A stretch of 64,000 bases of DNA, taken from assembly GCA_001784555.1 (NCBI GenBank), contig MFRM01000003.1, positions 188,615 to 252,614 on the forward strand, given 5' to 3'. Below the pieces are notes generated by a model that had not been told where the DNA came from, ran no database searches, and saw only the letters and a list, made by a program, of their open reading frames with translations. Shown here one piece after another: positions 1 to 64,000 of the stretch. The DNA comes from Candidatus Melainabacteria bacterium RIFCSPHIGHO2_02_FULL_34_12. Lineage in GTDB: Bacteria > Cyanobacteriota > Vampirovibrionia > 2-02-FULL-35-15. The translations under genes were made by a program, and so were the position numbers. How positions within the stretch are numbered: the first letter of the stretch is position 1; every line of letters starts with the position of its first letter.

Positions 1-53
1 ATAGGATAGGTTGTAACTCACCAAAAGAAGTTTTTGATTATTTAATATTAACT

Positions 54-914
54 TTGAAGGAGGAAATCAAGCAATGGGATTATTTTATTAATTGGGATAA
101 GGTGTTAAAAAACACTAAACGATACAAAGATAAATTATCTCTGCTTAATACTTTAATTGGCAAAAATAATATTGAGGCTGAATTAGTTAACTTCTTAAAA
201 GCAGAGCCCTCTATATGCCAAATATTACCAGCATTAATTGCATATAGAGAAGGAGAAAAAACGGGTAAAGTTAAAATATTAACCAATCACTCTTCCTCTC
301 CATTCGAATATAAGGAATATGAGTTTTTACATACCACCTCAATTAGTGATGGAGATATTCAAAAAGTTATTGAGTTTATAAAATCAACTGGCTTCTTAGA
401 GCTTCTAATTAATAAGGATATTACCAGTATAGTTGATTATTTTATTGGCTTGGAAGCAGGGCTAGATACAAATGCCAGAAAAAATAGAACTGGCAAAGCT
501 ATGGAGACAATTTTAGAAAACTTGATTGAAAAGATATGCTTGGAAAATAATTTAGAGTATATCCGACAAGCAACAACAAAAAAAATCAAAAATAAATGGG
601 GATTGGAATTATCCTTTGATAAATCCTCTCTAATTATAGATTTTGCTATTTACAATAAAGCAAAGCTCTATCTGCTTGAGGCAAACTTTTATAGTGGCGG
701 TGGCTCAAAACTAAAATCAACCGCTGGCGAATATAAAACTTTATTTAAAACAATAAATAATCAAGGACACAATTTTATATGGATTACTGATGGAGAAGGT
801 TGGAAAACATCCTCTCTTCCACTAGAAGAAACATTTAATCATATTGATCACTTGCTTAATCTTGAAATGGTTTCTAAAGGACTCTTAGAAGATATAGTAA
901 CAATGAATCTATAA
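54..914 (+). CDS. Type II restriction endonuclease, DpnII/MboI family (GATC-specific by homology)
   Basis: 286 aa. Block-wise match to my recollection of S. pneumoniae DpnII: 'QWDYFINWDKVLKNT', 'VDYFIGLEAGLDTNARKNRTGKAMETIL', 'LYLLEANFYSGGGSKLKSTAGEYK', 'FIWITDGEGW'. Length is similar to DpnII. The start is uncertain: TTG at 54 follows an in-frame TAA at 48..50. Confidence 0.85.
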   Translation: MKEEIKQWDYFINWDKVLKNTKRYKDKLSLLNTLIGKNNIEAELVNFLKAEPSICQILPALIAYREGEKTGKVKILTNHSSSPFEYKEYEFLHTTSISDGDIQKVIEFIKSTGFLELLINKDITSIVDYFIGLEAGLDTNARKNRTGKAMETILENLIEKICLENNLEYIRQATTKKIKNKWGLELSFDKSSLIIDFAIYNKAKLYLLEANFYSGGGSKLKSTAGEYKTLFKTINNQGHNFIWITDGEGWKTSSLPLEETFNHIDHLLNLEMVSKGLLEDIVTMNL

Positions 915-920
915 GATTCA

Positions 921-1142
921 TTACTCCTTCAAATCCAAAACCCAATCAGCACTAATAGAATAGATATCACAAAGAGCTTTGAATTTTGAAACAGGGATTT
1001 CAGTTTTACCTTCTTCTAACTTAAAGAGATTTACTCTATGCATTTTGATTTTGTGTGATTCATAGAGTAGATTTACTGCTCCTTGAAGTGACAAACCCAT
1101 TGATTCCCTTGCTTTTTTGAGTTTTTTATACCACTTAGCCAA
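921..1142 (-). CDS. XRE/Cro-type helix-turn-helix transcriptional regulator
   Basis: 73 aa. 'LKKARESMGLSLQGAVNLL...LFKLEEGKTEIPVSKFKALCDIYSISADWVL' has the HTH_3 layout. Convergent with the endonuclease gene. Confidence 0.7.
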   Translation of the reverse strand: MAKWYKKLKKARESMGLSLQGAVNLLYESHKIKMHRVNLFKLEEGKTEIPVSKFKALCDIYSISADWVLDLKE

Positions 1143-1265
1143 CTGTTTAACCTCTTAAATACAGGTTAATTGGCTAAGAATGGTGCTGTTATATACTATA
1201 TAACAACAATGTAGTATATGAGATAACAAGACTGTTCTTTGCTGGATTGTAAGGAGTTAAGAAAT

Positions 1266-1769
1266 ATGAAAACTGTAAAAATCAGCATACCTCTAGTATT
1301 AGCATTAATTTTATATACAGCATTCTCTTATGCTACATACGCCGAAAGTGGTTCAGATAAATATACTCCAACTAAACTTGAATGGCTTATGAACTACTTA
1401 AATTCATACTCAAATTCATTGCCTCGAGATTCCTATGATTGTTTAGTAAGATATGAGCCTAAGCCACCTAATACAGTTAATGTAACAATTATCTATGGCT
1501 TCAGAAAGTGTCCAAGTAAAACTGAGGCTGAAACTACACTTAGTCTTGCAGAGGGGACGATAAGAGAGTTTGCACATAAAAAAAATTGGAACTGGGTAAA
1601 TACTCAAGGAGAATTAAAAGAAATTAGCCAAGCAAGGCAAGAAGGTAACCAAGCTGTGAAAGAAAGCGCAGAGAGGGCTCTACAAATACTAATTAAAGAT
1701 CTTGGCAAAGATCATCCAGAAGTAAAAGATTTTCAGCAAAAATTAAACGAATGGTTTGATAAATACTAA
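1266..1769 (+). CDS. Hypothetical secreted protein
   Basis: ORF 1239..1769. The ATG at 1266 lies 9 nt after AAGGAG (1251..1256) and gives a signal-peptide-like 'MKTVKISIPLVLALILYTAFSYATYA'. No family recognised. Confidence 0.55.
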   Translation: MKTVKISIPLVLALILYTAFSYATYAESGSDKYTPTKLEWLMNYLNSYSNSLPRDSYDCLVRYEPKPPNTVNVTIIYGFRKCPSKTEAETTLSLAEGTIREFAHKKNWNWVNTQGELKEISQARQEGNQAVKESAERALQILIKDLGKDHPEVKDFQQKLNEWFDKY

Positions 1770-2041
1770 AGAGACAAATAAATAGTCAGCTGTTCCACCT
1801 ACAAACACTCTAGAAATATATAAGTCTAGTAACTAAATATAAAACCAAGCCCAATCTAAACTTTTCCTCTCGTCCCACTCCACCCACCAGAGTATAGTCA
1901 AAAAGTTTAGGTAGAGCAAGAGGTGTTATCCTGCAACATTTTTGATTTATATAATTTCTATTTTCAGATTCATAGTAAACTACAATCCAAAAAGTTTAAT
2001 TTACATAATTTAATAACTAAGGAAGACCACAAAAATCAAAC

Positions 2042-2060
2042 AAAGTATCGTAGCTATCGT
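2042..2060 (+). repeat. 19-bp exact direct repeat, copy 1 (AAAGTATCGTAGCTATCGT)
   Basis: Identical 19-mer recurs at 6659..6677. The two copies bracket the primase..PIN-like gene block. Confidence 0.9.
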
Positions 2061-2097
2061 AGACCAGGATTACTTACGACGGTAACGACGATACTTT
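2042..2097 (-). terminator. Hairpin 3' of the primase gene (candidate rho-independent terminator)
   Basis: AAAGTATCGT (2042..2051) pairs perfectly with ACGATACTTT (2088..2097). On the minus strand it is followed by GTTTGATTTTTG. It lies 5 nt after the primase stop. Confidence 0.5.
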
Positions 2098-2101
2098 AAG
2101 G

Positions 2102-4582
2102 CTATTCTTTTATGTTCGAGTTTTTAATTAGGATATATCTTGCTTTACCGTGACCTCTTGATAGCAATATTCCTTCATTTTGGAAATTTACTTTAAGTCT
2201 AAACAGAGATTCGCTAAGTTTATTTGCACCTTTAGGCCACTCTGAGTCTTTAGTATCAATATTAAGTTCTTTTGCTATGTATTGAAGCTCTTTTCTTAAA
2301 TCGGAGGCAGAACCTTTCCAATCAGACTTATCTTCCATCAACTTGATAACACAATCTCCAACTAAAGAAGTAGAAATGACCTCAGAATTCTGTGAATCAA
2401 CATTAGAACTATAAGTTTGCAGAAAATCTTCTTTTGTAAAACCTAATGCTTCAGCAATAGCACAACCCCAAAGAGTAAAATCAGCCATTCTTTCAAGCTT
2501 CTCCAGCTTTAGGTTTTGCTTGATATTTATTGCTTTAACAATTACATTGAAAATACCACCAAGAATCTTAGGCTTGTCTAATTCTAGCTGTTTGTACAGT
2601 TCATCTTCTCGTTTCCAATTACCATCAGAAATTCTCTCCAATTCAATTAATATACTTCTTTCCAATACATCTGACTTTTTGGTAGTTATATTAATTCCAT
2701 TTATCCCAACAAACCTTTGAATGTTATATATTACATCATCATCATTAGTATATAACTCTCTTTTGGTAAGTCCGCATCCTGTTACAACCCTACACAAAGT
2801 ATCAGAACACTGATCACTAAGTTCTGAGACATTATCATAGAAACAACACCATTGATGTGACATTTCTTGTATCAAGTCATTGACGCTACTCCTTAAGGTA
2901 TTTAAGCCTGCTGGAGATGGATCAATAAGATTTTTCAAGATCTTCAGAAATGTTGATTTAGCTGCACCTTGAGGTCCATAAACATTAACAATAGGATGAG
3001 GGAATCCATATATGAAACCACACACAATTATGACTAAAACTAATAGCTCTTGCTTTTTATCTTTTAAATTTAAATATTTTAGTATAAGTTTAATATCACC
3101 ATTATGTTCAGGGATCACTTGCACAGATTGTTGGGAGTATCTCTTAAACAGAATTGGTACTTGCTCAATTACTTCCCAGCCATCCTGTGTAACTTGTACT
3201 GCTTTCCACTTGTTATCTGCAAGATCATACCAATATTCATCACTGCTTCTCTTTGCAACTCTTACAAATAACTTATGTTCTTCCCCTTCAAACAAAGCTT
3301 TATACTCAAGGATTGATAAAGCTTGATTAATCAATTCAGGACTTGAACGCTTTCCAAGCATTTCCCAGCAAAGACCTGAAAGTAAAGTTTTAAACTTTTT
3401 ACTTCTAAGCGAACATGTTTCATAGTGATCTTTTATTTTAATCCGTATATAAGGCTCATTGGTGGAATCATAAAAAAGCTTTGACTCAGAGAATAAGCTA
3501 TCAATAACAAAAGAAAGTACATCATTACCAGGTATAGCACCTACTGCAATAGAGGAGTTGCATTTTCGATTTCTTTTGTCAATCTCTATTCTTTTAAGGG
3601 TATCAAAGATAAGTTGCAACTCATTCTCTTGAGTATCATCATAGTCCTTATTGCAAATTGATTTAAATTCTTTCCATACATTAGTATCAATATCATAATC
3701 TTTAAGTTTGAAAAATAAATTCTCAGCTATCTTAGAGAAATGACTTTGCCTTTCTAAAAGCACAGAGAATTTTTGTAGGTTTTCAATCTCACCTTCGAGA
3801 TACATGTTGAGATCTGACACTGGCAGGAAAATAATACTGGCTTGAGGATACATCATTTTAATTTTTATTGCTTCTGCTATTCCTGGATTATCATGATCAA
3901 GACAAATTAGTATTCTATTGAAGTTTTTAAAATGAATATCTTGATCTAGTTTAGAGGTTACATTAACTCCATGCACACTACAAACCGGATAATATTTAGA
4001 CGAAAAGTTTTCATCAACTAGACCTTGTAAAGCAAAAAGATTAGTGAACCCTTCTAGTAACAATAAAGAATCCTGTGATTTATAGTCTAAAGCTGCACAA
4101 AAGCTTGGTTTAATTTTTTTGTTGCTTTTAGGAAACCATCTATCACCTTTATCACTGAGTGGTTTTAGTTTATACCTGTCCCCAACTGGTATTGCTAATA
4201 CTTTGTTTCTGTTACACCATTTAATATTATTTACTGCGGCAACTTTATCTGGATTAGCAATGTATTTTACACGCTCCAAGTATATTTTGACTCTGTCAGG
4301 TAGATCTATTAAATCTAGTTTTTTTGCTCTCCAATCATCCGTACTATTTTTTTTTGTAAAGTAATCTCTTATATCATTTGAGATTAAATATGTGTGTGCT
4401 TTGTTTGCAAAACAATCATATTTATTGTCTGCTTCATTAAATCTGAAATTATCCTCCCTTGTATCTCCACCTTCTTGCTTACAATATTTGCAAGCAAATG
4501 TATATTCGTTACCAGACTTCTTGGAATCACCAAGAATTTGTTTTAAAGCTTCTAAACGCTCTTCAGCTGAAAATATAGGCAT
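2102..4582 (-). CDS. Mobile-element primase-helicase (zinc-finger + Toprim + VirE/P4-alpha-like P-loop NTPase)
   Basis: 826 aa. N-terminal Cys/His cluster 'CKYCKQEGG...CFANKAH'. Toprim-like 'LLLLEGFTNLFALQG' and 'ILICLDHDNPG'. C-terminal Walker A 'VYGPQGAAKSTFLKIL', as in VirE / P4-type primase C-terminal domains. Confidence 0.8.
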   Translation of the reverse strand: MPIFSAEERLEALKQILGDSKKSGNEYTFACKYCKQEGGDTREDNFRFNEADNKYDCFANKAHTYLISNDIRDYFTKKNSTDDWRAKKLDLIDLPDRVKIYLERVKYIANPDKVAAVNNIKWCNRNKVLAIPVGDRYKLKPLSDKGDRWFPKSNKKIKPSFCAALDYKSQDSLLLLEGFTNLFALQGLVDENFSSKYYPVCSVHGVNVTSKLDQDIHFKNFNRILICLDHDNPGIAEAIKIKMMYPQASIIFLPVSDLNMYLEGEIENLQKFSVLLERQSHFSKIAENLFFKLKDYDIDTNVWKEFKSICNKDYDDTQENELQLIFDTLKRIEIDKRNRKCNSSIAVGAIPGNDVLSFVIDSLFSESKLFYDSTNEPYIRIKIKDHYETCSLRSKKFKTLLSGLCWEMLGKRSSPELINQALSILEYKALFEGEEHKLFVRVAKRSSDEYWYDLADNKWKAVQVTQDGWEVIEQVPILFKRYSQQSVQVIPEHNGDIKLILKYLNLKDKKQELLVLVIIVCGFIYGFPHPIVNVYGPQGAAKSTFLKILKNLIDPSPAGLNTLRSSVNDLIQEMSHQWCCFYDNVSELSDQCSDTLCRVVTGCGLTKRELYTNDDDVIYNIQRFVGINGINITTKKSDVLERSILIELERISDGNWKREDELYKQLELDKPKILGGIFNVIVKAINIKQNLKLEKLERMADFTLWGCAIAEALGFTKEDFLQTYSSNVDSQNSEVISTSLVGDCVIKLMEDKSDWKGSASDLRKELQYIAKELNIDTKDSEWPKGANKLSESLFRLKVNFQNEGILLSRGHGKARYILIKNSNIKE

Positions 4583-4674
4583 GTTTTCTCCTTCTGACCT
4601 TACTGGTCAAATAATTTTTTTAGGAAAATAAAAATCAGGTTATAATTATATTGTTGAAATAAATTAATACCTTA

Positions 4675-4704
4675 ATAGCCCTACACCCATAGGGCTATTT
4701 TTTT
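4675..4704. terminator. Strong hairpin with T-tract (ATAGCCCTA-CACCCA-TAGGGCTAT-TTTTTT)
   Basis: Perfect 9-bp stem (4675..4683 / 4690..4698). A 7-T run follows on the plus strand; a weaker U-rich tail follows on the minus strand. Overlaps the stop of the RHH ORF. Confidence 0.4.
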
Positions 4705-4873
4705 ATCTCCTTTTTCTTTTTGAGTAATCACTTTTAATTAAGCTTCGAATATATGATGAGACTGGTCTGTCTTCTTCTACAGCGACCTCTTTTGCTTTAA
4801 CCCATGTTTCATCATCTACAGAGACACAACGAAGAGTAGGTCTTACTCTTATGTCAGTTTCTTCGCTTTGCAT
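4703..4873 (-). CDS. Small ribbon-helix-helix (CopG/Arc-like) protein, not in the supplied ORF track
   Basis: My own translation gives 56 aa: 'MQSEETDIRVRPTLRCVSVDDETWVKAKEVAVEEDRPVSSYIRSLIKSDYSKRKRR'. It has a beta-strand then two helices, the typical RHH pattern. GGAGG sits 7 nt upstream of the ATG (4873). Confidence 0.45.
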   Translation of the reverse strand: MQSEETDIRVRPTLRCVSVDDETWVKAKEVAVEEDRPVSSYIRSLIKSDYSKRKRR

Positions 4874-5071
4874 AATGATTGCCTCCTTTGATTTTAATCT
4901 TACCGTGCTTGTGTTTCTTTTTCTATTCAGAACATCTGGTTTACATTAACTTAAATTCTTTGAATATAGCTTTTATTATTGTTTTATATACTTAAAAAGC
5001 AAAACAATCACATTGAAAATCAATCTTCATATTTCGTTATACAAAAACCTCTGAAACCCAGTAGGGAAGCG

Positions 5072-5132
5072 GTGTATACACTAGCTTAGTGTGTACTAAG
5101 TTTTTTATTTTGATGTTAGTAGTACATACTAA
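5072..5132. promoter_or_regulatory. Cluster of palindromes in the divergent RHH / orf5270 intergenic region (candidate operators or iterons)
   Basis: GTGTATACAC (5072..5081). CTTAGT-GTGT-ACTAAG (5085..5100). TTAGTA-GTACA-TACTAA (5116..5132). Shared half-site TTAGT(A/G). Confidence 0.25.
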
Positions 5133-5269
5133 GAGTTAAAATATTTTGTTGTTGGTGTGGAACATGCACTGAGATTAAGAGGTTTTAAGTGGCTGCTATC
5201 CAGCTTGCATACAATGCAAAGCATAGATTATAATAAGGAAAGTAGAATTTAAAATGAGGAGTTAATAGT

Positions 5270-5560
5270 ATGAATACAAAAGAAATTAATCTGCATGTAT
5301 TAAAGCAAGCAGAAGAACTTGTCAATGTAATGGATGAATGTGAAATAATTTGTGCTGTGCTTCAAAAACAAAGTAATGGCACAATTAAATCTAATTGTTT
5401 TTCGTCACCTTCGTTGTATGATAAACCCAAGACAGTAAAGAGTATTTTGACTGATATTATTAAGGCTTTACCAACTGGAAAATTTGTTAGAGAAGGTGAA
5501 AGTATAGGGGTTGGGTATGAAGTTGAAAGGGAAGTTAGGGTTGAAAATAATAGCATCTAG
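5270..5560 (+). CDS. Hypothetical small protein
   Basis: 96 aa. GAGGAG about 10 nt upstream of the ATG. Lies immediately upstream of the PIN-like gene. No family recognised. Confidence 0.4.
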   Translation: MNTKEINLHVLKQAEELVNVMDECEIICAVLQKQSNGTIKSNCFSSPSLYDKPKTVKSILTDIIKALPTGKFVREGESIGVGYEVEREVRVENNSI

Positions 5561-5598
5561 TTTATTTTGACATGTAGCAGTTTTATTTAAATATTTTT

Positions 5599-6642
5599 AT
5601 GGACGTTTTTCTTGATACCAATGCTTTATGGGATGACTTACTCTTAGAAAAAGATTACTTTAATCTGTTAATAAATTATGTGCAAAAATCAAAATCAAAG
5701 ATTATTATTCCACAAGTTGTAGTCTCAGAGCTTGAGTGGGAGTACCAAAAAAAAGTAACAATGCACCTTGCAAATCTCAAGAAAGCCACAGGCTTTTTTC
5801 GGGAAAGTGGAGTAGAAATCAAGTTAGAGCATATTGCTCCTGAAAAGCTACTGAATATATACAAAGATAGGCTTTCATATAAATTTAACATTGAATATAA
5901 AAAGTACATTGAAATCTTACCTCCAAAACCTGAATATATTGAGCAACTATCTCATAGATCTATAAGAAGCATTCAACCTTTTATCTCAAGTGAAAAATCA
6001 AAAGATAGAGGGTTTAGAGATTCCCTAATATGGCTCACATTAATAGATAGGATGAAAGGTAGCAAACTTCCTTGTGCTCTAATTAGCAATGATGGAACAG
6101 CTTTTGGTAAAAGTGGAAAACTAATGCCTGAACTGGAAAAAGAAGCCAAAGAGAATGATTTTGAATTGCTGTATTATAACCAATTAAGTAACTTTGTAGA
6201 AGAAAAATCTGATCTCTTAGAATACTTAGATGAACAGTTTATTAAATCTCATCTCAAGAATGAGGAAATAATCCAGCTTGTATATAAAGTAGCCAATGAA
6301 TTACCCCAGGATGAAATACTAAAACAATATACATTAAAGAATGACGGTACTGATATTGCAGAGGGTATTCAGGAAATAAAAATTGGCGGTGTTACCTTTG
6401 CTGAATGCAGAAAGTATGAAGATGATAAAGGTATAACAAGGATTTTAACTACTTACTTAGTTAATCTTAGACCACTTATATTTAAATGGTCTCTTCCTGA
6501 TAAAACCTCTAAGATCGTAAGAGATTTTTGTCAAGATGTATACTTAAAAATATCTTCTAGACTGACTACAGATGACAAACTAATTGACCATAATTTGGAA
6601 GAACATATATTTATTGATGTAGTTAATATAAAAAACAAATGA
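5599..6642 (+). CDS. PIN-like nuclease domain protein with uncharacterised C-terminal domain (DUF4935-like)
   Basis: 347 aa. 'MDVFLDTNAL', 'IIIPQVVVSELE', 'DRGFRDSLIWL' and 'ALISNDGTAFG' give the four acidic positions expected of a PIN fold. About 150 aa of C-terminal extension are unassigned. Confidence 0.6.
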   Translation: MDVFLDTNALWDDLLLEKDYFNLLINYVQKSKSKIIIPQVVVSELEWEYQKKVTMHLANLKKATGFFRESGVEIKLEHIAPEKLLNIYKDRLSYKFNIEYKKYIEILPPKPEYIEQLSHRSIRSIQPFISSEKSKDRGFRDSLIWLTLIDRMKGSKLPCALISNDGTAFGKSGKLMPELEKEAKENDFELLYYNQLSNFVEEKSDLLEYLDEQFIKSHLKNEEIIQLVYKVANELPQDEILKQYTLKNDGTDIAEGIQEIKIGGVTFAECRKYEDDKGITRILTTYLVNLRPLIFKWSLPDKTSKIVRDFCQDVYLKISSRLTTDDKLIDHNLEEHIFIDVVNIKNK

Positions 6643-6658
6643 TTTTTAGAAGGAATAA

Positions 6659-6677
6659 AAAGTATCGTAGCTATCGT
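6659..6677 (+). repeat. 19-bp exact direct repeat, copy 2
   Basis: AAAGTATCGTAGCTATCGT, identical to 2042..2060. Lies 17 nt after the PIN-like gene stop. Confidence 0.9.
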
Positions 6678-6902
6678 TGATATTAAGTCAAAGAATCTTA
6701 GATTTAACTCTAGCCACACAAGCAGCAACATAGTTTCCCCACACCCCATTGATCAAAAATCCCCAAAGGGTGGTGGGTGTTTTTGATATGAATTAAGTAG
6801 TTGCTTGATTGACTTTCTCTATGACTATGTAAATGCTAACTATATACTTTGTAAATAAATGTGGGTACAATATATACGTATGGTTCTCATAACTTAAAAA
6901 GT

Positions 6903-6922
6903 TAGCAGGACATAGCAGGACA
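6903..6922 (+). repeat. Perfect tandem 10-mer (TAGCAGGACA x2)
   Basis: Read directly. Lies 64 nt upstream of the tRNA-Pro fragment. It may be a recombinase arm-type site, but that is speculative. Confidence 0.6.
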
Positions 6923-6985
6923 CAGAAAACTAAAAAGACTATCGTTGAAATCATTGCAGACAAAAGGTTTCAACTGCTTCTGAGG

Positions 6986-7030
6986 TGCTTTGGGAGCAGA
7001 GGGTCGCACGTTCAAATCGTGTCGCCCCGA
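6986..7030 (+). repeat. tRNA-Pro(UGG) 3' fragment (anticodon loop to discriminator), att-like copy 1
   Basis: TGC-TTTGGGA-GCA.. GGGTC GCACG-TTCAAAT-CGTGT CGCCCCG-A. Features: anticodon loop with UGG and G37, canonical T-arm (G53/C61), a 3' acceptor implying a C1:G72 start and discriminator A, as in bacterial tRNA-Pro. No D-arm or 5' acceptor upstream, so it is not a functional gene. Confidence 0.8.
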
Positions 7031-7067
7031 GAGTTGTAATAACATAGATATTGAAGGAGAGCATTTA

Positions 7068-7589
7068 ATGAAACCATTAGCAAAGGTTTATACACCAATA
7101 ACTTCAGGTGGAGCTATTTATCAACGAATGGGTCTTGGCTATGTTGATTGGCAAGATGCTTATTGGTCAGTTGGAGTTATTGAACCTCAACATTCTGTGG
7201 ATGCTTATACAAAGAAGCAAGGAGGATTACTAGAACAAATTATTCCACTATTTGCAATGAATGAAAAAGTAGAAGTTTCAATTCCTTCAACGGGGGAAAA
7301 AATTATTGGGACAGTAAAGGGGTATAAAAGAGCTAAAACTAGAGCTAAGACAAAAGCGAAATGTCTAGTTATGGGTGTAGTGCCAGATGGACAAAAAAAG
7401 ACTAAAAATATTTATATAGATCCATGGGAGCTAGACTTTAGAAATACAATAAACATGAGAGTAGAGAAAGGAGAAAGTCCATTAATAGCTAAATTAATAG
7501 GTGAAGATGGTAATGTTTACTTTGAGATCAAAAATCTTACTCATAAAAAATTACCGGCAGACAGAGCAGAATTCATAAATTTCGAATGA
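7068..7589 (+). CDS. Hypothetical protein (islet cargo)
   Basis: ORF 6990..7589. The ATG at 7068 follows GAAGGAGAG. The upstream part of the ORF merely reads through the tRNA fragment. No family recognised. Confidence 0.5.
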   Translation: MKPLAKVYTPITSGGAIYQRMGLGYVDWQDAYWSVGVIEPQHSVDAYTKKQGGLLEQIIPLFAMNEKVEVSIPSTGEKIIGTVKGYKRAKTRAKTKAKCLVMGVVPDGQKKTKNIYIDPWELDFRNTINMRVEKGESPLIAKLIGEDGNVYFEIKNLTHKKLPADRAEFINFE

Positions 7590-7628
7590 AGGTCTAAATC
7601 TATCTAAAATCTGTAAAAACCCCATTTG

Positions 7629-7648
7629 TTCAAATCGTGTCGCCCCGA
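7629..7648 (+). repeat. tRNA-Pro 3'-end fragment, att-like copy 2 (TTCAAATCGTGTCGCCCCGA)
   Basis: 20/20 identical to 7011..7030. Confidence 0.85.
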
Positions 7649-7658
7649 TTTTAGAGGA

Positions 7659-8828
7659 TCAGAAAGCATTTAACCCCAACTCATTAAAGATTTGTTTCCA
7701 TGGTAATATTTCAATTTCTCCTTGCTTTTGTCTTCTATCTACAAGACTTACACAAAAAAGTTTTGCTCTTTTGCAAGCTTCTTTAAATGATCGAAGTCCA
7801 TTAAGTGTTTTAGAGTCCATATTAGATGATGATTTTATTTCAATTGCAAAAACTTCTTTAGTTGGAGATTCAACTATCAAATCAACCTCTGCTCCATCAC
7901 TTGTCCTGTAAAATGAGAATTCAAAATCTTTTTTCAAATAACGCGAAAGTCTCATTATTTCAAGAATAATAAAATGTTCAAATGCTTTTCCATATAATGA
8001 AGTCCCTTCCTCTAGTTCAAGAGAGATTTGTTTTGACAAAGCTCTTTGAACGCCAGTATCAAAAAAATAAAATTTTGGGTGTTGTACAAGTTTCTTTCTG
8101 GCTGATTTTGCATATGGAAATAAATGAAATCCTATCAAAGTATCTTCTAAAATTTGAAAGAATTCTTTGACAGTTCTTCTCTCATTACCTGTTTCTCTGG
8201 CAAGATTGCTGTAGCTTATTATATTGCCATTTTCATCTGCTGCAAGTTTTAAAAATCTTAAAAATCCCCCGATATTTCTTATAAGAGCTTCTTGTCTTAT
8301 TTCTTCTTCTAAATAGGTTTCAATATAGGATCTTAAAGTATCACGAGCCACTTCGTTATTAGGATTTAAATAAACAGAGGGTAAAGTTCCGTAATTAAGA
8401 GCTCTGTCGAGATCAAATTTTTCTTTTAATTCTGTATGTGTAAGAGGGAATAGATAGAATGTCAATGCTCTTCCAGCAAGCAGATTTGCTTGGGATCTTT
8501 TTAGCTTTCTTGCACTAGATCCACTTAGGAAGAAATGAAGGCTTTTTCTCTCTTCAATTATTCTATGAATTTCATTTAATAGATCCGGGACTCTTTGTAT
8601 TTCATCAATGATAATGCATTTTATGTTTTGATTTAATGCTTCAATCTCTTTAGAAAGCACTCCAGGGTTTGTAGAAAATTTCATATATTCACTAGTTTTT
8701 AACAAATCATAATAAGCAAAGGATTCTTTTTTAAAAAAGTCTTTTAAAAATGTGCTTTTTCCAACTTGTCTTGGGCCAAATATGAAACAACTTTTGTTTA
8801 ACGGTAGTTTTAAAAAACGCTTTATCAT
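7659..8828 (-). CDS. AAA-family ATPase with DUF4143-type C-terminal domain
   Basis: 389 aa. Walker A 'GPRQVGKSTFLKDFF' and Walker B 'CIIIDEIQ'. Overall layout matches the widespread AAA_14 + DUF4143 'ATP-binding protein' family. Confidence 0.8.
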   Translation of the reverse strand: MIKRFLKLPLNKSCFIFGPRQVGKSTFLKDFFKKESFAYYDLLKTSEYMKFSTNPGVLSKEIEALNQNIKCIIIDEIQRVPDLLNEIHRIIEERKSLHFFLSGSSARKLKRSQANLLAGRALTFYLFPLTHTELKEKFDLDRALNYGTLPSVYLNPNNEVARDTLRSYIETYLEEEIRQEALIRNIGGFLRFLKLAADENGNIISYSNLARETGNERRTVKEFFQILEDTLIGFHLFPYAKSARKKLVQHPKFYFFDTGVQRALSKQISLELEEGTSLYGKAFEHFIILEIMRLSRYLKKDFEFSFYRTSDGAEVDLIVESPTKEVFAIEIKSSSNMDSKTLNGLRSFKEACKRAKLFCVSLVDRRQKQGEIEILPWKQIFNELGLNAF

Positions 8829-8942
8829 ACAAGATATTATACCCTATTTTAGGCATTCTTCTGCCAAATTTACGGCAAAAATAACATTCAGATGCCACTT
8901 TATTACTTATTTCTGAGGCATCTATTTTATACAACTGAGCGG

Positions 8943-8960
8943 CAAATCGTGTCGCCCTGA
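8943..8960 (+). repeat. tRNA-Pro 3'-end fragment, att-like copy 3 (CAAATCGTGTCGCCCTGA)
   Basis: 17/18 identical to the corresponding part of copies 1 and 2 (one C>T). Confidence 0.75.
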
Positions 8961-8988
8961 TATTATAGAGTCAGGAGAAGTACAAAAA

Positions 8989-9318
8989 ATGACACTTATA
9001 GATTTAAGCTTAAAAAAAACATGTGATCACTTTCAAGGTTTTCGTGGAAAATTTATTAACTCTGAAAAGAGCACAATAATTTTCTGGGAAGCTGAAGCAG
9101 GCGCAATAGTACCTGAGCATTCTCATCCTCATGAACAAATATCAGAAGTTACAGAAGGAAAATTTGAGCTTAAAGTTGGTAATAAAACTACAATTTTAAA
9201 ATCAGGCCTGGTTATAATTATTCCGCCTAATACAACTCACTCAGGCAAAGCTTTAACTTCCTGCAAAATTAAAGATATTTTTTGTCCTGTAAGAGAAGAC
9301 TACAAAGAGTTTAGTTAA
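8989..9318 (+). CDS. Cupin-domain protein
   Basis: 109 aa. 'PEHSHPHEQISEVTEGKFELKVG...IIIPPNTTHSGKA' matches the two cupin motifs. Confidence 0.75.
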   Translation: MTLIDLSLKKTCDHFQGFRGKFINSEKSTIIFWEAEAGAIVPEHSHPHEQISEVTEGKFELKVGNKTTILKSGLVIIIPPNTTHSGKALTSCKIKDIFCPVREDYKEFS

Positions 9319-9418
9319 AATAAATGATTATTGGCGGGAAATAATGCTTTAACCCAAGAAAGAGGTATTTCAAGTTATATTTTGTTATCTAATTAGTTAT
9401 AATTTATTTATTTAAGAA

Positions 9419-10846
9419 ATGTCATTAAAAGTTCAAGCACAACCAAAACCCGCCAAGCCGTTTAATTTTTATCCTATAAGACGAGAAAACACTGGCGGGC
9501 AAGAAACTTATTCGGCAGAATCAACAGATGGTTTTATTCCGGGTATTGCATTTGAGGCATATTTAAAATTATCTGCCATAACTGCAAGTTCAAACGGGCA
9601 TGGTTTTCCTATAAAACCAGGCGGTATAGCACTCTGGAGTGGAAAAGGATTAGCTAAAAGTTTCGAGGGGAAAGATACTGAACTTGCAAGCAAGGTTCAG
9701 CCTTTTATGCCTGACCCGAATGCTTTTAAAGTAGGAGAGGCAATAGTAGTAAATAACGTAGCAGCAGTAAGACTTCAATACGGCAGACATGCAGTCTGGG
9801 AAGCTTTATCCCTAAATGGAGATGAGATTAGTCAGGAAGAAAGAGAAAGAATTGAAACTACTTTTGATTTAAGATTTAGAATTCCAGAAATAGAATCTTA
9901 TGCAATTCCTATTACCACAAGAACATTTAAAGGACTTTCAGATGATGTTTACAAAAAAATATCTGCTAAATTACCAGCTCCTAAAACCACCGATAAAAAA
10001 GAATTTGACTTACCATCAGGAAGAAAGCTTTATTTAAGAATGAACAAATCATACAGATCCTGGGTAGCCATTCCTGAAAACAAAATTGCACTTAGTGATG
10101 AAGAAAGAAAAGAAATAGAAGATTTTTTTGGTTTAGAATTTAAATATAAACTTCCCTCAGTAGATAGAGGTGACATAGTTTGCTGGGGACAGGATGCAGG
10201 TAAATATTTCGAGGGTTTTAAAAGAACTGTTGCTGCTCAATTAATTAAAAAACTGCCTGACCCTGAAACATTTGCAGAAAATACTAAGGAGCTCGAAAGA
10301 GACGGTATTAAAATTACCTTTACTAAAAAGGTAAGCAGAGGAGGAAACCTTGTCTGGACAGTTAGTAAAAACAAACATAAAGATGCTGCTTATGTACTTG
10401 AGTTGGAAAGAAAGATTAAATTACTGCCGGTACCGAAAGATGCAATAATTTGCTGGGGAAAATTTGCAGCACTATTTTGGAAAGAAGCTGCCAGTGATAA
10501 AGATGGAACTCAAAGATTTAATTACAAGATAAGAAAACATCTTCCGGAACCAAAAGGCTTTGTTAAAGAAACAGATCAAAACAAGGCTATTCTAAGAGGA
10601 GAGCACAAAAAAAAATGTACGGTTTATGTAGGGAAAAATGAAGAAGGCTATTTTTTCTGGTACGTTAAAAAAGAAGAGAGAGAAATCTTCAGTGAAATTA
10701 CGGGGTTAACGCCAGAAACCTTTTTTGAAGTACCTGTTACTGCTCGAGATAATAATGGAAGAGGACATACAGCAGAAACACATGAGTTAGAAATACCAAT
10801 GGGAAGATACTGTAAGCCAAGACATGTCAGGCTCCGCTCACACTAA
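9419..10846 (+). CDS. Hypothetical protein with about four internal 90-95-aa repeats
   Basis: 475 aa. Recurring blocks: 'EERERIETTFDLRF', 'EERKEIEDFFGLEF', 'EEREIFSEITGL'; 'DIVCWGQDAGKYF' / 'AIICWGKFAALFW'; 'KLPAPK' / 'KLPDPETF' / 'HLPEPKGF'. Confidence 0.6.
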   Translation: MSLKVQAQPKPAKPFNFYPIRRENTGGQETYSAESTDGFIPGIAFEAYLKLSAITASSNGHGFPIKPGGIALWSGKGLAKSFEGKDTELASKVQPFMPDPNAFKVGEAIVVNNVAAVRLQYGRHAVWEALSLNGDEISQEERERIETTFDLRFRIPEIESYAIPITTRTFKGLSDDVYKKISAKLPAPKTTDKKEFDLPSGRKLYLRMNKSYRSWVAIPENKIALSDEERKEIEDFFGLEFKYKLPSVDRGDIVCWGQDAGKYFEGFKRTVAAQLIKKLPDPETFAENTKELERDGIKITFTKKVSRGGNLVWTVSKNKHKDAAYVLELERKIKLLPVPKDAIICWGKFAALFWKEAASDKDGTQRFNYKIRKHLPEPKGFVKETDQNKAILRGEHKKKCTVYVGKNEEGYFFWYVKKEEREIFSEITGLTPETFFEVPVTARDNNGRGHTAETHELEIPMGRYCKPRHVRLRSH

Positions 10847-10853
10847 ATATTTA

Positions 10854-13800
10854 TTACTTAAGTTCCTTCGGAAGATTTTCATACGATGCTTGAAATCTAT
10901 AAGAATTTTCACCTGACAACTCTTCAAAGTTCGAGTTATTCAGAATAACCTTCTCAAATGTTTTGCAGTACCTATCATAATAAATAATTACACCTGTCTT
11001 TTCATCTTTTGATTTAATGTAAAGTTTAACAGCATTTTTATCTGAATCTTCCTTTACTATTGCATATTGAGTTCCGTTACTCTTTGACGGCTCAGACCAT
11101 TTACCTACATTAGATTTTGCATCCAGATATCCTAAATAACTTTCTATATTTCTCTTGAGAGAATCATAATCGCCATAGTAATATTTATCGCTTTCTTTTA
11201 TCTTTATTTGACCCAGTATCTGACTGCAGATTTTTCTTGCTTCATCAGTCTGTCCTAGTTTTTCATTTATTAATATGATATTCATCCAATAACTTAAAAG
11301 AAATGATTTTTCAATAGGATAAAGTAACTCTAATGACTTCAGATATTTTAATGATTCATTGTAGCTGCCATTTTCATTATTAAGCAATTCTGCATATCTT
11401 AAAACATTTTGATCAAACATGTTTCTGTTAATCCTAGAAGCCCTATCAGTTCTGACTAGTCCAATAGATAAATTAATTCCTGCTAAAAGTGCTTTTTTAC
11501 GTTCTTCTACACTTCCATATTTCTCAGCATATCTAATCCATGCCTCTGCCATGATCTGAAACTGTTTTTCTCCCTCTAATGTTGTTAATTCTGGATTTGT
11601 TTTGAGATTATTAACTCCAAGCTCTAAGGTTAAAAGTGCCTCGGATGAAGCTGATTTTATATGTTCAGATGTAATTGCATAATGTTGAGCAAGAAGTATG
11701 GAAAGCCTCATATTCATAGGATTTTTCTTAATAAGATCTTTTAATGCCAGAGCAAATGCATCATGATTTCCTTTATTTCTTAAGACAAGAGCCTTATGTA
11801 ATTCAACTTCTAATTCATGTTCAGGAATAGATTTTTCAAGTTTTATAAAAGTGTCCAACGCATTATTAACACTTTCAGGAATATCTTCCCATTTACCGTT
11901 AATCTGAATTTTTCTTTCTTCTCCGCCAAAAGTTTTTGGCTTAATGTATACAAGATAACTTTTATTATTTTTTTCTGTCTTATAAAGTTTTGCTCCTGTT
12001 GAATAAGTAAAATCCCTCAATTCTGGAGTTTCTTCTTGAACATTTAATTTTTTTACTGATATTCCATTCATATCATTAAAAACAGTAAGATAATCTTCAG
12101 CTGCTGATTGCAGGCTTACTATTGATCTGGAAGTATCTTCCATAATTGATTTATAAGCATTTCTAATGGGAGTTAAATTTTCAGGAGTGGCAAAAACAAA
12201 ATATTTTTTCCCATAAAGCACCTGCGCACAAGCAATTCTTACTTTTTCTGGCTGGGTTTTATCACCTAAGCATGATATAAGAGTCGGCAAAACTTCCGGA
12301 GTCTGATTAAAATGACTTAATAATCTAATGGCTGCTTCTTTTGAGCTTTCAGAAGAATTTTTATCTGCTAAAATTGATTTTACTTCTTCAAATATTTTTA
12401 ATTTATCGGCTATAAAAGAATCTGGTTCCAATAAACAAAATCCAGGAAATACTTCAGATCTAGCATACAGGTGTACTAAATTAAGATTTCCATTAATTAT
12501 ATTTAATTCATTATATCGATCTGTAAATCTAAGTATTTTCTTAAATATAGGCAGCCTGGCTACACGGATATTTTTATTATCTAAAAATAAGTTTATGGAT
12601 TTTGAAACAATTTCTGAATACACCTTTCTAGCACCTTCATTAAGAGAAGGTTCACTGTTTGTGTTATTCCATATTAGTGAAATAACATAAATGCAATCCT
12701 CTTTTTTTAATTCTGGGTTGCCATTCATCATCTCCATTACATTTTTAACCAGTTCAAGCCTGGGATTTTTTCTGGCAAACATCTCTTGAATCTGAGACTT
12801 TGTACCGCTGCTCAAATCTTTATTAAAAAGCATAGACATAAGCATTTCATCATATACAGCACTTGCAAGTTCATTTCTTACCGAGGAAAATTTTGAAAAA
12901 GCTATAGATCTCCATATAAGAGTAAATTTCTCAAGTCTTTCTTTTGGATCTTTTATTTCTAGAAGCTTTTTTAAAACAGAATCCAGAGTTAAAAAATCTT
13001 TCCCAAGATATTCATGTCCTCTCATATCAGCCGGCTCATCATAAGGGCTGTTAGCATCTTCTTCTTCTAGGATTCTTGAAATTAAATCAATATAATCAAA
13101 TCTTCCAGGGAATTTTGTTACACCTTTAAGCTCTTTATACATTGCAGTCAATCTGATCATTTCAGCTTCTTTTTCATTTTTAGTTTCTTTTAGTTCTGCC
13201 ATCTCTTTTATAAGAGCTTTTATTTCATCTGAAGGATCTTCTCCTATATTTCTAATCCATATTCCGTTGACCATTTTCCCGAATAACTGAGTGTCATATC
13301 TTCGAAAATGAATTTTATCAGCCAGATCCCCAGTCGAAGTGAATACCAGCTCTTCCTGACGTTGCTGTACTTTTTCATTATTTTGAGTAAATATTTCATT
13401 AAGAATTCTGCCTAATTTGTTCTCACTTTCATCATCATTATTCTGCCTGGCAATAACCATTTCATTATAAATAGGTAAAAGTGCATACTGACTGAGCTTT
13501 ATAAGCTCTGATTTTTTCTCTTCAGAAGTAAAGTCACCGCCTACTAAATCTTTTATAAGTTCAGTTGCTCTTTTTGCCTTACTTTCCCATTCTGCAAGCT
13601 CCTGAGATTTATAAACGGGATTATTTGTCCAGTTTAAATCCTTATCTTCCCTTAAAGATTCTTGCTTAGTTTTACATTCTTGCCTGAAATCATCCGTATA
13701 TTTTCCTGCATTTTCTTCTTTTGTAATTTCACTGAGTAATTTTTCTTCGTTTTTCCAGGTCATTTCTATATATTGGGTTATTCTTGCTATTGTTGCAGCA

Positions 13801-14474
13801 CTTCCTTCCATAAAACGACCTGAACTTTTAAAACTGCTAATTTCTGCTACCAGTGTTTCTTCAGCAAGTTTTCTGTTTTGATAAATTTTCTGAATGTTTT
13901 TACTGGTGTATTCCGAACGATACTTAGCTGAGATTTTTATTACACCTTCAGGAATAACAACTGCATCATCAGGATAAAAATACTTAAATGTCTCACTTTC
14001 TTCTTCTAAGCGCCTTATTTTTATTTCTCCTCTTCCAGAAACACGATAATAATTTTCGCCTGATTTTACTGTAACAAAAGATTCTTTATCAAATGTATTT
14101 TTTTCTCCTTTATTTTCAACAATTTCAGTTTTTTCTTCTTTCGGAGGTGGTGCAACCGGTGGTTCCATCGTTTTAGCAGGATCTGAATTATTAGGAGGAG
14201 GCGGTATTGGCGGAGGATTTACAGAAGGCTTCATTGGATTTGAGTTATTTGAGTTAAAAGATGATTTATTTCTCTCAGGTGCAATAAGAAATTTAGGTTT
14301 TGCTTTTTTAAAAGGTGCAGCTTCTGGCATAGAAGGGCTCTGCATCTGCACAGAATCTTGCGAAGAATTCATAGGAGTTTTAGTTAATTCCGGATTAACT
14401 GTTGGTTTAGTTCTGTTAGGTATGATTAAAAGCTTGGTTTTTGGTTTCAGCGAAGTAGCTTCAGATTTATCCAT
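10854..14474 (-). CDS. Large hypothetical protein (Pro-rich N-terminus, helical-repeat/TPR-like C-terminal part)
   Basis: ORF 10854..14498. The ATG at 14474 is preceded by AGGGGA at a good spacing. 'PPPIPPPPNNSDPAKTMEPPVAPPP' low-complexity tract. No signal peptide or TM seen. No family recognised. Confidence 0.6.
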   Translation of the reverse strand: MDKSEATSLKPKTKLLIIPNRTKPTVNPELTKTPMNSSQDSVQMQSPSMPEAAPFKKAKPKFLIAPERNKSSFNSNNSNPMKPSVNPPPIPPPPNNSDPAKTMEPPVAPPPKEEKTEIVENKGEKNTFDKESFVTVKSGENYYRVSGRGEIKIRRLEEESETFKYFYPDDAVVIPEGVIKISAKYRSEYTSKNIQKIYQNRKLAEETLVAEISSFKSSGRFMEGSAATIARITQYIEMTWKNEEKLLSEITKEENAGKYTDDFRQECKTKQESLREDKDLNWTNNPVYKSQELAEWESKAKRATELIKDLVGGDFTSEEKKSELIKLSQYALLPIYNEMVIARQNNDDESENKLGRILNEIFTQNNEKVQQRQEELVFTSTGDLADKIHFRRYDTQLFGKMVNGIWIRNIGEDPSDEIKALIKEMAELKETKNEKEAEMIRLTAMYKELKGVTKFPGRFDYIDLISRILEEEDANSPYDEPADMRGHEYLGKDFLTLDSVLKKLLEIKDPKERLEKFTLIWRSIAFSKFSSVRNELASAVYDEMLMSMLFNKDLSSGTKSQIQEMFARKNPRLELVKNVMEMMNGNPELKKEDCIYVISLIWNNTNSEPSLNEGARKVYSEIVSKSINLFLDNKNIRVARLPIFKKILRFTDRYNELNIINGNLNLVHLYARSEVFPGFCLLEPDSFIADKLKIFEEVKSILADKNSSESSKEAAIRLLSHFNQTPEVLPTLISCLGDKTQPEKVRIACAQVLYGKKYFVFATPENLTPIRNAYKSIMEDTSRSIVSLQSAAEDYLTVFNDMNGISVKKLNVQEETPELRDFTYSTGAKLYKTEKNNKSYLVYIKPKTFGGEERKIQINGKWEDIPESVNNALDTFIKLEKSIPEHELEVELHKALVLRNKGNHDAFALALKDLIKKNPMNMRLSILLAQHYAITSEHIKSASSEALLTLELGVNNLKTNPELTTLEGEKQFQIMAEAWIRYAEKYGSVEERKKALLAGINLSIGLVRTDRASRINRNMFDQNVLRYAELLNNENGSYNESLKYLKSLELLYPIEKSFLLSYWMNIILINEKLGQTDEARKICSQILGQIKIKESDKYYYGDYDSLKRNIESYLGYLDAKSNVGKWSEPSKSNGTQYAIVKEDSDKNAVKLYIKSKDEKTGVIIYYDRYCKTFEKVILNNSNFEELSGENSYRFQASYENLPKELK

Positions 14475-14625
14475 TTTCAATCCCCTGTTCAATTTCAATA
14501 GTCATTTCAAAAGGACTAGTCCATCCCATGCTTATCCAAAGCCAATGATAAATAGAAATTTATAGGTGTGTACAAATTATGCAATTAATTTTTTCTAATG
14601 TATTAAAGCCAAGTTAAGTAAATAT

Positions 14626-15561
14626 CTAAACCAATACCGGTCTTTTTAAATCATCCATATCAGGTAATTTGAAATTTACATTTTCTTCTTTAAGTTTTAG
14701 GGCTTCAACAGGAGCAGAAAGTTTGTTAATCAATGTTTCCACCAGTATTTCAGGAGCAGAAGCACCAGAACTTACTCCTACAGTTTTTCCATAAAGTTTT
14801 TCAGGTACTTTATATGTGTATGGATCCGGGACAAGCTCAGCAGGAGTTCCAGCAAGTTTTGCTACTTCTACGAGCCTATTGGAATTTGATGAGTTCTTAG
14901 AACCAATAATTAAAATATAATCCGTTACTTTTGCAAGTTCTTTTACTGCATCCTGTCTGTTTTGTGTAGCGTAACATATGTCCTGCGCCCCGGGAAGTGA
15001 TACTTCTGTATATTTCTTTTGAAGAGCCTGAATAATTTCCCTGGTGTCATTCACTGAGAGTGTGGTTTGCGTAGCCACAAATATCTTTGAAATATTTTCA
15101 GGAAGTTTTTCCACGTCCGAGATAGAACCTACAAGAAAACATGAATCAGATGGAATATGGCTCATTGCACCAATTACTTCCTGGTGTCCTTTATGTCCTA
15201 TATAAATAATCTTATAACCTTTCTTCCAGGCTCCAAGCATTTCAAGATGAACCTTAATAACAAGCGGACAGGTAGCATCAACTATTGCAAGATTTCGTTT
15301 TTTTGCTTCATCATAAACCCTTACTTCAGAACCATGTGCCGATAAAACCACACAATTCCCATCCGGCACCTCGCTTAACTCATCTACAAAAACCACGCCC
15401 CTGGTTTCAAAATCTTTTTTTACATGCTCATTGTGAACTATTTCATGCCTTACATAGATAGGTGAACCAAGCTTATCAAGAGCAAGGTCTACAATATCAA
15501 TTGCTCTTATGACACCGGCACAAAAACCTCTAAGTGAAGCAAGTACAACCTTTTTTACCAT
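14626..15561 (-). CDS. ispH: 4-hydroxy-3-methylbut-2-enyl diphosphate reductase
   Basis: 311 aa. 'GFCAGVIRAIDIV', 'HEIVHNEHV', 'ATCPLVIKVH', 'GHKGHQEVIG', 'CYATQNRQDAV' and 'GSKNSSNSNRLVEVA' are IspH/LytB hallmarks, including the three Cys ligands. Confidence 0.93.
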   Translation of the reverse strand: MVKKVVLASLRGFCAGVIRAIDIVDLALDKLGSPIYVRHEIVHNEHVKKDFETRGVVFVDELSEVPDGNCVVLSAHGSEVRVYDEAKKRNLAIVDATCPLVIKVHLEMLGAWKKGYKIIYIGHKGHQEVIGAMSHIPSDSCFLVGSISDVEKLPENISKIFVATQTTLSVNDTREIIQALQKKYTEVSLPGAQDICYATQNRQDAVKELAKVTDYILIIGSKNSSNSNRLVEVAKLAGTPAELVPDPYTYKVPEKLYGKTVGVSSGASAPEILVETLINKLSAPVEALKLKEENVNFKLPDMDDLKRPVLV

Positions 15562-15606
15562 AGATTGCTATTTTAGCATTCTGTAAAATGTCATTGATAT
15601 CACTAA

Positions 15607-15715
15607 AGGACTTACGCAAAGTTCACTGGGTATGGTACCCATTCGCTCCTTTCCCGCCCTAAAGGGCACACGTCGCTCAGGGCACCATACCGCAGTTCAT
15701 TTTTGCGTAAGTCCT
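15607..15715 (+). mobile_element. 109-bp MITE, copy 1 (14-bp TIR AGGACTTACGCAAA)
   Basis: Identical to 16983..17091 and to the reverse complement of 57071..57179. Flanked at a 1-nt offset by CACTA / CACTA. Confidence 0.85.
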
Positions 15716-15896
15716 GCACTAGACAAACCTCTCCCTGAAGCCAGAAAAACCCAAAAGTTCCCATAAATTTAGATTTTTTACCAATAGACCTTTATGTCAT
15801 GAAACTATCTTTATAAAGTACTTGTCTATAAATTACTGATGATATACTCATCCATGTAAAAAGTTCTTTTTAGGAATTTTAAAGGAGTAATGATAT

Positions 15897-16298
15897 ATGA
15901 AAAAGAAACTGTTCGTCGTATTACTTGCAGTAAGCTTTTTGCTTCCAATCGGAATCACACAAGCCCAAGCAGCAGGCGGTGATATTTTAAAACAAACCAC
16001 TGGTGTTGTACTCGGAGTAGGTGTTGGTCCTGTTATTGGTGGAGCAAGAGGTTTTACCAAAGGCTGGCTTTGGGGAAAAGATGCTACCGCTGAAGCACTT
16101 GGAGACAAAGACGGTGTTGCTCAACAAGCTCTTGGTTTTGCTACCGGCGGAGTTGTCGGAGCAGCAGCAGGCGGAGTATCCGGCGTATTAATGGGTGCAT
16201 ATGATGGCATCAAATACGGCTGGGATAAGCCTTGGTCTAAAGAAAACTTTAGCTGGGCAGGCGATGGATTTACTGATTACGAACCATTTAAATGGTAA
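15897..16298 (+). CDS. Secreted glycine-rich (glycine-zipper-like) small protein
   Basis: 133 aa. Signal peptide 'MKKKLFVVLLAVSFLLPIGITQAQA'. 'GVVLGVGVGPVIGGARG' and 'GGVVGAAAGGVSGVLMGA' tracts. Confidence 0.6.
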   Translation: MKKKLFVVLLAVSFLLPIGITQAQAAGGDILKQTTGVVLGVGVGPVIGGARGFTKGWLWGKDATAEALGDKDGVAQQALGFATGGVVGAAAGGVSGVLMGAYDGIKYGWDKPWSKENFSWAGDGFTDYEPFKW

Positions 16299-16330
16299 TT
16301 AATTAGTACATCAAAACAAACAATTTAAAA

Positions 16331-16369
16331 AAGCAAGTCAGAAACAGAAATGGCTTGCTTTTTATTTTC
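16331..16369 (+). terminator. Rho-independent terminator
   Basis: AAGCAAG (16331..16337) pairs with CTTGCTT (16354..16360), followed by TTTTTATTTT. Confidence 0.55.
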
Positions 16370-16463
16370 AATACTAAAAATAATCTTAAATTTAAAGTAC
16401 CTAAATCATCAAACTGTTAGCATAGTTAAGTTAAATCATTCAAGTAATCAGGAGTAAAAGCTT

Positions 16464-16979
16464 ATGCGAATCAGCTCAGATAATGTACCACCAGTAATAT
16501 CAGCTACAGAATCAGCTTCAAATGATGGTTTTACAAACTTAGTTCTATCAAGAAAACGCCACGAAAAGATTTTAATAGATGATGGAAATATAGCCGTTAC
16601 AGTCGTAGAAATAAAAGGAGATAAAGTAAGGCTAGCTATAAACGCTCCTACAGAGCAGGCACTTTTCCCAATAAATGGACAAGGTTGGATAATAAATGAG
16701 CAAGCAACACCAACAGAAGATCGACCTGAGGTGTGGAATATTCAAAGGCTCAATGCTGTTGGACCACTAATTAAAGTTAGTATAGTCTCAATTAGAGGTA
16801 ACAGAGTAAGGATATCAGTTAGTACACTGCCACAAATAAATATTCAAAGAGAGGAAGTAGCTGCCACTCCTTCAGATCTTGAAGGTGGACTTGTAAGAGC
16901 ACTAAAGACAAGTGAAACAGTAGGCATCTTTGCACCAGACCCAAGCGCAATTATTAGATACACCCCTCCAGTTAAATAA
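16464..16979 (+). CDS. Tandem (two-domain) CsrA-like RNA-binding protein
   Basis: 171 aa. Domain 1 'LVLSRKRHEKILIDDGNIAVTVVEIKGDKVRLAINAP' matches CsrA beta1-beta4. Domain 2 'IKVSIVSIRGNRVRISVSTLPQINIQREEV' matches CsrA beta3-beta5, including the 'I.REE' strand. AGGAG lies upstream of the ATG. Confidence 0.7.
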   Translation: MRISSDNVPPVISATESASNDGFTNLVLSRKRHEKILIDDGNIAVTVVEIKGDKVRLAINAPTEQALFPINGQGWIINEQATPTEDRPEVWNIQRLNAVGPLIKVSIVSIRGNRVRISVSTLPQINIQREEVAATPSDLEGGLVRALKTSETVGIFAPDPSAIIRYTPPVK

Positions 16980-16982
16980 AAC

Positions 16983-17091
16983 AGGACTTACGCAAAGTTC
17001 ACTGGGTATGGTACCCATTCGCTCCTTTCCCGCCCTAAAGGGCACACGTCGCTCAGGGCACCATACCGCAGTTCATTTTTGCGTAAGTCCT
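16983..17091 (+). mobile_element. 109-bp MITE, copy 2
   Basis: Identical to copy 1. Flanked at a 1-nt offset by TAAAA / TAAAA. The left duplication overlaps the csrA-like stop codon. Confidence 0.85.
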
Positions 17092-17231
17092 TTAAAAATC
17101 ACAATTTCATAAGCCTAGTTTAGGACACTTGTACTAAAAATCCTGTTTCCTAGTTTTTTTACAGTATGTTTCTTTAAAAAATTCCTTCGAAGAATCTTTA
17201 TATAAGTTCTGATTTATCTTTGGAGGGAAAA

Positions 17232-17831
17232 ATGAAAAAGAAGATTTTAAGTTTAATTTTAGTCCTTTTGATGTTTGGTTTACAGTCTATAAATATAAAA
17301 GCAAAAGCAGGTACAGCACAAGTGCCGTTAAATATTACTGTAAACGGCTCACTGGTTATAACCGATGCTGATAACGACAATATGAGCGGAGTAGACCCAA
17401 CTAGAAGTGTAACCATTCAAGTTACTCCTGATCTCCTTCAATCACAAGTTACAGGAGGCATAAACTTTAGAATAAGAACAAATAAAACTGCATGGAGACT
17501 TACTACTAACAGAACTGCAAGTAATGCAGGCGGAACCGGGCTTATCGATAGTGACATTTCAGTAACCATTGCTAAATCCGCAGGTACAACTGGAAATCTA
17601 AATGCAGGAACTATTGTTTCTCCATTTAATGCTGCTACAAACCTTACCAGCATTCCTACCTCAGGTTCCAAAGACGTCATAAGCGGTACAGCCAGAACAT
17701 CCAGTGCTAAAGACAGCACTAACCAAAACAATTACTTTCAGGTAAACACTCTCTATGGAGTAGCACCAGATTTCTTTTATACACCAGGCACCTTTAGTAC
17801 CATCATTACTTATAACCTGGTTGCACCATAA
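17232..17831 (+). CDS. Secreted WxL-like fibre/surface subunit, paralogue 1
   Basis: GGAGGG then ATG at 17232. Signal peptide 'MKKKILSLILVLLMFGLQSINIKAKA'. Shares 'VPLNITVNGSLVIT', 'NFRIRTNKTAWRLTT', 'NLNAGTIVSPF' and 'DFFYTPGTFSTIITYNLVAP' with paralogues 2-5. Confidence 0.75.
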   Translation: MKKKILSLILVLLMFGLQSINIKAKAGTAQVPLNITVNGSLVITDADNDNMSGVDPTRSVTIQVTPDLLQSQVTGGINFRIRTNKTAWRLTTNRTASNAGGTGLIDSDISVTIAKSAGTTGNLNAGTIVSPFNAATNLTSIPTSGSKDVISGTARTSSAKDSTNQNNYFQVNTLYGVAPDFFYTPGTFSTIITYNLVAP

Positions 17832-17860
17832 GTAGGGGCGTATGGCCATACGCCCCTACT
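17831..17860. repeat. GTAG-type REP palindrome (AGTAGGGGCGTATGG|CCATACGCCCCTACT)
   Basis: Perfect 30-nt palindrome abutting the stop codon of paralogue 1, followed by GGGTTTTG. May also act as a terminator. Confidence 0.85.
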
Positions 17861-18172
17861 AGGGTTTTGCTCTAAAACTTCAGGATCTATCTCCCATAAA
17901 GTAAATCATAAAAAATCCGATGACTAATTTTGTGTGGACAAACTGAATACTTAGATAAGGAGGAATGAAATGAAGATGGTTGTTTTTCTTATGGCTAGGA
18001 AAAACCAATATATCCTGCTCAACAGTTTGTCCATGCTTTATATATAACGCGCTGAATATATAGACCAATCAGCTTAGTAATAAAGTCCAGTTATATTTAA
18101 GATTCTTTCAAAAATTGCATAGCTTTGTGGCATGTAAATAAAGAGGGGTTATCCCATTTATTTATATTCCAC

Positions 18173-20869
18173 ATGAGATATTTACTAAAAAAAATATCTG
18201 TTTATATTGCTTTTACAGCAATGGTATTTTATTTGTTACCCGTTCAAATGCAGGCCCAGATTATCTCCACACAAGCAAATAATTTACAAAGCCAAACTGA
18301 TAATTTAGAACCTCCTGAAGTTATATTGAATGATCAAAAAATTATATTTAATAAAAAGCCCATTCTTGACAGCGAAGGCTGGCTTTTTCCTCTGGAAGAA
18401 ATTGCAGTAAAGCTTCAGGATAAAATAAGCACTGATCTTGTAAATGGAATAATTACAATTCAAAGAAACAGGGATAAATCAATTGTTCAGTTAAACGTAA
18501 AAAACGGAGTGGTTACTGTAAATAACAGACCATTTAGAACTCTTCTTGGATTTAACAGAATACTTCTGGGTGCAGATGCACAAATGGTTCCTACCAGTGC
18601 TCTAGTAATACTTTTAAGACTTACATCAGAAGACAAGGAAGATGGAAAACTAGTCTTAAAAAATACAGTCTTTGACGATATAACTATCTCAAGAACCATT
18701 CAGCCTAAAGCAAGGACAGGATTAAAAGATTTATTAGTAGATTATTTAACTGTAACAAATGGTTTTAACTGGTATAAGACACAGAATTTTATCTCACGCA
18801 GAACTGAAATAAACAGCGGATTTCATAATGATAAATATGCACTTACTTCTGATCTGGTTTTAACAGCAGGAACTGGAGCACCTTTAGTTAATCTATACGG
18901 TGGTAACTTTTCTTTTTACAAAAACAATTCTCCGTTTCAGATACATGTTGGTGACAGACCTTTAAGTCTAATTAAATCACCCCTTCTTGGCGGGATTACC
19001 ATGCGCGGTATACAGATTCAAACTGATGGCAAACTTAAAGACAGCAGATTTGTTTTTAGCTCAGGCTTGCTTCCTACAAACAGTAAAGTTATTGGCAGAA
19101 ATCTTCCATTTGTAAGATATGGAAGATTAGCTGAAATAGCAGAATGGTCGTCTTCCCCAAATAAACCATGGCAATATTCAATTGGTCAGGCAATTTACAC
19201 TGATTTAATTGCTAACCAGCTTATAAGAACTGAACAAAGCGGGGGACTTTTTGCACTTAGTGCTGCAAAGTCAGGGAAATATATTGAAGGTGTTTCAAAT
19301 CTTGCATTAAGCACTGCAAAAGATGAATTATCAGGCAAGGCAGAATCCGGTCCTGGAGCTGATTTACTGGTAAGATTAAAACCAAAAGACTGGTTTAGTA
19401 TTTTTACAAAAGGTGCTTATTATGCCCCAGGATTTTATGCTTTATCAGGAAATCCTTATTACACAAGCAGAAATGAAGCTACATGTGGAATTAATATAAC
19501 TCCGCCAAGATCAAATCTAAGCATCAGTGAGTCTGTTGGACAATATAATTTAAATGCAAAAAGACCAAATGATTATAAAATTACAAATCTTTCATTTTCT
19601 ACAACACCAGTTAAAAATGGTCCGACTCTTATAACCACATATTCAAAAAATGACTCTAAAATAAGTGCGACAAGAGCCATTGATAATATACTTTTCCCTA
19701 TTAATAATTCAAACCTTTCTACTGTAGACCTTGAAACGTTAATTGAAAGAAGGACAAATTCATTTTTTAGAACCAGCTTAATAAAGAGCTGGCGAACTGT
19801 AAATTTCACTTCCAGTTTTAATTATTTTACTTTTAGTCAGGACAACCCGTTAAGAGCTCCAATTCTTGGCAGTAAAGCCGTAAACACTTTCTGGACATAT
19901 GATTTTAATATAAACAAATATTTAAACAGATACACAGGATTACAAACTTATTTTCAAGGAAGTGAATTATATAAACAAGTCAGATTTGGTTTAAATCTTG
20001 GACCAGTTTTAAATAACAAACTAAGCTTTCAGGTTCAAACCGGTGCATTGCTTCATCCTGATTCAAATCCTACAGGAATTTACAGCTTAAACTTAAATTA
20101 TCAGGTAAACAAGAAAAATCAGTTTAGTTTAAGCCTTGATAAGACTGCTTACCAGACAAATTTATCCACGCTCTGGCAATATAATCTAAGACCAACCAGA
20201 GGCGGTTCTCTTTCTAGAATTGGGGAGGAACAATCTATAGGCAGAATTCACGGAAGAGTTCTTGTTCTGGAAGAACCTAAAAAACAACAACCCGACCCGA
20301 ATAAAATACTTTTACCTGGACTAAGCAGGGAAAGAGGAATTGCAAACATAAGAATTCATCTGGGGAATTACACTATTGCTACTGATGAAACTGGCAGATT
20401 TGAATTCCCAAGTCTGACACCTGGTATTCATACACTGAGAGTTGAATATTCTGATCTACCTTCATATTTGACTTCAATTACACCAGAAACTGTGGACGTA
20501 AAAGTAGAACCAGCAAAAGAAACAAACTATAGTTTTGTGCTTGCTTATTTTGGATCAGTAAACGGAAAACTCCTTTTAGCCAATGAACCTCCCCTTACCC
20601 TTGAAGAAGAACCAGAGCTTCAGGATATAAGAGTATATCTGGAAGGTACTGAGTTTGAAACACTTACAAATTTAGACGGCAGTTTTGAACTGGGAGATGT
20701 AAAACCTGGTAAATATAAACTTAAGGTAGATCCTGATTTTCTACCAGAAGCACTTGCAATTACTGAACAAGAAATTGAAATAAAAGTAGACGCAAAAGGG
20801 AAAGTTGAAAATATACAGTTGCCTATAAAATATAAAGAAAAAGAAAAACAAATTAAAGAGTTTAATTAA
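18173..20869 (+). CDS. Usher-like outer-membrane protein (N-terminal stalk-like domain, central beta-barrel-like region, two C-terminal CarboxypepD_reg-like beta-sandwiches)
   Basis: ORF 18125..20869. The ATG at 18173 gives the signal peptide 'MRYLLKKISVYIAFTAMVFYLLPVQMQAQ'. N-terminal 'VILNDQKIIFNKKPILDSEGWLFPLEEIAVKL' resembles copper-amine-oxidase-N-like domains. About 500 aa carry alternating-hydrophobic strands ('FSLSLDKTAYQTNLSTLWQYNL', 'YSLNLNYQV'). The C-terminus has 'GRIHGRVLV...TDETGRFEFPSLTPGIHTLRV' and 'GSVNGKLLL...TNLDGSFELGDVKPGKYKLKV'. Confidence 0.65.
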   Translation: MRYLLKKISVYIAFTAMVFYLLPVQMQAQIISTQANNLQSQTDNLEPPEVILNDQKIIFNKKPILDSEGWLFPLEEIAVKLQDKISTDLVNGIITIQRNRDKSIVQLNVKNGVVTVNNRPFRTLLGFNRILLGADAQMVPTSALVILLRLTSEDKEDGKLVLKNTVFDDITISRTIQPKARTGLKDLLVDYLTVTNGFNWYKTQNFISRRTEINSGFHNDKYALTSDLVLTAGTGAPLVNLYGGNFSFYKNNSPFQIHVGDRPLSLIKSPLLGGITMRGIQIQTDGKLKDSRFVFSSGLLPTNSKVIGRNLPFVRYGRLAEIAEWSSSPNKPWQYSIGQAIYTDLIANQLIRTEQSGGLFALSAAKSGKYIEGVSNLALSTAKDELSGKAESGPGADLLVRLKPKDWFSIFTKGAYYAPGFYALSGNPYYTSRNEATCGINITPPRSNLSISESVGQYNLNAKRPNDYKITNLSFSTTPVKNGPTLITTYSKNDSKISATRAIDNILFPINNSNLSTVDLETLIERRTNSFFRTSLIKSWRTVNFTSSFNYFTFSQDNPLRAPILGSKAVNTFWTYDFNINKYLNRYTGLQTYFQGSELYKQVRFGLNLGPVLNNKLSFQVQTGALLHPDSNPTGIYSLNLNYQVNKKNQFSLSLDKTAYQTNLSTLWQYNLRPTRGGSLSRIGEEQSIGRIHGRVLVLEEPKKQQPDPNKILLPGLSRERGIANIRIHLGNYTIATDETGRFEFPSLTPGIHTLRVEYSDLPSYLTSITPETVDVKVEPAKETNYSFVLAYFGSVNGKLLLANEPPLTLEEEPELQDIRVYLEGTEFETLTNLDGSFELGDVKPGKYKLKVDPDFLPEALAITEQEIEIKVDAKGKVENIQLPIKYKEKEKQIKEFN

Positions 20870-21010
20870 AAGTACCAGGACAAAAATCTCAACTTTTTAG
20901 TACATATATCCCTAAATTATTCAGTCTAGGAAACAGATACCGATACCTAGACCAGATAACCGATGGGCGGTTTAGTAATAATCGAAAAGTAGTTACAAAA
21001 GGAGATTTTT

Positions 21011-21607
21011 ATGAATAAAAAATTACAGGGAATATTTTTGATTTTGCTTCTAATTGGAAGCATTGCATATTGTCCAAGTGTTGATGCAGCTGCAACAGTT
21101 CCGTTATCAATAACTGTTAACGGGTCACTTGTTATCACAGCTGCTGATGATGACACAATGTCAGGAAAAGACCCAACAAGAGCTGTTACTATTAATTTGA
21201 CACCTGATATTGGTCATACTCTGCAAAGCGGCAGTGCTAATTTCCGAATAAGAACAAACCGCACTAATTGGAGATTTACAGCTCAAAGAACAGCTTCAGA
21301 TGCAGGTGGAACAGGAATTGCTGATGCTGATATTTTAGTTGATATTGCAAAATCTGCAGGGACCAGTGCTAATTTAAACGCAGGTGCTTTAGTGGCTCCA
21401 TTTACTGCTCAAACTAATTTATCCAGTATTTCAACCACTGCTGCAGTAGATGTTATTAGCGGAACAGCAAAAACATCATCTGCAAAAGACAACAGTAATA
21501 CTAATAACTGGTTTCAGGTAGGTACAACCTACAGCATACAACCTGACTTCTTTTATGCTCCAGGAACATTTAGTTCGACTATCACATATAACCTGGTATC
21601 ACCATAA
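21011..21607 (+). CDS. Secreted WxL-like fibre/surface subunit, paralogue 2
   Basis: AAAGGAG then ATG. Signal peptide. 'ATVPLSITVNGSLVIT', 'NFRIRTNRTNWRFTAQRTAS', 'NLNAGALVAPF', 'DFFYAPGTFSSTITYNLVSP'. Confidence 0.75.
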   Translation: MNKKLQGIFLILLLIGSIAYCPSVDAAATVPLSITVNGSLVITAADDDTMSGKDPTRAVTINLTPDIGHTLQSGSANFRIRTNRTNWRFTAQRTASDAGGTGIADADILVDIAKSAGTSANLNAGALVAPFTAQTNLSSISTTAAVDVISGTAKTSSAKDNSNTNNWFQVGTTYSIQPDFFYAPGTFSSTITYNLVSP

Positions 21608-21637
21608 CAGCAATTTGCCAATTTGCTATTTTGCTGT

Positions 21638-21666
21638 GAAGAGGCGTCTCGACGAGGCGCCTCTTC
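21638..21666 (+). terminator. GC-rich hairpin after paralogue 2 (GAAGAGGCG...CGCCTCTTC)
   Basis: 9-bp perfect stem with an 11-nt loop, 30 nt after the stop codon. T-rich sequence follows. Confidence 0.45.
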
Positions 21667-21808
21667 ATCTTTATTGGATATTTATTCCTAAACCATTTTT
21701 ACGATCTTGGATTTTCTGGTACATTACTACCACTATTACAAAATAAACATAACTATTTCAGGGCAAGAATATCTTAGCAAAAGATATTCTTGGAGAGAAA
21801 TAATAAAA

Positions 21809-22408
21809 ATGAAAAAATGGATCTACTGTTTGATCTTAATTGTCACATTAATTATTATTTCTTTGCCATCTAAAACATTTTCCCAAACCGCAACAGTACC
21901 TATAAACATTACAGTAAACGGAACACTTACTATTTCAGATGCTAATAACGATGCAAGCGGAGGGAAGAACCCGAATTTAACCGTCAATTTAACTCTGACT
22001 CCTGATCTTGGAGGACCTGCTGCAATAGGTGCTGCAAATTTCAGAATTCGTACAAATAGATCCAGCTGGAAACTTACTGCACAAAGAACCACAGAAAACG
22101 ACAATGGGCCAACAAACATTTTAGCCATGGATGTAATAGTCGGGATTTCAACAATGGTTGGCTTAAATGCAAATCCAAATGCAGGAGTTCTTGTAGCACC
22201 GTTTAACGCTGCAACTGATCTTAGTCAGGTTTCTACATCTGTTCCAGTTACAGTAATTGAAGGTAAATCAAAAACATCAACACAAAGAGACAGCACAAAC
22301 CTAAACAATTTCTTTGAAGTAAACACTGTTTATGGCATTGCTTCAGACTTTTACTATCAACCAGGCACATGGAGTACAACTATTACTTACAGTCTGGTTA
22401 GCCCATAA
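21809..22408 (+). CDS. Secreted WxL-like fibre/surface subunit, paralogue 3
   Basis: ORF 21707..22408. The ATG at 21809 follows GGAGAG and gives the signal peptide 'MKKWIYCLILIVTLIIISLPSKTFSQ'. 'ATVPINITVNGTLTIS', 'NFRIRTNRSSWKLTAQRT', 'NPNAGVLVAPF', 'DFYYQPGTWSTTITYSLVSP'. Confidence 0.75.
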   Translation: MKKWIYCLILIVTLIIISLPSKTFSQTATVPINITVNGTLTISDANNDASGGKNPNLTVNLTLTPDLGGPAAIGAANFRIRTNRSSWKLTAQRTTENDNGPTNILAMDVIVGISTMVGLNANPNAGVLVAPFNAATDLSQVSTSVPVTVIEGKSKTSTQRDSTNLNNFFEVNTVYGIASDFYYQPGTWSTTITYSLVSP

Positions 22409-22454
22409 GAGAACGTATCGGAGTGTCGGAGTAACGGCGTATCGGCGAGAGAAC
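22409..22454 (+). repeat. Octanucleotide array (GAGAAC|GTATCGGA|GTGTCGGA|GTAACGGC|GTATCGGC|GAGAGAAC)
   Basis: Period-8 GC-rich units starting at the base after the stop codon of paralogue 3. Confidence 0.8.
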
Positions 22455-22719
22455 AAGAAAAACATAATGGCAAAAGAATAAAAGCAAGTGCTTTTGAATT
22501 CTCTTGCATTATGAAATACGCCGATATGCCAATATTTAAGACAGCCCTACTGGTTATCATCAGACTTTATATTTTCTTCTTAACAATTAATGGTTACTAC
22601 TGCTTTTGTCTGCTAGAAGGCTTGAATTTACTGGCTTTTTTACGATATAGTATATTAGAACTAGTCTGACTAAGCGATGAGTCAGCCTTGTTTCCTAGCC
22701 AATAATCATCCTTCATTTC

Positions 22720-23331
22720 ATGACTCAAAAAAACACAATAAGTGTATTAGTACTGGTTTTTCTTATTTGCACATACCTTTATGGTACAAGCAACCTAAGT
22801 GCAAAATCAAATCAGGCAACAGTTCCAATTAATATAACAGTTCAAGGAAAGCTGGTTTTAACTGATTCAGTAAACGATAACAAATCAGGTGAAAATCCTA
22901 CCTTAAATGTTTTCTTAAAGCTTACGCCGGACATAAATAATTCAATAGTATCTGGCAATTCAGCAATAAGAATAAGATCAAATTTAAACAGCTGGAAACT
23001 TACAGCTCAAAGAAGTGATCAAAATAATTCTTTAGTAAATATTGATCCTAAAGATATCTCAATCACTTTTTCAACACAAGCAGGAGCAAATGCAGATCCA
23101 AATGCCGGAAAATTAGTTTCTCCATTTAATAAAACTGCTGACTTAAGTCAAATTTCTATTAATTCTCCCTTAGACTTAGTAATAGGAAACAGTAAAACCT
23201 CTCTTACAAGAGATTCACAGAATAAAAACAACTGGTTTCAGCTTACATCCAGTTACAGCATTTCACCGGACTTCTTTTATGAAATCGGGGAATGGGGCAC
23301 AACTGTTAGTTATAATCTCGTAAGTCCATAA
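22720..23331 (+). CDS. Secreted WxL-like fibre/surface subunit, paralogue 4
   Basis: 203 aa. Hydrophobic N-terminus. 'ATVPINITVQGKLVLT', 'AIRIRSNLNSWKLTAQRS', 'DPNAGKLVSPF', 'DFFYEIGEWGTTVSYNLVSP'. Confidence 0.7.
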   Translation: MTQKNTISVLVLVFLICTYLYGTSNLSAKSNQATVPINITVQGKLVLTDSVNDNKSGENPTLNVFLKLTPDINNSIVSGNSAIRIRSNLNSWKLTAQRSDQNNSLVNIDPKDISITFSTQAGANADPNAGKLVSPFNKTADLSQISINSPLDLVIGNSKTSLTRDSQNKNNWFQLTSSYSISPDFFYEIGEWGTTVSYNLVSP

Positions 23332-23380
23332 GAGAACGGATCGGCGAGCCGGCGATGGGGCGATTCGCCGGTTCGTTTTC
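23332..23380 (+). repeat. Octanucleotide array (GAGAAC|GGATCGGC|GAGCCGGC|GATGGGGC|GATTCGCC|GGTTCGTT)
   Basis: Starts at the base after the stop of paralogue 4. Can also fold: GAGCCGGCGA pairs with TCGCCGGTTC. Confidence 0.8.
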
Positions 23381-23405
23381 TTATGCTATATTTTACTTTG
23401 AGTAT

Positions 23406-23957
23406 ATGAGAACTAAATTAGTGGTATTTTTTCTTTTACTTACCATTCTACAGATGAATCTTAATTCTGCATTTGCCTGCTTTTCAATTACAGATGATTT
23501 AAATTTCCCAAATCCGGTATTAAATGCTAATTTCAGTCTTCTTCCTGACATTAGTCCATTTACAGACTGCTGGAACGGGACTATTAGAATAAGAAGCAAT
23601 AAGAACGGATGGAGATTAGTTGCAAGCCGGTCAGGTCCAGATCCGATAAATGTTTCCGGTGACAGCAAAGATAATATAAAAGCAGACGATATAACCTTAA
23701 ATTATAAGTTAAAAAGCTTTGGTATGGCTGATCCAAATGGTGCTGTTTTAGTATCCCCTTTTACCAGTGAAACTAATTTATCATATATTCAGAATGGTAC
23801 TTTAATTGTCTCTGGCATTGAAAAATCAGGCGGCAGTTGCTCTTCCACAAATCAAAACTTTTATCAGTTAAAAAAAGATGTTTGTTTATTTCGTGATTTT
23901 GTTTTTAATGTGGGAGAATATAATGGACAAATATCTTATCTTCTGATTGCACCGTAA
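23406..23957 (+). CDS. Divergent Cys-containing WxL-like subunit, paralogue 5
   Basis: ORF 23355..23957. The ATG at 23406 gives the signal peptide 'MRTKLVVFFLLLTILQMNLNSAFA'. Keeps 'TIRIRSNKNGWRLVASRS', 'DPNGAVLVSPF' and 'GEYNGQISYLLIAP'. Lacks the conserved N-terminal 'ATVP.NITVNG' strand and has 5 Cys. Confidence 0.7.
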   Translation: MRTKLVVFFLLLTILQMNLNSAFACFSITDDLNFPNPVLNANFSLLPDISPFTDCWNGTIRIRSNKNGWRLVASRSGPDPINVSGDSKDNIKADDITLNYKLKSFGMADPNGAVLVSPFTSETNLSYIQNGTLIVSGIEKSGGSCSSTNQNFYQLKKDVCLFRDFVFNVGEYNGQISYLLIAP

Positions 23958-24003
23958 TAGAACGTGTCGGCGAACCGGCGTATGGGCGTATCGGCGAAAG
24001 AAC
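23958..24003 (+). repeat. Octanucleotide array (TAGAAC|GTGTCGGC|GAACCGGC|GTATGGGC|GTATCGGC|GAAAGAAC)
   Basis: Starts at the base after the stop of paralogue 5. Confidence 0.8.
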
Positions 24004-24061
24004 AGAAGAAAGAAAGAAACAGCAAAAGGGCAAAAGGTGAAAGGAAAGGAGAAAGAAAAAT

Positions 24062-25024
24062 ATGAATAGAAATAAAATCACAATAAGTTTTATATTTTTC
24101 ATATCTGCTTTGTTTTTATATACTCAAGGTTCTGTATTGGCCTGGACAGTATCTCCAGTCAGATATGAAATAAAAGCTGAAAGAGGGAAAGAATACACTC
24201 TTACTTTTTCAGTACTAAATGAAAGTCAGCTTTATCAAAAAAGATTTGAGATTCATACTGATGACTGGACTATAGATAAAAACAATAATTTTTTAAGAAA
24301 AGCATTTAATAAAGAAGTTAATAATAAATATTCAGCAACTTCATGGGTAAAAGTTACACCACAACAATTTGTAGTCCCTCCAGGCGAAACTAAAAATATT
24401 AGATTTACAATTAGTGTACCTGCAGACATTCCAAGTGAAGGCGAATATTCCAGTGGAATATTTGTAGGAGAAAGAAATATAGAAAAACCTCCAAAAGGAG
24501 AAAAAGTAGTACATATCAAACAAGACACTTTTATAGGTGTGGTTTTATATGTTCGAATTGGCGCAGAAAAAAGGGAAATATCCCTAAAAGATTTAATAGT
24601 TAATTCAGTACCTCTTCCAAACGGAGTAAACAAAGTTATTGTTTCTCCTGTCTATCAAAACACAGGAAATATACATTCAAGAGGACAAATACAAGTAAAG
24701 TTAGAACCTGCAGCTGAGGTAGCTCAGGATAAAGATACAAAAAAAATCGAATTTAAAGGTGGCGAAGCTGTTGTCTTAAGAGAATCTGAGCTTGCCTTTC
24801 CAGTTGAGATACCACAATTACTTCTGGCAAACACTGAGTGGCAATTTACAATAAGCACTGATTTTGGGCATGACATTCCGGTGCTTGTAGGCACAAAAAA
24901 ATATAAAGTACCCTTCATAGAAATTCCTAAAACCACAATAAAAGAAGAAAAGAAAATAAAAGAAGGTAACAAAGCAGAAGATTTGGTTAAAGAAAAACTG
25001 GAACAAAAAAAGAAAAAAAAGTAG
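24062..25024 (+). CDS. Secreted Ig-like chaperone-like / DUF916-like protein
   Basis: 320 aa. Signal peptide. 'WTVSPVRYEIKAERGKEYTLTFSVLNES' and 'SWVKVTPQQFVVPPGETKNIRFTISVPADIPSEGEYSSGIFV' resemble both PapD-type chaperone strands and DUF916 partners of WxL proteins. Lys-rich C-terminal tail, with no TM anchor. Confidence 0.6.
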   Translation: MNRNKITISFIFFISALFLYTQGSVLAWTVSPVRYEIKAERGKEYTLTFSVLNESQLYQKRFEIHTDDWTIDKNNNFLRKAFNKEVNNKYSATSWVKVTPQQFVVPPGETKNIRFTISVPADIPSEGEYSSGIFVGERNIEKPPKGEKVVHIKQDTFIGVVLYVRIGAEKREISLKDLIVNSVPLPNGVNKVIVSPVYQNTGNIHSRGQIQVKLEPAAEVAQDKDTKKIEFKGGEAVVLRESELAFPVEIPQLLLANTEWQFTISTDFGHDIPVLVGTKKYKVPFIEIPKTTIKEEKKIKEGNKAEDLVKEKLEQKKKKK

Positions 25025-25501
25025 TTACACCCAAAGATTTCCAAGATACTCTAAATTTTTAAATCCTTCTTTGTATGCCCTAATAATCTGATCAGCAACA
25101 GGAGGATAAAGAGTGATTTTTTCTAATTCCATAATCGGCAAATAAGCAACATCTGCAAGTATTGGTTCATCCCCGATTTTCAGCTCCCCTCCTAGAACTT
25201 CACCTGTGGCATATATATTAATTATGTGTCTGCTTCGATCCGGCGCAATAGCTTCAGAAAGAAATACAACTTTTCCAAATTTTATGTCGAGGTTTGTTTC
25301 TTCTTTTAATTCTCTGACTGCACATGTAGCAAAATCTTCGCCATATTCAATACGCCCTCCGGGTAAAACCCAGTAATATCGGTTTGCTTTTCTATGCTGT
25401 ACAAGAAGAATCTCTTCTTTTTCGTTGAGTATAATTACTGAAACTCTGAAATTTGGTCTCTGGGTTAAATTTCTTTTACCCCTATAGTTGGGAAAATTCA
25501 T
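25025..25501 (-). CDS. Nudix hydrolase
   Basis: 158 aa. Nudix box 'GGRIEYGEDFATCAVRELKEETNL'. Confidence 0.8.
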   Translation of the reverse strand: MNFPNYRGKRNLTQRPNFRVSVIILNEKEEILLVQHRKANRYYWVLPGGRIEYGEDFATCAVRELKEETNLDIKFGKVVFLSEAIAPDRSRHIINIYATGEVLGGELKIGDEPILADVAYLPIMELEKITLYPPVADQIIRAYKEGFKNLEYLGNLWV

Positions 25502-25611
25502 TTTATAAAACCTATTCTTTAAAACTTTAAGTGCAATCCATTTTGCACTACAAACTGTATATATGATACACGATTAAACAATAAATTTAACTTATAAGTT
25601 AAGATTTTTAT

Positions 25612-26940
25612 GTGGCAGTTTCTTTTTTAAATTTACTAGACAAATTCAGACCTCACAAACTCTACGGACAATCACCTTTTGTGGGAATTCTGCAATTTGT
25701 CATTCTTGCAGTTTTCTGGTTTTCAATAATTTATGGAGCTACTGCAACTGCAACTATTTTATTTGCAAAATTTATTCCAGAGTTGCTTTTTGATTTAAAA
25801 TTTCCGGTATTGGCAGAAATTACCTATTATCTTGCACCTCTTGTTGCTGTAATGGTTCTAATTCCAGCCAATGCAACTTTTCTGGTTTTAAATGAGAGAA
25901 AGATTCTTGCTCTCTTAACTGTCAGATGCGGGCCAAACCGAGTAGGACCAAACGGTTTTTTACAAACAGTAGCTGATGCAGTAAAACTTTTATTTAAGGA
26001 AGATATTATTCCTAAAGGCGCTGATAAATTACTTTTCACTCTGGCACCAGTAATATTTTTTGCCCCAACTACAATTGCATTTATTCCTATTCTTTCTGCT
26101 GCCACGAACAATATCGGGCCGTTTATATCATGCGATCTTTCTATAGGTATTTTATATATTATGGCTATTTCATCTATTCCCGTAATCGGATTGGTGCTAG
26201 GAGGATGGGCAAGTAATAATAAATACTCACTTCTTGGAGGACTAAGAAGCGCTGCTCAATCCATAAGTTACGAAATACCAATGATACTTACAGTAATCAG
26301 TATTATTCTTCTTACTGGATCTATTAACTTAAAAGAAATTACAGACACACAGATTGGCGGATTATTAAACTGGAACATACTTGCATTTGGGAAACTTCCA
26401 TTGCTTTTAAATTTATTTCCTCTTGGAAAAAATACACTTGTAGGATTATATGGGCTTATATTTCTTTTCTTTAGTATTACTTTGTTTGTAATATATATCA
26501 TTTCAGCATTTGCCGAGGTAAACAGAATTCCATTTGATCTTCCTGAAGCAGAAAGTGAACTAGTATCAGGTTATAACACTGAATTTACCGGTATGAAGTT
26601 TGCTCTTTTCTTTCTTGCAGAATATACTGCACTGTTTATCATTTGTTGCCTTGCTTCAATAATATTTCTTGGTGGCGGACATCTTCCTGTATCATTTGAA
26701 ATTGAAAAAAGTATTCTCATTGCACTTGCAAATTCAAATTTCGGAGATCTTAGCTGGTTATTACCTACTATCGTATTAATGGTAAAAGCTTATGCTCTTA
26801 TATTTGGCTCTGTCTGGGTAAGAGCTACACTTCCAAGGCTGCGTTATGATCAACTTATGTCATTCAGCTGGAAGTTCCTTATTCCTTTTTCACTGGTAAA
26901 CATTTTTATTGTGGCAATACTGGTAAGCATAAAACTATGA
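25612..26940 (+). CDS. nuoH: NADH-quinone oxidoreductase subunit H (NdhA-type), with N-terminal extension
   Basis: 442 aa. 'LNERKILALLTVRCGPNRVGPNGFLQTVADAVKLLFKEDIIP' and 'AEVNRIPFDLPEAESELVSGYNTEF'. GTG start. About 55 extra N-terminal residues compared with typical NuoH. Confidence 0.9.
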   Translation: MAVSFLNLLDKFRPHKLYGQSPFVGILQFVILAVFWFSIIYGATATATILFAKFIPELLFDLKFPVLAEITYYLAPLVAVMVLIPANATFLVLNERKILALLTVRCGPNRVGPNGFLQTVADAVKLLFKEDIIPKGADKLLFTLAPVIFFAPTTIAFIPILSAATNNIGPFISCDLSIGILYIMAISSIPVIGLVLGGWASNNKYSLLGGLRSAAQSISYEIPMILTVISIILLTGSINLKEITDTQIGGLLNWNILAFGKLPLLLNLFPLGKNTLVGLYGLIFLFFSITLFVIYIISAFAEVNRIPFDLPEAESELVSGYNTEFTGMKFALFFLAEYTALFIICCLASIIFLGGGHLPVSFEIEKSILIALANSNFGDLSWLLPTIVLMVKAYALIFGSVWVRATLPRLRYDQLMSFSWKFLIPFSLVNIFIVAILVSIKL

Positions 26941-27482
26941 TTAATCTTATTAAAAAAACAGTTGAAGGGATATATAACATTGCGCTGGGAATGTTGACGG
27001 TAATTAAGCATGTCGGCAGAAGTCCCATTACATCCAGTTATCCGGATGTAGTGCCTGAACTATATCCAATGTCCAGGCACAGACTGGCACTTACAGTAAA
27101 CCCAGACACTACTGAACATTTGTGCATTGCATGTAAACAATGCGAAAGAATATGCCCTGATACATGCATAACTGTTATTCCTGACCCTGAAAAAAAAGGT
27201 GTTATTAAAGAATTTTACTTAGATCATGGTCTGTGCATGTTTTGTGGTTTATGTACTGAGGTCTGCCCGACAAATTGCATAATAAATACCGTCGATTTTG
27301 AAATGAGTGAATATACCAGAGAAGATCTTATTTATGATATTGAAAAATTAACTCTTACTCAGGAACAATCCAGATTTTATTTCGATTTTAAGGAAATGCC
27401 AAAACCTAAGCTAAAACCACCAAAAGCACCTCCAGCAAAACCACAGCCGGCAGCAGCTTCAGTAGAAAATAATAAAGGATAA
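26937..27482 (+). CDS. nuoI: NADH-quinone oxidoreductase subunit I (2x[4Fe-4S])
   Basis: 181 aa. 'CIACKQCERICP' and 'CMFCGLCTEVCP'. ATGA overlap with nuoH. Pro/Lys-rich C-terminal tail. Confidence 0.88.
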   Translation: MINLIKKTVEGIYNIALGMLTVIKHVGRSPITSSYPDVVPELYPMSRHRLALTVNPDTTEHLCIACKQCERICPDTCITVIPDPEKKGVIKEFYLDHGLCMFCGLCTEVCPTNCIINTVDFEMSEYTREDLIYDIEKLTLTQEQSRFYFDFKEMPKPKLKPPKAPPAKPQPAAASVENNKG

Positions 27483-27483
27483 T

Positions 27484-27996
27484 ATGGAAATATTACATGA
27501 GCCTGAATTTTTTGTACTTAGTGTTATTGCACTTGCTGGTGCCCTTGGTGTAATCCTTGAAGCAAATATCATCAGGGCAGGTTTTTCCCTAGTGATTTGT
27601 TTTGGAGCAATTTCAGGGACATATTTTGCATTAAGTGCTCCGTTTATAGGCGCATCCCAGATATTAATTTATGCAGTAGGTATTACTTTAGTTATTGTAT
27701 TTGCTCTTATGCTTACCAGCTTAAAACATGGTCTGCCAAAAATAGAAGGTGAAGCCGGTAAGAATATTTTAAGTGCACTGATAGCCATTGGAATATTTAT
27801 AACTTTTTCAATTACGCTTACAGGTGCAAATAAATGGCAGATAAATGATCTATTGCCATGTCCTAAAAATACAGAAGTAATAGGTTTAAAACTACTTGGT
27901 TCATATGCTCTGCCTTTTGAACTGATATCAGTATTACTGCTAGTAGCATTAATTGGAGCTATTGTAATCGCTAAGAGGGATAAGAAAAATGTCTAA
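27484..27996 (+). CDS. nuoJ: NADH-quinone oxidoreductase subunit J
   Basis: 170 aa polytopic membrane protein in the expected operon position. '[22 protein letters not shown]'. Confidence 0.85.
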
Positions 27997-28378
27997 GAAT
28001 TCTTACTTAGGAAAAATTTTACTTGCTTTTGTTTTGCTTCTTGGTTTTATATATTTTTCTGCCAGTTTAAAAACCTCACTTGAAAGATATATTTTGCTCT
28101 CTACTGCGCTCTTTAGTATAGGAATTTATGGAATAACTGCAAGCAGAAATGTAATAAGGGTTTTAATGTCCATTGAATTGCTTTTAAATGCAGTAAATAT
28201 TAACTTCATTGCATTTTCAAATTATATTGATCCTCTTGAAATTAAAGGACAAATTTTTGCAATATTTGTCATGGCAATAGCTGCTGCTGAAGCAGCAATT
28301 GCACTGGCAATAATTCTGGCTATTTATAGAAACATGTCCTCAATTGATATGGAAGATTTCGCGAATTTGAAGTGGTGA
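27989..28378 (+). CDS. nuoK: NADH-quinone oxidoreductase subunit K
   Basis: 129 aa. '[25 protein letters not shown]' and '[17 protein letters not shown]'. 8-nt overlap with nuoJ. Confidence 0.88.
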
Positions 28379-28442
28379 TTATGCAATCTAATAAAGCAAG
28401 GTTTGATCCAATTTACTTGGTCAAACCGAGCAGTCTTTGCGA

Positions 28443-28479
28443 AGCTGGCTCGAGGAGCTACGTCACCGCAGAGCCAGCT
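28443..28479 (+). terminator. Hairpin after nuoK with a 19-nt loop shared with the 44368..44400 hairpin
   Basis: AGCTGGCTC / GAGCCAGCT 9-bp stem. Loop GAGGAGCTACGTCACCGCA. A second hairpin, GGTTTGA..TCAAACC, lies at 28400..28427. Confidence 0.5.
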
Positions 28480-28518
28480 GTGATAAAAGGTTAGATTTTG
28501 TAAACTTAAGGTGGTAGG

Positions 28519-29856
28519 TTATGCAGGTGCACTACCAGCTAGTACAGGTCTCTTATATCGTACAGTAGCACCTTCCGGTCTAGTCCCTTCAGCTTCTGGA
28601 TCCTTTTCAAGGATTCTGATTTTTCCCAATTTTTTTGCTTCTTCAATTCTTTTACAATTTTGGTCTAAGATTTTTTCACTGACATCAAATGAGTCTACTA
28701 ACTCTTGTCGATCTATGCTAAATAAATAAGCCACGGTGTTTATCAGCTTATTTCTAAGACCGTCAAAAATATTGTCAAAAAATCCTAGTGTTTTTTTATA
28801 GAAAGGTGACTCACTAAATCTATAATTCCCGATTTTTTCTCCATTTACAGATCTCTCATATGCAACTGGTACTTTATTTAAGACTCCATCTTTAACGTAT
28901 TCTTCATATTGAAATTTATTTTTAGTGGCTCTTCTCTGGTGACAATTTGCCATTCGATTAAATATTGCCATTGGAAATTCACCCAGAGCTGCTGCAGTGG
29001 TTTTTGGAATAAAATCACCCAGAGCATACGTAGATAGTGCAGATGAAAAACCAAGCAATATATGTCCAGGAATAAATCTCTCATGAATCATATTTGTTAT
29101 AGCTTTTGCCCATCCTTTAAACCATTTACTGTCATCTCCACCTGTAAATTCATCTTTAAAATCTGTATATAGTCTAATGGTTTGAGATATTGCAAAAGTA
29201 ATCTGTTCAACAAGTGTGTATCCCACACCTCTTAAGATATTTACATACCATGGATCATTTTTATCTAGATTTACACCAGGCAAATTTTCATGTTTGTCGT
29301 TTTTTAGAATAAAGCTAGCAAGACCAAAAGCACCCAGCTGTGAAATGGTATACCATGTAAAATTATCATCTCCTTCTCTTTCTATATTTCCTTGAGCATC
29401 ATGTTTGTCATCACTGAGACCGCATACTTTTAATAAAAGATCAGATGGTGTTTTTACAACAGTATTAAAGAACATCGCAGATATACTGTCTTCAGTATTT
29501 TCTCCATTCCCATTTAAGTGCTGAGTATTCCTGCTCTGATGTGATGTTATTTTCCAGTGAAAGGCTTCACCTATTAACTTCCCGGGAATAATGGCTAACT
29601 GCTCAGGCACCCATGGAGTAACCACTGATGATATTTTTGCCAAGATCCATGAAATAGTAGTTGCCCAAAAAGGTTCAAGTGCTTCATCATGTAAAGTTTG
29701 GATGAAATTTTGTTTAAAATTTTTATCGTTCTCAAATGTTGCAGCTCCAATTGCTTTACCGTTTGCTGTTGAGATTAAATCTATAACAGGAATAGTAAAA
29801 GCACGGATTATTGATTTTAATCCTATATCTGATGCAGCTGTTCTAAGTGAGCTCAT
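28519..29856 (-). CDS. Hypothetical protein
   Basis: 445-aa uninterrupted ORF. No family recognised. Confidence 0.5.
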   Translation of the reverse strand: MSSLRTAASDIGLKSIIRAFTIPVIDLISTANGKAIGAATFENDKNFKQNFIQTLHDEALEPFWATTISWILAKISSVVTPWVPEQLAIIPGKLIGEAFHWKITSHQSRNTQHLNGNGENTEDSISAMFFNTVVKTPSDLLLKVCGLSDDKHDAQGNIEREGDDNFTWYTISQLGAFGLASFILKNDKHENLPGVNLDKNDPWYVNILRGVGYTLVEQITFAISQTIRLYTDFKDEFTGGDDSKWFKGWAKAITNMIHERFIPGHILLGFSSALSTYALGDFIPKTTAAALGEFPMAIFNRMANCHQRRATKNKFQYEEYVKDGVLNKVPVAYERSVNGEKIGNYRFSESPFYKKTLGFFDNIFDGLRNKLINTVAYLFSIDRQELVDSFDVSEKILDQNCKRIEEAKKLGKIRILEKDPEAEGTRPEGATVRYKRPVLAGSAPA

Positions 29857-30113
29857 TTATTGGTTACTTCAACAATTCTCTTAAATAAAAAAATCTTCAC
29901 AATAAACTTTTAAAATGGCGGAGTTAAGTGCCTGTTAAGATTATGCCTTAACCTATATAGCTTTTAGAATAGTTTTATAAAGATGAATTTGCTTAACCAA
30001 ACCAACATATTTTTAGTAACTATTTAAGTTAAGAGAATTGAATTATAAAAAATTTATAAATATTGATTCCATAAGGAATTCATTGAAACTTATAACTTGA
30101 AACTTGAAACTTT

Positions 30114-30449
30114 CTATGCTGGTCCAGGAAACATAGATTGTAATTTCATGGCCAAACCCATATCACCAGCTACTCGAAGTTTGCCCATCATAAATGCCAT
30201 TTGACTGTTTAATTTTCCCTTATGTATAGCAAGCCAGTCTTGAGAAGAAATTGAAATAGTAACTGATGACGTCCCTTGAACGCCTTCTTTTAATTCACAT
30301 TTTCCATCATTAATAGACAATGTCCACTTGCCACCACCAGGGCCTGACACATCAAATAAATAAGTTGCATTTAAATTTCCAGCTATCTCTGATTTAAAAG
30401 ATTTATGCATTTCTTTCAATGACTCTTCGCAAGTTTCTGCCATGCTCAT
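30114..30449 (-). CDS. SCP2 sterol-carrier-like domain protein
   Basis: 111 aa. 'ATYLFDVSGPGGGKWTLSINDG', 'SQDWLAIHKGKLNSQMAFMMGKLRVAGDMGLAMKL'. Confidence 0.8.
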   Translation of the reverse strand: MSMAETCEESLKEMHKSFKSEIAGNLNATYLFDVSGPGGGKWTLSINDGKCELKEGVQGTSSVTISISSQDWLAIHKGKLNSQMAFMMGKLRVAGDMGLAMKLQSMFPGPA

Positions 30450-30540
30450 ACTCTCCTGTTATTTTTTATTATTTCACTTAATCTTAATTATCACTACTTA
30501 GATAACCACCATTATTATAAAACGCCTCCCTTCAAATCGA

Positions 30541-30690
30541 CTATCTCTGGAGCAAGCTCACAGAGTTTTTCGCCGATTTGAGCCATGGGCATCGGGGGGT
30601 GTTAGTAAGGAGGCGTTTTGTTGCTACTCGCTCACATCTCCGGGAGCAAGCTCCCGAGTTTTTCGCTCGGGCGCAATAAATAATATGAGG
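30541..30690 (-). other. GC-rich structured region upstream of the SCP2 gene (two related hairpins nested in an 11-bp long-range helix)
   Basis: Minus strand: GCGAAAAACTCGGGAGCTTGCTCCCGGAG and GCGAAAAACTCTGTGAGCTTGCTCCAGAG. AAAACGCCTCC pairs with GGAGGCGTTTT, and CAAATCG pairs with CGATTTG. Function unknown. Confidence 0.4.
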
Positions 30691-30885
30691 CTTAGGCTCA
30701 TACCAAAGACACAAAGTAAAAGATTTGTTTAAGATGACCAAATTATGAGAAACCAATAAAGCATAAAGACGTCAATTCTTACACTGTTACATAATCAATT
30801 TAATAATCGTGTGGTTTAATAAGTAAGTAATAAAGCAAGTATACAAAGAAAAGTATTAACACAAAGTAGGATTAGATTCAGCTTT

Positions 30886-31473
30886 ATGTTTAAAAGAAAA
30901 TTAAGCAAAATTTTGATTCCTTCGTTAGCTCTTGGCATTGGGTTAACTTTACTTCCATGCAGCTCTGCTACAAATAATAATGCTATTGCAATTAATTATT
31001 TAAATGACATCCCTCCTGCAATCAAGAAAGAAAAAATTTATACAGATGAACTTAGCTATGATTTCAGAATATCTGACAAACTTGAAGGTACAGGAACAAT
31101 TAAACTTACCCTGCATAAAAATAAACTAAAAGGGACTGCAACAGGTATAGGTAAAACGAATCAATGTGAGGTAGACTTTCTTACAAAGTTAGAAGGGGCA
31201 CTTTCTGGAGAAGCTATTAATGTATCAGTAAAAGGAGAAGGTGACCCTCTAGGAATACCCATTCCAGGAAAAATTGCATTTCAAGGCCCTTTAAAAGGAT
31301 ATTTCAAAGACAATAAACTTTGTCTTACAGGAAAGGTCCATATAAAAGGAAGACTTGCACGATATGCAGGATTTGAAGAAACAGAAGATTTATTTATAGA
31401 AATTTTAAACGGTGATTCATTATCCCAAACTCTAAAGAAAATACGACTTGCAGAAAAAACAGCGTCTTTATAG
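30886..31473 (+). CDS. Hypothetical secreted/lipoprotein-like protein
   Basis: 195 aa. 'LALGIGLTLLPCSSA' is a signal/lipobox-like N-terminus. Confidence 0.55.
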   Translation: MFKRKLSKILIPSLALGIGLTLLPCSSATNNNAIAINYLNDIPPAIKKEKIYTDELSYDFRISDKLEGTGTIKLTLHKNKLKGTATGIGKTNQCEVDFLTKLEGALSGEAINVSVKGEGDPLGIPIPGKIAFQGPLKGYFKDNKLCLTGKVHIKGRLARYAGFEETEDLFIEILNGDSLSQTLKKIRLAEKTASL

Positions 31474-31510
31474 AAGAGATGCCCCACTGGGCCATCTCTT
31501 CTGGAGTTTT
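31472..31510 (+). terminator. Rho-independent terminator
   Basis: AGAAGAGATG (31472..31481) pairs with CATCTCTTCT (31493..31502), with an inner CCC/GGG. A short T-run lies at 31507..31510. Confidence 0.5.
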
Positions 31511-31680
31511 ACGCATATTTTCCCTCCTATTCCCATGTTTTGGATAACATCTAGTAAACGATCTGACATTGACGTCTTTACGAACGATTAGAAGATATAT
31601 TTTCGTGGTCTATAAAAACTAAATATATGCATAGGGCCTTTTCATTGTTAGTATTAAGATAAAGGAAAAATAAAAAATAA

Positions 31681-34314
31681 ATGTTCGAAAGATTCACAGA
31701 AAAAGCAATAAAAGTAATTATGTTGGCCCAGGAAGAAGCCAGAAGGTTGGGTCATAATTTTGTCGGAACAGAGCAAATACTTCTTGGACTTATCGGTGAA
31801 GGAACAGGCATTGCTGCAAAAACATTAAAATCAATGGGAGTTAATTTAAAAGATGCCAGAATTGAAGTTGAAAAAATTATTGGAAGAGGAAGTGGGTTTG
31901 TTGCTGTAGAAATTCCATTTACACCAAGAGCTAAAAGAGTTCTTGAATTATCATGGGAAGAAGCCAGGCAGCTCGGCCACAATTACATTGGAACAGAACA
32001 TTTATTACTCGGTTTAATACGAGAGGGTGAAGGTGTTGCTGCAAGAGTTCTTGAAAATCTGGGTGTTGATTTAACTAAGGTCAGACAACACATCGTACGG
32101 CTTCTGGGTGAAACTGGGGCTACCGGTGTTCAGGCTGGTGGTGGTGGAACAGGCAGATCAAAAACTCCTACCCTAGATGAGTTTGGGATTAATTTAACCC
32201 AGGCAGCTACTGAAGGAAGACTAGATCCTGTGGTAGGTCGTGAAAAAGAAATTGAAAGAGTAATCCAGATACTTGGAAGAAGAACAAAAAATAATCCTGT
32301 TTTAATAGGCGAACCTGGTGTTGGAAAAACTGCAATTGCAGAAGGTCTTGCCCAAAAAATAGCTACCGGCGATATTCCTGATATTCTTCAGGAAAAAAGA
32401 ATTATTCAGCTTGATATTGGTCTTTTGGTTGCAGGTACAAAATATAGAGGTGAATTTGAAGAGCGTCTTAAAAAAATAATGGATGAGATCAGGGGCGCTG
32501 GAAATGTGATTATTGTTATAGATGAATTACATACATTAATCGGAGCTGGTGCAGCTGAAGGTGCAATTGATGCAGCAAATATTTTAAAGCCTGCCCTGTC
32601 ACGCGGTGAGCTTCAATGCATAGGTGCCACTACAATTGATGAATACAGAAAACACATAGAACGAGACGCAGCCCTTGAACGTAGATTTCAGCCAGTAATG
32701 GTAGATGCTCCATCAGTAGAAGAATCTATTGAGATTTTGCGTGGCTTAAGACCAAAATACGAAGAACATCATAAATTAATAATTTCAGATGCTGCTCTTA
32801 TTACAGCTGCAGTACTTTCAGACAGATACATAAGCGACAGATATCTGCCGGATAAAGCCATAGACTTAGTTGACGAAGCCAGCTCACGTGTACGTTTACG
32901 CTCCAGTTCTCTGCCCCCTGAAGGAAAAGAGCTTGAAAAAGAACTACGTACAATAAGCAGACAAAAAGAACAATCAATTCGTTCACAGGAATTTGAAAAA
33001 GCAAGTCAGCTTAGAGATAAGGAAGCAGAACTTAAAGAACAAATAAAAGAAATTCAGTTAAAACATAAAGAAGCACAGGAAAAAAATAAGCCTGTAGTTA
33101 CCGATACAGAAATTGCACATATTGTAAGTTCATGGACTGGTATTCCAGTCGGTGATCTTACGCAGGGTGAAACTGAAAGACTACAAAAACTTGAAGGTAT
33201 TTTACATGAACGTGTTATTGGTCAGGATGTAGCAGTTACAGCTGTATCTAAAGCCATAAGACGTGCACGTGTTGGCTTAAAAAATCCAAATAAACCTATA
33301 GGAACCTTTATGTTCAGCGGTCCTACCGGTGTCGGTAAAACAGAGCTTGCAAAAGCACTTGCACAATTTTTCTATGGAACTGAAGAAAATATAGTCCGGG
33401 TAGATATGTCAGAGTATATGGAAAAACATACTGTCAGTAAGTTAATAGGTTCACCACCTGGATATATAGGCTATGGCGAAGGCGGACAACTAACAGAAGC
33501 AGTAAGAAGAAGACCTTACAGTGTGGTTTTATTTGATGAAATAGAAAAAGCACATCCTGATGTATTTAATATTCTCCTGCAAATTCTTGACGACGGACGT
33601 TTAACTGATGCTAAGGGTCGTACAATTGACTTTAAAAATACTATTGTCATTATGACCAGCAACGTCGGCGCAAGAAACATAGAATCCTTACAACCAGTAG
33701 GATTTGCTACCGAACAAATAAAAGATCCTGAATCTATTTACAAACGAATGAAGTCCACTGTAACTGATGAAATGAAAAAAACTTTCAGACCTGAGTTTTT
33801 AAATCGTCTGGATGACATAATTATCTTTAAACATCTGACCAAAGAAGAATTACATAAGATTCTTGATCTTATGGTTAAAGATCTCGGCAAACGCCTGCTT
33901 GATAAGAGCATGGCACTTGAACTTACTACTGAAGTTAAGGATAAGCTTGTCAAAGACGGTTACAGCCAGGCTTACGGTGCACGTCCGATGAGAAGAACAC
34001 TGCAGAAGCTCATAGAAGATGCACTGGCTGAAGAAATACTTGCTAGTAAGTTCAAAGAAGGCGATAAAATCAGTGCCACACTGGTACATAAGGACGCAGT
34101 TCTTGAAGGTGAATCAATTGCAAAGATCGATTTATCAGCTTCTATAAATATAACTGCCAACAAAGAAAAAAATCCTGACGATGGAATGGTTATTGTATTT
34201 AAGAAAATCGGAACAGTTGAAATTAAGAAAAAATACGAAGCTAGAGAAGACCAAAACAATAAAGACGAAAAACCAAAAGATGAGCCGAAAGAGACTGCTA
34301 AGGCTGGGTCATAG
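31681..34314 (+). CDS. clpC: ATP-dependent Clp protease ATP-binding subunit ClpC
   Basis: 877 aa. Duplicated Clp_N repeats ('[15 protein letters not shown]' / '[15 protein letters not shown]'). Walker A '[15 protein letters not shown]' and '[14 protein letters not shown]'. UVR-like '[13 protein letters not shown]'. Acidic/Lys-rich C-terminal extension. Confidence 0.92.
34295..34314 (+). repeat. Direct repeat copy 1 (CTGCTAAGGCTGGGTCATAG, the last codons of clpC)
   Basis: 19/20 identical to 34805..34824. Similarity extends to about 26 nt (AAAGAGACTGCT.. vs AAAGAACCTGCT..). Confidence 0.85.
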
Positions 34315-34350
34315 ATACCCGATATATCATGATAAAATTAAAACACTGTC

Positions 34351-34509
34351 ATGAAAAAAACTAACAAAACAAAAAGAAGCATAAGTAAAGCTATACAAAA
34401 AAAGCTAGACAAAATTCATAGGAAATATGATGAGATTTTTAAAGATGACGAAATCCTGCTAGCCAAGCTTAGAAGAGAAATTAATGTCAGACAGCGAAGA
34501 GCAAGTTGA
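34351..34509 (+). CDS. Possible small basic protein (52 aa), not in the ORF track
   Basis: My own translation: 'MKKTNKTKRSISKAIQKKLDKIHRKYDEIFKDDEILLAKLRREINVRQRRAS'. Overlaps the next ORF by 26 nt. Confidence 0.25.
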   Translation: MKKTNKTKRSISKAIQKKLDKIHRKYDEIFKDDEILLAKLRREINVRQRRAS

Positions 34510-34792
34510 ATTACTTTTAGTAAATGCAAATCAGGCTCTTAATTTTCTAAGAAAAATTTTGGATGATTTAGCATATAAAAGAGATGGGTTTATATTAAGT
34601 TCACAAGATAAGATTTTACTTTCACAAGAAAAATATAAAAGGAACAAAGCCGTCCTTGTAAATATAGGCAAATTACTTAAAAAGAAAGAGTATCCTTTGC
34701 CGCAAAAGTTGTTACATCATTTAGCAAGAAATTTACGATCAAGAATTTCAGCAATAACTGAAGAAGCAATTACATTAGATAAGTTAAGATAG
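34484..34792 (+). CDS. Hypothetical small protein
   Basis: 102 aa, helical-looking. Lies inside the 510-bp segment bounded by the clpC-end repeats. Confidence 0.4.
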   Translation: MSDSEEQVELLLVNANQALNFLRKILDDLAYKRDGFILSSQDKILLSQEKYKRNKAVLVNIGKLLKKKEYPLPQKLLHHLARNLRSRISAITEEAITLDKLR

Positions 34793-34804
34793 GGATTAAA
34801 GAAC

Positions 34805-34824
34805 CTGCTAAGGCTGGGTCTTAG
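34805..34824 (+). repeat. Direct repeat copy 2 (CTGCTAAGGCTGGGTCTTAG), overlapping the folP stop
   Basis: In the clpC frame it would read K-E-P-A-K-A-G-S-stop, against clpC K-E-T-A-K-A-G-S-stop. Confidence 0.85.
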
Positions 34825-35654
34825 TTTATCTCATGCATCCTAACTATATTCGCTCCATTTTTAATAGCTAAATCTATTATTTCTTTTGATTTTGCTTTTA
34901 TATCTGAGTCAGGGAAAAGCTTTCTAATAAAAGATTTGTGCGAGGGTCCTATTAATATCGGATAACCAAGAGATTTAAACTCACTAAGATTTTGAATTAT
35001 ATAAAAATCTTCTTCAGGTGTTTTTCCAAAACCAAGTCCAGGATCAATTATTATATTTTCTTTTTTTACGCCGTTTTTAATTGCATAATTAGTTTGTTTT
35101 TTAAGCCATGCATATATTTGTTGAATCACCTCATCTCTCTTTCGCCAGTTCGCCGATTCGCCAGTTCGCCTCACCACCGGTTCTGGCTTTGTTGCTGGTA
35201 TTCCCTCATTATGCATAATGACTATCGGACAATTATTTTTAGCTGCCACATTTACCATATCTGGATCCATAGTAAGACCTGATACATCATTAATTATTTT
35301 TGCGCCGGCATTTATGGCTAGCTGAGCAACATTTGATTTGTAGGTATCTATGGAAATTAAAATTTCCTTCGCCGGTTCGCTGTTACGCCGGCTCGCCGAT
35401 ACGTTCTTAGTAAGTTCATAAATTACCGGTATAACTCTCTTTAATTCTTCTTCTTCTGAAATCAGGACTGCACCTGGTCTTGTAGATTCACCGCCAATAT
35501 CAATAATATCTACTCCGGATTTAATTAATTCATCTGCATGTTTAATTGCATCTTCTATATTTAAATATTTGCCGCCGTCAGAAAATGAATCTGGCGTAAC
35601 ATTTAAGATGCTCATAAATAGTAGTTTTGATTTTGTTATTGTCATGATTTCCAA
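34821..35654 (-). CDS. folP: Dihydropteroate synthase
   Basis: 277 aa. 'ILNVTPDSFSDGGKY', 'IIDIGGESTRPGA', 'ISIDTYK', 'IINDVSG', 'IIIDPGLGFGKT'. Carries two repeat-derived in-frame insertions. Confidence 0.9.
   Translation of the reverse strand: MEIMTITKSKLLFMSILNVTPDSFSDGGKYLNIEDAIKHADELIKSGVDIIDIGGESTRPGAVLISEEEELKRVIPVIYELTKNVSASRRNSEPAKEILISIDTYKSNVAQLAINAGAKIINDVSGLTMDPDMVNVAAKNNCPIVIMHNEGIPATKPEPVVRRTGESANWRKRDEVIQQIYAWLKKQTNYAIKNGVKKENIIIDPGLGFGKTPEEDFYIIQNLSEFKSLGYPILIGPSHKSFIRKLFPDSDIKAKSKEIIDLAIKNGANIVRMHEIN
35141..35183 (-). repeat. Octanucleotide array inside folP (minus strand GAACCGGT|GGTGAGGC|GAACTGGC|GAATCGGC|GAACTGGC|GAA)
   Basis: Encodes about 'VVRRTGESANWRK' in the loop after 'MHNEG'. 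E. coli FolP, as I recall it, is shorter here. Confidence 0.75.
35367..35409 (-). repeat. Octanucleotide array inside folP (minus strand AAGAAC|GTATCGGC|GAGCCGGC|GTAACAGC|GAACCGGC|GAAG)
   Basis: Encodes 'KNVSASRRNSEPAKE' between 'RVIPVI' and 'ISIDT'. Shares AGAACG.ATCGGCGAGCCGGCG with the array at 23332..23380. Confidence 0.8.
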
Positions 35655-35723
35655 CCTTAGAGAAATTTAATTTATCAGTGTAACCTACGGTATCATGTTG
35701 ACATATTAGACCAAAGTATAATC

Positions 35724-35942
35724 ATGCCTATGGTTAAAGAATATTATCAAACTGAGGAACAGCTTTTTGGATTATACCGTTTTCTGGTTTTGTTACGAAA
35801 CGATAAGATATATTGGCATGAGGTTGTGCCAAGTGGAGATAAAATTAAAGTAATAGTCGAAGAACAAAAGGGAGAATTTGATTTAAGAGTTTTCTATGTA
35901 CATGAAAATGGGGAGGCTTACCCGGATGACTTTCGAGATTGA
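35724..35942 (+). CDS. Hypothetical small protein
   Basis: 72-aa ORF. No family recognised. Confidence 0.4.
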   Translation: MPMVKEYYQTEEQLFGLYRFLVLLRNDKIYWHEVVPSGDKIKVIVEEQKGEFDLRVFYVHENGEAYPDDFRD

Positions 35943-36309
35943 TTACACTAAACTTTCAACAACGGCTCTAAAAGACTTAATTCTACAAAAAGATCCTAGA
36001 GCTCATGAAGAATACCTGAGAAGAACAAGTTTAAATGATCGTTCTTACTGTAGTCCAGATTTTGAAGAATTTCTACAAGAATGGAATGAATTAAAATTAG
36101 AAGAAACTAAAATCGAAAAAAGCATTGACTATAAAAAATTAACAATAAAAGAATTGAGAAGACTTATAACACTAGGTGTAAAAGAAGCACTTGATGAATT
36201 TGACAGGCGCATACAAAGCAGTGAAATAAAAAGAAGAAGCTATTCAATTAAAGAAATTGAAGAAATGATAGCAAATCCAGGTTTAGCAAAGAAATTAAGG
36301 TTTATTTAA
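35926..36309 (+). CDS. Hypothetical protein
   Basis: ORF 35896..36309. The ATG at 35926 ('MTFEIDYTKL') overlaps the previous ORF by 17 nt. Charged and helical. The start is uncertain. Confidence 0.4.
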   Translation: MTFEIDYTKLSTTALKDLILQKDPRAHEEYLRRTSLNDRSYCSPDFEEFLQEWNELKLEETKIEKSIDYKKLTIKELRRLITLGVKEALDEFDRRIQSSEIKRRSYSIKEIEEMIANPGLAKKLRFI

Positions 36310-36315
36310 TTTTAT

Positions 36316-37311
36316 TTACTTTCCGAAAAGTTTTTTCAATTCTTCTTTTAAGATTGGCACTACTTTAAATAAATCATCTACAATTCCATAGTCACATTTT
36401 TTAAATATCGGGGCATTTGGGTCCTTGTTTATGGCTACAATAACTTTTGAGCTGCCCATACCTGCAAAATGTTGAATAGCACCTGAAATTCCACAGGCTA
36501 TATATAACTGTGGTGAAACAGTCTTCCCCGTCTGACCTACCTGCATGCTATGTGGAGCATAGCCTGAATCTACTGCAGCCCGCGAAGCTCCTACTGCTGC
36601 ACCAATAATTTCTGCAGTTTCAAACAAAATCTTATAGCTATCCCAGTTCCCCATAGCTCGCCCGCCTGAAATAACAATAGGTGCCTCAGTAAGAGAGGTT
36701 TCCTTACTCTTTGATTTAACCAGTTCTTTTATTTTTTGTTTTAATGCTGCTTGATCAATATTTACAGCTTCAGTTATTACTTCCGAGATTTTTGGCTCTA
36801 CATTTTGGGGCATAAGTGTATTTGGTCTGAAAGTTACAAGTTTTGGTCTATGTTCTTCATTAAATTTTAGCTTTGCAATGACTTTATTTGAATACATTGT
36901 TTTAGTGATCAAAAGACTTGTACCTTCAAGCTTTACATCAGTACAATCCATTACTAACCCGCTACTGGTATGGAATGAAGCAGCAGGAAAAAGATCCTGA
37001 GAATATAAAGAATTAACTCCAAATAAAAAATCCGGGTTTTGATCTTTTACAATTTTTATAAAGATCTTCATATAAACATCAGAATTATATGCTTCAAGAC
37101 TTTTATCATTTGCAAGAATAATTTTTTCTACGCCGCATAAACCAAGCTGTCCTTGAATCTTTGCAGAGTCAAGATTTGCACCAATTATTAAAGCAGCGAC
37201 TTTACCTTTTAAATCATCAGCTATATTTCGTGCTGTCATCAAAACCTGTTTTGAAGGCTTTGTTATATCACCATCTTGGTTATTTTCAGCCAGGACTAAA
37301 ATATTTACCAT
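36316..37311 (-). CDS. etfA: Electron transfer flavoprotein alpha subunit
   Basis: 331 aa. 'VISGGRAMG', 'GASRAAVDSGYAPHSMQVGQTGKTVSPQLYIACGISGAIQHFAGM', 'IVAINKDPNAPIF'. Confidence 0.9.
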   Translation of the reverse strand: MVNILVLAENNQDGDITKPSKQVLMTARNIADDLKGKVAALIIGANLDSAKIQGQLGLCGVEKIILANDKSLEAYNSDVYMKIFIKIVKDQNPDFLFGVNSLYSQDLFPAASFHTSSGLVMDCTDVKLEGTSLLITKTMYSNKVIAKLKFNEEHRPKLVTFRPNTLMPQNVEPKISEVITEAVNIDQAALKQKIKELVKSKSKETSLTEAPIVISGGRAMGNWDSYKILFETAEIIGAAVGASRAAVDSGYAPHSMQVGQTGKTVSPQLYIACGISGAIQHFAGMGSSKVIVAINKDPNAPIFKKCDYGIVDDLFKVVPILKEELKKLFGK

Positions 37312-37479
37312 AACATGATTATCCTATACAATAAAGAAATGACCGGTATGGAAATTGGAATTATTGTAACAGTAGGAGTAATAATAGTAAATCTCTTAAT
37401 TTTTTCATTCCTGCCAATAGGAATAAAAAAGATCATGAGTAGGGGCAAATCCAAGTGTTTGCCCAAATAAAAAAGTGTA

Positions 37480-38280
37480 ATGAATATTATAGTAATAATC
37501 CGACAAACTCCCGACACTGAAACCAAAATTAAAATTGGTTCCCAGCCAAATAAAATTGATCCGACTGGAATTACATGGATCATAAATCCATACGATGAAT
37601 TTGCAATTGAAAAAGCACTTAAGATTAAAGAACAAATAGGCACAGATGGTGTAGAGACACACTGCAGTGTGTCTCTATTAGCATGCGGTCCTCAAAGAAC
37701 TGAAGAATCCATACGCCAGGGGCTTGCTATGGGTGCAGACAGAGCAGTCTTTATAAAAGATGATTCTTTAGAATATGCAGATCCTTACGTAATTTCAAAG
37801 CTATTAGCTTCTGAACTTAAAAACATGCAGTATGATTTATTGCTCTCAGGTAAAAAATTAATTGATATTGAATCAAGTCAAATTCCTATATTTATAGCAG
37901 AAGAGCTTGGTTTAACACATGTAAGTTTTGTGATGAAGTTTACTGGAATTGATGCAGCAAATAAAAAAATTACTTGTGATCGTGAAGCTGAAGGTTCTCA
38001 TGAAATAATTGAGGTTTCTCTTCCAGCACTTATTACATGTGACCGAGGAGAAGATTTCCCGCGTTATGCATCAATAACAGGCATCATGAAGGCAAAAAAG
38101 AAAGAAATCAAAGAAATAACGGTATCAAAAGAAGAAATAGAAAAATTTGGACAAAGAACTGAAATTGTAAGTTTTGATCTGCCACTTAGTAGAAAAGAAG
38201 CAAAAATATTTGAGGGCGAAATACCAGAAAAAGTATCTGCACTTGTAAAAGCCCTTCGCGAGGAAGCTAAGGTCATCTGA
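37480..38280 (+). CDS. etfB: Electron transfer flavoprotein beta subunit
   Basis: 266 aa. 'MNIIVIIRQTPDTETKIKI', 'INPYDEFAIEKALKIKE', 'LAMGADRAVFI'. Transcribed divergently from etfA. Confidence 0.9.
   Translation: MNIIVIIRQTPDTETKIKIGSQPNKIDPTGITWIINPYDEFAIEKALKIKEQIGTDGVETHCSVSLLACGPQRTEESIRQGLAMGADRAVFIKDDSLEYADPYVISKLLASELKNMQYDLLLSGKKLIDIESSQIPIFIAEELGLTHVSFVMKFTGIDAANKKITCDREAEGSHEIIEVSLPALITCDRGEDFPRYASITGIMKAKKKEIKEITVSKEEIEKFGQRTEIVSFDLPLSRKEAKIFEGEIPEKVSALVKALREEAKVI
37652..37677. repeat. Perfect 26-nt palindrome inside etfB (TAGAGACACACTG|CAGTGTGTCTCTA)
   Basis: Encodes about 'VETHCSVSL'. Its arms match the palindrome inside the RAYT gene (GTAGAGACA...TGTCTCTAC). Confidence 0.9.
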
Positions 38281-38283
38281 CCT

Positions 38284-38817
38284 TTAAAACATTACCAAAC
38301 TTAAAGCAGCCACTGTTTTCCCGTCACGGATTTCACCGTCTTTCACCATCTGCCAGGCTTGTTTTAAATCCATTACTTTTACTTCTATATTTTCATCTGC
38401 ATCCAGCTCCTGTTCATCATCAACAAGTTCAGTAGCTTTAAAAAAATATAATACTTCCGTGCTGTAACCAGGGACTGGATAAATAATTCCTAAATGCTCC
38501 CATTTATTTGCAATATAACCAGTTTCTTCTTTTAATTCTCTTTTTGCAGCATCAAGAGGGATCTCATTTATGTTTAATCTTCCTGCCGGAACTTCCCAGA
38601 AAACTTTACCGATAGGATATCTGAATTGTCTTATTAAAACAATTTTGCTTGGATCCGGCTGAGCAATAATAGTTGCTCCGCCGTTATGAATTATTACTTC
38701 TCTTACTGCATCTTTCCCGTCAGGCAGGCGCACTTTATCCACCACGAGAGTAAGAATCTTGCCCTCGTATACTTTGTTTGAGCTTTCTTTTACTTCTATA
38801 AGATCTTTAGTTGTCAT
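38284..38817 (-). CDS. Nudix hydrolase, ADP-ribose pyrophosphatase-like
   Basis: 177 aa. 'VLIRQFRYPIGKVFWEVPAGRL...AAKRELKEETGY'. Confidence 0.8.
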   Translation of the reverse strand: MTTKDLIEVKESSNKVYEGKILTLVVDKVRLPDGKDAVREVIIHNGGATIIAQPDPSKIVLIRQFRYPIGKVFWEVPAGRLNINEIPLDAAKRELKEETGYIANKWEHLGIIYPVPGYSTEVLYFFKATELVDDEQELDADENIEVKVMDLKQAWQMVKDGEIRDGKTVAALSLVMF

Positions 38818-38853
38818 GCAATAAAACCTACCCTAATTCTACTTTATCTTTAT

Positions 38854-40344
38854 CTATTTACACAATATATTTTTAATTGCACTGGGTAAATAAGAAATTA
38901 AATCCTGCGGAAGTAAAGAAAATACGGTTTTATCTCGTGTAATCAGCTCTGCTGTTTTACCATGCAAATAAACTCCAACACAGGCAGCCAGGGGTGGTTT
39001 TAGTCCCTGAGCAATAAGCCCACCGATAAAGCCTGAGAGCACATCACCAGTTCCACCTTTAGCAAGTGCAGCATTTGAGAAAGGAGAGATATAAACTGTT
39101 TCATCTTTATGCGAAATAATGGTTGCAGGTCCTTTTAATACTACTGTACAACTAAGCTCTTTTGCAGTAGATTTTGTAAGTTCAAGCTTATTATTTAATA
39201 TCTCGTCAATGTTTTTTCCTAAAAACCTTGCAAATTCCTTAGGGTGTGGGGTTAAAATAATTTCCTTTTTTGCTTGCTTGATAATATCTTTTTCTTCTTT
39301 TAGTACATTAATTCCATCTGCATCTAAAACTATAGGGATATTTGCTTTAGTTATAAGATCCTTTACAAGTTTTTCAATCTCAGGCTCAGCAGTAAGACCA
39401 GGTCCTATTACTAAAACATTTGATTTCATGCTTTCTTCAAGAATACTTGATAAATTAAAATCTACGTGTGTAATCTCAGGTGTAACTGCAGTAATTTGTT
39501 GAAAGACTTCTTCTGTTGAAGCTAAAGCTGTTAAGCCCGACCCAATAGCTGCTGCTGCTTTGCCGGAAAGCAGCGCAGCACCTGGATATTTTTTGCTTCC
39601 GCAGACAAGGAGTGTTTTACCAAAGGTTCCTTTATTTGAATCATCCGGTCTTTTTGGTAAATTCTCTATTAGAAACTTATCATCCAATAAATATTGATTT
39701 GTACTGATATCAGGCAGCCCAATATCAACTACACGAACAATACCAGCATGCTTTTTACCAGGATAAATCATGAGTCCGGCTTTAGGATATCCAAAAGTTA
39801 CAGTTAAATTTGCTTTAATTGCCTTTGAATTAATTCTACCCGTGTCAGGATCAACTCCTGTTGGAATATCACAGGCAATCACAGTTTTTTTTGAATCATT
39901 TATAGAATTAATGATCCATTCATAAAAGGACGATAGCTTTTTATTTGTACCTGTTCCAAGTAAACAATCAATTACAGTATTTGAATTATTTAATGCATTA
40001 AAAAAGTTGTTGTCCTTTTCGTCTTGGATTTTTAAACAAGGTATTTTCCCTTTAATCATATTGAAATTTACTTTTGCATCATGAGAAAACTCATCTTCAT
40101 TAGAAGTTAAAAAAACAAAGACCTTACTGCCTAAGTTGTTAAGATATCTGGCTGCTACAAGACCATCGCCTGCATTGTTCCCTTTTCCGCAAACTATCAG
40201 GTAAGGTTCTTTATATTCACGTGCAATTTCAGCCAGTCCAGATCCTGCTACTTCCATCAGAGTAAGTGACCATTCAGGACTGATTTTATCAACTAAAGAT
40301 TTCTCTAAACTCCTGATTTGTTCTGAATTAACCAGCTTTATCAT
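38854..40344 (-). CDS. nnr: Bifunctional NAD(P)H-hydrate epimerase / ADP-dependent dehydratase
   Basis: 496 aa. YjeF_N 'CGKGNNAGDGLVAARYL'. C-terminal kinase-like 'LDADGIN' and 'AKGGTGDVLSGFIGGLIAQG'. Confidence 0.9.
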   Translation of the reverse strand: MIKLVNSEQIRSLEKSLVDKISPEWSLTLMEVAGSGLAEIAREYKEPYLIVCGKGNNAGDGLVAARYLNNLGSKVFVFLTSNEDEFSHDAKVNFNMIKGKIPCLKIQDEKDNNFFNALNNSNTVIDCLLGTGTNKKLSSFYEWIINSINDSKKTVIACDIPTGVDPDTGRINSKAIKANLTVTFGYPKAGLMIYPGKKHAGIVRVVDIGLPDISTNQYLLDDKFLIENLPKRPDDSNKGTFGKTLLVCGSKKYPGAALLSGKAAAAIGSGLTALASTEEVFQQITAVTPEITHVDFNLSSILEESMKSNVLVIGPGLTAEPEIEKLVKDLITKANIPIVLDADGINVLKEEKDIIKQAKKEIILTPHPKEFARFLGKNIDEILNNKLELTKSTAKELSCTVVLKGPATIISHKDETVYISPFSNAALAKGGTGDVLSGFIGGLIAQGLKPPLAACVGVYLHGKTAELITRDKTVFSLLPQDLISYLPSAIKNILCK

Positions 40345-40345
40345 T

Positions 40346-40834
40346 TTAGTTTTCTACAATCATTAATTTGGATTTTTTTGAGTAATCAATCTGGGCAATA
40401 TTTTCAAAGGTAATTTTATCCCCTGCCTTAATTTCAAATTCATCTGCAAAACCACCATTCACCTCTACAACTTCAGTAATTATTTCATCAGAGCTGTATA
40501 AAATATGGGTTTGATTAGGTTCGGTATTTTTAACAATTTTTACTATTGTGCCTTCTTTTATAAAGATCATATCAAGAGGAATCAATGTATCCTTCATCCA
40601 GAAAGTAACAGAGGAAGGCGGTCTAAAAATAAAAACCATTCCACGATCTTTTTTAAGGCTTGGTCTGTTCATTAGTCCTTTTTGTTTTTCTTCAGGTGTA
40701 TCAGCTACTTCTAAAAAAATAGTGGCATCTTTTTTACCGCTAAATTTTATAAGGCCTTCAATAGCTTTTGCTGAATCTGCTGCCTGAATACAAAGCAAAA
40801 AAGATAAAATTAAAAATATGGATGCTTTTTTCAT
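40346..40834 (-). CDS. DUF192-domain secreted protein
   Basis: ORF to 40861. The ATG at 40834 gives the signal peptide 'MKKASIFLILSFLLCIQA'. 'EVADTPEEKQKGLMNR...GMVFIF...FWMKDTLIPLDMIFI'. Confidence 0.75.
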   Translation of the reverse strand: MKKASIFLILSFLLCIQAADSAKAIEGLIKFSGKKDATIFLEVADTPEEKQKGLMNRPSLKKDRGMVFIFRPPSSVTFWMKDTLIPLDMIFIKEGTIVKIVKNTEPNQTHILYSSDEIITEVVEVNGGFADEFEIKAGDKITFENIAQIDYSKKSKLMIVEN

Positions 40835-40888
40835 AGGATCTACATTATAATTTATACCCAAATAAACAAAATTGGGAGTATATCATCA

Positions 40889-42424
40889 TTACCAGCCGTA
40901 TTTCGAATAAAACGTAATCTTATTATTTGGATTAATCCAGTCAATTAAAACTCCCTGAGTATTTGGAATTGACTGACTGTTGATTTTTCCGGATTGATCT
41001 ATAAAAGCTGAAATACCGTTATTGGCAGCAATTATAACTGGCCTTCTGTTTTCTATTGCCCTGAAAACTGCAAATGCCAGAAACTGCTGCTTAATTCTGT
41101 CATTATTAAACCAGCTTAAGTCAGAAAGATTTATTAATAAGTTTGCTCCTTCCAATGAATGTTTTCTGACAATTCTGGGAAATATTAATTCAAAACAAAT
41201 ATTAATCCCTGCATTTCCAATGGAAGTTTTAATGGGTAAAGTTTCTCTGCCTTTGCTAAATCCTTCACCTATGAGATTACTTGCAAATCTTTTTAAAAAC
41301 TGAGGCAAAATCCATGAAAAAGGAGTATACTCACCAAACGGTACCAACCTCTCTTTCTCATAATGAAAAAACTTATTTTTTTGTGGGGAAAATAAAACTG
41401 CACAATTAGTTAATTTTTCATTTTCTCCACAATATGAACCGGAAATTATATCTGCCTGCTTATTTTTAGCAACAGTTTTTAACCAGTACTGAACATTGAC
41501 ATCTTGATCAAAAACCACTGGCAAAGCGCCTTCTGGAATAACCAGAAGTTTTGCATTATTATTTGAAAGCAAGCCACTATATGTTTTCTTTGCAAATGAA
41601 ATGTCTTGTTTGCCGCCACGTGTAACTTTTAAAGGCAGATTCCCTTGTAAAACACACACACTCTGAGATAAGTTAGAAAAATGTTGTTTGTTTATGCCAT
41701 ATAGAAAAATACCTGTGAAAAGACTAAATGAAATCAAAACTATTATTAAAGCAAACCCCTTAAATATTGTTTCAAGCTGTCCCGGGTCCCTGGAGACATA
41801 TCTTCCTGCAATTCTTTCTATATTAAACATCCAGATTAAAAGTTCTGAAAAAACAAAATTAAAAATTACTATTAAAAACCCAATTGACAAACTGCCAAAA
41901 CACTCAGCAATCTGAATTAAGAAAATATTTTTATACTGACTATATTCAATCAATGTCCAAGGAAAACCAAACAATATTTCCCATTCTTGAATCTTATTAA
42001 AAATTAAAACCCACAAAAAAGAATTAAGCATGATATTTGGTATGCCTTCGTTATACGGATTAAACGGGGCTTTTTTTAAATAACGGACGATTATTGCAAA
42101 AATAACAAAATAAAGTGAGTTTAATACACTTACAGCCGTATGAACAAATAATGAAATTAAAATGCTGCTTGGCTTATTAAAGCCAAGCCAGCTAAGGGGG
42201 TGAAGAGAAAATAACCAGTGCAAATACCAGAAGTTATATGCAAAACCAAAGATAAAGGAATAAATTACAGCTTCATTTATTTTTTTTGAAGTGTTTATAA
42301 TAATAAAAAGCGGCGAAAGGCATATCCATGCAAGAAACCATAAGTTATAACCCGGTGCACTAAGAGATAAAAGGAATCCGCTTACAAGCATGAGAAAAAG
42401 TTTTGCCGGCAGGTTCATTGACAT
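40889..42424 (-). CDS. lnt: Apolipoprotein N-acyltransferase
   Basis: 511 aa. Polytopic N-terminal part plus a CN-hydrolase domain ('LVIPEGALP', 'KERLVPFGEYTPF', 'INICFELIFP'). Confidence 0.88.
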   Translation of the reverse strand: MSMNLPAKLFLMLVSGFLLSLSAPGYNLWFLAWICLSPLFIIINTSKKINEAVIYSFIFGFAYNFWYLHWLFSLHPLSWLGFNKPSSILISLFVHTAVSVLNSLYFVIFAIIVRYLKKAPFNPYNEGIPNIMLNSFLWVLIFNKIQEWEILFGFPWTLIEYSQYKNIFLIQIAECFGSLSIGFLIVIFNFVFSELLIWMFNIERIAGRYVSRDPGQLETIFKGFALIIVLISFSLFTGIFLYGINKQHFSNLSQSVCVLQGNLPLKVTRGGKQDISFAKKTYSGLLSNNNAKLLVIPEGALPVVFDQDVNVQYWLKTVAKNKQADIISGSYCGENEKLTNCAVLFSPQKNKFFHYEKERLVPFGEYTPFSWILPQFLKRFASNLIGEGFSKGRETLPIKTSIGNAGINICFELIFPRIVRKHSLEGANLLINLSDLSWFNNDRIKQQFLAFAVFRAIENRRPVIIAANNGISAFIDQSGKINSQSIPNTQGVLIDWINPNNKITFYSKYGW

Positions 42425-42465
42425 AGTAACTATTCTATTTGTTTTTAACTAAAAAAGAGATTTAT

Positions 42466-43005
42466 ATGAATAATTTGCTTCGAGTAGAAAGGAAAAACAA
42501 ATCTGTTGCAAGGCAGAATTTGTCCCAAACAAAAATAATAGGCATTGACCCAGGAAGCACAATGATAGGATATGGCGTAATAAGCTATAAAAACAGCGAC
42601 AAAAAACCAAAGGCAGTAGGATACGGCTATATTGACTTAAGAAAATACCCCTGTACTGCTGAAAGACTTCTGCAGTTATACAGAGACATGAAAGAATTAA
42701 TCAAGCACTATAAACCATTAAGCATTGCAATTGAAAATGTTTATTTATTTAAAAATGCTAAAACATTTACTCCTGTGATCCAATCAAAGGGTGTAATAAT
42801 ACTGGCTGCAGCAGAAGCATATATAAATATTTACGAGTATACTCCTCTTCAAATAAAACAAACTATTTCAGGATATGGAAAGGCAGATAAAATGCTCGTC
42901 CAAAAACTAATTCAAACTTCTCTTGGAATTAATTTAGAAATAAGTCCTGATGATACCTCTGATGCACTTGCCGTAGCACTTTGCCATATGAGACATTTGT
43001 TGTAG
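42466..43005 (+). CDS. ruvC: Crossover junction endodeoxyribonuclease RuvC
   Basis: 'IIGIDPGSTMIGYGVI', 'IAIENVY', 'SGYGKADK' and 'DDTSDALAVALCH'. ATG at 42466 within ORF 42439..43005. Confidence 0.88.
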   Translation: MNNLLRVERKNKSVARQNLSQTKIIGIDPGSTMIGYGVISYKNSDKKPKAVGYGYIDLRKYPCTAERLLQLYRDMKELIKHYKPLSIAIENVYLFKNAKTFTPVIQSKGVIILAAAEAYINIYEYTPLQIKQTISGYGKADKMLVQKLIQTSLGINLEISPDDTSDALAVALCHMRHLL

Positions 43006-43297
43006 AGGTAGGTAACCAAGCCTCAAATAAATATTTCAGCAATAAAACGTTATAAATCTTACAATTAAATAATCCTCTATTTCCTTTATTATATTGGAGT
43101 TTTAGGGATATCCAGAATTTTTTCCTAAGCTATGAAGATGATTTGTTGCACCAAATCTTAACCTAAATATGTTTCGTTTGAATAAGAGTAATTTAAGTGA
43201 AAATATAAAGGGCTATCTAGACACAAATATTGATTAAAGTATCTCCGTGATGGAAAGCACTGTATATAAGGGTCTAATAATATAGAATGCGCTTACT

Positions 43298-44299
43298 TTG
43301 CCGATTTTTCCTTATATCAGGCTGAAAGGACGTAAATTGAGTAAAAAAGAAAACAATAAGGCCGAGGTTGAAAATCAGTCAGCAAAAACAAACTCGAAAA
43401 GGAGTTATGAGACTGATCCGACCCTTAAAGACATAGCTTCAAATTTGAACGATAAGTTTAGTAGCTTGCGTGAAGGAAAAGAATCTTCACCTGTAGACTG
43501 CATAAATATTTTTGAAAAATTACATCCCCCTGCAGGTGAGATTAGTTCTTTTGCAAAGCAAATTGGCGAGCTGCCTGAATTAAAAGTTGATTTTAAAAAC
43601 TCTTTAAATAAAATAGCATCTACATTTAGAAATGCTTTTTCAAATATTACAGAATATAATGAAATTAACAGTCAGATTAAAGAATTACTTATAGAAAACT
43701 TTTTTCATACTGCAAGAGCACTGGCAATAGCAGTAGAGGCACGGGATCCGTATACAGGCGGACATTCAGATCGTGTTTTCCAGATTGCTACTGAACTGGG
43801 GAAAAGGTGCAACATAAGCATTACAGAACAACTTTATCTGGAAGGAGGAGCGCTTCTGCATGATGTCGGGAAAATTGCAGTTCGTGATGGCGTGTTACTA
43901 AAACCAGGACCTCTAACTGATTCAGAATATAAAGAAATGCAGTTGCATACCATTTTTGGTTCACAGATTGTAAAAAGAATGAGCTGCCTGCATGGCTGTG
44001 TAGATGCAGTGCTGTTACATCATGAAAGAATGGATGGCTATGGTTATCCTCATGGCTTAAAAGGCAAAGAAATCCCACTAATAGCAAGGATTACGTCAGT
44101 TGCAGATGCCTATGACGCAATGACTACAAACAGAATTTACAGAAAAGCATTGAGCCACGAACAGGCTCTTGAAGAAATCCTCAGAAACAGCGGCACACAG
44201 TTTGATCCTGAAATTGTAAAAGTATTTTTAATCTGGTGGGAAGATACTTTTCAGAAAAATCCAGCAAAAAGCAAAGAATTATACAAATACTCCAAATAA
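43298..44299 (+). CDS. HD-GYP domain phosphodiesterase
   Basis: 333 aa. 'DPYTGGHSDRV', 'GALLHDVGKIAV', 'HHERMDGYGYPHGLKGKEIPLIARI'. TTG start. Confidence 0.85.
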   Translation: MPIFPYIRLKGRKLSKKENNKAEVENQSAKTNSKRSYETDPTLKDIASNLNDKFSSLREGKESSPVDCINIFEKLHPPAGEISSFAKQIGELPELKVDFKNSLNKIASTFRNAFSNITEYNEINSQIKELLIENFFHTARALAIAVEARDPYTGGHSDRVFQIATELGKRCNISITEQLYLEGGALLHDVGKIAVRDGVLLKPGPLTDSEYKEMQLHTIFGSQIVKRMSCLHGCVDAVLLHHERMDGYGYPHGLKGKEIPLIARITSVADAYDAMTTNRIYRKALSHEQALEEILRNSGTQFDPEIVKVFLIWWEDTFQKNPAKSKELYKYSK

Positions 44300-44334
44300 A
44301 TACTAGTGCAACGTCAACTAAATAATTAAGTGTC

Positions 44335-44436
44335 CCATTCACTGGGGGTGACGCCGGAAGGGAGGTGTCCATCCGAGGAGCTACTGCACCGCAGGATGGA
44401 GGGGAACCTGCAGGCGGCAGGACCCGCAGTGAATGG
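44335..44436. other. 102-nt GC-rich structured element between convergent genes
   Basis: Outer stem CCATTCACTG / CAGTGAATGG. Inner hairpin TCCATCC-[GAGGAGCTACTGCACCGCA]-GGATGGA (44368..44400). About 65% GC in a roughly 33% GC background. Confidence 0.5.
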
Positions 44437-44471
44437 CGCAAGGCATGAAAACTTTGTTGACAATGTACTGG

Positions 44472-44825
44472 TTAAATGCCAAGATCCATTTCTTGCGCAA
44501 TAATTACAAGATAGTACCGATCTGTTTTTTCATGCAAAACATCTCCAATGTATTTCATAAGACGATAAATTAAAAGCTTTATGGCTGTTTCCCTGACTGC
44601 AAGTTTTTGAGCTATTTTTAAGTTTGAGAATCCTTTGGCAATAAGTTTTAGTATAGATATTTGTTTCTCAGTCAGAGCAACATAAGTCCCCCTATAGTAA
44701 ATTAAAGTCTTTTTCGTAAGGAGTATCTTCTTTTGCTTTAAGTAATTATCATAATCAAGCAATCTTTCAAACGGAGAAGCCTCAACCTTTCGCTCAAGTT
44801 CACTATGTGATAACTCTTCATTCAC
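44472..44825 (-). CDS. LuxR/GerE-type HTH transcriptional regulator (stand-alone)
   Basis: 117 aa. 'LTEKQISILKLIAKGFSNLKIAQKLAVRETAIKLLIYRLMKYIG'. Confidence 0.7.
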   Translation of the reverse strand: MNEELSHSELERKVEASPFERLLDYDNYLKQKKILLTKKTLIYYRGTYVALTEKQISILKLIAKGFSNLKIAQKLAVRETAIKLLIYRLMKYIGDVLHEKTDRYYLVIIAQEMDLGI

Positions 44826-45082
44826 TGTTAAAAACCTTTCCGTAAAACATTACCAGAACAGTGGTTCTTAAAGTAACCAGGCAAAGTATGGGGGAGATTA
44901 TTTCTGACAGTAAAATCAATTAAAAAGAAAATATAAATAAAGCAAAATTATTGAAAGATATTTCTACAAAAGTATCGATAAAAAATATGATGAAACTTTT
45001 AGTATCATTTATTTTTATTTTTGATTTGATTTATTCACAGATAAAGTATTACCTTAAGACAAATTTTTATAAAGACTTAATG

Positions 45083-45751
45083 TTACACGGACTTGTGTCC
45101 AAAACCCAGTTTAGAAGCAAGAAGTAATAGTGTCCTTGGTCTAATAGGAAGTATTCCAAAAGCTTCAGAAAATTTTTCTTTAACTTCATTTACATATGAC
45201 TGAACTGTTTTAACTTCTATACCAAGCAATTTCCCAATTTCATCGTTTTCTTTCCCATCAACCATAAAATTTAATATTTCTTTTTGTCTTTTTGAAAACT
45301 GTATTTTTGGAAGTGGTTCTGCAGTAAATATGACTAATTCATTATTTTGGTAAATTCTTCTTATAAATTCAGCAAGTCTTCCTATTGATATTGCTTTTTC
45401 AATATAAGCAGAAGCACCCATGTCCAGGCATCTGTGGATTCGTGCCCAGCCGGTTTCATTTGAAAACATAATTACCTTACATTTAGCAGATGTTTTTAAT
45501 TTTTTTATGTAGTGTTCAAGATCATGTTTCTCGCGGCCTGGCATTCTTAAATCCAGAAGAATAATATTAGGCTGAAGTTCTTCTGCTTTTTCTAAAACTT
45601 CATCATATGAACCTGCAGTACCTACTATTTTAATGTTTGGGTCTTTATTCAAATCTGTTTCTACACCGTGAATAAGATAAGGATGATCATCAGCAATTAA
45701 AGTTAAAATGATTTCATTTTTTAAATTGTTTCTCCCGCTCAAAAAACCCAT
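45083..45751 (-). CDS. NarL/FixJ-family response regulator (REC + LuxR HTH)
   Basis: ORF to 45823; the ATG at 45751 is preferred. 'LIADDHPYLIHG', 'IILLDLRMPG', 'FSKRQKEILNFMVDGKENDEIGKLLGIEVKTVQSYV'. Confidence 0.85.
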   Translation of the reverse strand: MGFLSGRNNLKNEIILTLIADDHPYLIHGVETDLNKDPNIKIVGTAGSYDEVLEKAEELQPNIILLDLRMPGREKHDLEHYIKKLKTSAKCKVIMFSNETGWARIHRCLDMGASAYIEKAISIGRLAEFIRRIYQNNELVIFTAEPLPKIQFSKRQKEILNFMVDGKENDEIGKLLGIEVKTVQSYVNEVKEKFSEAFGILPIRPRTLLLLASKLGFGHKSV

Positions 45752-46140
45752 GCGGCTCTCTTTTCCGAAACTATCTCGGGAGAAGGTATAAAGGTACCCT
45801 TTATTTTCTGAAACTGTAATCATATCTGATAACTAAACATTCTAATACCAAAGCCAAATTCAAATTATTAAATTTTTGAGTCTGGGTAATACTTTGCCTT
45901 ACCCTTAATATTCAATTTTGATGCACTTTTTCAAGCATTTTGATATTTGATGAAATTTTAGATGATTTTTAGATAAAAAATATTTAATCTTCAGCCCGGT
46001 GATAGGGGAAAAGCCTTATCCGAAATTTGATCTTCCGGGTTTACAAAATTAATCCTTGTATTAAAATGACTACCAAGTATCTAACTAAATATCCTAAGCA
46101 TTGAAAAAATATTTCTTGTAGAGGGGCTTTCATTACAAAG

Positions 46141-47394
46141 ATGGAAAACACTTTAGTCAAAGGCCAGATTCAATCCTTAATTACTGATTTATGCATACAG
46201 CCAGTAATTAAAGAGGATTCTAATATCATTACCCTGAGCGGTAATGAGCTGGCAGATATTTCACTTAAGCTCAGTAAATATATCAGGCAAGAACTTCCCA
46301 TTGATCAGCTTTTGGATAAGACAGTCAGAATGCTAGGCGAGGCAGGCATTGCAGAAAGAGTACTTTTATTTCAAATCGATAAAAAAGGCACCAAAAGTCT
46401 GCTGTCAAATTACTGGGAAAGCCCATACATTCCAAAATTTAATCCTGTAGGATTTGAGCTTGATCTGCAGGATTCATCCTTATTTAAACTTTTTCACCTA
46501 AATACAAATCACACGCTTCAAATAGAAGATTTTACAAAATACCTTGCCCTGCCTAATTATTTATTCCGAAATAAGTTAAAAGCTCTCTTTCTTAAACTTA
46601 GAACTAAATCACTTCTTATAACTACCGGTAGCACTGACAACATTAGAGTTGCATTAAATCTTCAGTTTTGTACAAGAGACGTGATTTGGAGCAATGAAAT
46701 TGAAAAAGTTTTCCAGTCTGTTATTGATCAGTTAGCCGTAGCAATAGAACAATATTCCGAGAAACGGAAAAAAGAGCTGTTGCAAAAGAACATAATTCAG
46801 CTTCAGGAAAGTGCCATTAGAGAACAGGAAGAACTATTCAGACAATTTGCTAGTGATGTTCATGATCTGCCCTGTAGTATTATCCCAAACTTAAAAAAAG
46901 CTATAAATGACAAGGACTTTAAAGAATGTGAAAAGTTAGTGGATGAACTGCATAAAAATCTTAGACAGCTAATTAATGAATATGTAATTCCTGATATCAA
47001 CTTATTAGGTTTTATCGGGACAATGTACCAGTTTGTTAACGGGTTTAAAAAATCATTCAAAGGAAAGGTTTCTGTAGAGCTGCCTGATGAAGAAATAACT
47101 TTATCCCAGAGAAATGCAGTAGAGCTTTTTAAAGTAGTTAAAGAATGGTTTTGTAATATTGAAAAGCATTCTGAAGCAACTGAGGTTTCATTCACAATAA
47201 AAATATTGAATGAAAATTATTTCCTGTTAAGCATTCAGGATAACGGAAAAGGATTTGACGTAAATAATACAAAAAATCTTGGGTATGGAATTTTAAATTT
47301 AGAGCGCAGATTAAGAGCAATAAAATCTAAGTTTGAAATTAAAAGTGAAATGAATAAAGGCGCAATGTTAAATATTCAAGCACCTGTAAATTAA
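46141..47394 (+). CDS. Sensor histidine kinase (GAF-like N-terminus, HisKA_3, HATPase_c)
   Basis: 417 aa. H-box 'FASDVHDLPCSII'. 'NIEKHSEATEVSF', 'IQDNGKGF', 'GYGILNLERRL'. No obvious TM segments. Confidence 0.8.
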   Translation: MENTLVKGQIQSLITDLCIQPVIKEDSNIITLSGNELADISLKLSKYIRQELPIDQLLDKTVRMLGEAGIAERVLLFQIDKKGTKSLLSNYWESPYIPKFNPVGFELDLQDSSLFKLFHLNTNHTLQIEDFTKYLALPNYLFRNKLKALFLKLRTKSLLITTGSTDNIRVALNLQFCTRDVIWSNEIEKVFQSVIDQLAVAIEQYSEKRKKELLQKNIIQLQESAIREQEELFRQFASDVHDLPCSIIPNLKKAINDKDFKECEKLVDELHKNLRQLINEYVIPDINLLGFIGTMYQFVNGFKKSFKGKVSVELPDEEITLSQRNAVELFKVVKEWFCNIEKHSEATEVSFTIKILNENYFLLSIQDNGKGFDVNNTKNLGYGILNLERRLRAIKSKFEIKSEMNKGAMLNIQAPVN

Positions 47395-47409
47395 TTATTG
47401 GAGAAAAGA

Positions 47410-47733
47410 ATGAGACCATATGCCGTAGGAGCACCATTAAATGCAACTCAAAGAAGAAATGTAACAGCACAAACTTCTGAGTTGAAATGCCTTGCTTCAA
47501 CTGCTATTGAAGGAATTAAAAATTTTACAGTTGAAGCTCCATTTGCAACAGGCGGTTGTTTACTAGCTTTTTGTGCTCTTATATCTTCCATGTTTAAAAA
47601 CAATCTGAATTTAATTCCTTTATTTGGTTTTCCTGCTGCTGGTTTATTAATATGTCAGATTTTTTATCCATACAATAAAAATCCTGGAAGTAATTCAGAA
47701 GATAATGTGTCTTTGCAACAAAAAGCCGCTTAA
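47410..47733 (+). CDS. Hypothetical small membrane protein
   Basis: ORF 47398..47733. ATG at 47410. Two hydrophobic segments. Confidence 0.4.
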   Translation: MRPYAVGAPLNATQRRNVTAQTSELKCLASTAIEGIKNFTVEAPFATGGCLLAFCALISSMFKNNLNLIPLFGFPAAGLLICQIFYPYNKNPGSNSEDNVSLQQKAA

Positions 47734-47769
47734 CGCACCCAATCCTATTTATGTTAAAATATCTCCGTT

Positions 47770-47997
47770 ATGGCATATGTAATTGCTGCTATTCAAATAA
47801 TTTGTGGAATTGCACTTACAGTTCTGATTTTGTTTCATTCTGCAAAAGGTGAAGGTCTCGGAGGTATAGGTGGCTCTGCTAGTTTATTTACTGGTCCTTC
47901 TCAGGCTGAAGCAGGCTTAGACAAGATAACCTGGGTTATTGCAGGAATATTTATTTTTACATCCGCTATTATCGGATGGAAAATCATTCAGTTTTAA
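47770..47997 (+). CDS. secG: Preprotein translocase subunit SecG
   Basis: 75 aa. 'IICGIALTVLILFHSAKGEGLGGIGGSASLFTG' followed by a second TM. Confidence 0.8.
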   Translation: MAYVIAAIQIICGIALTVLILFHSAKGEGLGGIGGSASLFTGPSQAEAGLDKITWVIAGIFIFTSAIIGWKIIQF

Positions 47998-48864
47998 TTC
48001 ATTCATATCTTTAGACAACCTCATTTTTTCAAAAATAATTTCTATGGCATTGGATAACTTTTTGAAGTCCATTCCACTTAAGTTAATTTGCCCTTTTGAG
48101 TGCATTTCCCCTAGTGCCTGAATTACTCCAAGAAGTATTGCTGCTGCTTTAAGAATTTTTTGAGGATTAGTTTCTTTACCTAGATAGTCAGCTGCTCTTT
48201 CAATAAGATTAATAATGGCTTTTACAGCTACCGTCTTTATCTCTTCATTATCATATGATAAATATTTAGACACTGATTTGATTGCATCTAATGCAGAGTC
48301 AAGACTTGACACACCAAGCTCTGCTCCAAAAATTAATTGAACAACTAATTTTACCCAGCTATCTTTAAATGATTCAGTTATTCTGTTTATACTGTCACCT
48401 AAGTCATTAAAAACATTTTTAACTAAACTAAAATCAGTATTTTGTGTCTCACCTATAAAATTATTTGTTGCTTTTTCCATACTACTTACAAATTCATCAG
48501 GACTAATATCCATTAAGCCTTTATTTAAAATGCTTTGAGAAAAACTAATAAATACGTCTGAATCTGGCTTACTGCTACTAAAATTAGATGCTTTAGAAAG
48601 AAGTGCAGAGACTACTTGTGCTGCATAATTTTTAATTTCTTCATTTGAGCATGATAAGTATGGAGTAAGATTTTTTATTCCTGACAAGCAATCTGCAAGA
48701 TTTTTATCTCTGTTTTTTACATCAGTAATAACTTTAAATGCTTCTTCTTCGTTAATTCCGGCCTGATGACGTGGATTAATATCACTGAAACTTCTCCAGA
48801 AATTTGTATATTCTTTTCTGCTGTTTACTTCAGCATCCAATACCATGACTATTACCCCTGCCAA
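47917..48864 (-). CDS. Hypothetical helical-repeat protein
   Basis: 315 aa. Internal repeat 'CLSGIKNLTPYLSCSNEEIKNYAAQVV' / 'ALDAIKSVSKYLSYDNEEIKTVAVKAI'. Its 3' end overlaps secG by 81 nt. Confidence 0.5.
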   Translation of the reverse strand: MAGVIVMVLDAEVNSRKEYTNFWRSFSDINPRHQAGINEEEAFKVITDVKNRDKNLADCLSGIKNLTPYLSCSNEEIKNYAAQVVSALLSKASNFSSSKPDSDVFISFSQSILNKGLMDISPDEFVSSMEKATNNFIGETQNTDFSLVKNVFNDLGDSINRITESFKDSWVKLVVQLIFGAELGVSSLDSALDAIKSVSKYLSYDNEEIKTVAVKAIINLIERAADYLGKETNPQKILKAAAILLGVIQALGEMHSKGQINLSGMDFKKLSNAIEIIFEKMRLSKDMNELKLNDFPSDNSGCKNKYSCNNPGYLV

Positions 48865-48891
48865 TATAAAGGAAAGGGCTATAATATTTTT

Positions 48892-49656
48892 ATGGCTGTT
48901 AAACGTTTCTTAATTAAAGCAAAGTTAATTGAAAAAAAAGAATTGGGCAAAGACTATCACATAAGCTGGTTTGATGCTCCTGAAATTGTCTCAAATATCA
49001 GCCCAGGACAGTTTGTAATGATGGAATCAGGGCAATATCTTTTAAGACCATTTAGCGTTTATGAAACAGATGGTCAAAAAGCAGGTTTTCTTTATAAAGT
49101 AATTGGCTGGGGTACAAGCTTTTTAAGTAAATTAAATATCGGTGATCAAGTTTTAATTCATGGTCCGCTTGGAAAAGGGTTTACCTATCCAGAAGATAAA
49201 AATAAACCTATATTAATAGTTGCAGGAGGAATTGGAATTGCAACTTTTCCAATAGTTGCAAGAATAGCCCATGAAAAAGGATATAAAATAAAAACTCTTT
49301 TTGGGGCAAGATCAGCTAATGATCTAGTTTGTGCAGAAGAATTAAAAAAATACGGTGAACTAGAAGCTATTACAGATGACGGCAGCTCAGGAAGAAAAGG
49401 ATTTGTCACTGAGCTTTTAAAAAATGAACTTACTAAAAATAAAAATCAGGAAATAATGGTATGTGGTCCAACCCCAATGTTAAAGAGCGTTATCAAGGTT
49501 TGTAATGAATTTAGCGTAGTAGGACAGGTCTCATTTGAAGAATATATGGCATGCGGATATGGTGTCTGCATGTCATGTGTCGTTATGTCAAACGGAAAAT
49601 ATATAAGAACCTGCTTTGAAGGACCTGTAATGAGATCTGATGCGGTTTCTGTATAG
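48892..49656 (+). CDS. pyrK: PyrK-family FAD/[2Fe-2S] electron-transfer subunit (dihydroorotate dehydrogenase B partner-like)
   Basis: ATG at 48892 within ORF 48766..49656. 'LLRPFSV', 'LIVAGGIGIATFP', 'MVCGPTPM', 'ACGYGVCMSCVV...C'. No pyrD adjacent. Confidence 0.75.
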   Translation: MAVKRFLIKAKLIEKKELGKDYHISWFDAPEIVSNISPGQFVMMESGQYLLRPFSVYETDGQKAGFLYKVIGWGTSFLSKLNIGDQVLIHGPLGKGFTYPEDKNKPILIVAGGIGIATFPIVARIAHEKGYKIKTLFGARSANDLVCAEELKKYGELEAITDDGSSGRKGFVTELLKNELTKNKNQEIMVCGPTPMLKSVIKVCNEFSVVGQVSFEEYMACGYGVCMSCVVMSNGKYIRTCFEGPVMRSDAVSV

Positions 49657-49668
49657 AGCGCATTGTCT

Positions 49669-49696
49669 GTAGGGGCGTATTGCAATACGCCCCTAC
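49669..49696. repeat. GTAG-type REP palindrome (GTAGGGGCGTATTG|CAATACGCCCCTAC)
   Basis: Perfect 28-nt palindrome, 12 nt after the pyrK stop. Same arms as 17831..17860. Confidence 0.85.
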
Positions 49697-49702
49697 TTCA
49701 TG

Positions 49703-50080
49703 TTATTTCTTCGTGGTTAGTTCTTTATCTATCTTTTGTAAGAACTGCTGCAGCACACTTAGAAGCTCGTTTAATTCAAATATTTTTAACGTGTTATCAG
49801 AGCCGTTTAGACCATCAATGGGTTTCAGTAATTCTTTTAGATTTTCATCTTCAATATTTTTTGCTCCTAGCGATTCAAAAGACACAGTCTGATTATTTTC
49901 CATCCTGATTAATGCTGCATGCCCGACTTCCTGAACAGGATCAAGAAAATTAAACATTGAAGAAATAACAACTTTATTTCCAATATGCTCAGCACTTATG
50001 TCAATTTCTCTTCCTGAGCTTAAAATATATTTTCTGTTTGAAAAAATTGCTTTACGCATCATGGTTATATATGATAGCAA
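49703..50080 (-). CDS. Hypothetical protein
   Basis: 125-aa ORF immediately downstream of the methyltransferase gene. No family recognised. Confidence 0.45.
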   Translation of the reverse strand: MLSYITMMRKAIFSNRKYILSSGREIDISAEHIGNKVVISSMFNFLDPVQEVGHAALIRMENNQTVSFESLGAKNIEDENLKELLKPIDGLNGSDNTLKIFELNELLSVLQQFLQKIDKELTTKK

Positions 50081-50090
50081 ATATTTGTTC

Positions 50091-50879
50091 TTAACGATCT
50101 GTGATCTCTTTAAACCTTTTTACGGAAACATCAATATATTTCTTTTCTCTTTCAACACCTATAAATTTTCTGCCTAACATAAGTGCTGCCACCCCAGTAG
50201 TACCACTTCCACAAAATGGATCAAGAATAATATCTCCTTCTTTAGTACTGGCAAGGATTATTCTTTTAAGTAATTCAAGTGGCTTCTGAGTAGGATGCCT
50301 GCCAAATTTTTTTTCAGATTTTTTTGGTGCTGTGATTGACCATACTGTTCTCATCTGAGATTTAGGTTTTTTATAACTATCCTCGTCCCATATGCCGTTT
50401 TTCATAAGCTTATAATCAAAAAAATGCTTATGATTTTTATCTTTTTTTGCCCAGATAACTGTTTCATGACTGCAGGTAAAATAACGACAACTTAAATTAG
50501 GAGGAGCATTTGGTTTAAACCAGCATATATCATTTAAAATATGAAACCCGAGTGACTGCAACATATATCCGCACAGATAAATTGAATGATAGGTTCCGCT
50601 GATCCAGATAGTGCCTGAAGGTTTTAAAACCCTTTTGCATTCAGATAACCAGCTTTCATAAAAATTATAATCAGCGTCTTTCCCTTTACTTGAATCCCAC
50701 TCACCTTTATTTACAGATGTTCTTTTTCCGGAATGACAAGTAAATCCATTATTCGACAATAAATAAGGAGGATCAGCAAAAATACAATCAATAGAATTCT
50801 CATTATATTTTTTTAGAATATCTACACAATCTCCCATGTACAATGTCGTCTGATTATTTATTTCATATGTTGTTTTCAT
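50091..50879 (-). CDS. N6-adenine DNA methyltransferase, DpnA (M2.DpnII)-like, beta class
   Basis: 262 aa. Long blocks match my recollection of DpnA: 'FADPPYLLSNNGFTCHSGKRTSVNKGEWD', 'LKPSGTIWISG', 'NAPPNLSCRYFTCSHETVIWAKKD', 'GRHPTQKPLELLKRIILASTKEGDIILDPFCGSGTTGV'. Confidence 0.88.
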   Translation of the reverse strand: MKTTYEINNQTTLYMGDCVDILKKYNENSIDCIFADPPYLLSNNGFTCHSGKRTSVNKGEWDSSKGKDADYNFYESWLSECKRVLKPSGTIWISGTYHSIYLCGYMLQSLGFHILNDICWFKPNAPPNLSCRYFTCSHETVIWAKKDKNHKHFFDYKLMKNGIWDEDSYKKPKSQMRTVWSITAPKKSEKKFGRHPTQKPLELLKRIILASTKEGDIILDPFCGSGTTGVAALMLGRKFIGVEREKKYIDVSVKRFKEITDR

Positions 50880-51141
50880 TTTTAAAAATCTAACTTAATC
50901 AACTCTTAATTCTAGAACATAATAAAATTTTTTTAATGTTGTTATTTTTCTTATTAGACAAATTTTATTATCCACTGAAAAAACAGTATTTGAATAGATT
51001 TAGAACAAAAATGTAACTCAATCATTTAAATGATCTTTAATTACAATTTTTTAATTAAAAGCCTTAACAAAAGCCTAATCACTATAGGGTTTGATTTAAA
51101 GACATTAGGGGATGTGTTTTTTCTCTACAAGGGGGTAAAAA

Positions 51142-52182
51142 ATGAATAAGTCAAATATTTCTGCTCTTAGAAGCAGAAACCGCGGGCTTTTTGCTGACTG
51201 CGGAACCGAAAATACAGGACTAAATCTACTCAAACAATTGAAAGAAGATACTTTAAAAACAGGTAACGAAGAAAAGATCACATTTAGTGATAGCAAAGAC
51301 TTTTATGGAGAGGATTTGTTTCATGATGTAGCCGTACCTATTGATGATTCAATAAAACTTTATTTAAAAGAAATAGGCAGAGTGTCTTTATTAAAACCAC
51401 TTGAAGAACTTGAAATTGCAAGAGCAATAGCAAAAGGCGGGAAACCTGCAGAAGTAGCTAAAAGAAAACTGATTCAAGCAAACCTTAGGCTGGTAGTTTC
51501 AATTGCAAAAAGATACCTTAGAAGAGGATTAAACTTCCTTGATCTTATACAGGAAGGAAATATAGGACTTATGAAAGCAGCAGAAAAATTTGACAGTGAA
51601 CGAGGATTTAAATTTTCTACTTATGCAACCTGGTGGATTAAACAATCCATAACAAGAGCAATTGCTGACAAATCACACACAATAAGGGTACCGGTTCACA
51701 TGGTTGAAAATTTATACAAGCTTAAAAGAATTACAAATTATCTGACAAATGAATTAAACAGAAAGCCTACTGATGATGAGCTTGCAGAAGCAATGAAAGT
51801 CTCCAAAGAAAAAATCGATGAAATTCTAAAAGCAGTAAAAGAACCTATTTCACTTGAAACACCTCTTGGCAAGGAAGATGATGCAAAACTTTCAGATTTC
51901 ATAGAAGACAATACAGCTCTTCAGCCGGAAGCCCATGTAGCAAATGAGCTGTTGAGACAGGATTTAAATAAGGTTCTTGAAGAGCTAAATGAAAGGGAAC
52001 GACATTTAATAAGTCTTAGATTTGGTCTGGAAGACGGACATCAAAGATCTCTGGACGAAGTAAGTAAACTCTTTCAGCTTCCACGTGAAAGAGTAAGGCA
52101 AATCGAATTTAAAGCTCTAAGAAAATTACGCCATCCTGTTAGAAGCGGGAAGCTTAAAGATTATCTACCTGATAATGAATAA
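51142..52182 (+). CDS. RNA polymerase sigma-70 factor (RpoD/SigA-like, short N-terminus)
   Basis: 346 aa. '[16 protein letters not shown]', '[18 protein letters not shown]', '[14 protein letters not shown]', 'IRVPVHMVE', '[27 protein letters not shown]'. Confidence 0.9.
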
Positions 52183-52190
52183 ATTTGTCC

Positions 52191-52273
52191 TGTCATTCCC
52201 ATGAAAATGGGAATCCAGAGATCAGCCGCTAACATTAATTAACTGGATTCCCTGGTCAAGCCAGGGAATGACA
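52191..52273. mobile_element. 83-bp MITE of the 'GTCATTCCC...GGGAATGAC' type
   Basis: Left arm TGTCATTCCCATGAAAATGGGAATCCAG. Right arm CTGGATTCCCTGGTCAAGCCAGGGAATGACA. Each arm is itself a hairpin and the arms are mutually inverted. Confidence 0.7.
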
Positions 52274-52282
52274 TTTGCCATT

Positions 52283-52804
52283 TCAGTGATAAGCATTCAC
52301 CTTTATATCTTTAAACTTCGCGCCATCACTGTATAAAACAGTTCTCACACCGACTATGCCTACATGTTTTTTTCTGTGTTTATCCATCCTCATTTCAAAA
52401 CTTACAACTCCATGCTCAAAAAAATGACTTATAAAATTTGCATTGTTAATTTGTTTTCTGTATGAACCACGGTGCTTTCTGGGATAAAGGATATCGGCAA
52501 TTACATTTGCTTCTTTTTCAGTAATCATTTCTTTTTTTACATTATTCCCGCGGGGACGAGCAGTTTCTGAGATAGATTTTCCATTACGGTATAAAACCTC
52601 TACCTGCCAGCCATGTAAGGAAAAAAGATATTTAATTTTACCGGCAAAGTCTTTTTTGGAATCTGAAAATTGTTTTACTACTAATTCCTGATCATATTTT
52701 TTTTTATTTTCACCGACCTCATTATTTATTGCAGCATAAGCTGGAATAATAAATAACATAAATGAAAATAGAAGAAACAACTTAAAAACTAAATTTATCT
52801 GCAT
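52283..52804 (-). CDS. Hypothetical secreted protein
   Basis: 173 aa. Signal-like 'LFLLFSFMLFIIPAYA'. No family recognised. Confidence 0.5.
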   Translation of the reverse strand: MQINLVFKLFLLFSFMLFIIPAYAAINNEVGENKKKYDQELVVKQFSDSKKDFAGKIKYLFSLHGWQVEVLYRNGKSISETARPRGNNVKKEMITEKEANVIADILYPRKHRGSYRKQINNANFISHFFEHGVVSFEMRMDKHRKKHVGIVGVRTVLYSDGAKFKDIKVNAYH

Positions 52805-52825
52805 CTATTTAATATTATCTAACAA

Positions 52826-54091
52826 TTATGATTTTTGTTTAGCCCAGATTCCTACTGTAAAAATATAAGCATAACAGGCAAATGCAATGAGCATGCCTGC
52901 TTGCCAATTAGGAGATTCTATTGAGCCTGAGATTTCTGCTATTCGTGCAATCAAAGGAGCAATTACAGCCCCTCCTATAATTGCAGTACAGAGTATTCCG
53001 GATACCATGCTGGCATGTTCTTTTTTATACGAATCAATTGCCAGCCCATAAATAGAAGGGAACATAATAGAAATAAAAAAGCCCACAAGCGGAAAAGCCC
53101 ACAATACAATTTTTAAATCTTTTGAAAAAATTGCACATCCAAGGGCAAGAGCCGCAAATGAAATAAATATCTGAATGGCTTTTTTGCTGGAAATTTTATC
53201 CAGAACCAAGCCCCCAATCAGCCTTCCAAGCAAAAGTCCAAACCAATAATTTCCTACAGCAGCGTTTTTTGCTGCTTCTGCTTTATCTCCCATGACAGAG
53301 GATATCTTATGTACATCTTCCAAAAACAATCCTATGTTATTTGCCACGCCAACTTCCACACCTACATAAAGAAAAATAGCAAGAGCATATAAAATCATGA
53401 GAGGATCTTTTAAAAGATAAGCAAAATTGTTTTTTGATTTACTTTCTGATTCAGATTTCTTTTCTTCAGGATACTTTGGAAAAGCCAGCCCAAAAAGCAT
53501 AAAAATTGAAATTATTGTAAATAACCAATAAGTATAATTCCATTCAAGTCCGCGGGATTTTACAAAGGTCACAAGATACGGCGCAAAAGATGATCCTATT
53601 CCGTTAATAACCATAAAAAGGGTTAGATTTCTGGAGTATTTTTCAGGATTACTGATTTCTTTCACTAAGGGATTTGCTGCTACCTGAATAGCTGTAATTC
53701 CAACTCCACAAATAAACATTGCTGACATATTAGCGTAATAACCAGGCACACTGGCAAACATAAAAACTCCGATAGTGGTAATTAATGCCCCGGTAACTAA
53801 AGTAGCTTTTGTACCCATTTTATTTATCAAGGCTCCAAAAGGCACTGATGTTAACCCATAAGCAATAAAAAAAACAGAAGCCAGAAAACTAGACGCTGAG
53901 CCGCTTACCTGATAGGTTTCTTTTATCTTAGGAACAATGGCGCCAGCTACATTTGTAATGGCACCAAAGGCAAAATAAGCAAAGGCTACTGAAAAAAGAA
54001 GGGCAAGAAAGTTATTTTTAGATTTTGTCATAAGTTTCTTAAATATATCATGATGTAATAAAGAGAAAAACTTTTTTGTTATAAGACTCAA
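52826..54091 (-). CDS. MFS transporter (sugar/FucP-like)
   Basis: 421 aa, about 12 TM segments, with a central Lys/Glu-rich loop ('EEKKSESESKSK'). Confidence 0.8.
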   Translation of the reverse strand: MSLITKKFFSLLHHDIFKKLMTKSKNNFLALLFSVAFAYFAFGAITNVAGAIVPKIKETYQVSGSASSFLASVFFIAYGLTSVPFGALINKMGTKATLVTGALITTIGVFMFASVPGYYANMSAMFICGVGITAIQVAANPLVKEISNPEKYSRNLTLFMVINGIGSSFAPYLVTFVKSRGLEWNYTYWLFTIISIFMLFGLAFPKYPEEKKSESESKSKNNFAYLLKDPLMILYALAIFLYVGVEVGVANNIGLFLEDVHKISSVMGDKAEAAKNAAVGNYWFGLLLGRLIGGLVLDKISSKKAIQIFISFAALALGCAIFSKDLKIVLWAFPLVGFFISIMFPSIYGLAIDSYKKEHASMVSGILCTAIIGGAVIAPLIARIAEISGSIESPNWQAGMLIAFACYAYIFTVGIWAKQKS

Positions 54092-54233
54092 ACTTAAAAA
54101 AAAATTATCCGGGCAAAAAGTAAGACATCTAAAGTATTAAATTATTGGTAATTTAGTAATAGTGTAGTCCAAATGGTTTCAATGATAGTTATGTAAGTAC
54201 AGTCAAAAAGTAAGTTAGAATATTACTAATTCT

Positions 54234-55415
54234 ATGGTTAGGAAATTAGGTTTACGAGAAACAGCTGTTACTACTTCTATGCAAACTGGATTTAGTAGGA
54301 TAGCAGCTTTATCTCATGAGGTTCATAGAAATGATGGAGTAAAACCTGATCATCTGCATGGATTAAGTACAACTGAAAATCATAGACTTAAAGAAATATA
54401 TAAAGAGGAAGAATTAAATGGCGGTTTACCGAGTGAAATTAGACTTAGGACTTTGGAAAGACTTTTAGATGAACTGGTTGGTCAAGAAAGCTATAAACAT
54501 ATCAAGTTAATTGAAACTGAAATTAGAAGCCTTAGAGAAGATTTAGCTTCTAGAAATGGTCATCGAACAAACGGAGAACAGCTACATACTGAATTAAAGC
54601 CTAGTGCAGCAACAGTCATTGGTAAGGCATTTACTTGTTTTAAATTTTTAGCATCATCAGATTCTGAAGAAGTAATTCAGTTAATTCAAGACTTAAACCA
54701 GTTTCCAAATGAACTGGGTGCCAGAGATGCACTATGGAAATTAACTTATAGTGGAATTGATAAAAATATTCTTTGTGCGGATAATAAAGCAGCTGTTAAA
54801 GCAGTTGACAGAGCACTGGACATACTCGGGGCTAGATATTCATATAACGGTGAACACTTTTCTGATATTACAGGAAGAGCAATTGCTGCATATAAAATTG
54901 CAGTTATGTGTTTAGAAAAAAGTTTTATGTTTGATGATGTTTACAGATTTGATACTTTAGCTTTTGATTTGTCAGTATATGACGGGCAAATGGGAAACTC
55001 TGTTTTGCTTTTATCTCTAGCTAACAAGTCATCACCCAGATATGAAATTAGAACCAGTACAGTTGGTTCTTTTATATCTAGAATAGAAAGACAGAATATA
55101 CTTTTAGGAAATGATGAAGTAGCAACAGCTTTTTTTGACATTGTTTCTTCAAAGGTTATAAATCATGATTCTACAGCAGACAGGCTTGCAGAGAAGAATT
55201 TAATAAAGGCTATAAATGTTTTTTCTGATCAAAGATACCATACTTTTGCACTTAAACTTTTATTTAAAGGAATGGCTTGTGGTTATAAATTGCCACCTCC
55301 TTTAATGCAAAAAGTCTATGACAATGCTTTGGACAGATTAATGGCAGCAACGGTACATGAAAAAAGTCCTGAAGAATTTCTTAGGCTCTTAGATCAACTT
55401 CAGGAATTACTTTAG
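54234..55415 (+). CDS. Hypothetical protein
   Basis: 393-aa ORF. No family recognised. Confidence 0.5.
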   Translation: MVRKLGLRETAVTTSMQTGFSRIAALSHEVHRNDGVKPDHLHGLSTTENHRLKEIYKEEELNGGLPSEIRLRTLERLLDELVGQESYKHIKLIETEIRSLREDLASRNGHRTNGEQLHTELKPSAATVIGKAFTCFKFLASSDSEEVIQLIQDLNQFPNELGARDALWKLTYSGIDKNILCADNKAAVKAVDRALDILGARYSYNGEHFSDITGRAIAAYKIAVMCLEKSFMFDDVYRFDTLAFDLSVYDGQMGNSVLLLSLANKSSPRYEIRTSTVGSFISRIERQNILLGNDEVATAFFDIVSSKVINHDSTADRLAEKNLIKAINVFSDQRYHTFALKLLFKGMACGYKLPPPLMQKVYDNALDRLMAATVHEKSPEEFLRLLDQLQELL

Positions 55416-55447
55416 TAACCCTGTCCTTTTGATTGACTATTTAATTA

Positions 55448-56923
55448 TTAAATTAGCTTCAAATCCACTTCAGGAATGACTTTGGTAACCCTATCTTCAC
55501 ATGCTGCATCTGCTACTGCACTGGCTACAGCTGAGGCTACTTTTTTATTAAAGATATTTGGAATGATACAGCTTTCGTTCAGTTCATAATCCTGGACGAT
55601 GGAAGCTATTGCTTTATCTTCTTCAAACTTCATTTTTTCTGTAACCGTGGTGGCATGACTGTCTAATAATCCCCTGAAAAATCCAGGGAAACAAAGCACA
55701 TTATTTATCTGATTTGGATAATCAGATCTTCCTGTAGCCATAATTCTTACATAAGGTTTTGCAAGCTCTGGTTTAATTTCAGGGTCAGGGTTTGAAAGAG
55801 CAAAAACAATAGAGTCTTTTGCCATTAATTTAATATCATCCACTGACACCAGATTCGGTCCTGAAACACCTATAAAGACATCTGCACCTTTAATTACATC
55901 AGAAATGCCGCCTTTTTGTTTAGTGGGGTTTGTAAGCTGGGCAAGCTCTTCTTTTGCACTGTTCATTTCTTTTCTGCCCATGTAAATTGCACCATTTCTG
56001 TCAGTGACAATAATATTTCTTACGCCGGCAAATAATAACATCTTCGCACATGAGACACCAGCAGCTCCTGCACCGGTAATAACCACTTCAAGATCTTCAA
56101 GTTTTTTATTTACAACCTTTACTGCGTTTAAAAGTGCTGCTGTTACTACTACTGCAGTTCCGTGCTGATCATCATGAAATATAGGAATATCCAGCTCATT
56201 TTGAAGCCTTCGTTCTATTTCAAAACATTTTGGTGCTGCAATATCTTCTAGATTTATTCCGCCAAAACCAGGAGCTATGGCTTTTACTACCTGCACAATT
56301 TCATCGGGAGTTTTTGCATCCAGACAAATCGGATATGCATCCACATCAGCCAGCATTTTAAAGAGCATTGCTTTACCTTCCATAACTGGCATTGCTGCAT
56401 AAGGTCCGATGTTTCCCAGACCAAGAACTGCTGTGCCATCTGTTATTACTGCAACTGAGTTCTTTTTAATGGTCAGATTATAAGCAAGTTTTGGATCCTG
56501 ATGAATGGTTCTGCAGACTTCTGCAACTCCAGGTGTATAAACCACTGAAAGATCTCTGTAATTATTTACTTCTTTTTTAAGCTGGATGCCGATTTTCCCG
56601 CCAATATGGGTATTATAAACTTCATTTTGAGCATCGATAACAGCAGTTCCAGGAAGATCATGAAGTTTTGAAATTATTTCTCTGGCTTGAATGGTGTTAC
56701 TGGAAAAATATACATCCCGTGTGACAAAGTTTTGATTACTTTCAACTACTTTTATATCGCCAAGATGTCCGCCATTTGAATTAATAATTGCTGCAATTTC
56801 AGAAAGTGAGCCGCTTGGAGAATTTAATCTTATACTGTAAAGCTGTGGATTAAATGATGTTAAACCTTCTTCAATAATGTTTTCTTTTAAGATGTTTTCT
56901 TGCGATTTTTGTTTTATTACCAT
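55448..56923 (-). CDS. NAD(P)-dependent malic enzyme with N-terminal ACT-like domain
   Basis: 491 aa. 'DLSVVYTPGVAEVC', 'AVITDGTAVLGLGNIGPYAAMPVMEGKAMLFK', 'INLEDIAAPKCFEIE', 'ITGAGAAG'. Confidence 0.9.
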   Translation of the reverse strand: MVIKQKSQENILKENIIEEGLTSFNPQLYSIRLNSPSGSLSEIAAIINSNGGHLGDIKVVESNQNFVTRDVYFSSNTIQAREIISKLHDLPGTAVIDAQNEVYNTHIGGKIGIQLKKEVNNYRDLSVVYTPGVAEVCRTIHQDPKLAYNLTIKKNSVAVITDGTAVLGLGNIGPYAAMPVMEGKAMLFKMLADVDAYPICLDAKTPDEIVQVVKAIAPGFGGINLEDIAAPKCFEIERRLQNELDIPIFHDDQHGTAVVVTAALLNAVKVVNKKLEDLEVVITGAGAAGVSCAKMLLFAGVRNIIVTDRNGAIYMGRKEMNSAKEELAQLTNPTKQKGGISDVIKGADVFIGVSGPNLVSVDDIKLMAKDSIVFALSNPDPEIKPELAKPYVRIMATGRSDYPNQINNVLCFPGFFRGLLDSHATTVTEKMKFEEDKAIASIVQDYELNESCIIPNIFNKKVASAVASAVADAACEDRVTKVIPEVDLKLI

Positions 56924-57070
56924 TTGAATTTCCTTTTTCTTATGCTTGGTTAAAACTATTGTTTATTTTAATAGAAACAAAGCTCAAATCTTCGGGTAAA
57001 ACAAACATTTAATTATTAATTAATAATATGTAGTGGCGCGATTAATTACACCTCTACATGAATATATATC

Positions 57071-57179
57071 AGGACTTACGCAAAAATGAACTGCGGTATG
57101 GTGCCCTGAGCGACGTGTGCCCTTTAGGGCGGGAAAGGAGCGAATGGGTACCATACCCAGTGAACTTTGCGTAAGTCCT
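57071..57179 (-). mobile_element. 109-bp MITE, copy 3 (inverted)
   Basis: Reverse complement is identical to copies 1 and 2. Flanked at a 1-nt offset by TATAT / TATAT. Confidence 0.85.
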
Positions 57180-57220
57180 TTATATAAAACATTTCTAAAA
57201 TCTCAAAATCATTTGAAAAA

Positions 57221-58291
57221 ATGTTAAGATGCATGTTTATGAAGAAAATATTAGTCTTTCAAGCCGCATTACTTATAACACTTTTTATAAGCAGCTTATT
57301 AGCTTCTAAAGCCGAAGATTTTAATCCAAAACCAGCCAGTGCCAGTGTATATAATCTGGGTTTAAAAAGTTATGAGCAGGGAGATTTAAATTCTGCAACT
57401 TCTTTTTTTACAAAAGCAATTGAACTGGATCCTAATTTCGTAGATGCTTATTTTAATCTGGGCGCCATATACAAAAAACAAAAAAACTATGCACTTGCAA
57501 CTAATGCATTTAAAAAAGCAACTGAAATAAATTCTGGAGATTACGAAGCTGTTTTTGAATTAGCCTCGTGTTATTTAGAAAATAAAGAATATAATAATGC
57601 AAAAAAATACTTTTCAATAATTCCATCAAGCTTTTCAAAGTCTAATGAAGTAAAACAAAATCTTGAAAAAGCAGACAGATATTTAGCCATTGAAAACAGT
57701 ACAAACAGTCAAAAAAATGAAATCGTCAAATCACCTGAAGTACAGGGGCAACTTCTTGTGGATAAGCTTGAAAAACAAATGGAACAAACTGATATAAAAC
57801 CCCAGGTACCTTCTCAGAATCCCTCACTAAATAATAATCCTCAGGCTCTTGTGAACACACTTACAAAGCCAAAACCAGAAACCATAAATGAGCCAATTAG
57901 AGTAGTCACAAATAATTTCAGCGGTCCTACTGGCATTGCTAAAGACAGCCAGAACAATATTTTTGTAGCTAATTTTCAGAAAGACAACATTGAAAAAATA
58001 ATGCCCGACGGAAAAAAAGAAGTATACATAGAAAAAACAGGGATAAAAGGACCTGTAGGTCTTGCAATTGACAAAAATGATAATCTCTACGTCGCTAACT
58101 ATAACGGCAATTCCATAGTTAAAATCACTCCAAATAAAGAAATCTCAGTACTTGTAAATAACATTGTCAGACCTTATTATCTTTTTTACGATCAAGCCTC
58201 AAACAAACTTTTTTCAACTGTACAGGGAAGAGATGCACTGGTTGAAATTGACACTGAAAATGTATCAGGTAATCCGCTCACATTAAGATAA
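57221..58291 (+). CDS. Secreted TPR + NHL/beta-propeller-repeat protein
   Basis: 356 aa (alternative start ATG 57239). TPR: 'AIELDPNFVDAYFNLGAIYKKQKNY'. NHL-like: 'GPTGIAKDSQNNIFVANF' and 'GPVGLAIDKNDNLYVANY'. Confidence 0.75.
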   Translation: MLRCMFMKKILVFQAALLITLFISSLLASKAEDFNPKPASASVYNLGLKSYEQGDLNSATSFFTKAIELDPNFVDAYFNLGAIYKKQKNYALATNAFKKATEINSGDYEAVFELASCYLENKEYNNAKKYFSIIPSSFSKSNEVKQNLEKADRYLAIENSTNSQKNEIVKSPEVQGQLLVDKLEKQMEQTDIKPQVPSQNPSLNNNPQALVNTLTKPKPETINEPIRVVTNNFSGPTGIAKDSQNNIFVANFQKDNIEKIMPDGKKEVYIEKTGIKGPVGLAIDKNDNLYVANYNGNSIVKITPNKEISVLVNNIVRPYYLFYDQASNKLFSTVQGRDALVEIDTENVSGNPLTLR

Positions 58292-59611
58292 ATGAAACAA
58301 TTTACTGTATCCCCGATAAAAAGTGCCCTTAAAGCAACTATTTCAGTTCCTCCTGACAAATCAATATCACATAGATCCATAATTATCAGTTCAATTGCAA
58401 ACGGAAGAACTGAAATTAAAAATTTTCTCCCAGCCAGTGACTGCTTAAACACATTAAAAATAATGCAGCAGCTAGGGGTAGAAATAAGCTGTTGTAATAA
58501 CTATGAGTCTGTAACTGTCTATGGCAAAGGGTTTCATTCATTCAGTGAGCCTAAAAATATTTTAAATTGTGGCAATTCAGGCACCACTATGAGACTAATG
58601 AGTGGGCTTCTCAGCGCACACAGCTTTCTTTCTATTCTTACCGGCGATGATTCACTTTTAAGCCGCCCGATGGGAAGAGTAATTGAACCTTTAACACTTA
58701 TGGGTGCAAAGATTTCCGGCAGAGAACATAACACTAAAGCCCCTATTGTAATTACTGCAGGTGTATTGCATGGGATAAATTATGAAATGCCCATAAGCAG
58801 TGCCCAGGTAAAGTCAGCTATTATGCTGGCAGCACTTTATGCCAAAGGTGAAACTAAAATTATTGAAAAAGAAAAATCACGGGACCATACAGAGCGCATG
58901 CTGAGTGCATTTGGAGCCACTATACAATACGATAAAAATGAGATAATAATCGGTTCAGAACAAAGACTTGAAGCACAGAACTTATTTATTCCCGGAGATA
59001 TTTCATCAGCAGCATTTTTTATGGCAGCCACCAGTATAATTCCCGGCTCTGAAATGGTTCTCCAGAAAGTTCTGGTTAATCCAACAAGATCAGGAATAAT
59101 TAATGTCTTAAAAAAAATGGGGGCTAAAGTAGAAGTTACAAATAAAAAAGATATTTCAGGTGAGCCAGTTGCTGATATTTGTATAACTGCAAATGAATTA
59201 AATGCAATTGAAGTAAAGGGTAGTACCATTCCACTATTAATAGATGAGATTCCCATACTGTGCATCATAATGGCTCAGGCAAAAGGAAAATCTCTTATTA
59301 AAGATGCTAAAGAATTACGTTTTAAGGAATCTGATCGTTTAAAGACCATGGCATGTGTGCTTAGAAAGCTTTCAGTAGAAGTAAATGAGCTGGAAGACGG
59401 GCTTGAAATTAACGGACTAAATGGTGAGCCATTTAAGATAAATTATTCTATAGAATGGCCTTCTCATTTTGACCATAGAATAGCAATGTCAGTAGCCATA
59501 GCTGCTCTGAAAGCTAACGAACCCCTAAATATTCCTGGTGCTGAGTGGATTAGTACTTCATTTCCAGACTTTGAAAAAATTATTAATAAGCTTCAGATGG
59601 CAGCTGTGTAG
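58292..59611 (+). CDS. aroA: 3-phosphoshikimate 1-carboxyvinyltransferase (EPSP synthase)
   Basis: 439 aa. 'PPDKSISHRSIIISSIA', 'LNCGNSGTTMRLMSGLL', 'LRFKESDRL', 'DHRIAMS'. The start abuts the upstream stop. Confidence 0.93.
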   Translation: MKQFTVSPIKSALKATISVPPDKSISHRSIIISSIANGRTEIKNFLPASDCLNTLKIMQQLGVEISCCNNYESVTVYGKGFHSFSEPKNILNCGNSGTTMRLMSGLLSAHSFLSILTGDDSLLSRPMGRVIEPLTLMGAKISGREHNTKAPIVITAGVLHGINYEMPISSAQVKSAIMLAALYAKGETKIIEKEKSRDHTERMLSAFGATIQYDKNEIIIGSEQRLEAQNLFIPGDISSAAFFMAATSIIPGSEMVLQKVLVNPTRSGIINVLKKMGAKVEVTNKKDISGEPVADICITANELNAIEVKGSTIPLLIDEIPILCIIMAQAKGKSLIKDAKELRFKESDRLKTMACVLRKLSVEVNELEDGLEINGLNGEPFKINYSIEWPSHFDHRIAMSVAIAALKANEPLNIPGAEWISTSFPDFEKIINKLQMAAV

Positions 59612-59620
59612 AAGTATCAA

Positions 59621-59750
59621 AATTGTCATTGCGAGCCGAATGAAGTGAGGCGTGGCAATCTCACACTGCAATTACGTTTCATGAGATTCATTATTACTGT
59701 TATTTGCATTGTAAGATTGCTTCAGGTCTTGCAGACCTTCGCAATGACAA
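59621..59750. mobile_element. 130-bp MITE of the 'GTCATTGCGAG...TCGCAATGAC' type
   Basis: TIR ATTGTCATTGCGAG (59621..59634) and TTCGCAATGACAAT (59737..59750). Subterminal AGATTGC motifs on both arms. Confidence 0.7.
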
Positions 59751-59803
59751 TGTCTGTCAGATCAAGTAGTGGTTTTTATATTTAAAATCTGGTTTTACAA
59801 AAT

Positions 59804-60988
59804 TTATGCTGGTTTATCTGATGGTGGTTCACCGCCATCTTGTATTAAAGAAATTACTGAAGCTGACCCAGTTGGTGGATCAGAATCAGTTACGCCATTA
59901 TCTGTGTTCGTAACTTCATCATCTTCAACACCAATATCATTTACGTCAACAGAAGTTGTTGCAGGAAATGGAATTGTATCTGAAGCTACATCAGATGCTG
60001 CATCTGGGCTTGTGTCATCGCCTGGTGCTGTAACAGTACCATCAGCCTGAGTAGCATTAGCATTGTCAGTGGTTCCTGCTGTAGGAGGCTCATCTGCTGA
60101 AACAGTTGCTGGTGCATCTTTTACATCATGGTCTCCATCAATAATAGTTAGAGGTGCACTAACAATAATGTCTGTTGCATCATCCATAGCAGAATTTGCT
60201 GCTGGTTCTGCTGTTCCATCACCTTCTATTTTTTTAATTGCAGCTTCAGCAGCAGCCCTATCCAGTGCATTAGAAGAATCGCTAGTTAACACCTTTTTTA
60301 AATCAGGCAGTGCATCTTTTGCATCTGGTCCTATATTTCCAAGCGCTACTGCAGCATGTTCACACAAGTGACGGTCAGATAAAACTCCACATAATTGAGG
60401 AATTACATCTTTTGCTGCTGGTCCCAATTTTGCCAGTCCTTTTACAGCTGCTATTCTTACGAAAACCGCCTGATCGAATAAAGCCCCTCTTAGCAGTGGA
60501 ACTGTTTGGCTTGCTTCAAATCTTCCGCTTGTAATTTGGTCTACTGCTTCTGCACGAACATGACGATCACTATCAGCTAAAGCCTGTCTTAATTCATCTA
60601 TTGAGGCTTTACTTAAATCTGGCGTATTAGCTCGAGGATTTTGAGTCGGTGGATCTTGTGGTTTTGCACCAGAATTTTCAGTAGCACTTGCAGCAGGAGG
60701 CAGATCAGCTAAACCAAAACCTTTAGCAAGGTTCCATATAAAACCACCTATTCCAGCCAGTCCTAAAACCACGCCGAAAAATAATGCTCCGCTTGCTTTT
60801 TTAACCTTTGCAATTAAACCAGCAATTATTCCTATACCTAAAAGTCCAGTTGCAGCATAAAAAAGTGGTGTTCTATTATTAAAAGCTGTTGGTGTAATGT
60901 TTTGTTGCCTAACATCTTCAGGTGAATTACAACTCCAAGTTGAAATCGGCCTAAGAAAAGCATTTGGTAAAACTTTTGGTACTGACAT
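59804..60988 (-). CDS. Membrane-anchored HEAT-repeat protein with acidic Thr/Asp-rich C-terminus
   Basis: 394 aa. Gly-zipper TM hairpin 'LLGIGIIAGLIAKVKKASGALFFGVVLGLAGIGGFIW'. HEAT/PBS-lyase-like 'DRHVRAEAVDQI', 'VFVRIAAVKGLAKLGPAAKDVIPQL', 'CEHAAVALGNIGPDAKDALPDL'. Confidence 0.7.
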   Translation of the reverse strand: MSVPKVLPNAFLRPISTWSCNSPEDVRQQNITPTAFNNRTPLFYAATGLLGIGIIAGLIAKVKKASGALFFGVVLGLAGIGGFIWNLAKGFGLADLPPAASATENSGAKPQDPPTQNPRANTPDLSKASIDELRQALADSDRHVRAEAVDQITSGRFEASQTVPLLRGALFDQAVFVRIAAVKGLAKLGPAAKDVIPQLCGVLSDRHLCEHAAVALGNIGPDAKDALPDLKKVLTSDSSNALDRAAAEAAIKKIEGDGTAEPAANSAMDDATDIIVSAPLTIIDGDHDVKDAPATVSADEPPTAGTTDNANATQADGTVTAPGDDTSPDAASDVASDTIPFPATTSVDVNDIGVEDDEVTNTDNGVTDSDPPTGSASVISLIQDGGEPPSDKPA

Positions 60989-61132
60989 TTATAAAATCCT
61001 TTAATAAGAAACTAATTTATATTTATATACATTCCAATAATAAACAATTTAGGTTAAGAGGGAAAGGTTTAAAAAGAAAATAATTGTTAATTTTTTTTTG
61101 TATAAAAAATTTATCTTTAATGGTTAAGAAGA

Positions 61133-61411
61133 CTATGCAGCAACGGCTTGTGAATCCGGGCTAACTTCTCTGCCTAAACCAAGTCTGCTTTGAGAAGCTA
61201 ATGAAGCAGGTGATTCAAGACTCTTAAAATTACCTGTTCCTGCAAGCGCGAGTAAGCCAGCTCCGATAGTAGCAAAACCAGCACCAAAAAGTTTTAATCC
61301 AGGATGAGGTGCAGTACTCATAGTGGCCATTCCAGCACCAGTAAAAAGAACACCCATTCCACCTAAAACAGCTCTGGCTAAATTTTCCTGGCCGACTCTT
61401 CCTATCTTCAC
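61133..61411 (-). CDS. Small Gly-rich membrane protein
   Basis: 92 aa. 'GGMGVLFTGAGMA...LFGAGFATIGAGLLALAG'. Confidence 0.4.
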   Translation of the reverse strand: MKIGRVGQENLARAVLGGMGVLFTGAGMATMSTAPHPGLKLFGAGFATIGAGLLALAGTGNFKSLESPASLASQSRLGLGREVSPDSQAVAA

Positions 61412-61591
61412 TTTAAAAACTCCTGCTTTTTTTATTAAATTATATAGGGAAATTGTACCATGTTGTGAACTTGATTTAAAGAAAGCTGATTAACAAAAAA
61501 TTGTCAAATTTAATAAAACAAAATCACTTAATCTAATTACAAAGGAGATTAAAAATGTCGGAATTCAGGATTTTCTTATCAAATTGGCATT

Positions 61592-62110
61592 TTAATGCAT
61601 TAATGCATTGTTGATTATATATTTTCGTTTGATATTTAATTCATTTTCATTGCGAATGATGCGTTCATAAAATCGGGATTGCCATGCGAAATGGGTGAAA
61701 CCGTTTTCACGACATTGGCGCGTTACCGCAGATTTAAAATGATTAACAATCATTGATAATGATTGTGATATTGGTTTTGAAAATCGATTGTGTTTTGCCC
61801 GTAGAGACATGCCGCGGCATGTCTCTACAAGGTTACGATCAATAAAAATAATCCCATGAAAATGGTCCGGCATTATTATCCATTCGTCTAATTTGACATA
61901 TTTTCGAATTTGTTCTGTTTTAATCCATTCGTTTGCAACAATTCCCCCAATTCCCGATAAATGTATTTTTCCATTAACAATTTTGCAAAAAAAATGTTCA
62001 CGATTTTTTGTACAAATGGTTATAAAATAGGCCCCATTTGTTCTGTAATCCCAATGTTTTAAACGAATTGATGGGATTCTATATTTGTCATTAAATAAAT
62101 TATCCGACAT
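61592..62110 (-). CDS. REP-associated tyrosine transposase (RAYT) / IS200-like Y1 transposase
   Basis: 172 aa. 'GAYFITICT', HUH motif 'MPDHFHGIIFI', and C-terminal 'WQSRFYERIIRNE...YIINNA' carrying the catalytic Tyr region. Confidence 0.85.
   Translation of the reverse strand: MSDNLFNDKYRIPSIRLKHWDYRTNGAYFITICTKNREHFFCKIVNGKIHLSGIGGIVANEWIKTEQIRKYVKLDEWIIMPDHFHGIIFIDRNLVETCRGMSLRAKHNRFSKPISQSLSMIVNHFKSAVTRQCRENGFTHFAWQSRFYERIIRNENELNIKRKYIINNALMH
61801..61828. repeat. Perfect 28-nt GTAG palindrome inside the RAYT gene (GTAGAGACATGCCG|CGGCATGTCTCTAC)
   Basis: Encodes 'VETCRGMSL' on the minus strand. Confidence 0.9.
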
Positions 62111-62144
62111 GAATATTATTATTCATTATAAAAATTAAGAGACC

Positions 62145-62163
62145 ATGTAACCGTGGGTTACAT
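62145..62163 (-). terminator. Hairpin ATGTAACC-GTG-GGTTACAT downstream of the 62168..62932 gene
   Basis: 8-bp perfect stem. On the minus strand it is followed by GGTCTCTTAATTTTTATAATG. Confidence 0.45.
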
Positions 62164-62167
62164 TTAA

Positions 62168-62932
62168 TCATTCTGCTTTTGCCTCTGCCTCATTATGGTC
62201 TGCACTTGCATCTGCTGCTTCTGGTGTATGAGCATTTGCATCACCTTTTGCACGAGTGAAAAATCCAACAATTCCTGCACCTATTCCAAGAGTGCCAAAA
62301 ATTATTCCAGCCCATTTTTGTACAGGTCTCATATAGCTTGAAATGAATCCACCAATGCCGCTTAAAGTTAAGAGCCCGCCTATGAGTTCTACAGGATTAC
62401 GTTTTATAATAAATGCCGAAATTGATTCAAAAAAACCTTCTGGATTAATTTCTTCAAGTATGTTATTTAATTTTGCCTGTGTTGCATCATAGCCCTTTGA
62501 TAAACTGTCAAGAACAAGAGCAAGAGGGGCTCTCCATTTTGGAATAATACTGTCATCATCTCCCTCTTTTTGTTTTGCTTCACTAAAAAATCCTACGCCT
62601 GCTGCTCCAATACCCAATGCTCCAGCTATTATTCCACCCCATTTTTTTATCTTTTTTGGAATAAGGCTATAAAGATACTGTGATCCACCCCAAACAGTTA
62701 ATATTCCTCCAATTAATTCAGGAATACTTCTTGTCATAATAAATAAAGCAATCGGAGCAAGCAAACCTGGCAAATCGCCTTCCCTGGCAAAGTCAGCTTT
62801 GACCTTTTCTTTATCTTTGAATGCATGTGCCATCTCATTCAAGTCTGCTTGGGTATTTTTACCTGCAATAAGAGAAATAAGTGGTGCTCTCCACTTTGGT
62901 ATTGTTACAGAACCCGGCCCGTCAACTGGCAT
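62168..62932 (-). CDS. Internally duplicated Gly-zipper membrane protein
   Basis: 254 aa. Two copies of 'IPKWRAPL...ELIGG(I/L)LT..G...(Y/F).S......KW(G/A)GII.G.LGIGA..VGFF..AK'. Confidence 0.5.
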   Translation of the reverse strand: MPVDGPGSVTIPKWRAPLISLIAGKNTQADLNEMAHAFKDKEKVKADFAREGDLPGLLAPIALFIMTRSIPELIGGILTVWGGSQYLYSLIPKKIKKWGGIIAGALGIGAAGVGFFSEAKQKEGDDDSIIPKWRAPLALVLDSLSKGYDATQAKLNNILEEINPEGFFESISAFIIKRNPVELIGGLLTLSGIGGFISSYMRPVQKWAGIIFGTLGIGAGIVGFFTRAKGDANAHTPEAADASADHNEAEAKAE

Positions 62933-63060
62933 CTTTATTAATTTCCTATATAAATTTCTAAAATAAAAAAGTTAAATAACATTATCTGTTTTGATACTAC
63001 AAAACATAGGTTAAGAAAATCAGGTTAAGTTAACTTAGATAAGGAATATTTTAGGATTAA

Positions 63061-64000
63061 TTAATTTTTGCTCCTTGCTCCCTGCCTCATTCCTCTTCTT
63101 ATTAATTCTCTTTCAATCATCCTTAAAATTTGCTGTTTATTTCTTCTACCATTGTCTTGTTGTGCCCAAAGTGGTGCAATTAATTCGCCTGGTTTTGCTT
63201 CTGCAAAAAGCCTGTGAATAACGATATCGGGCTGTAGTATTTCTAAAAAATCACAGACCAGATTTATGTACTCATCAAGTTCAAGTGTTTTAAAAAGTCC
63301 TTCATTATATTGCTGTGCAATTTTTGTTTTCTCTAGAACTAAGAGCTGGTGAATCTTTATAGCATCTATGGGTGAGCCTGCAAGTTTTTTCATGGTCTCA
63401 TAAAACATTTCTTTAGTTTCACCTGGTAGTCCAAAAATAGTGTGAGCACAGACGATTAAATCTCTTTTTTTTGCACGATAAAGTGCATTAAAAAAATCAT
63501 CTCCTGTATGTGCTCTGTTTATAAAATCCAGAGTACTGTCATGAACAGTCTGAAGACCAATATCCAGCCAGATTTCTACTTTATTTTTATATGTTTCAAT
63601 TAAATCCAGAACTTCATCAGAAAGACAATCCGGCCTTGTACCAATTGCTAAAACCACTACGTCAGGATGAGAAATAGCTTCATCATATATTTTTTTTAGC
63701 TTTTCAACAGGTGCATATGTGTTCGTAAATGACTGAAGATAAGAAATAAATTTCTTAGCGCCAAATCTTTTTGAAAAAAGTTTTATTCCATCTTCTAATT
63801 GTTTAGAAATCGGAGCATTTATATCAAATGCTCCTGCACTGCTTCCATCTGCTGTACAAAAAGTACATCCTCCAAATGCTTTTTTACCGTCACGGTTTGG
63901 ACAGTCAAGGTTTGCTTCGAGGGTAATTCGCTGTACTTTTGTGCCAAATCTTTTTTTCAAATAAGAGCTAAGACTGTGGTAAAGAAATGTAGGGGCAGGA
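63061..64000 (-). CDS. TIGR01212-family radical SAM protein (5' end runs off the window)
   Basis: 'LDCPNRDGKKAFGGCTFCTADGS', 'LAIGTRPDC', 'IWLDIGLQTVHD'. The reading frame stays open upstream of the listed start to position 64000 ('..FLYHSLSSYLKKRFG'). Confidence 0.85.
   Translation of the reverse strand, partial: PAPTFLYHSLSSYLKKRFGTKVQRITLEANLDCPNRDGKKAFGGCTFCTADGSSAGAFDINAPISKQLEDGIKLFSKRFGAKKFISYLQSFTNTYAPVEKLKKIYDEAISHPDVVVLAIGTRPDCLSDEVLDLIETYKNKVEIWLDIGLQTVHDSTLDFINRAHTGDDFFNALYRAKKRDLIVCAHTIFGLPGETKEMFYETMKKLAGSPIDAIKIHQLLVLEKTKIAQQYNEGLFKTLELDEYINLVCDFLEILQPDIVIHRLFAEAKPGELIAPLWAQQDNGRRNKQQILRMIERELIRRGMRQGARSKN

Follow-up and report, generated by a model that had tools for sequence, protein, structure and literature searches.

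The folP gene of an uncultured melainabacterium (genome of 2.1 Mb, 34% GC) carries two in-frame arrays of GC-rich octamers, which we consider, at a probability of about 0.6, to be copies of a dispersed, non-palindromic repeat family that were copied in and filtered by selection to permissive loops. The genome contains 75 arrays of NNNNGGCG units, against none in a shuffled genome, and around 33 of these lie deep in housekeeping genes, nearly all in sense orientation. Intergenic members of the family are present along with the folP arrays in the window, i.e. the whole stretch of 64,000 nucleotides that was analyzed.

Two octamer arrays in an intact folP gene

The folP gene (dihydropteroate synthase, DHPS) occupies positions 34821..35645 of the minus strand and forms an intact ORF of 274 amino acids plus stop. 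PF00809 (Pterin_bind) is recorded for the exact protein, and in structure searches 44 DHPS chains were matched, among which 1tws with an E-value of 6e-55. The protein has retained 34 of the 34 columns that are invariant among its relatives in a 94-sequence alignment, including D49, G51, E53-S54-T55, D100, N119, H145, D201, G203, K208, R269 and H271. Six independent assemblies contain identical folP DNA, and 14 contigs encode the exact protein, which rules out an assembly artefact.

The two octamer arrays that the earlier note had described as in-frame parts of this gene are indeed present on its coding strand. Array 1 reads AAGAAC-G-TATCGGCG-AGCCGGCG-TAACAGCG-AACCGGCG-AAGGAA on the minus strand, and its translated context is ..TKNVSASRRNSEPAKE... 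The core of this array (35370..35402, minus) consists of a G at 35402 followed by four octamers (35370-35401), together 33 nt or 11 codons that encode VSASRRNSEPA. It is bracketed by AAGAAC (35403..35408, minus), which matches the family 5' consensus AAAGAAC-G in the flank profile of the 75 arrays, and by AAGGAAAT (35362..35369, minus), a degenerate copy of the family 3' consensus AAAGAACA. Array 2 reads CCAG-AACCGGTG-GTGAGGCG-AACTGGCG-AATCGGCG-AACTGGCG-AAAGAGAG on the same strand, within the translated context ..KPEPVVRRTGESANWRKR... Its five core octamers (35143..35182, minus) encode (E)PVVRRTGESANWR, and a register comparison with L108 and L193 places the 3' end of the module, AAAGAGAG plus the degenerate unit ATGAGGTG, at 35127..35142 of the minus strand. 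Both arrays were detected by Tandem Repeats Finder, with periods of 8 and 16, and a degenerate two-unit pattern yielded 2 matches in the 64-kb window versus 0.01 expected. The conservation of the reading frame suggests that the arrays are translated; the peptides expected across them are VSASRRNSEPAK and EPVVRRTGESANWR.

The impression that both host loops are longer than usual was borne out by alignment to the solved DHPS chains 1tws and 6pz2, in which gaps of 11 residues (array 1) and 15 residues (array 2) open precisely where the arrays lie. Against E. coli DHPS (1aj0), 264 FolP residues are matched to 243 residues of the chain. In the AlphaFold2 model, which has a mean pLDDT of 88.9 and shows eight strand/helix repeats, array 1 is predicted to make up the end of helix 64-87 and the coil 88-95 ahead of strand 96-100, and array 2 falls within the coil 145-167 (block pLDDT 60-64).

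A lineage-specific family of direct repeats

The full module opens with a purine-rich octamer whose last two bases are CG (consensus AAAGAACG), continues with usually four GC-rich octamers NNNNGGCG and ends with AAAGAACA. Within the unit a 4-nt core, GGCG, is constant and the other four of the eight positions vary freely. The 339 units of the 75 arrays fall into at least 40 types. Four is the modal unit number, both within genes (21 of 33 arrays) and elsewhere (24 of 42; 45 of 75 overall). Counted with its leading G, the core amounts to 33 nt (1 + 32), and a full module measures 48 nt (6 x 8). Both sizes are divisible by three, which removes most of the frameshift liability that had been seen in the 8-nt period: with heterogeneous units, mostly four to an array, the period no longer appears as an unusual hazard. 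All three sense frames specify hydrophilic peptides composed of R, G, E, A, S, T, P, K and N.

A string common to array 1 and the intergenic array at 23332, which had been pointed out before, was recovered (AGAACGgATCGGCGAGCCGGCG versus AGAACGtATCGGCGAGCCGGCG), and the folP arrays and the intergenic arrays belong to one repeat family. A pattern of four cores matched 41 times in this genome and 4 times in one sister genus; the remaining 399 genomes of the class yielded between 0 and a few matches. The octamer family is lineage-specific and nearly absent from sister genera. Further array-rich lineages are L107, L108, L193-L195 and G008, and there are sister genera free of arrays.

The genome scan for other coding sequences with the array that the earlier note had proposed turned up 33 arrays deep within genes, and around 28 unrelated genes carry the module. 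The hosts include DnaX, PGM, GlpK (with a 30-aa insert relative to 6k78), HemC, PurC-PurS, KdsB, RecJ, Acs, QueA and an arginase-family protein. By orientation, 41 in-gene arrays are sense and 7 antisense, and array orientation tracks the gene strand rather than GC skew. A replication-strand bias was ruled out, as in-gene arrays are divided between the G-rich strand (12) and the opposite one (10), with 19 of the 22 in sense orientation. Avoidance of stop codons does not account for the sense bias either, since the antisense frames are the more open ones (2.63 of 3 versus 2.21 for sense), and the same holds for avoidance of Rho sites, given that no Rho RNA-binding domain was found in the genome or in 12 relatives.

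Outside genes, 13 of 19 copies begin 4-10 nt after the stop codon of a co-oriented gene. Within the window, a four-unit member at 22416..22447 (plus strand; TAAGAGAACG...AGAGAACA) starts 8 nt after the stop of an upstream pilin-like gene. A second one at 23965..23996 (plus), likewise of four units and 8 nt behind a stop, has AAAGAACA on its 3' side and then a purine-rich leader that runs to the ATG of the next gene at 24062. At 23327..23385 (plus) an array (units 23339-23370) is joined to an inverted partial copy; the two form a 22-bp hairpin (-38.4 kcal/mol, z -6.55, with 0 of 200 shuffles folding as well) that is followed by UUUUCUU, which gives the element a terminator-like appearance.

Such placement raises the question of whether the arrays function as nucleic-acid elements at the 3' ends of genes, in the transcript or in the DNA, for instance as binding arrays for proteins, as structures of the G-quadruplex type or as parts of terminators or stabilizers, with the coding copies being tolerated or used for control at the mRNA level. 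The position of sense-strand arrays immediately behind stop codons, the strong hairpins with U-runs formed by inverted pairs and the preference for four units would all be in line with this. G-rich heptamer arrays of the STRR type, GGGNATC or GGGGA(C/T)T, have been described in Xanthomonas and Nostoc (Rehm et al. 2015, PMC4692102); these also prefer four units, which the authors relate to G-quadruplex (G4) formation, and lie on the sense strand close to stop codons. The two systems further share an association with general-metabolism genes, stem-loops made by inverted pairs and the presence of intragenic copies, which in Nostoc make up around one third of the heptamer arrays. The octamers differ, however, in their 8-nt unit with a GGCG core and four variable positions, in the conserved purine-rich end octamers that bracket the array, and in the fact that half of the copies lie in frame within genes, whereas the heptamer arrays are under-represented on the coding strand (PMC4692102). 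Moreover, the G-runs of the octamers are only 2 long and interleaved with C, so that G4 potential is low: the four tracts of at least three G that define a G4 are lacking in this GGCG-based sequence, and G4Hunter, which scores sequence only, gave a mean of 0.52, with just 3 of the 75 arrays reaching 1.2 and the folP arrays at 0.12 and 0.45. These scores led us to reject a G4 function. Direct arrays fold no better than their shuffles (z from +0.9 to -1.5), hairpins being formed only where an array is paired with an inverted one. Considering also the absence of the family from most sister genera, the free variation at four of eight unit positions and the coming and going of copies among relatives that are 90.7-97.5% identical, we regard a function at the nucleic-acid level as unlikely.

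Turnover of the arrays and of the FolP loops

Among 86 FolPs of the bacterial family, loop 1 ranges from 11 to 46 residues and loop 2 from 22 to 58, whereas the length of the other internal segments has a standard deviation of 0, except for one near the C-terminus (1.17). The loops of relatives hold GTAG palindromes, ARAGAAGC octamers, or GGCG octamers that are read in a different frame and made of different units. The earlier note would have been contradicted by orthologues that lack the repeat family and yet have loops equivalent in length and sequence. Loops of equal length are indeed common in such orthologues, but in sequence they are not equivalent, being filled by other repeat families with unrelated sequences. 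Short repeat-free loops, like YELKKRFPDI and PDKSNAGIIQEV, exist as well. On the FolP tree, which is weakly supported with 42 of 91 inner branches open, the octamer state changed at least 5 times per loop. The best explanation is that both loops are permissive sites that have been filled repeatedly by a lineage's own repeat family. In the window, L108, L193 and L195 alike, the loop-2 array starts at the same nucleotide after ACNAARCCNG, which could reflect common descent with turnover instead of repeated insertion. Relatives returned in a genome contig scan with FolP were all at most 49% identical, and a metagenome contig scan with overly generic patterns matched only distant FolPs.

Closer comparisons were available for other hosts. 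An aconitase-family relative that is 97.5% identical, seen in SRR3989338, lacks the array and differs by a single 10-aa indel at this site, and a CoA-transferase relative (90.7% identical) by a single 6-aa indel at the array. The array-free ('empty') sites are seen as protein only, P0157 and P0180 being protein records without a contig, and at this level they indicate gains or losses of arrays among relatives with 90.7-97.5% identity. In addition, the HemC array contains 6 of the 6 strain differences in 6546 nt and the PurC-PurS array site 22 of the 23 in 4022 nt; the PurC-PurS linker of a close relative harbors a palindromic element. The HemC variant has a periodic pattern, C to G/A at unit positions 4 and 7, which may be genuine or a sequence-specific error. 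L103, which was considered as a diverged strain, differs at contig ends only.

These observations bear on a reading in which gene conversion overwrites sequence at a few ancient permissive sites, the folP arrays being old residents whose content is periodically replaced. The shared start nucleotide in loop 2, the occupation of the same sites by different repeat families in close relatives and the confinement of strain differences to arrays and their edges can all be put in its favor. Nevertheless, we think it improbable, as it sits poorly with the relatives that have short repeat-free FolP loops and with the array-free sites in proteins of 90.7-97.5% identity, and as conversion from another array was rejected for the HemC variant, for which the genome contains no donor sequence.

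A still weaker case can be made for ordinary long-unit microsatellites that arise by in-place replication slippage. Prokaryotic simple sequence repeats with long units of 5-11 nt were reportedly surveyed by Mrazek et al. in 2007, and the octamers resemble these in being tandem, in having a unit that is not a multiple of three and in being confined, within genes, to places that preserve the reading frame. Some arrays contain runs of identical units (TATCGGCG x3, AGACGGCG x3), and adjacent identical units are slightly enriched (24 of 264 pairs versus 15.9 expected). These numbers are nevertheless far from the homogeneity of a microsatellite, as the units within one array mostly differ, and the arrays do not resemble the true identical-unit microsatellites that other genomes of the class contain (e.g. 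GGCGTGGG xN). No variants in unit number were observed among near-identical copies (six folP assemblies and around 25 host-protein cluster variants), although these are essentially one clone and provide little power. The heterogeneous units, the fixed unit number and the same two end octamers around the same core at 75 loci argue for dispersal of a module and make slippage in place very unlikely. Finally, selection for an effect on FolP itself, e.g. altered drug or substrate handling, is hardly credible: insert 2 does sit on the catalytic face, after strand 5, in the structure alignment and the model, and short DHPS insertions alter sulfonamide sensitivity in some pathogens, but the module also occupies many unrelated genes and intergenic DNA, the FolP loops of relatives carry unrelated sequences of many lengths, and the inserted segments have the lowest confidence in the model.

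Possible origin, relation to known repeats and implications

The octamers are related in their behavior to several known classes of bacterial repeats, yet coincide with none of these. Rickettsia palindromic elements (RPE) are said to lie in frame inside conserved genes, as described by Ogata et al. in 2000, and the small dispersed repeats (SDR) of heterocystous cyanobacteria are reported by Elhai et al. (2008) to be units of 21-27 nt with a conserved secondary structure. Like the SDR, the octamer modules are shorter than 50 nt, lack target-site duplications, are restricted to a narrow clade and occur nested in other repeats and in tandem arrays of short units; they differ in their internal 8-nt periodicity, their lack of structure and their strong coding-sense bias. 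Intragenic REPs are short repeats that lie in frame in conserved functional genes, with intergenic copies downstream of ORFs, and the ends of which sometimes supply a stop codon (Di Nocera et al. 2013, PMC3733652). The octamers share with RPE and intragenic REP the in-frame copies at tolerant surface positions, the intergenic copies downstream of ORFs and the occasional provision of a stop codon by an element end. However, RPE and REP are palindromic hairpins, the former of around 100-150 bp and the latter tied to RAYT transposases, whereas the octamer modules are direct, unstructured arrays of 33-48 nt that show neither the hairpin palindrome nor the cognate RAYT of a REP/REPIN system.

Several routes of mobilization were considered. 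The flank profile of the 75 arrays shows that the module ends are direct rather than terminal inverted repeats, and no target-site duplication was detected, in that the 5' and 3' flanks lack copy-specific co-variation (maximal z around 2 over 48 settings), which argues against a MITE or classical transposon. The assembled genome encodes neither an RVT_1 domain/reverse transcriptase nor Ku, and retro-insertion and end-joining filler were rejected on these grounds. Two RAYT-like ORFs are present (G000 C3:79232-79831 and C12:3892-4398). The surrounding 1-1.7 kb is free of octamer arrays in both cases, and one of the ORFs contains an in-frame GTAG palindrome. As the GTAG palindrome, and not the octamer, is the repeat that these RAYT-like genes contain or are associated with, mobilization of the octamers by RAYT was discarded.

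We propose that new copies would be written into purine-rich stretches (resembling Lys/Glu/Asn/Arg codons) that are similar to the module ends. They would be copied in with no duplication of the target site, and both template switching and a short-patch conversion that uses another copy are candidate processes. Flank-like purine-rich words are 3.3-4.5 times more common on the sense strand, which would leave the copies in sense orientation, and with natural sizes of 33 and 48 nt the reading frame would survive. Purifying selection would then remove all copies except those in linkers or in flexible loops at the protein surface, and the inserts would be translated passengers, for which no benefit to FolP need be assumed. 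Alternatively, the purine-rich ends could merely be parts of the element without target preference, in which case the sense bias needs another cause, e.g. selection on the peptide.

The arrays show how a repeat with a period that is not a multiple of three can inhabit essential genes, since the whole module, and not the unit, is frame-neutral. The FolP loops provide a natural map of insertion tolerance in a TIM-barrel enzyme, with two loops accepting insertions and almost nothing elsewhere in 86 lineages. With the octamers, in-frame passenger repeats come to include direct arrays in addition to palindromic elements (RPE, REP), here in non-photosynthetic relatives of the cyanobacteria. If the clustering of strain differences is real, the modules would be hot spots of sequence change within core genes, with bearing on the origin of new protein loops and linkers and on the comparison and annotation of such metagenome-assembled genomes. 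More tentatively, a process of copy-in and repair that is still going on and is mutagenic locally may underlie the arrays. DNA synthesis or repair would stall or switch template at the GC-rich modules and copy a module from another locus into purine-rich sites of the sense strand, with clustered substitutions left in short tracts beside or inside the module. As portable stretches of homology, the modules would then give rise to short patches of conversion, for which other species of the community are a possible source. If this were true, the same few permissive loops of core enzymes (those of FolP, the PurC-PurS linker, GlpK and others) would be rewritten repeatedly by whatever repeat family is active, and new protein loops would be generated continually rather than by rare accidents.

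Octamer arrays within FolP

As proposed in the earlier note, folP (34821-35645, minus strand, 274 aa) carries two in-frame arrays of octamers with a GGCG core, both read on the minus strand. Array 1 (35362-35408) reads AAGAAC-G-TATCGGCG-AGCCGGCG-TAACAGCG-AACCGGCG-AAGGAA and array 2 (35135-35186) reads CCAG-AACCGGTG-GTGAGGCG-AACTGGCG-AATCGGCG-AACTGGCG-AAAGAGAG, and TKNVSASRRNSEPAKE and KPEPVVRRTGESANWRKR both occur in the translated ORF. Tandem Repeats Finder detected both arrays, a degenerate two-unit octamer pattern gave 2 matches versus 0.01 expected, and given the GC content of the window (~34%) the stretches are conspicuous. The exact FolP protein is on record for 14 contigs. An assembly artefact is ruled out, since the folP DNA is identical in six fetched contigs, each from a separate assembly. 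These six, which are 100% identical across the entire locus (chimeric contig ends aside), represent one clone and therefore provide little information on array stability. From the sequence, we infer that the inserts would be translated.

The inserts are loop insertions in a genuine DHPS. FolP matched 44 solved DHPS chains, with that of B. anthracis (1tws, E 6e-55) as the best, and the alignments to 1tws and 6pz2 contained only two large gaps, of 11 residues (SASRRNSEPAK) at array 1 and of 15 residues (IPATKPEPVVRRTGE / GIPATKPEPVVRRTG) at array 2, which bears out the placement in loops that had been suggested before. According to an AlphaFold2 model for which 94 relatives were used (mean pLDDT 88.9), insert 1 is predicted to lengthen helix 64-87 and to make coil 88-95 ahead of strand 96-100, and insert 2 to form a coil linking strand 141-144 to helix 168-190, with a block pLDDT down to 60-64. 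All 34 invariant alignment columns are retained.

Variation of the FolP loops within the family

The two loops are family-wide hot spots. Among same-family genomes FolP identity is 62-71% and length 732-819 nt. Across 86 aligned FolPs of the family the segments between conserved anchors had a length SD of 0, except for loop 1 (11-46 residues, mode 15), loop 2 (22-58) and a minor region of indels close to the C-terminus (SD 1.17); the N-terminus varied in length as well. At the DNA level the loops of relatives are filled by GTAG-headed palindromes (e.g. TGTAGGGGCGGGTCGGCGACCCGCCC at locus L087), by a purine-rich octamer array at L083 (AGAGAAGC x4) and by other small repeats. A further family of palindromes is seen at the peptide level only, in sequences such as RHCEERSDEAIS.

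GGCG arrays were found in the FolP of five more lineages, with units and frames that differ from those of the window: in loop 1 (L107 and L194), in loop 2 (L193 and L195) or in both (L108). At L195 (144-974) a GC-rich palindrome, GGCCGCCTTTGGCGAGCCTCGCCTCTGGCGGGC, is nested inside the loop-2 array, a repeat within a repeat in a coding loop. In loop 2 the arrays at L108, L193 and L195 and that of the window share the same starting nucleotide, and that of the window is 15 nt longer than that of L108, i.e. two octamers minus one base, so that the reading frame is preserved. When the loops were left out of the tree, at least five changes of octamer state per loop were counted, with weak support. 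In P0005, the closest FolP (82% identity over masked columns), loop 1 contains an octamer array at another position and loop 2 a GTAG palindrome.

A second, purine-rich family of octamer arrays, with unit ARAGAARC, often occurs as inverted pairs with predicted long hairpins. In the genome holding the window (G000) such arrays lie on contigs C5 (171485-171574), C21 (25881-25961), C7 (44445-44476), C22 (36231-36262) and C15 (18614-18637). The pattern matched 13 times in this genome, 8, 4 and 3 times in genomes G008, G004 and G006, respectively, and 0 times in four searched genomes from other families of the class; one copy occupies FolP loop 1 in G004.

Composition and orientation of the octamer family

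A scan of G000 (2.11 Mb, 26 contigs) for runs of three or more octamers sharing the core GGCG, with a single mismatch permitted, recovered 75 arrays versus 0 in the shuffled genome, 45 of them with four units. The unit profile is [A/T/G][A/T/G]N[C/G]GGCG, with AACCGGCG (56), TATCGGCG (48), AGCCGGCG (20) and AATCGGCG (19) as the most frequent units. The 5' flank has the consensus AAAGAAC-G (C at -2 in 72%, G at -1 in 77%) and the 3' flank AAAGAACA (A at +1 in 93%); a complete module thus consists of six octamers in a single register, 48 nt. Both this length and that of the GC core plus leading G (33 nt) are multiples of three. Four is the modal unit number both deep in genes (21/33) and elsewhere (24/42), so the size belongs to the element and is not produced by frame selection. 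In a radical-SAM gene (C19:116364-116443) two head-to-tail modules are read through in frame. A four-core pattern matched 41 times in G000 and 4 times in one sister genus, and the 399 remaining genomes of the class gave between 0 and a few matches, mostly true microsatellites; the family is essentially confined to this lineage and to certain uncultured relatives.

Genes were called crudely from ORFs (1859 genes, 90.5% coding). On this basis 41 arrays lie within genes in sense and 7 in antisense, 8 sense arrays overlap a gene end and the other 19 are intergenic. Other coding sequences thus host the family; among the hosts verified through Pfam are DnaX, phosphoglucomutase, glycerol kinase, HemC, a PurC-PurS fusion, KdsB, RecJ, acetyl-CoA synthetase, QueA and an arginase-family enzyme. 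Glycerol kinase has 30 extra residues compared with the solved structure 6k78, most of them encoded by a seven-unit array. Thirteen of the 19 intergenic arrays start 4-10 nt past the stop of an upstream gene in the same orientation, often with the stop codon within the 5' end octamer (e.g. TAAGAGAACG, TAGAACG, TGAGAACG), and the three intergenic arrays of the window obey the same rule. In some hosts, copies of another palindromic repeat are present in frame as well (peptides include VIARSTEGATEQS...ALLPRNDV, VIASPIRGEAIPS...GLPRNDI and IARRHEVPTKQS...STPRSD), namely QueA (C21:44940 region), a PabB-like protein (C24:28987 region), a CoA-transferase (C26:104379 region) and an MnmA-like protein (C3:79819-81018).

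Array orientation tracks the gene strand. Within genes, module-end-like words occur 3.3-4.5 times more often in sense than in antisense (AAAGAAC, 665 vs 193), an excess close to the 41:7 ratio of the arrays, and peptides from all three sense frames are hydrophilic (KNEPAYRRAGESAKE and similar), whereas antisense frames include F, L, V and C. The bias can therefore be explained by site preference, by selection on the encoded peptide, or by both. Orientation is independent of local GC skew, and avoidance of stop codons fails as a cause, since it is the antisense frames that are the more open. A cause based on Rho is ruled out, for its RNA-binding domain was not detected in the whole genomes of G000 or 12 relatives.

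Turnover, spread and relation to known repeats

With some exceptions, the arrays are unchanged in near-identical database variants of around 25 host proteins. At the protein level, the 10 residues of the array are the sole indel between aconitase-family proteins that are 97.5% identical over 869 residues, and a CoA-transferase relative at 90.7% lacks the array, with a 6-residue sole indel, whereas one at 97.1% retains it. The PurC-PurS linker holds an octamer array in G000 (C21:17983-18014, locus L197) and palindromic SSVIARSRHASLAVNSATKQS (VIARS..ATKQS) in a close relative (P0197). For HemC (C21, L196:2551-3546) a contig from another assembly differs at 6 of 6546 nt, all within the array, where AACCGGCG TATCGGCG TATCGGCG is replaced by AACGGGGG TATGGGAG TATGGGAG. 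The changes affect unit positions 4 and 7 in three successive units, turning both cytosines of CGGCG into G or A, and no donor was found in the G000 genome; they stem either from mutation or editing in a periodic pattern or from sequence-specific sequencing error. In a second-assembly contig of PurC-PurS, 22 of 23 differences (4022-column alignment) fall within ~100 nt adjoining and entering the 5' side of the array, and a phosphoglucomutase variant has 4 substitutions, all at most 14 residues past its array. Sequence-specific error or chimeric assembly might account for the HemC and PurC-PurS contigs, yet such clustering is consistent across the three genes.

Regarding the spread of the family, our proposed route would be template switching or short-patch conversion from a resident module to purine-rich sense-strand sites, with selection then acting on newly copied modules; we consider this copying step doubtful (probability about 0.3 at most). 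In-place slippage as the origin is argued against by the heterogeneity of the units and the only mildly raised identity of adjacent ones; local unit duplication does happen (AGACGGCG x3 in L107 and L194). The 5' and 3' flanks do not co-vary copy by copy and thus give no sign of target-site duplication. No reverse transcriptase was found in G000, nor Ku in the whole genomes of G000 and 12 relatives. Both RAYT-like genes of G000 are associated with GTAG palindromes. One, a Y1 transposase ORF (C3:79232-79831) ~109 kb upstream of the window start, itself contains a perfect GTAG palindrome in frame (GTAGGGGCGGGGTTACCCCGCCCCTAC); the second lies at C12:3892-4398.

The nearest published parallel is formed by the G-rich heptamer arrays of Xanthomonas and Nostoc, which prefer four units, occupy the sense strand within 50 bp of stop codons, adjoin general-metabolism genes and are intragenic in about a third of cases in Nostoc (PMC4692102). 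The octamer family differs in unit length, a variable half-unit, the lack of G-tracts, conserved end octamers and in being equally common in and outside genes. In-frame passenger repeats are known in Rickettsia (RPE). The intragenic GTAG/CGTC REPs are in-frame passengers too, and their ends can also provide stop codons (PMC3733652). The octamer modules share this in-frame placement, but RPE and REP are palindromes, and REPs are linked to RAYTs. Elhai's small dispersed repeats are reportedly similar in size and likewise without target duplications.

Direct octamer arrays are unstructured, with low G4 scores, whereas pairs of an array and an inverted array form strong hairpins. After the second pilin-like gene of the window (23327-23385), an array pairs with a partial copy in inverted orientation to give a 22-bp hairpin (-38.4 kcal/mol, z -6.55) and a trailing UUUUCUU; for a genome that lacks Rho, this resembles an intrinsic terminator made of octamer repeats. 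Transcription across this bacterial family is presumably terminated by hairpins, repeat-built ones among them.

What the first reader, a model, noticed from the sequence alone, without database searches (positions are those of the whole stretch)
37652..37677. REP-type palindrome inserted in-frame inside the essential etfB gene
A perfect 26-nt palindrome (TAGAGACACACTG|CAGTGTGTCTCTA) lies within etfB and is translated as about 'VETHCSVSL'.

The segment between 'KIKE' and 'CGP' is about 7-8 residues longer than in EtfB sequences I remember (for example '..RLKEKGQAEEIIAVSIG..'). The arms (GTAGAGACA / TGTCTCTAC) are the same as in the palindrome inside the RAYT gene, which is translated 'VETCRGMSL'.

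This resembles Rickettsia palindromic elements, which colonise ORFs without destroying them.
Basis: partly seen in the sequence, partly recalled or inferred. Interest (0 to 1): 0.62.

Follow-up and report, generated by a model that had tools for sequence, protein, structure and literature searches.

The report
In-frame REP hairpin inside etfB
A 26-base DNA palindrome inside the etfB gene of a Melainabacterium is a copy of a known small repeat (a "double-foot" REP, the kind tied to RAYT transposases) that adds six amino acids to a loop of an otherwise intact protein; this is a known phenomenon, and the only unusual point is that the same variant sits at the same codon in three lineages that are not each other's closest relatives.

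Summary
A perfect 26-nt palindrome, TAGAGACACACTG|CAGTGTGTCTCTA, lies at 37652-37677 inside an intact etfB ORF and is translated as VETHCSVSL. Nine same-family orthologues, five outgroups and PDB ETF-beta chains are six residues (18 nt) shorter at this point, so it is a derived in-frame insertion.

It belongs to a family GTAGRGRC-N8-13-GYCYCTAC. The family has 78 strict copies in this 2.1-Mb genome, 0-66 in the other genomes of the family, and 0-1 in other families of the class. These are the "double-foot" REPs described for TnpA_REP subclass 2.4 (RAYT group 4). The window's RAYT has that subclass's motifs and carries its own in-frame REP. Intragenic REPs are also already published.

In an AlphaFold model the insert lengthens the loop between helix 2 and strand 3. 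Its 3' arm re-codes the start of strand 3 (VSL where orthologues have VIL).

One point goes beyond the known picture. The same, otherwise unique, variant sits at the same codon in three lineages that are not sisters, with lineage-typical flanks. Recurrent site-directed insertion fits this better than inheritance followed by losses, but it is unproven.

"Essential" is not supported, and the Rickettsia element analogy is only loose. Verdict: real, and a new member of a known kind.

The parts
37651..37677 (+). Double-foot REP copy inside etfB: GTAGAGACACACTGCAGTGTGTCTCTA. These are codons 58-66, VETHCSVSL. The perfect palindrome is 37652-37677. The 5' foot GTAG is intact; the 3' foot reads CTAT instead of CTAC.
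   Evidence: As RNA the region folds at -21.2 kcal/mol, z = -3.1.
37654..37671 (+). Approximate position of the net 18-nt (6-codon) gain relative to empty orthologous sites (GGT GAA GTA ATT CTA TTA). The exact boundaries are ambiguous, because the element overlays about 9 nt of host sequence (GTN ATT YTA).
   Evidence: Protein alignment A1 and DNA alignment A2.
37480..38280 (+). etfB (electron transfer flavoprotein beta subunit), intact, 266 aa.
   Evidence: Pfam ETF 2.8e-32. PDB ETF-beta chains match at 1e-32. AF2 model pLDDT 82, with TM about 0.8 to 1efv_B, 1o96 and 9a4x_A.
36316..37311 (-). etfA (ETF alpha subunit), transcribed divergently from etfB.
   Evidence: Pfam ETF_alpha 2.9e-32 plus ETF 9.6e-26.
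37439..37464 (+). A second, single-foot REP hairpin, GTAG-GGGCAAA-TCCAAGTG-TTTGCCC, ending 15 nt upstream of the etfB ATG. It belongs to an 11-locus family.
61592..62110 (-). RAYT / TnpA_REP-like Y1 (HUH) transposase gene, 172 aa, with motifs DHFH, WQ and YIINNAL.
   Evidence: Pfam Y1_Tnp 26 bits (cut-off 23). NCBIfam REP_Tyr_transpos 64 bits (cut-off 80, not reached). The family profile hits only 4ER8, the E. coli TnpA_REP, in the PDB. The motifs are those of subclass 2.4.
61801..61828 (.). Perfect 28-nt double-foot REP, GTAGAGACATGCCGCGGCATGTCTCTAC, in frame inside the RAYT gene (VETCRGMSL), between the HuH and Tyr motifs.
17832..17859 (.). Intergenic family copy GTAGGGGCGTATGGCCATACGCCCCTAC.
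49669..49696 (.). Intergenic family copy GTAGGGGCGTATTGCAATACGCCCCTAC.

Best explanation
The palindrome is one copy of a genome-wide 'double-foot' REP family: 5' GTAG, a GC-rich stem of about 10 bp, and 3' CTAC. This is the substrate type of RAYT/TnpA_REP transposases of subclass 2.4 (Bertels group 4).

The copy became installed in etfB and survived because the outcome is in frame. The TAG-containing frame is avoided, and the net gain is 18 nt. It also lies where the fold tolerates it. Its first five or six codons lengthen the loop between helix 2 and strand 3. Its last three codons (VSL) substitute for the ancestral VIL at the start of strand 3, at the end of the strand far from the conserved CGP turn.

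Shown here: the sequence, the insertion polarity, family membership, the association with RAYT genes, and the structural position in a model.

Inferred: that a RAYT moved it by acting on the single-stranded hairpin with GTAG as guide, that the insert is neutral or nearly neutral for ETF, and that integration overlays host bases resembling the element's feet (a Val GTN codon on the left, a Leu YTA codon on the right).
For: 1. The insert is derived. Nine of 11 same-family orthologues, five outgroup genomes and PDB ETF-beta chains lack the six residues.

2. It belongs to a repeat family. There are 78 strict copies in G000 and 0-66 in the other family genomes (62 and 66 in two of them). Other families of the class have 0-1, and the reversed-pattern control gives 0.

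3. The family tracks RAYT genes. RAYT hits against REP counts over 12 genomes give Spearman 0.74, p = 0.006. All 16 RAYT homologues carry a REP-coded peptide after the HuH motif, which is the published feature of subclass 2.4 (PMC6006769).

4. The family behaves like REPs. Copies are enriched outside genes: 46% lie in the 10% of the genome that is non-coding. Several copies supply the TAG stop codon of a gene. Another 42 copies lie in frame inside genes such as enolase, dapA, hom, uvrC, recN and purL.

5. In the structure model, helix 37-55 is followed by loop 56-62 and strand 63-70. Mean pLDDT is 68 for residues 51-60 and 93 for residues 61-70.

6. The copy is independently assembled in two other lineages.
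Against: The RAYT scores below the NCBIfam cut-off (64 against 80 bits) and has no flanking REPs within 1.2 kb.

The etfB copy has only one intact foot.

The net gain (18 nt) is smaller than the element (27-28 nt), which a simple cut-and-paste of a whole REP does not explain.

The element is better conserved between lineages than its flanks: 0 of 7 identical-residue codons differ synonymously, against 50% elsewhere (P about 0.008). This could mean the hairpin is under selection rather than neutral.
Confidence: 0.8

Rival explanations
1. The hairpin is kept by selection for a function of its own inside etfB. It could act at the RNA level (pausing, processing or stabilising the mRNA) or at the DNA level (a RAYT or gyrase-type binding site). 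On this reading it is not a neutral passenger.
For: The element is 25/27 nt identical between G000 and G006, against 73.5% in the rest of the gene. Zero of 7 identical-residue codons differ synonymously, against 99 of 197 elsewhere (P = 0.0075). Pairing is perfect in G000 and in the metagenome allele L092. The stem is stable, at -21 kcal/mol.
Against: Nine family members and all outgroups do without it. The G006 copy has two arm-breaking substitutions. The same family sits in dozens of unrelated genes and loops. High identity is equally expected if the three copies are younger than the host lineages.
Confidence: 0.12
2. The insertion happened once in a common ancestor, was inherited vertically, and was later lost precisely in most lineages.
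For: The inner stem ACACTGCAGTGT occurs only at etfB in the 12 family genomes. Y1 transposases of the related IS200/IS605 family excise precisely (established knowledge). Other REP sites in this family, such as uvrC site 1, appear to be as old as the family.
Against: A 5-protein tree puts G006 inside the (G006, G010, G011) clade with 100/100 support and G000 outside it. This reading therefore needs at least 3-4 independent losses. Every empty site encodes V-(I/V)-L, whereas removing 18 nt from any filled allele leaves V-S-L. The left junctions differ: GAT GGT in G000 against GGN GAA in G006 and L092. The same variant exists elsewhere in intergenic DNA of other organisms.
Confidence: 0.15
3. 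The filled allele spread between lineages by homologous recombination of a short etfB patch after DNA uptake.
For: The distribution is patchy and the element is near-identical across lineages. The flanks of G006 and L092 are conserved enough (1 difference in the 12 nt upstream) that a very short tract cannot be excluded.
Against: Identity between G000 and G006 in the 21 nt on either side is 11/21 and 13/21, no higher than with any other genome. G006's flanks match its own relatives at 18-20 of 21. G000's left flank is unlike every other allele.
Confidence: 0.15
4. The palindrome is an assembly artefact, or a native segment of this EtfB.
For: None beyond the fact that palindromes can arise from chimeric reads.
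Against: The same insert is present in three independently assembled lineages plus a second metagenome copy of the G006 type. Orthologues and solved structures lack the segment.
Confidence: 0.01

Closest known systems
'Double-foot' REP sequences of TnpA_REP subclass 2.4 (RAYT group 4 of Bertels), Quentin et al. 2018, PMC6006769
   Same: The element has 5' GT[AG]G and 3' C[TC]AC feet on a long GC-rich stem. The RAYT has HuH N/DH[IFV]H, WQ and YIxNN motifs. REPs are inserted in frame inside the tnpA_REP gene between HuH and Tyr. The host phylum neighbourhood matches, since the subclass is abundant in Cyanobacteria.
   Different: The host is a Melainabacteria family that the paper did not sample. 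More than half of the strict copies (42 of 78) lie inside ORFs. The etfB copy has lost the last base of its 3' foot.
Intragenic GTAG/CGTC REPs (Di Nocera, De Gregorio & Rocco 2013, PMC3733652), e.g. in Opitutus terrae, and the short rickettsial RPE-4/RPE-6
   Same: Short tagged palindromes are translated in frame in housekeeping genes, including DNA-repair genes. Sub-families show compensatory stem variation. Some copies overlap the ends of ORFs.
   Different: Most REPs in that survey are intergenic. Here single 27-29-nt units, not dimers, are the rule inside genes, and etfB is not among the genes that the passages I read name as carrying REPs.
Rickettsia palindromic elements (RPE-1 type)
   Same: They are selfish palindromic DNA that colonises ORFs without destroying them, and they add peptide segments at tolerated positions.
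   Different: RPE-1 is a much longer element (about 100-150 bp, from my own knowledge) and is not known to be associated with a RAYT. The element here is 26-28 nt with GTAG feet. The resemblance lies in the outcome only.
E. coli / S. maltophilia REP-TnpA_REP systems (4ER8; Corneloup et al. 2021, PMC8266576)
   Same: A HUH/Y1 enzyme recognises a GTAG-footed hairpin in single-stranded DNA. GTAG acts as a guide for cleavage at CT or CA dinucleotides. CT dinucleotides are present in the 3' arm here (GTCTCTA).
   Different: Those systems are groups 2 and 3, with single-foot REPs that are extragenic. No biochemistry exists for group 4 / subclass 2.4.

Membership tests
Double-foot GTAG REP (cognate of TnpA_REP subclass 2.4) | 5' GT[AG]G tetranucleotide at the foot of the hairpin | tested here: met
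   GTAG at 37651-37654 immediately precedes the stem.
Double-foot GTAG REP (cognate of TnpA_REP subclass 2.4) | Reverse-complement foot C[TC]AC at the 3' end | tested here: inconclusive
   The window copy ends CTAT (3 of 4 bases). The orthologous copies in G006 and in metagenome contig L092 end CTAC. All 78 strict genome copies have both feet.
Double-foot GTAG REP (cognate of TnpA_REP subclass 2.4) | GC-rich, (near-)perfect stem-loop, present in many dispersed copies | tested here: met
   The palindrome is 13+13 nt and perfect. There are 78 strict and 82 loose copies in 2.1 Mb of 34% GC DNA.
Double-foot GTAG REP (cognate of TnpA_REP subclass 2.4) | Co-occurrence with a subclass 2.4 tnpA_REP gene (HuH NH[IFV]H, WQ, YIxNNP) that itself carries an in-frame REP | tested here: met
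   The window RAYT has DHFH, WQ and YIINNAL; family homologues have NHxH and YIxNNP. All 16 carry a REP-coded peptide after HuH. The only PDB hit is 4ER8. The NCBIfam score, 64 bits, is below the 80-bit cut-off.
Double-foot GTAG REP (cognate of TnpA_REP subclass 2.4) | Binding, cleavage or mobilisation by the cognate RAYT | not testable with these tools
   Needs a cleavage/strand-transfer assay.
Rickettsia palindromic elements (RPE-1 type) | Element of roughly 100-150 bp with a long imperfect palindrome | tested here: not met
   The element is 26-28 nt and the net gain is 18 nt. The RPE size is from my own knowledge.
Rickettsia palindromic elements (RPE-1 type) | In-frame insertion in ORFs that stay intact | tested here: met
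   The etfB ORF is intact, with all family-invariant residues kept.
Electron transfer flavoprotein beta subunit (host gene) | ETF domain and ETF-beta fold, with a partner alpha subunit | tested here: met
   Pfam ETF 2.8e-32, and an adjacent etfA with the ETF_alpha domain. Foldseek gives TM 0.77-0.81 to 1efv_B, 1o96 and 9a4x_A.

The most novel reading that the evidence does not exclude
Group-4 RAYTs may install double-foot REPs by a sequence-directed exchange at host 'pseudo-feet': a Val GTN codon and a Leu YTA codon a few bases apart. The element would overlay 6-12 host bases, and the same REP variant could be installed repeatedly at the same codon of orthologous genes in separate lineages.

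The etfB site would be a natural record of such targeted, frame-preserving integration. It holds an identical variant in three lineages that are not sisters, with lineage-typical flanks.
Probability: 0.22. Interest if true: 0.6.

Novelty: new member of a known kind. Interest (0 to 1): 0.3.

Why it matters
The finding adds a clean, well-delimited example of a REP hairpin translated inside a core redox protein, with empty and filled alleles in close relatives. It sits in a lineage, the Melainabacteria, where over half of the strict copies lie inside ORFs.

The etfB site is a convenient natural experiment on two questions. First, how do RAYT-type elements enter coding DNA without breaking frames? 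Relevant observations are a net gain smaller than the element and boundaries that overlay a Val and a Leu codon. Second, are such insertions recurrent and site-directed?

It also carries a caution for annotation and protein modelling in these genomes. Short peptides of the VE..SL, xRD..ST and GEVTSPL types in loops are repeat-derived, not functional motifs.

Tried and rejected
- The repeat finder (inverted) did not report the palindrome because its arms abut; a script found it.
- Host-templated origin of the inner stem: the empty-site sequence has no match to ACACTG/CAGTGT, so this was rejected.
- A recombination tract around the insert: flank identities between G000 and G006 are no higher than background.
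- Slippage deletion between direct repeats: the only repeat in the G006 allele (GCAG) is 13 nt apart, which is out of frame, so this was rejected as a route to the empty sites.
- A master copy within the family: the 12-mer inner stem is absent elsewhere in all 12 genomes, although collection scans found it in other organisms.
- REPs flanking the window's RAYT (a REPtron layout): none within 1.2 kb apart from the internal one.
Cross-genome work was therefore done through the alignment tools.

Full report
**Observation**

Window 37652-37677 reads TAGAGACACACTGCAGTGTGTCTCTA, a perfect 13+13-nt palindrome. The preceding G gives a GTAG start. The following base is T, so the 28-nt version is imperfect at its last position.

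The palindrome lies in the ORF 37480-38280 (+), 266 aa. This ORF matches Pfam ETF at 2.8e-32 and PDB ETF-beta chains at about 1e-32. Codons 58-66 read VETHCSVSL.

The window holds four perfect palindromes of 20 nt or more. All begin with (G)TAG[AG]G. The mean in 200 Markov-1 simulated windows is 0.15. As RNA the region folds at -21.2 kcal/mol, z = -3.1.

**It is an insertion**

I took etfB from 10 other genomes of the same family and from five genomes of other families in the class and aligned them.

- Nine family members and all outgroups read ...NAGE-VILLACGP...
- The window genome (G000) reads ...GTDG-VETHCS-VSLLACGP...
- G006 reads ...NAGE-AEIHCS-VSLLACGP...

The difference is exactly 18 nt. 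At the DNA level:

- Empty sites: GGT GAA GTA ATT CTA TTA
- G000: GAT GGT GTA GAG ACA CAC TGC AGT GTG TCT CTA TTA
- G006: GGT GAA GCA GAG ATA CAC TGC AGT GTG TCT CTA CTG

HMMER alignments to 4KPU_B and 1EFP_B show the same gap.

**Structural position**

An AlphaFold2 model built on the 16-sequence alignment has mean pLDDT 82. It superposes on solved ETF-beta chains with TM 0.77-0.81.

The model has helix 37-55, a loop at 56-62 and strand 63-70. Mean pLDDT is 68 for residues 51-60 and 93 for residues 61-70.

The first five or six REP-coded residues therefore lengthen the loop between helix 2 and strand 3. The last three (V64, S65, L66) occupy the positions of the ancestral V-I-L at the start of a core strand. 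That strand ends in the invariant CGP turn. From memory, this turn contacts AMP in human ETF-beta; I did not test this here. The insert is at the opposite end of the strand from that turn.

**The repeat family**

The pattern GTAGRGRC-N8-13-GYCYCTAC occurs as follows:

| Genomes | Copies |
|---|---|
| G000 (2.11 Mb, 34% GC) | 78 |
| Two other genomes of the family | 62 and 66 |
| G006 | 19 |
| Remaining family genomes | 0-13 |
| 19 genomes of other families in the class | 0-1 |
| Reversed-pattern control, all genomes | 0 |

Inner stems fall into sub-families that differ mostly by transitions with compensating changes.

With a crude ORF-based gene call (90% coding), 42 of the 78 strict copies lie wholly inside ORFs. 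The family is therefore enriched outside genes, as REPs are. Several copies provide the TAG stop codon of one gene, or of two convergent genes.

Dozens of copies nevertheless sit in frame in housekeeping genes: enolase, dapA, hom, gltX, uvrC, recN, purL, lysS, trpA and trpC. Only the two frames that avoid TAG are used, giving V-E/G-...-S/P-L or x-R-D/G-...-S-T.

**Link to RAYT**

The ORF 61592-62110 (-) passes the Pfam Y1_Tnp cut-off (26 against 23 bits). It scores 64 bits against NCBIfam REP_Tyr_transpos, below the 80-bit cut-off. A profile of the family's 16 homologues hits only 4ER8, the E. coli TnpA_REP, in the PDB.

All 16 homologues carry a REP-coded peptide straight after the HuH motif. 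Examples are VETCRGMSL, VGTYHGMSL, RDGVTPSL and VGANQCVCP.

Quentin et al. 2018 (PMC6006769) describe exactly this for TnpA_REP subclass 2.4 (Bertels group 4):

- HuH motif NH[IFV]H, plus WQ and YIxNNP
- 'double-foot' REPs with 5' GT[AG]G and 3' C[TC]AC
- REPs inserted in frame in the tnpA_REP gene between HuH and Y

Across the 12 family genomes, RAYT hits and REP counts correlate (Spearman 0.74, p = 0.006). Intragenic GTAG/CGTC REPs in housekeeping and repair genes were described by Di Nocera et al. 2013 (PMC3733652). The kind of element is therefore known.

**History of the etfB copy**

- *Where the variant occurs.* The inner stem ACACTGCAGTGT occurs only at etfB in the 12 family genomes. 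Collection scans found a third filled allele on metagenome contig OBEQ012356896.1. It reads GGA GAA GTAGAGACACACTGCAGTGTGTCTCTAC TT, a perfect 28-mer, and its EtfB is 83% identical to G000 and 81% to G006. A second copy of the G006-type allele was also found. The same variant occurs in intergenic DNA, or as tandem half-unit arrays, in other organisms. G006 is 'Candidatus Melainabacteria bacterium RIFCSPLOWO2_02_FULL_35_15'.
- *Tree.* A 5-protein tree (about 1,960 columns) places G006 inside the (G006, G010, G011) clade with 100/100 support, and G000 outside it. G010 and G011 have empty sites.
- *Conservation.* Between G000 and G006 the element is 25/27 nt identical. None of its 7 identical-residue codons differs synonymously, while 99 of 197 do so elsewhere in the gene (P = 0.0075).
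- *Flanks.* The 21 nt on either side are no more alike than in any other pair (11/21 and 13/21). G006's flanks match its own relatives at 18-20 of 21.
- *Empty sites.* Removing 18 nt from any filled allele leaves V-S-L, whereas every empty site has V-I/V-L.
- *Junctions.* The left junction is GAT GGT in G000 but GGN GAA in the other two filled alleles.

Single gain followed by several exact losses is therefore unlikely. A recombination tract is not visible. Recurrent installation of the same variant at a preferred site is the reading I favour, at roughly 0.4-0.5 among the historical scenarios. It is not proven.

**Other sites**

- Enolase: G000 alone carries an element, +21 nt, at a site where relatives already read GTA GAG CTA.
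- dapA: G000, G008 and G001 carry decaying copies of one variant, +15 or +18 nt.
- hom: G000, G010, G004 and G008 carry four different variants in the same loop, so hot spots exist.
- uvrC: three sites in G000. One is occupied across most of the family with co-varying arms, and one is +18 nt in G000 only.

In all five delimited cases the net gain (15-21 nt) is smaller than the element (27-28 nt). In four of the five delimited cases (etfB, enolase, dapA, hom) the element's terminal CTA overlays a host Leu codon; uvrC site 3 was delimited at the protein level only, where the element's last residue is Leu and Leu residues follow it. In etfB and enolase its GTA overlays a host Val codon. Alignment placement in loops is partly arbitrary, so I treat this as a lead rather than a rule.

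'Essential' is unsupported. G008, which is 96% complete, has no etfB match at all, and G000 has a second, 29%-identical ETF-beta-like gene. The analogy with RPE-1-type Rickettsia elements is loose.

**Limits**

There is no biochemistry for group-4 RAYTs. Gene calls are ORF-based. The family has only 12 genomes in the collection searched.

**Verdict**

The finding is real and correctly recognised as a REP-type in-frame insertion. It is a new member of a known kind. The one open question of moderate interest is how the same variant came to sit at the same codon in three lineages.

Noticed in passing
window 37439-37464: A second REP family, single-foot: GTA[GA]-GGGCAAA-N8-TTTGCCC, at 11 loci in the genome. 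One copy ends 15 nt upstream of the etfB ATG. Another lies about 20 nt upstream of the enolase start (C9:10245). One is in frame inside the RAYT paralogue at C12:3910-4371, coding a VGA..CVCP-type peptide.
   Followed up: partly
window 36316-38280: etfA (-) and etfB (+) are transcribed divergently across a 168-nt spacer, rather than lying in the usual co-directional etfBA operon. The spacer holds a possible 43-aa hydrophobic ORF (about 37340-37471) that overlaps the single-foot REP.
   Followed up: no
G000 C3:46135-47220 and C8:2528-2570; loci L093 (1-120, 6519-6636) and L095 (4000-4060): Tandem arrays of half-elements (15-16-nt units such as GCAGTGTGTCTCTAC or GCAGCAAGTCTCTAC) abut a full palindrome. 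In one G000 gene they are translated as LLQQVST repeats. This suggests repeated cleavage and rejoining, or slippage, at the centre of the hairpin.
   Followed up: no
G000 C5:66354, C16:15242, C7:77957, C15:25328 (outside the window): REP copies supply the TAG stop codon of the upstream gene. At two sites they supply the stop codons of both convergent genes, one on each strand.
   Followed up: partly
hom gene loop: G000 C5:112422; loci L084 (G010), L085 (G004), L082 (G008): Four different REP variants occupy the same loop of homoserine dehydrogenase in four genomes. This points to an insertion hot spot or to in-place exchange of variants.
   Followed up: partly
G000 C3:133997-134423 (outside the window): A RAYT paralogue is split into two pieces (residues 3-93 and 117-170 of the query), apparently broken at the position where the other paralogues carry their internal REP.
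   Followed up: no
Genome search result for G008: One 96%-complete genome of the family has no etfB match at all, so ETF is dispensable in at least one member of the family.
   Followed up: no
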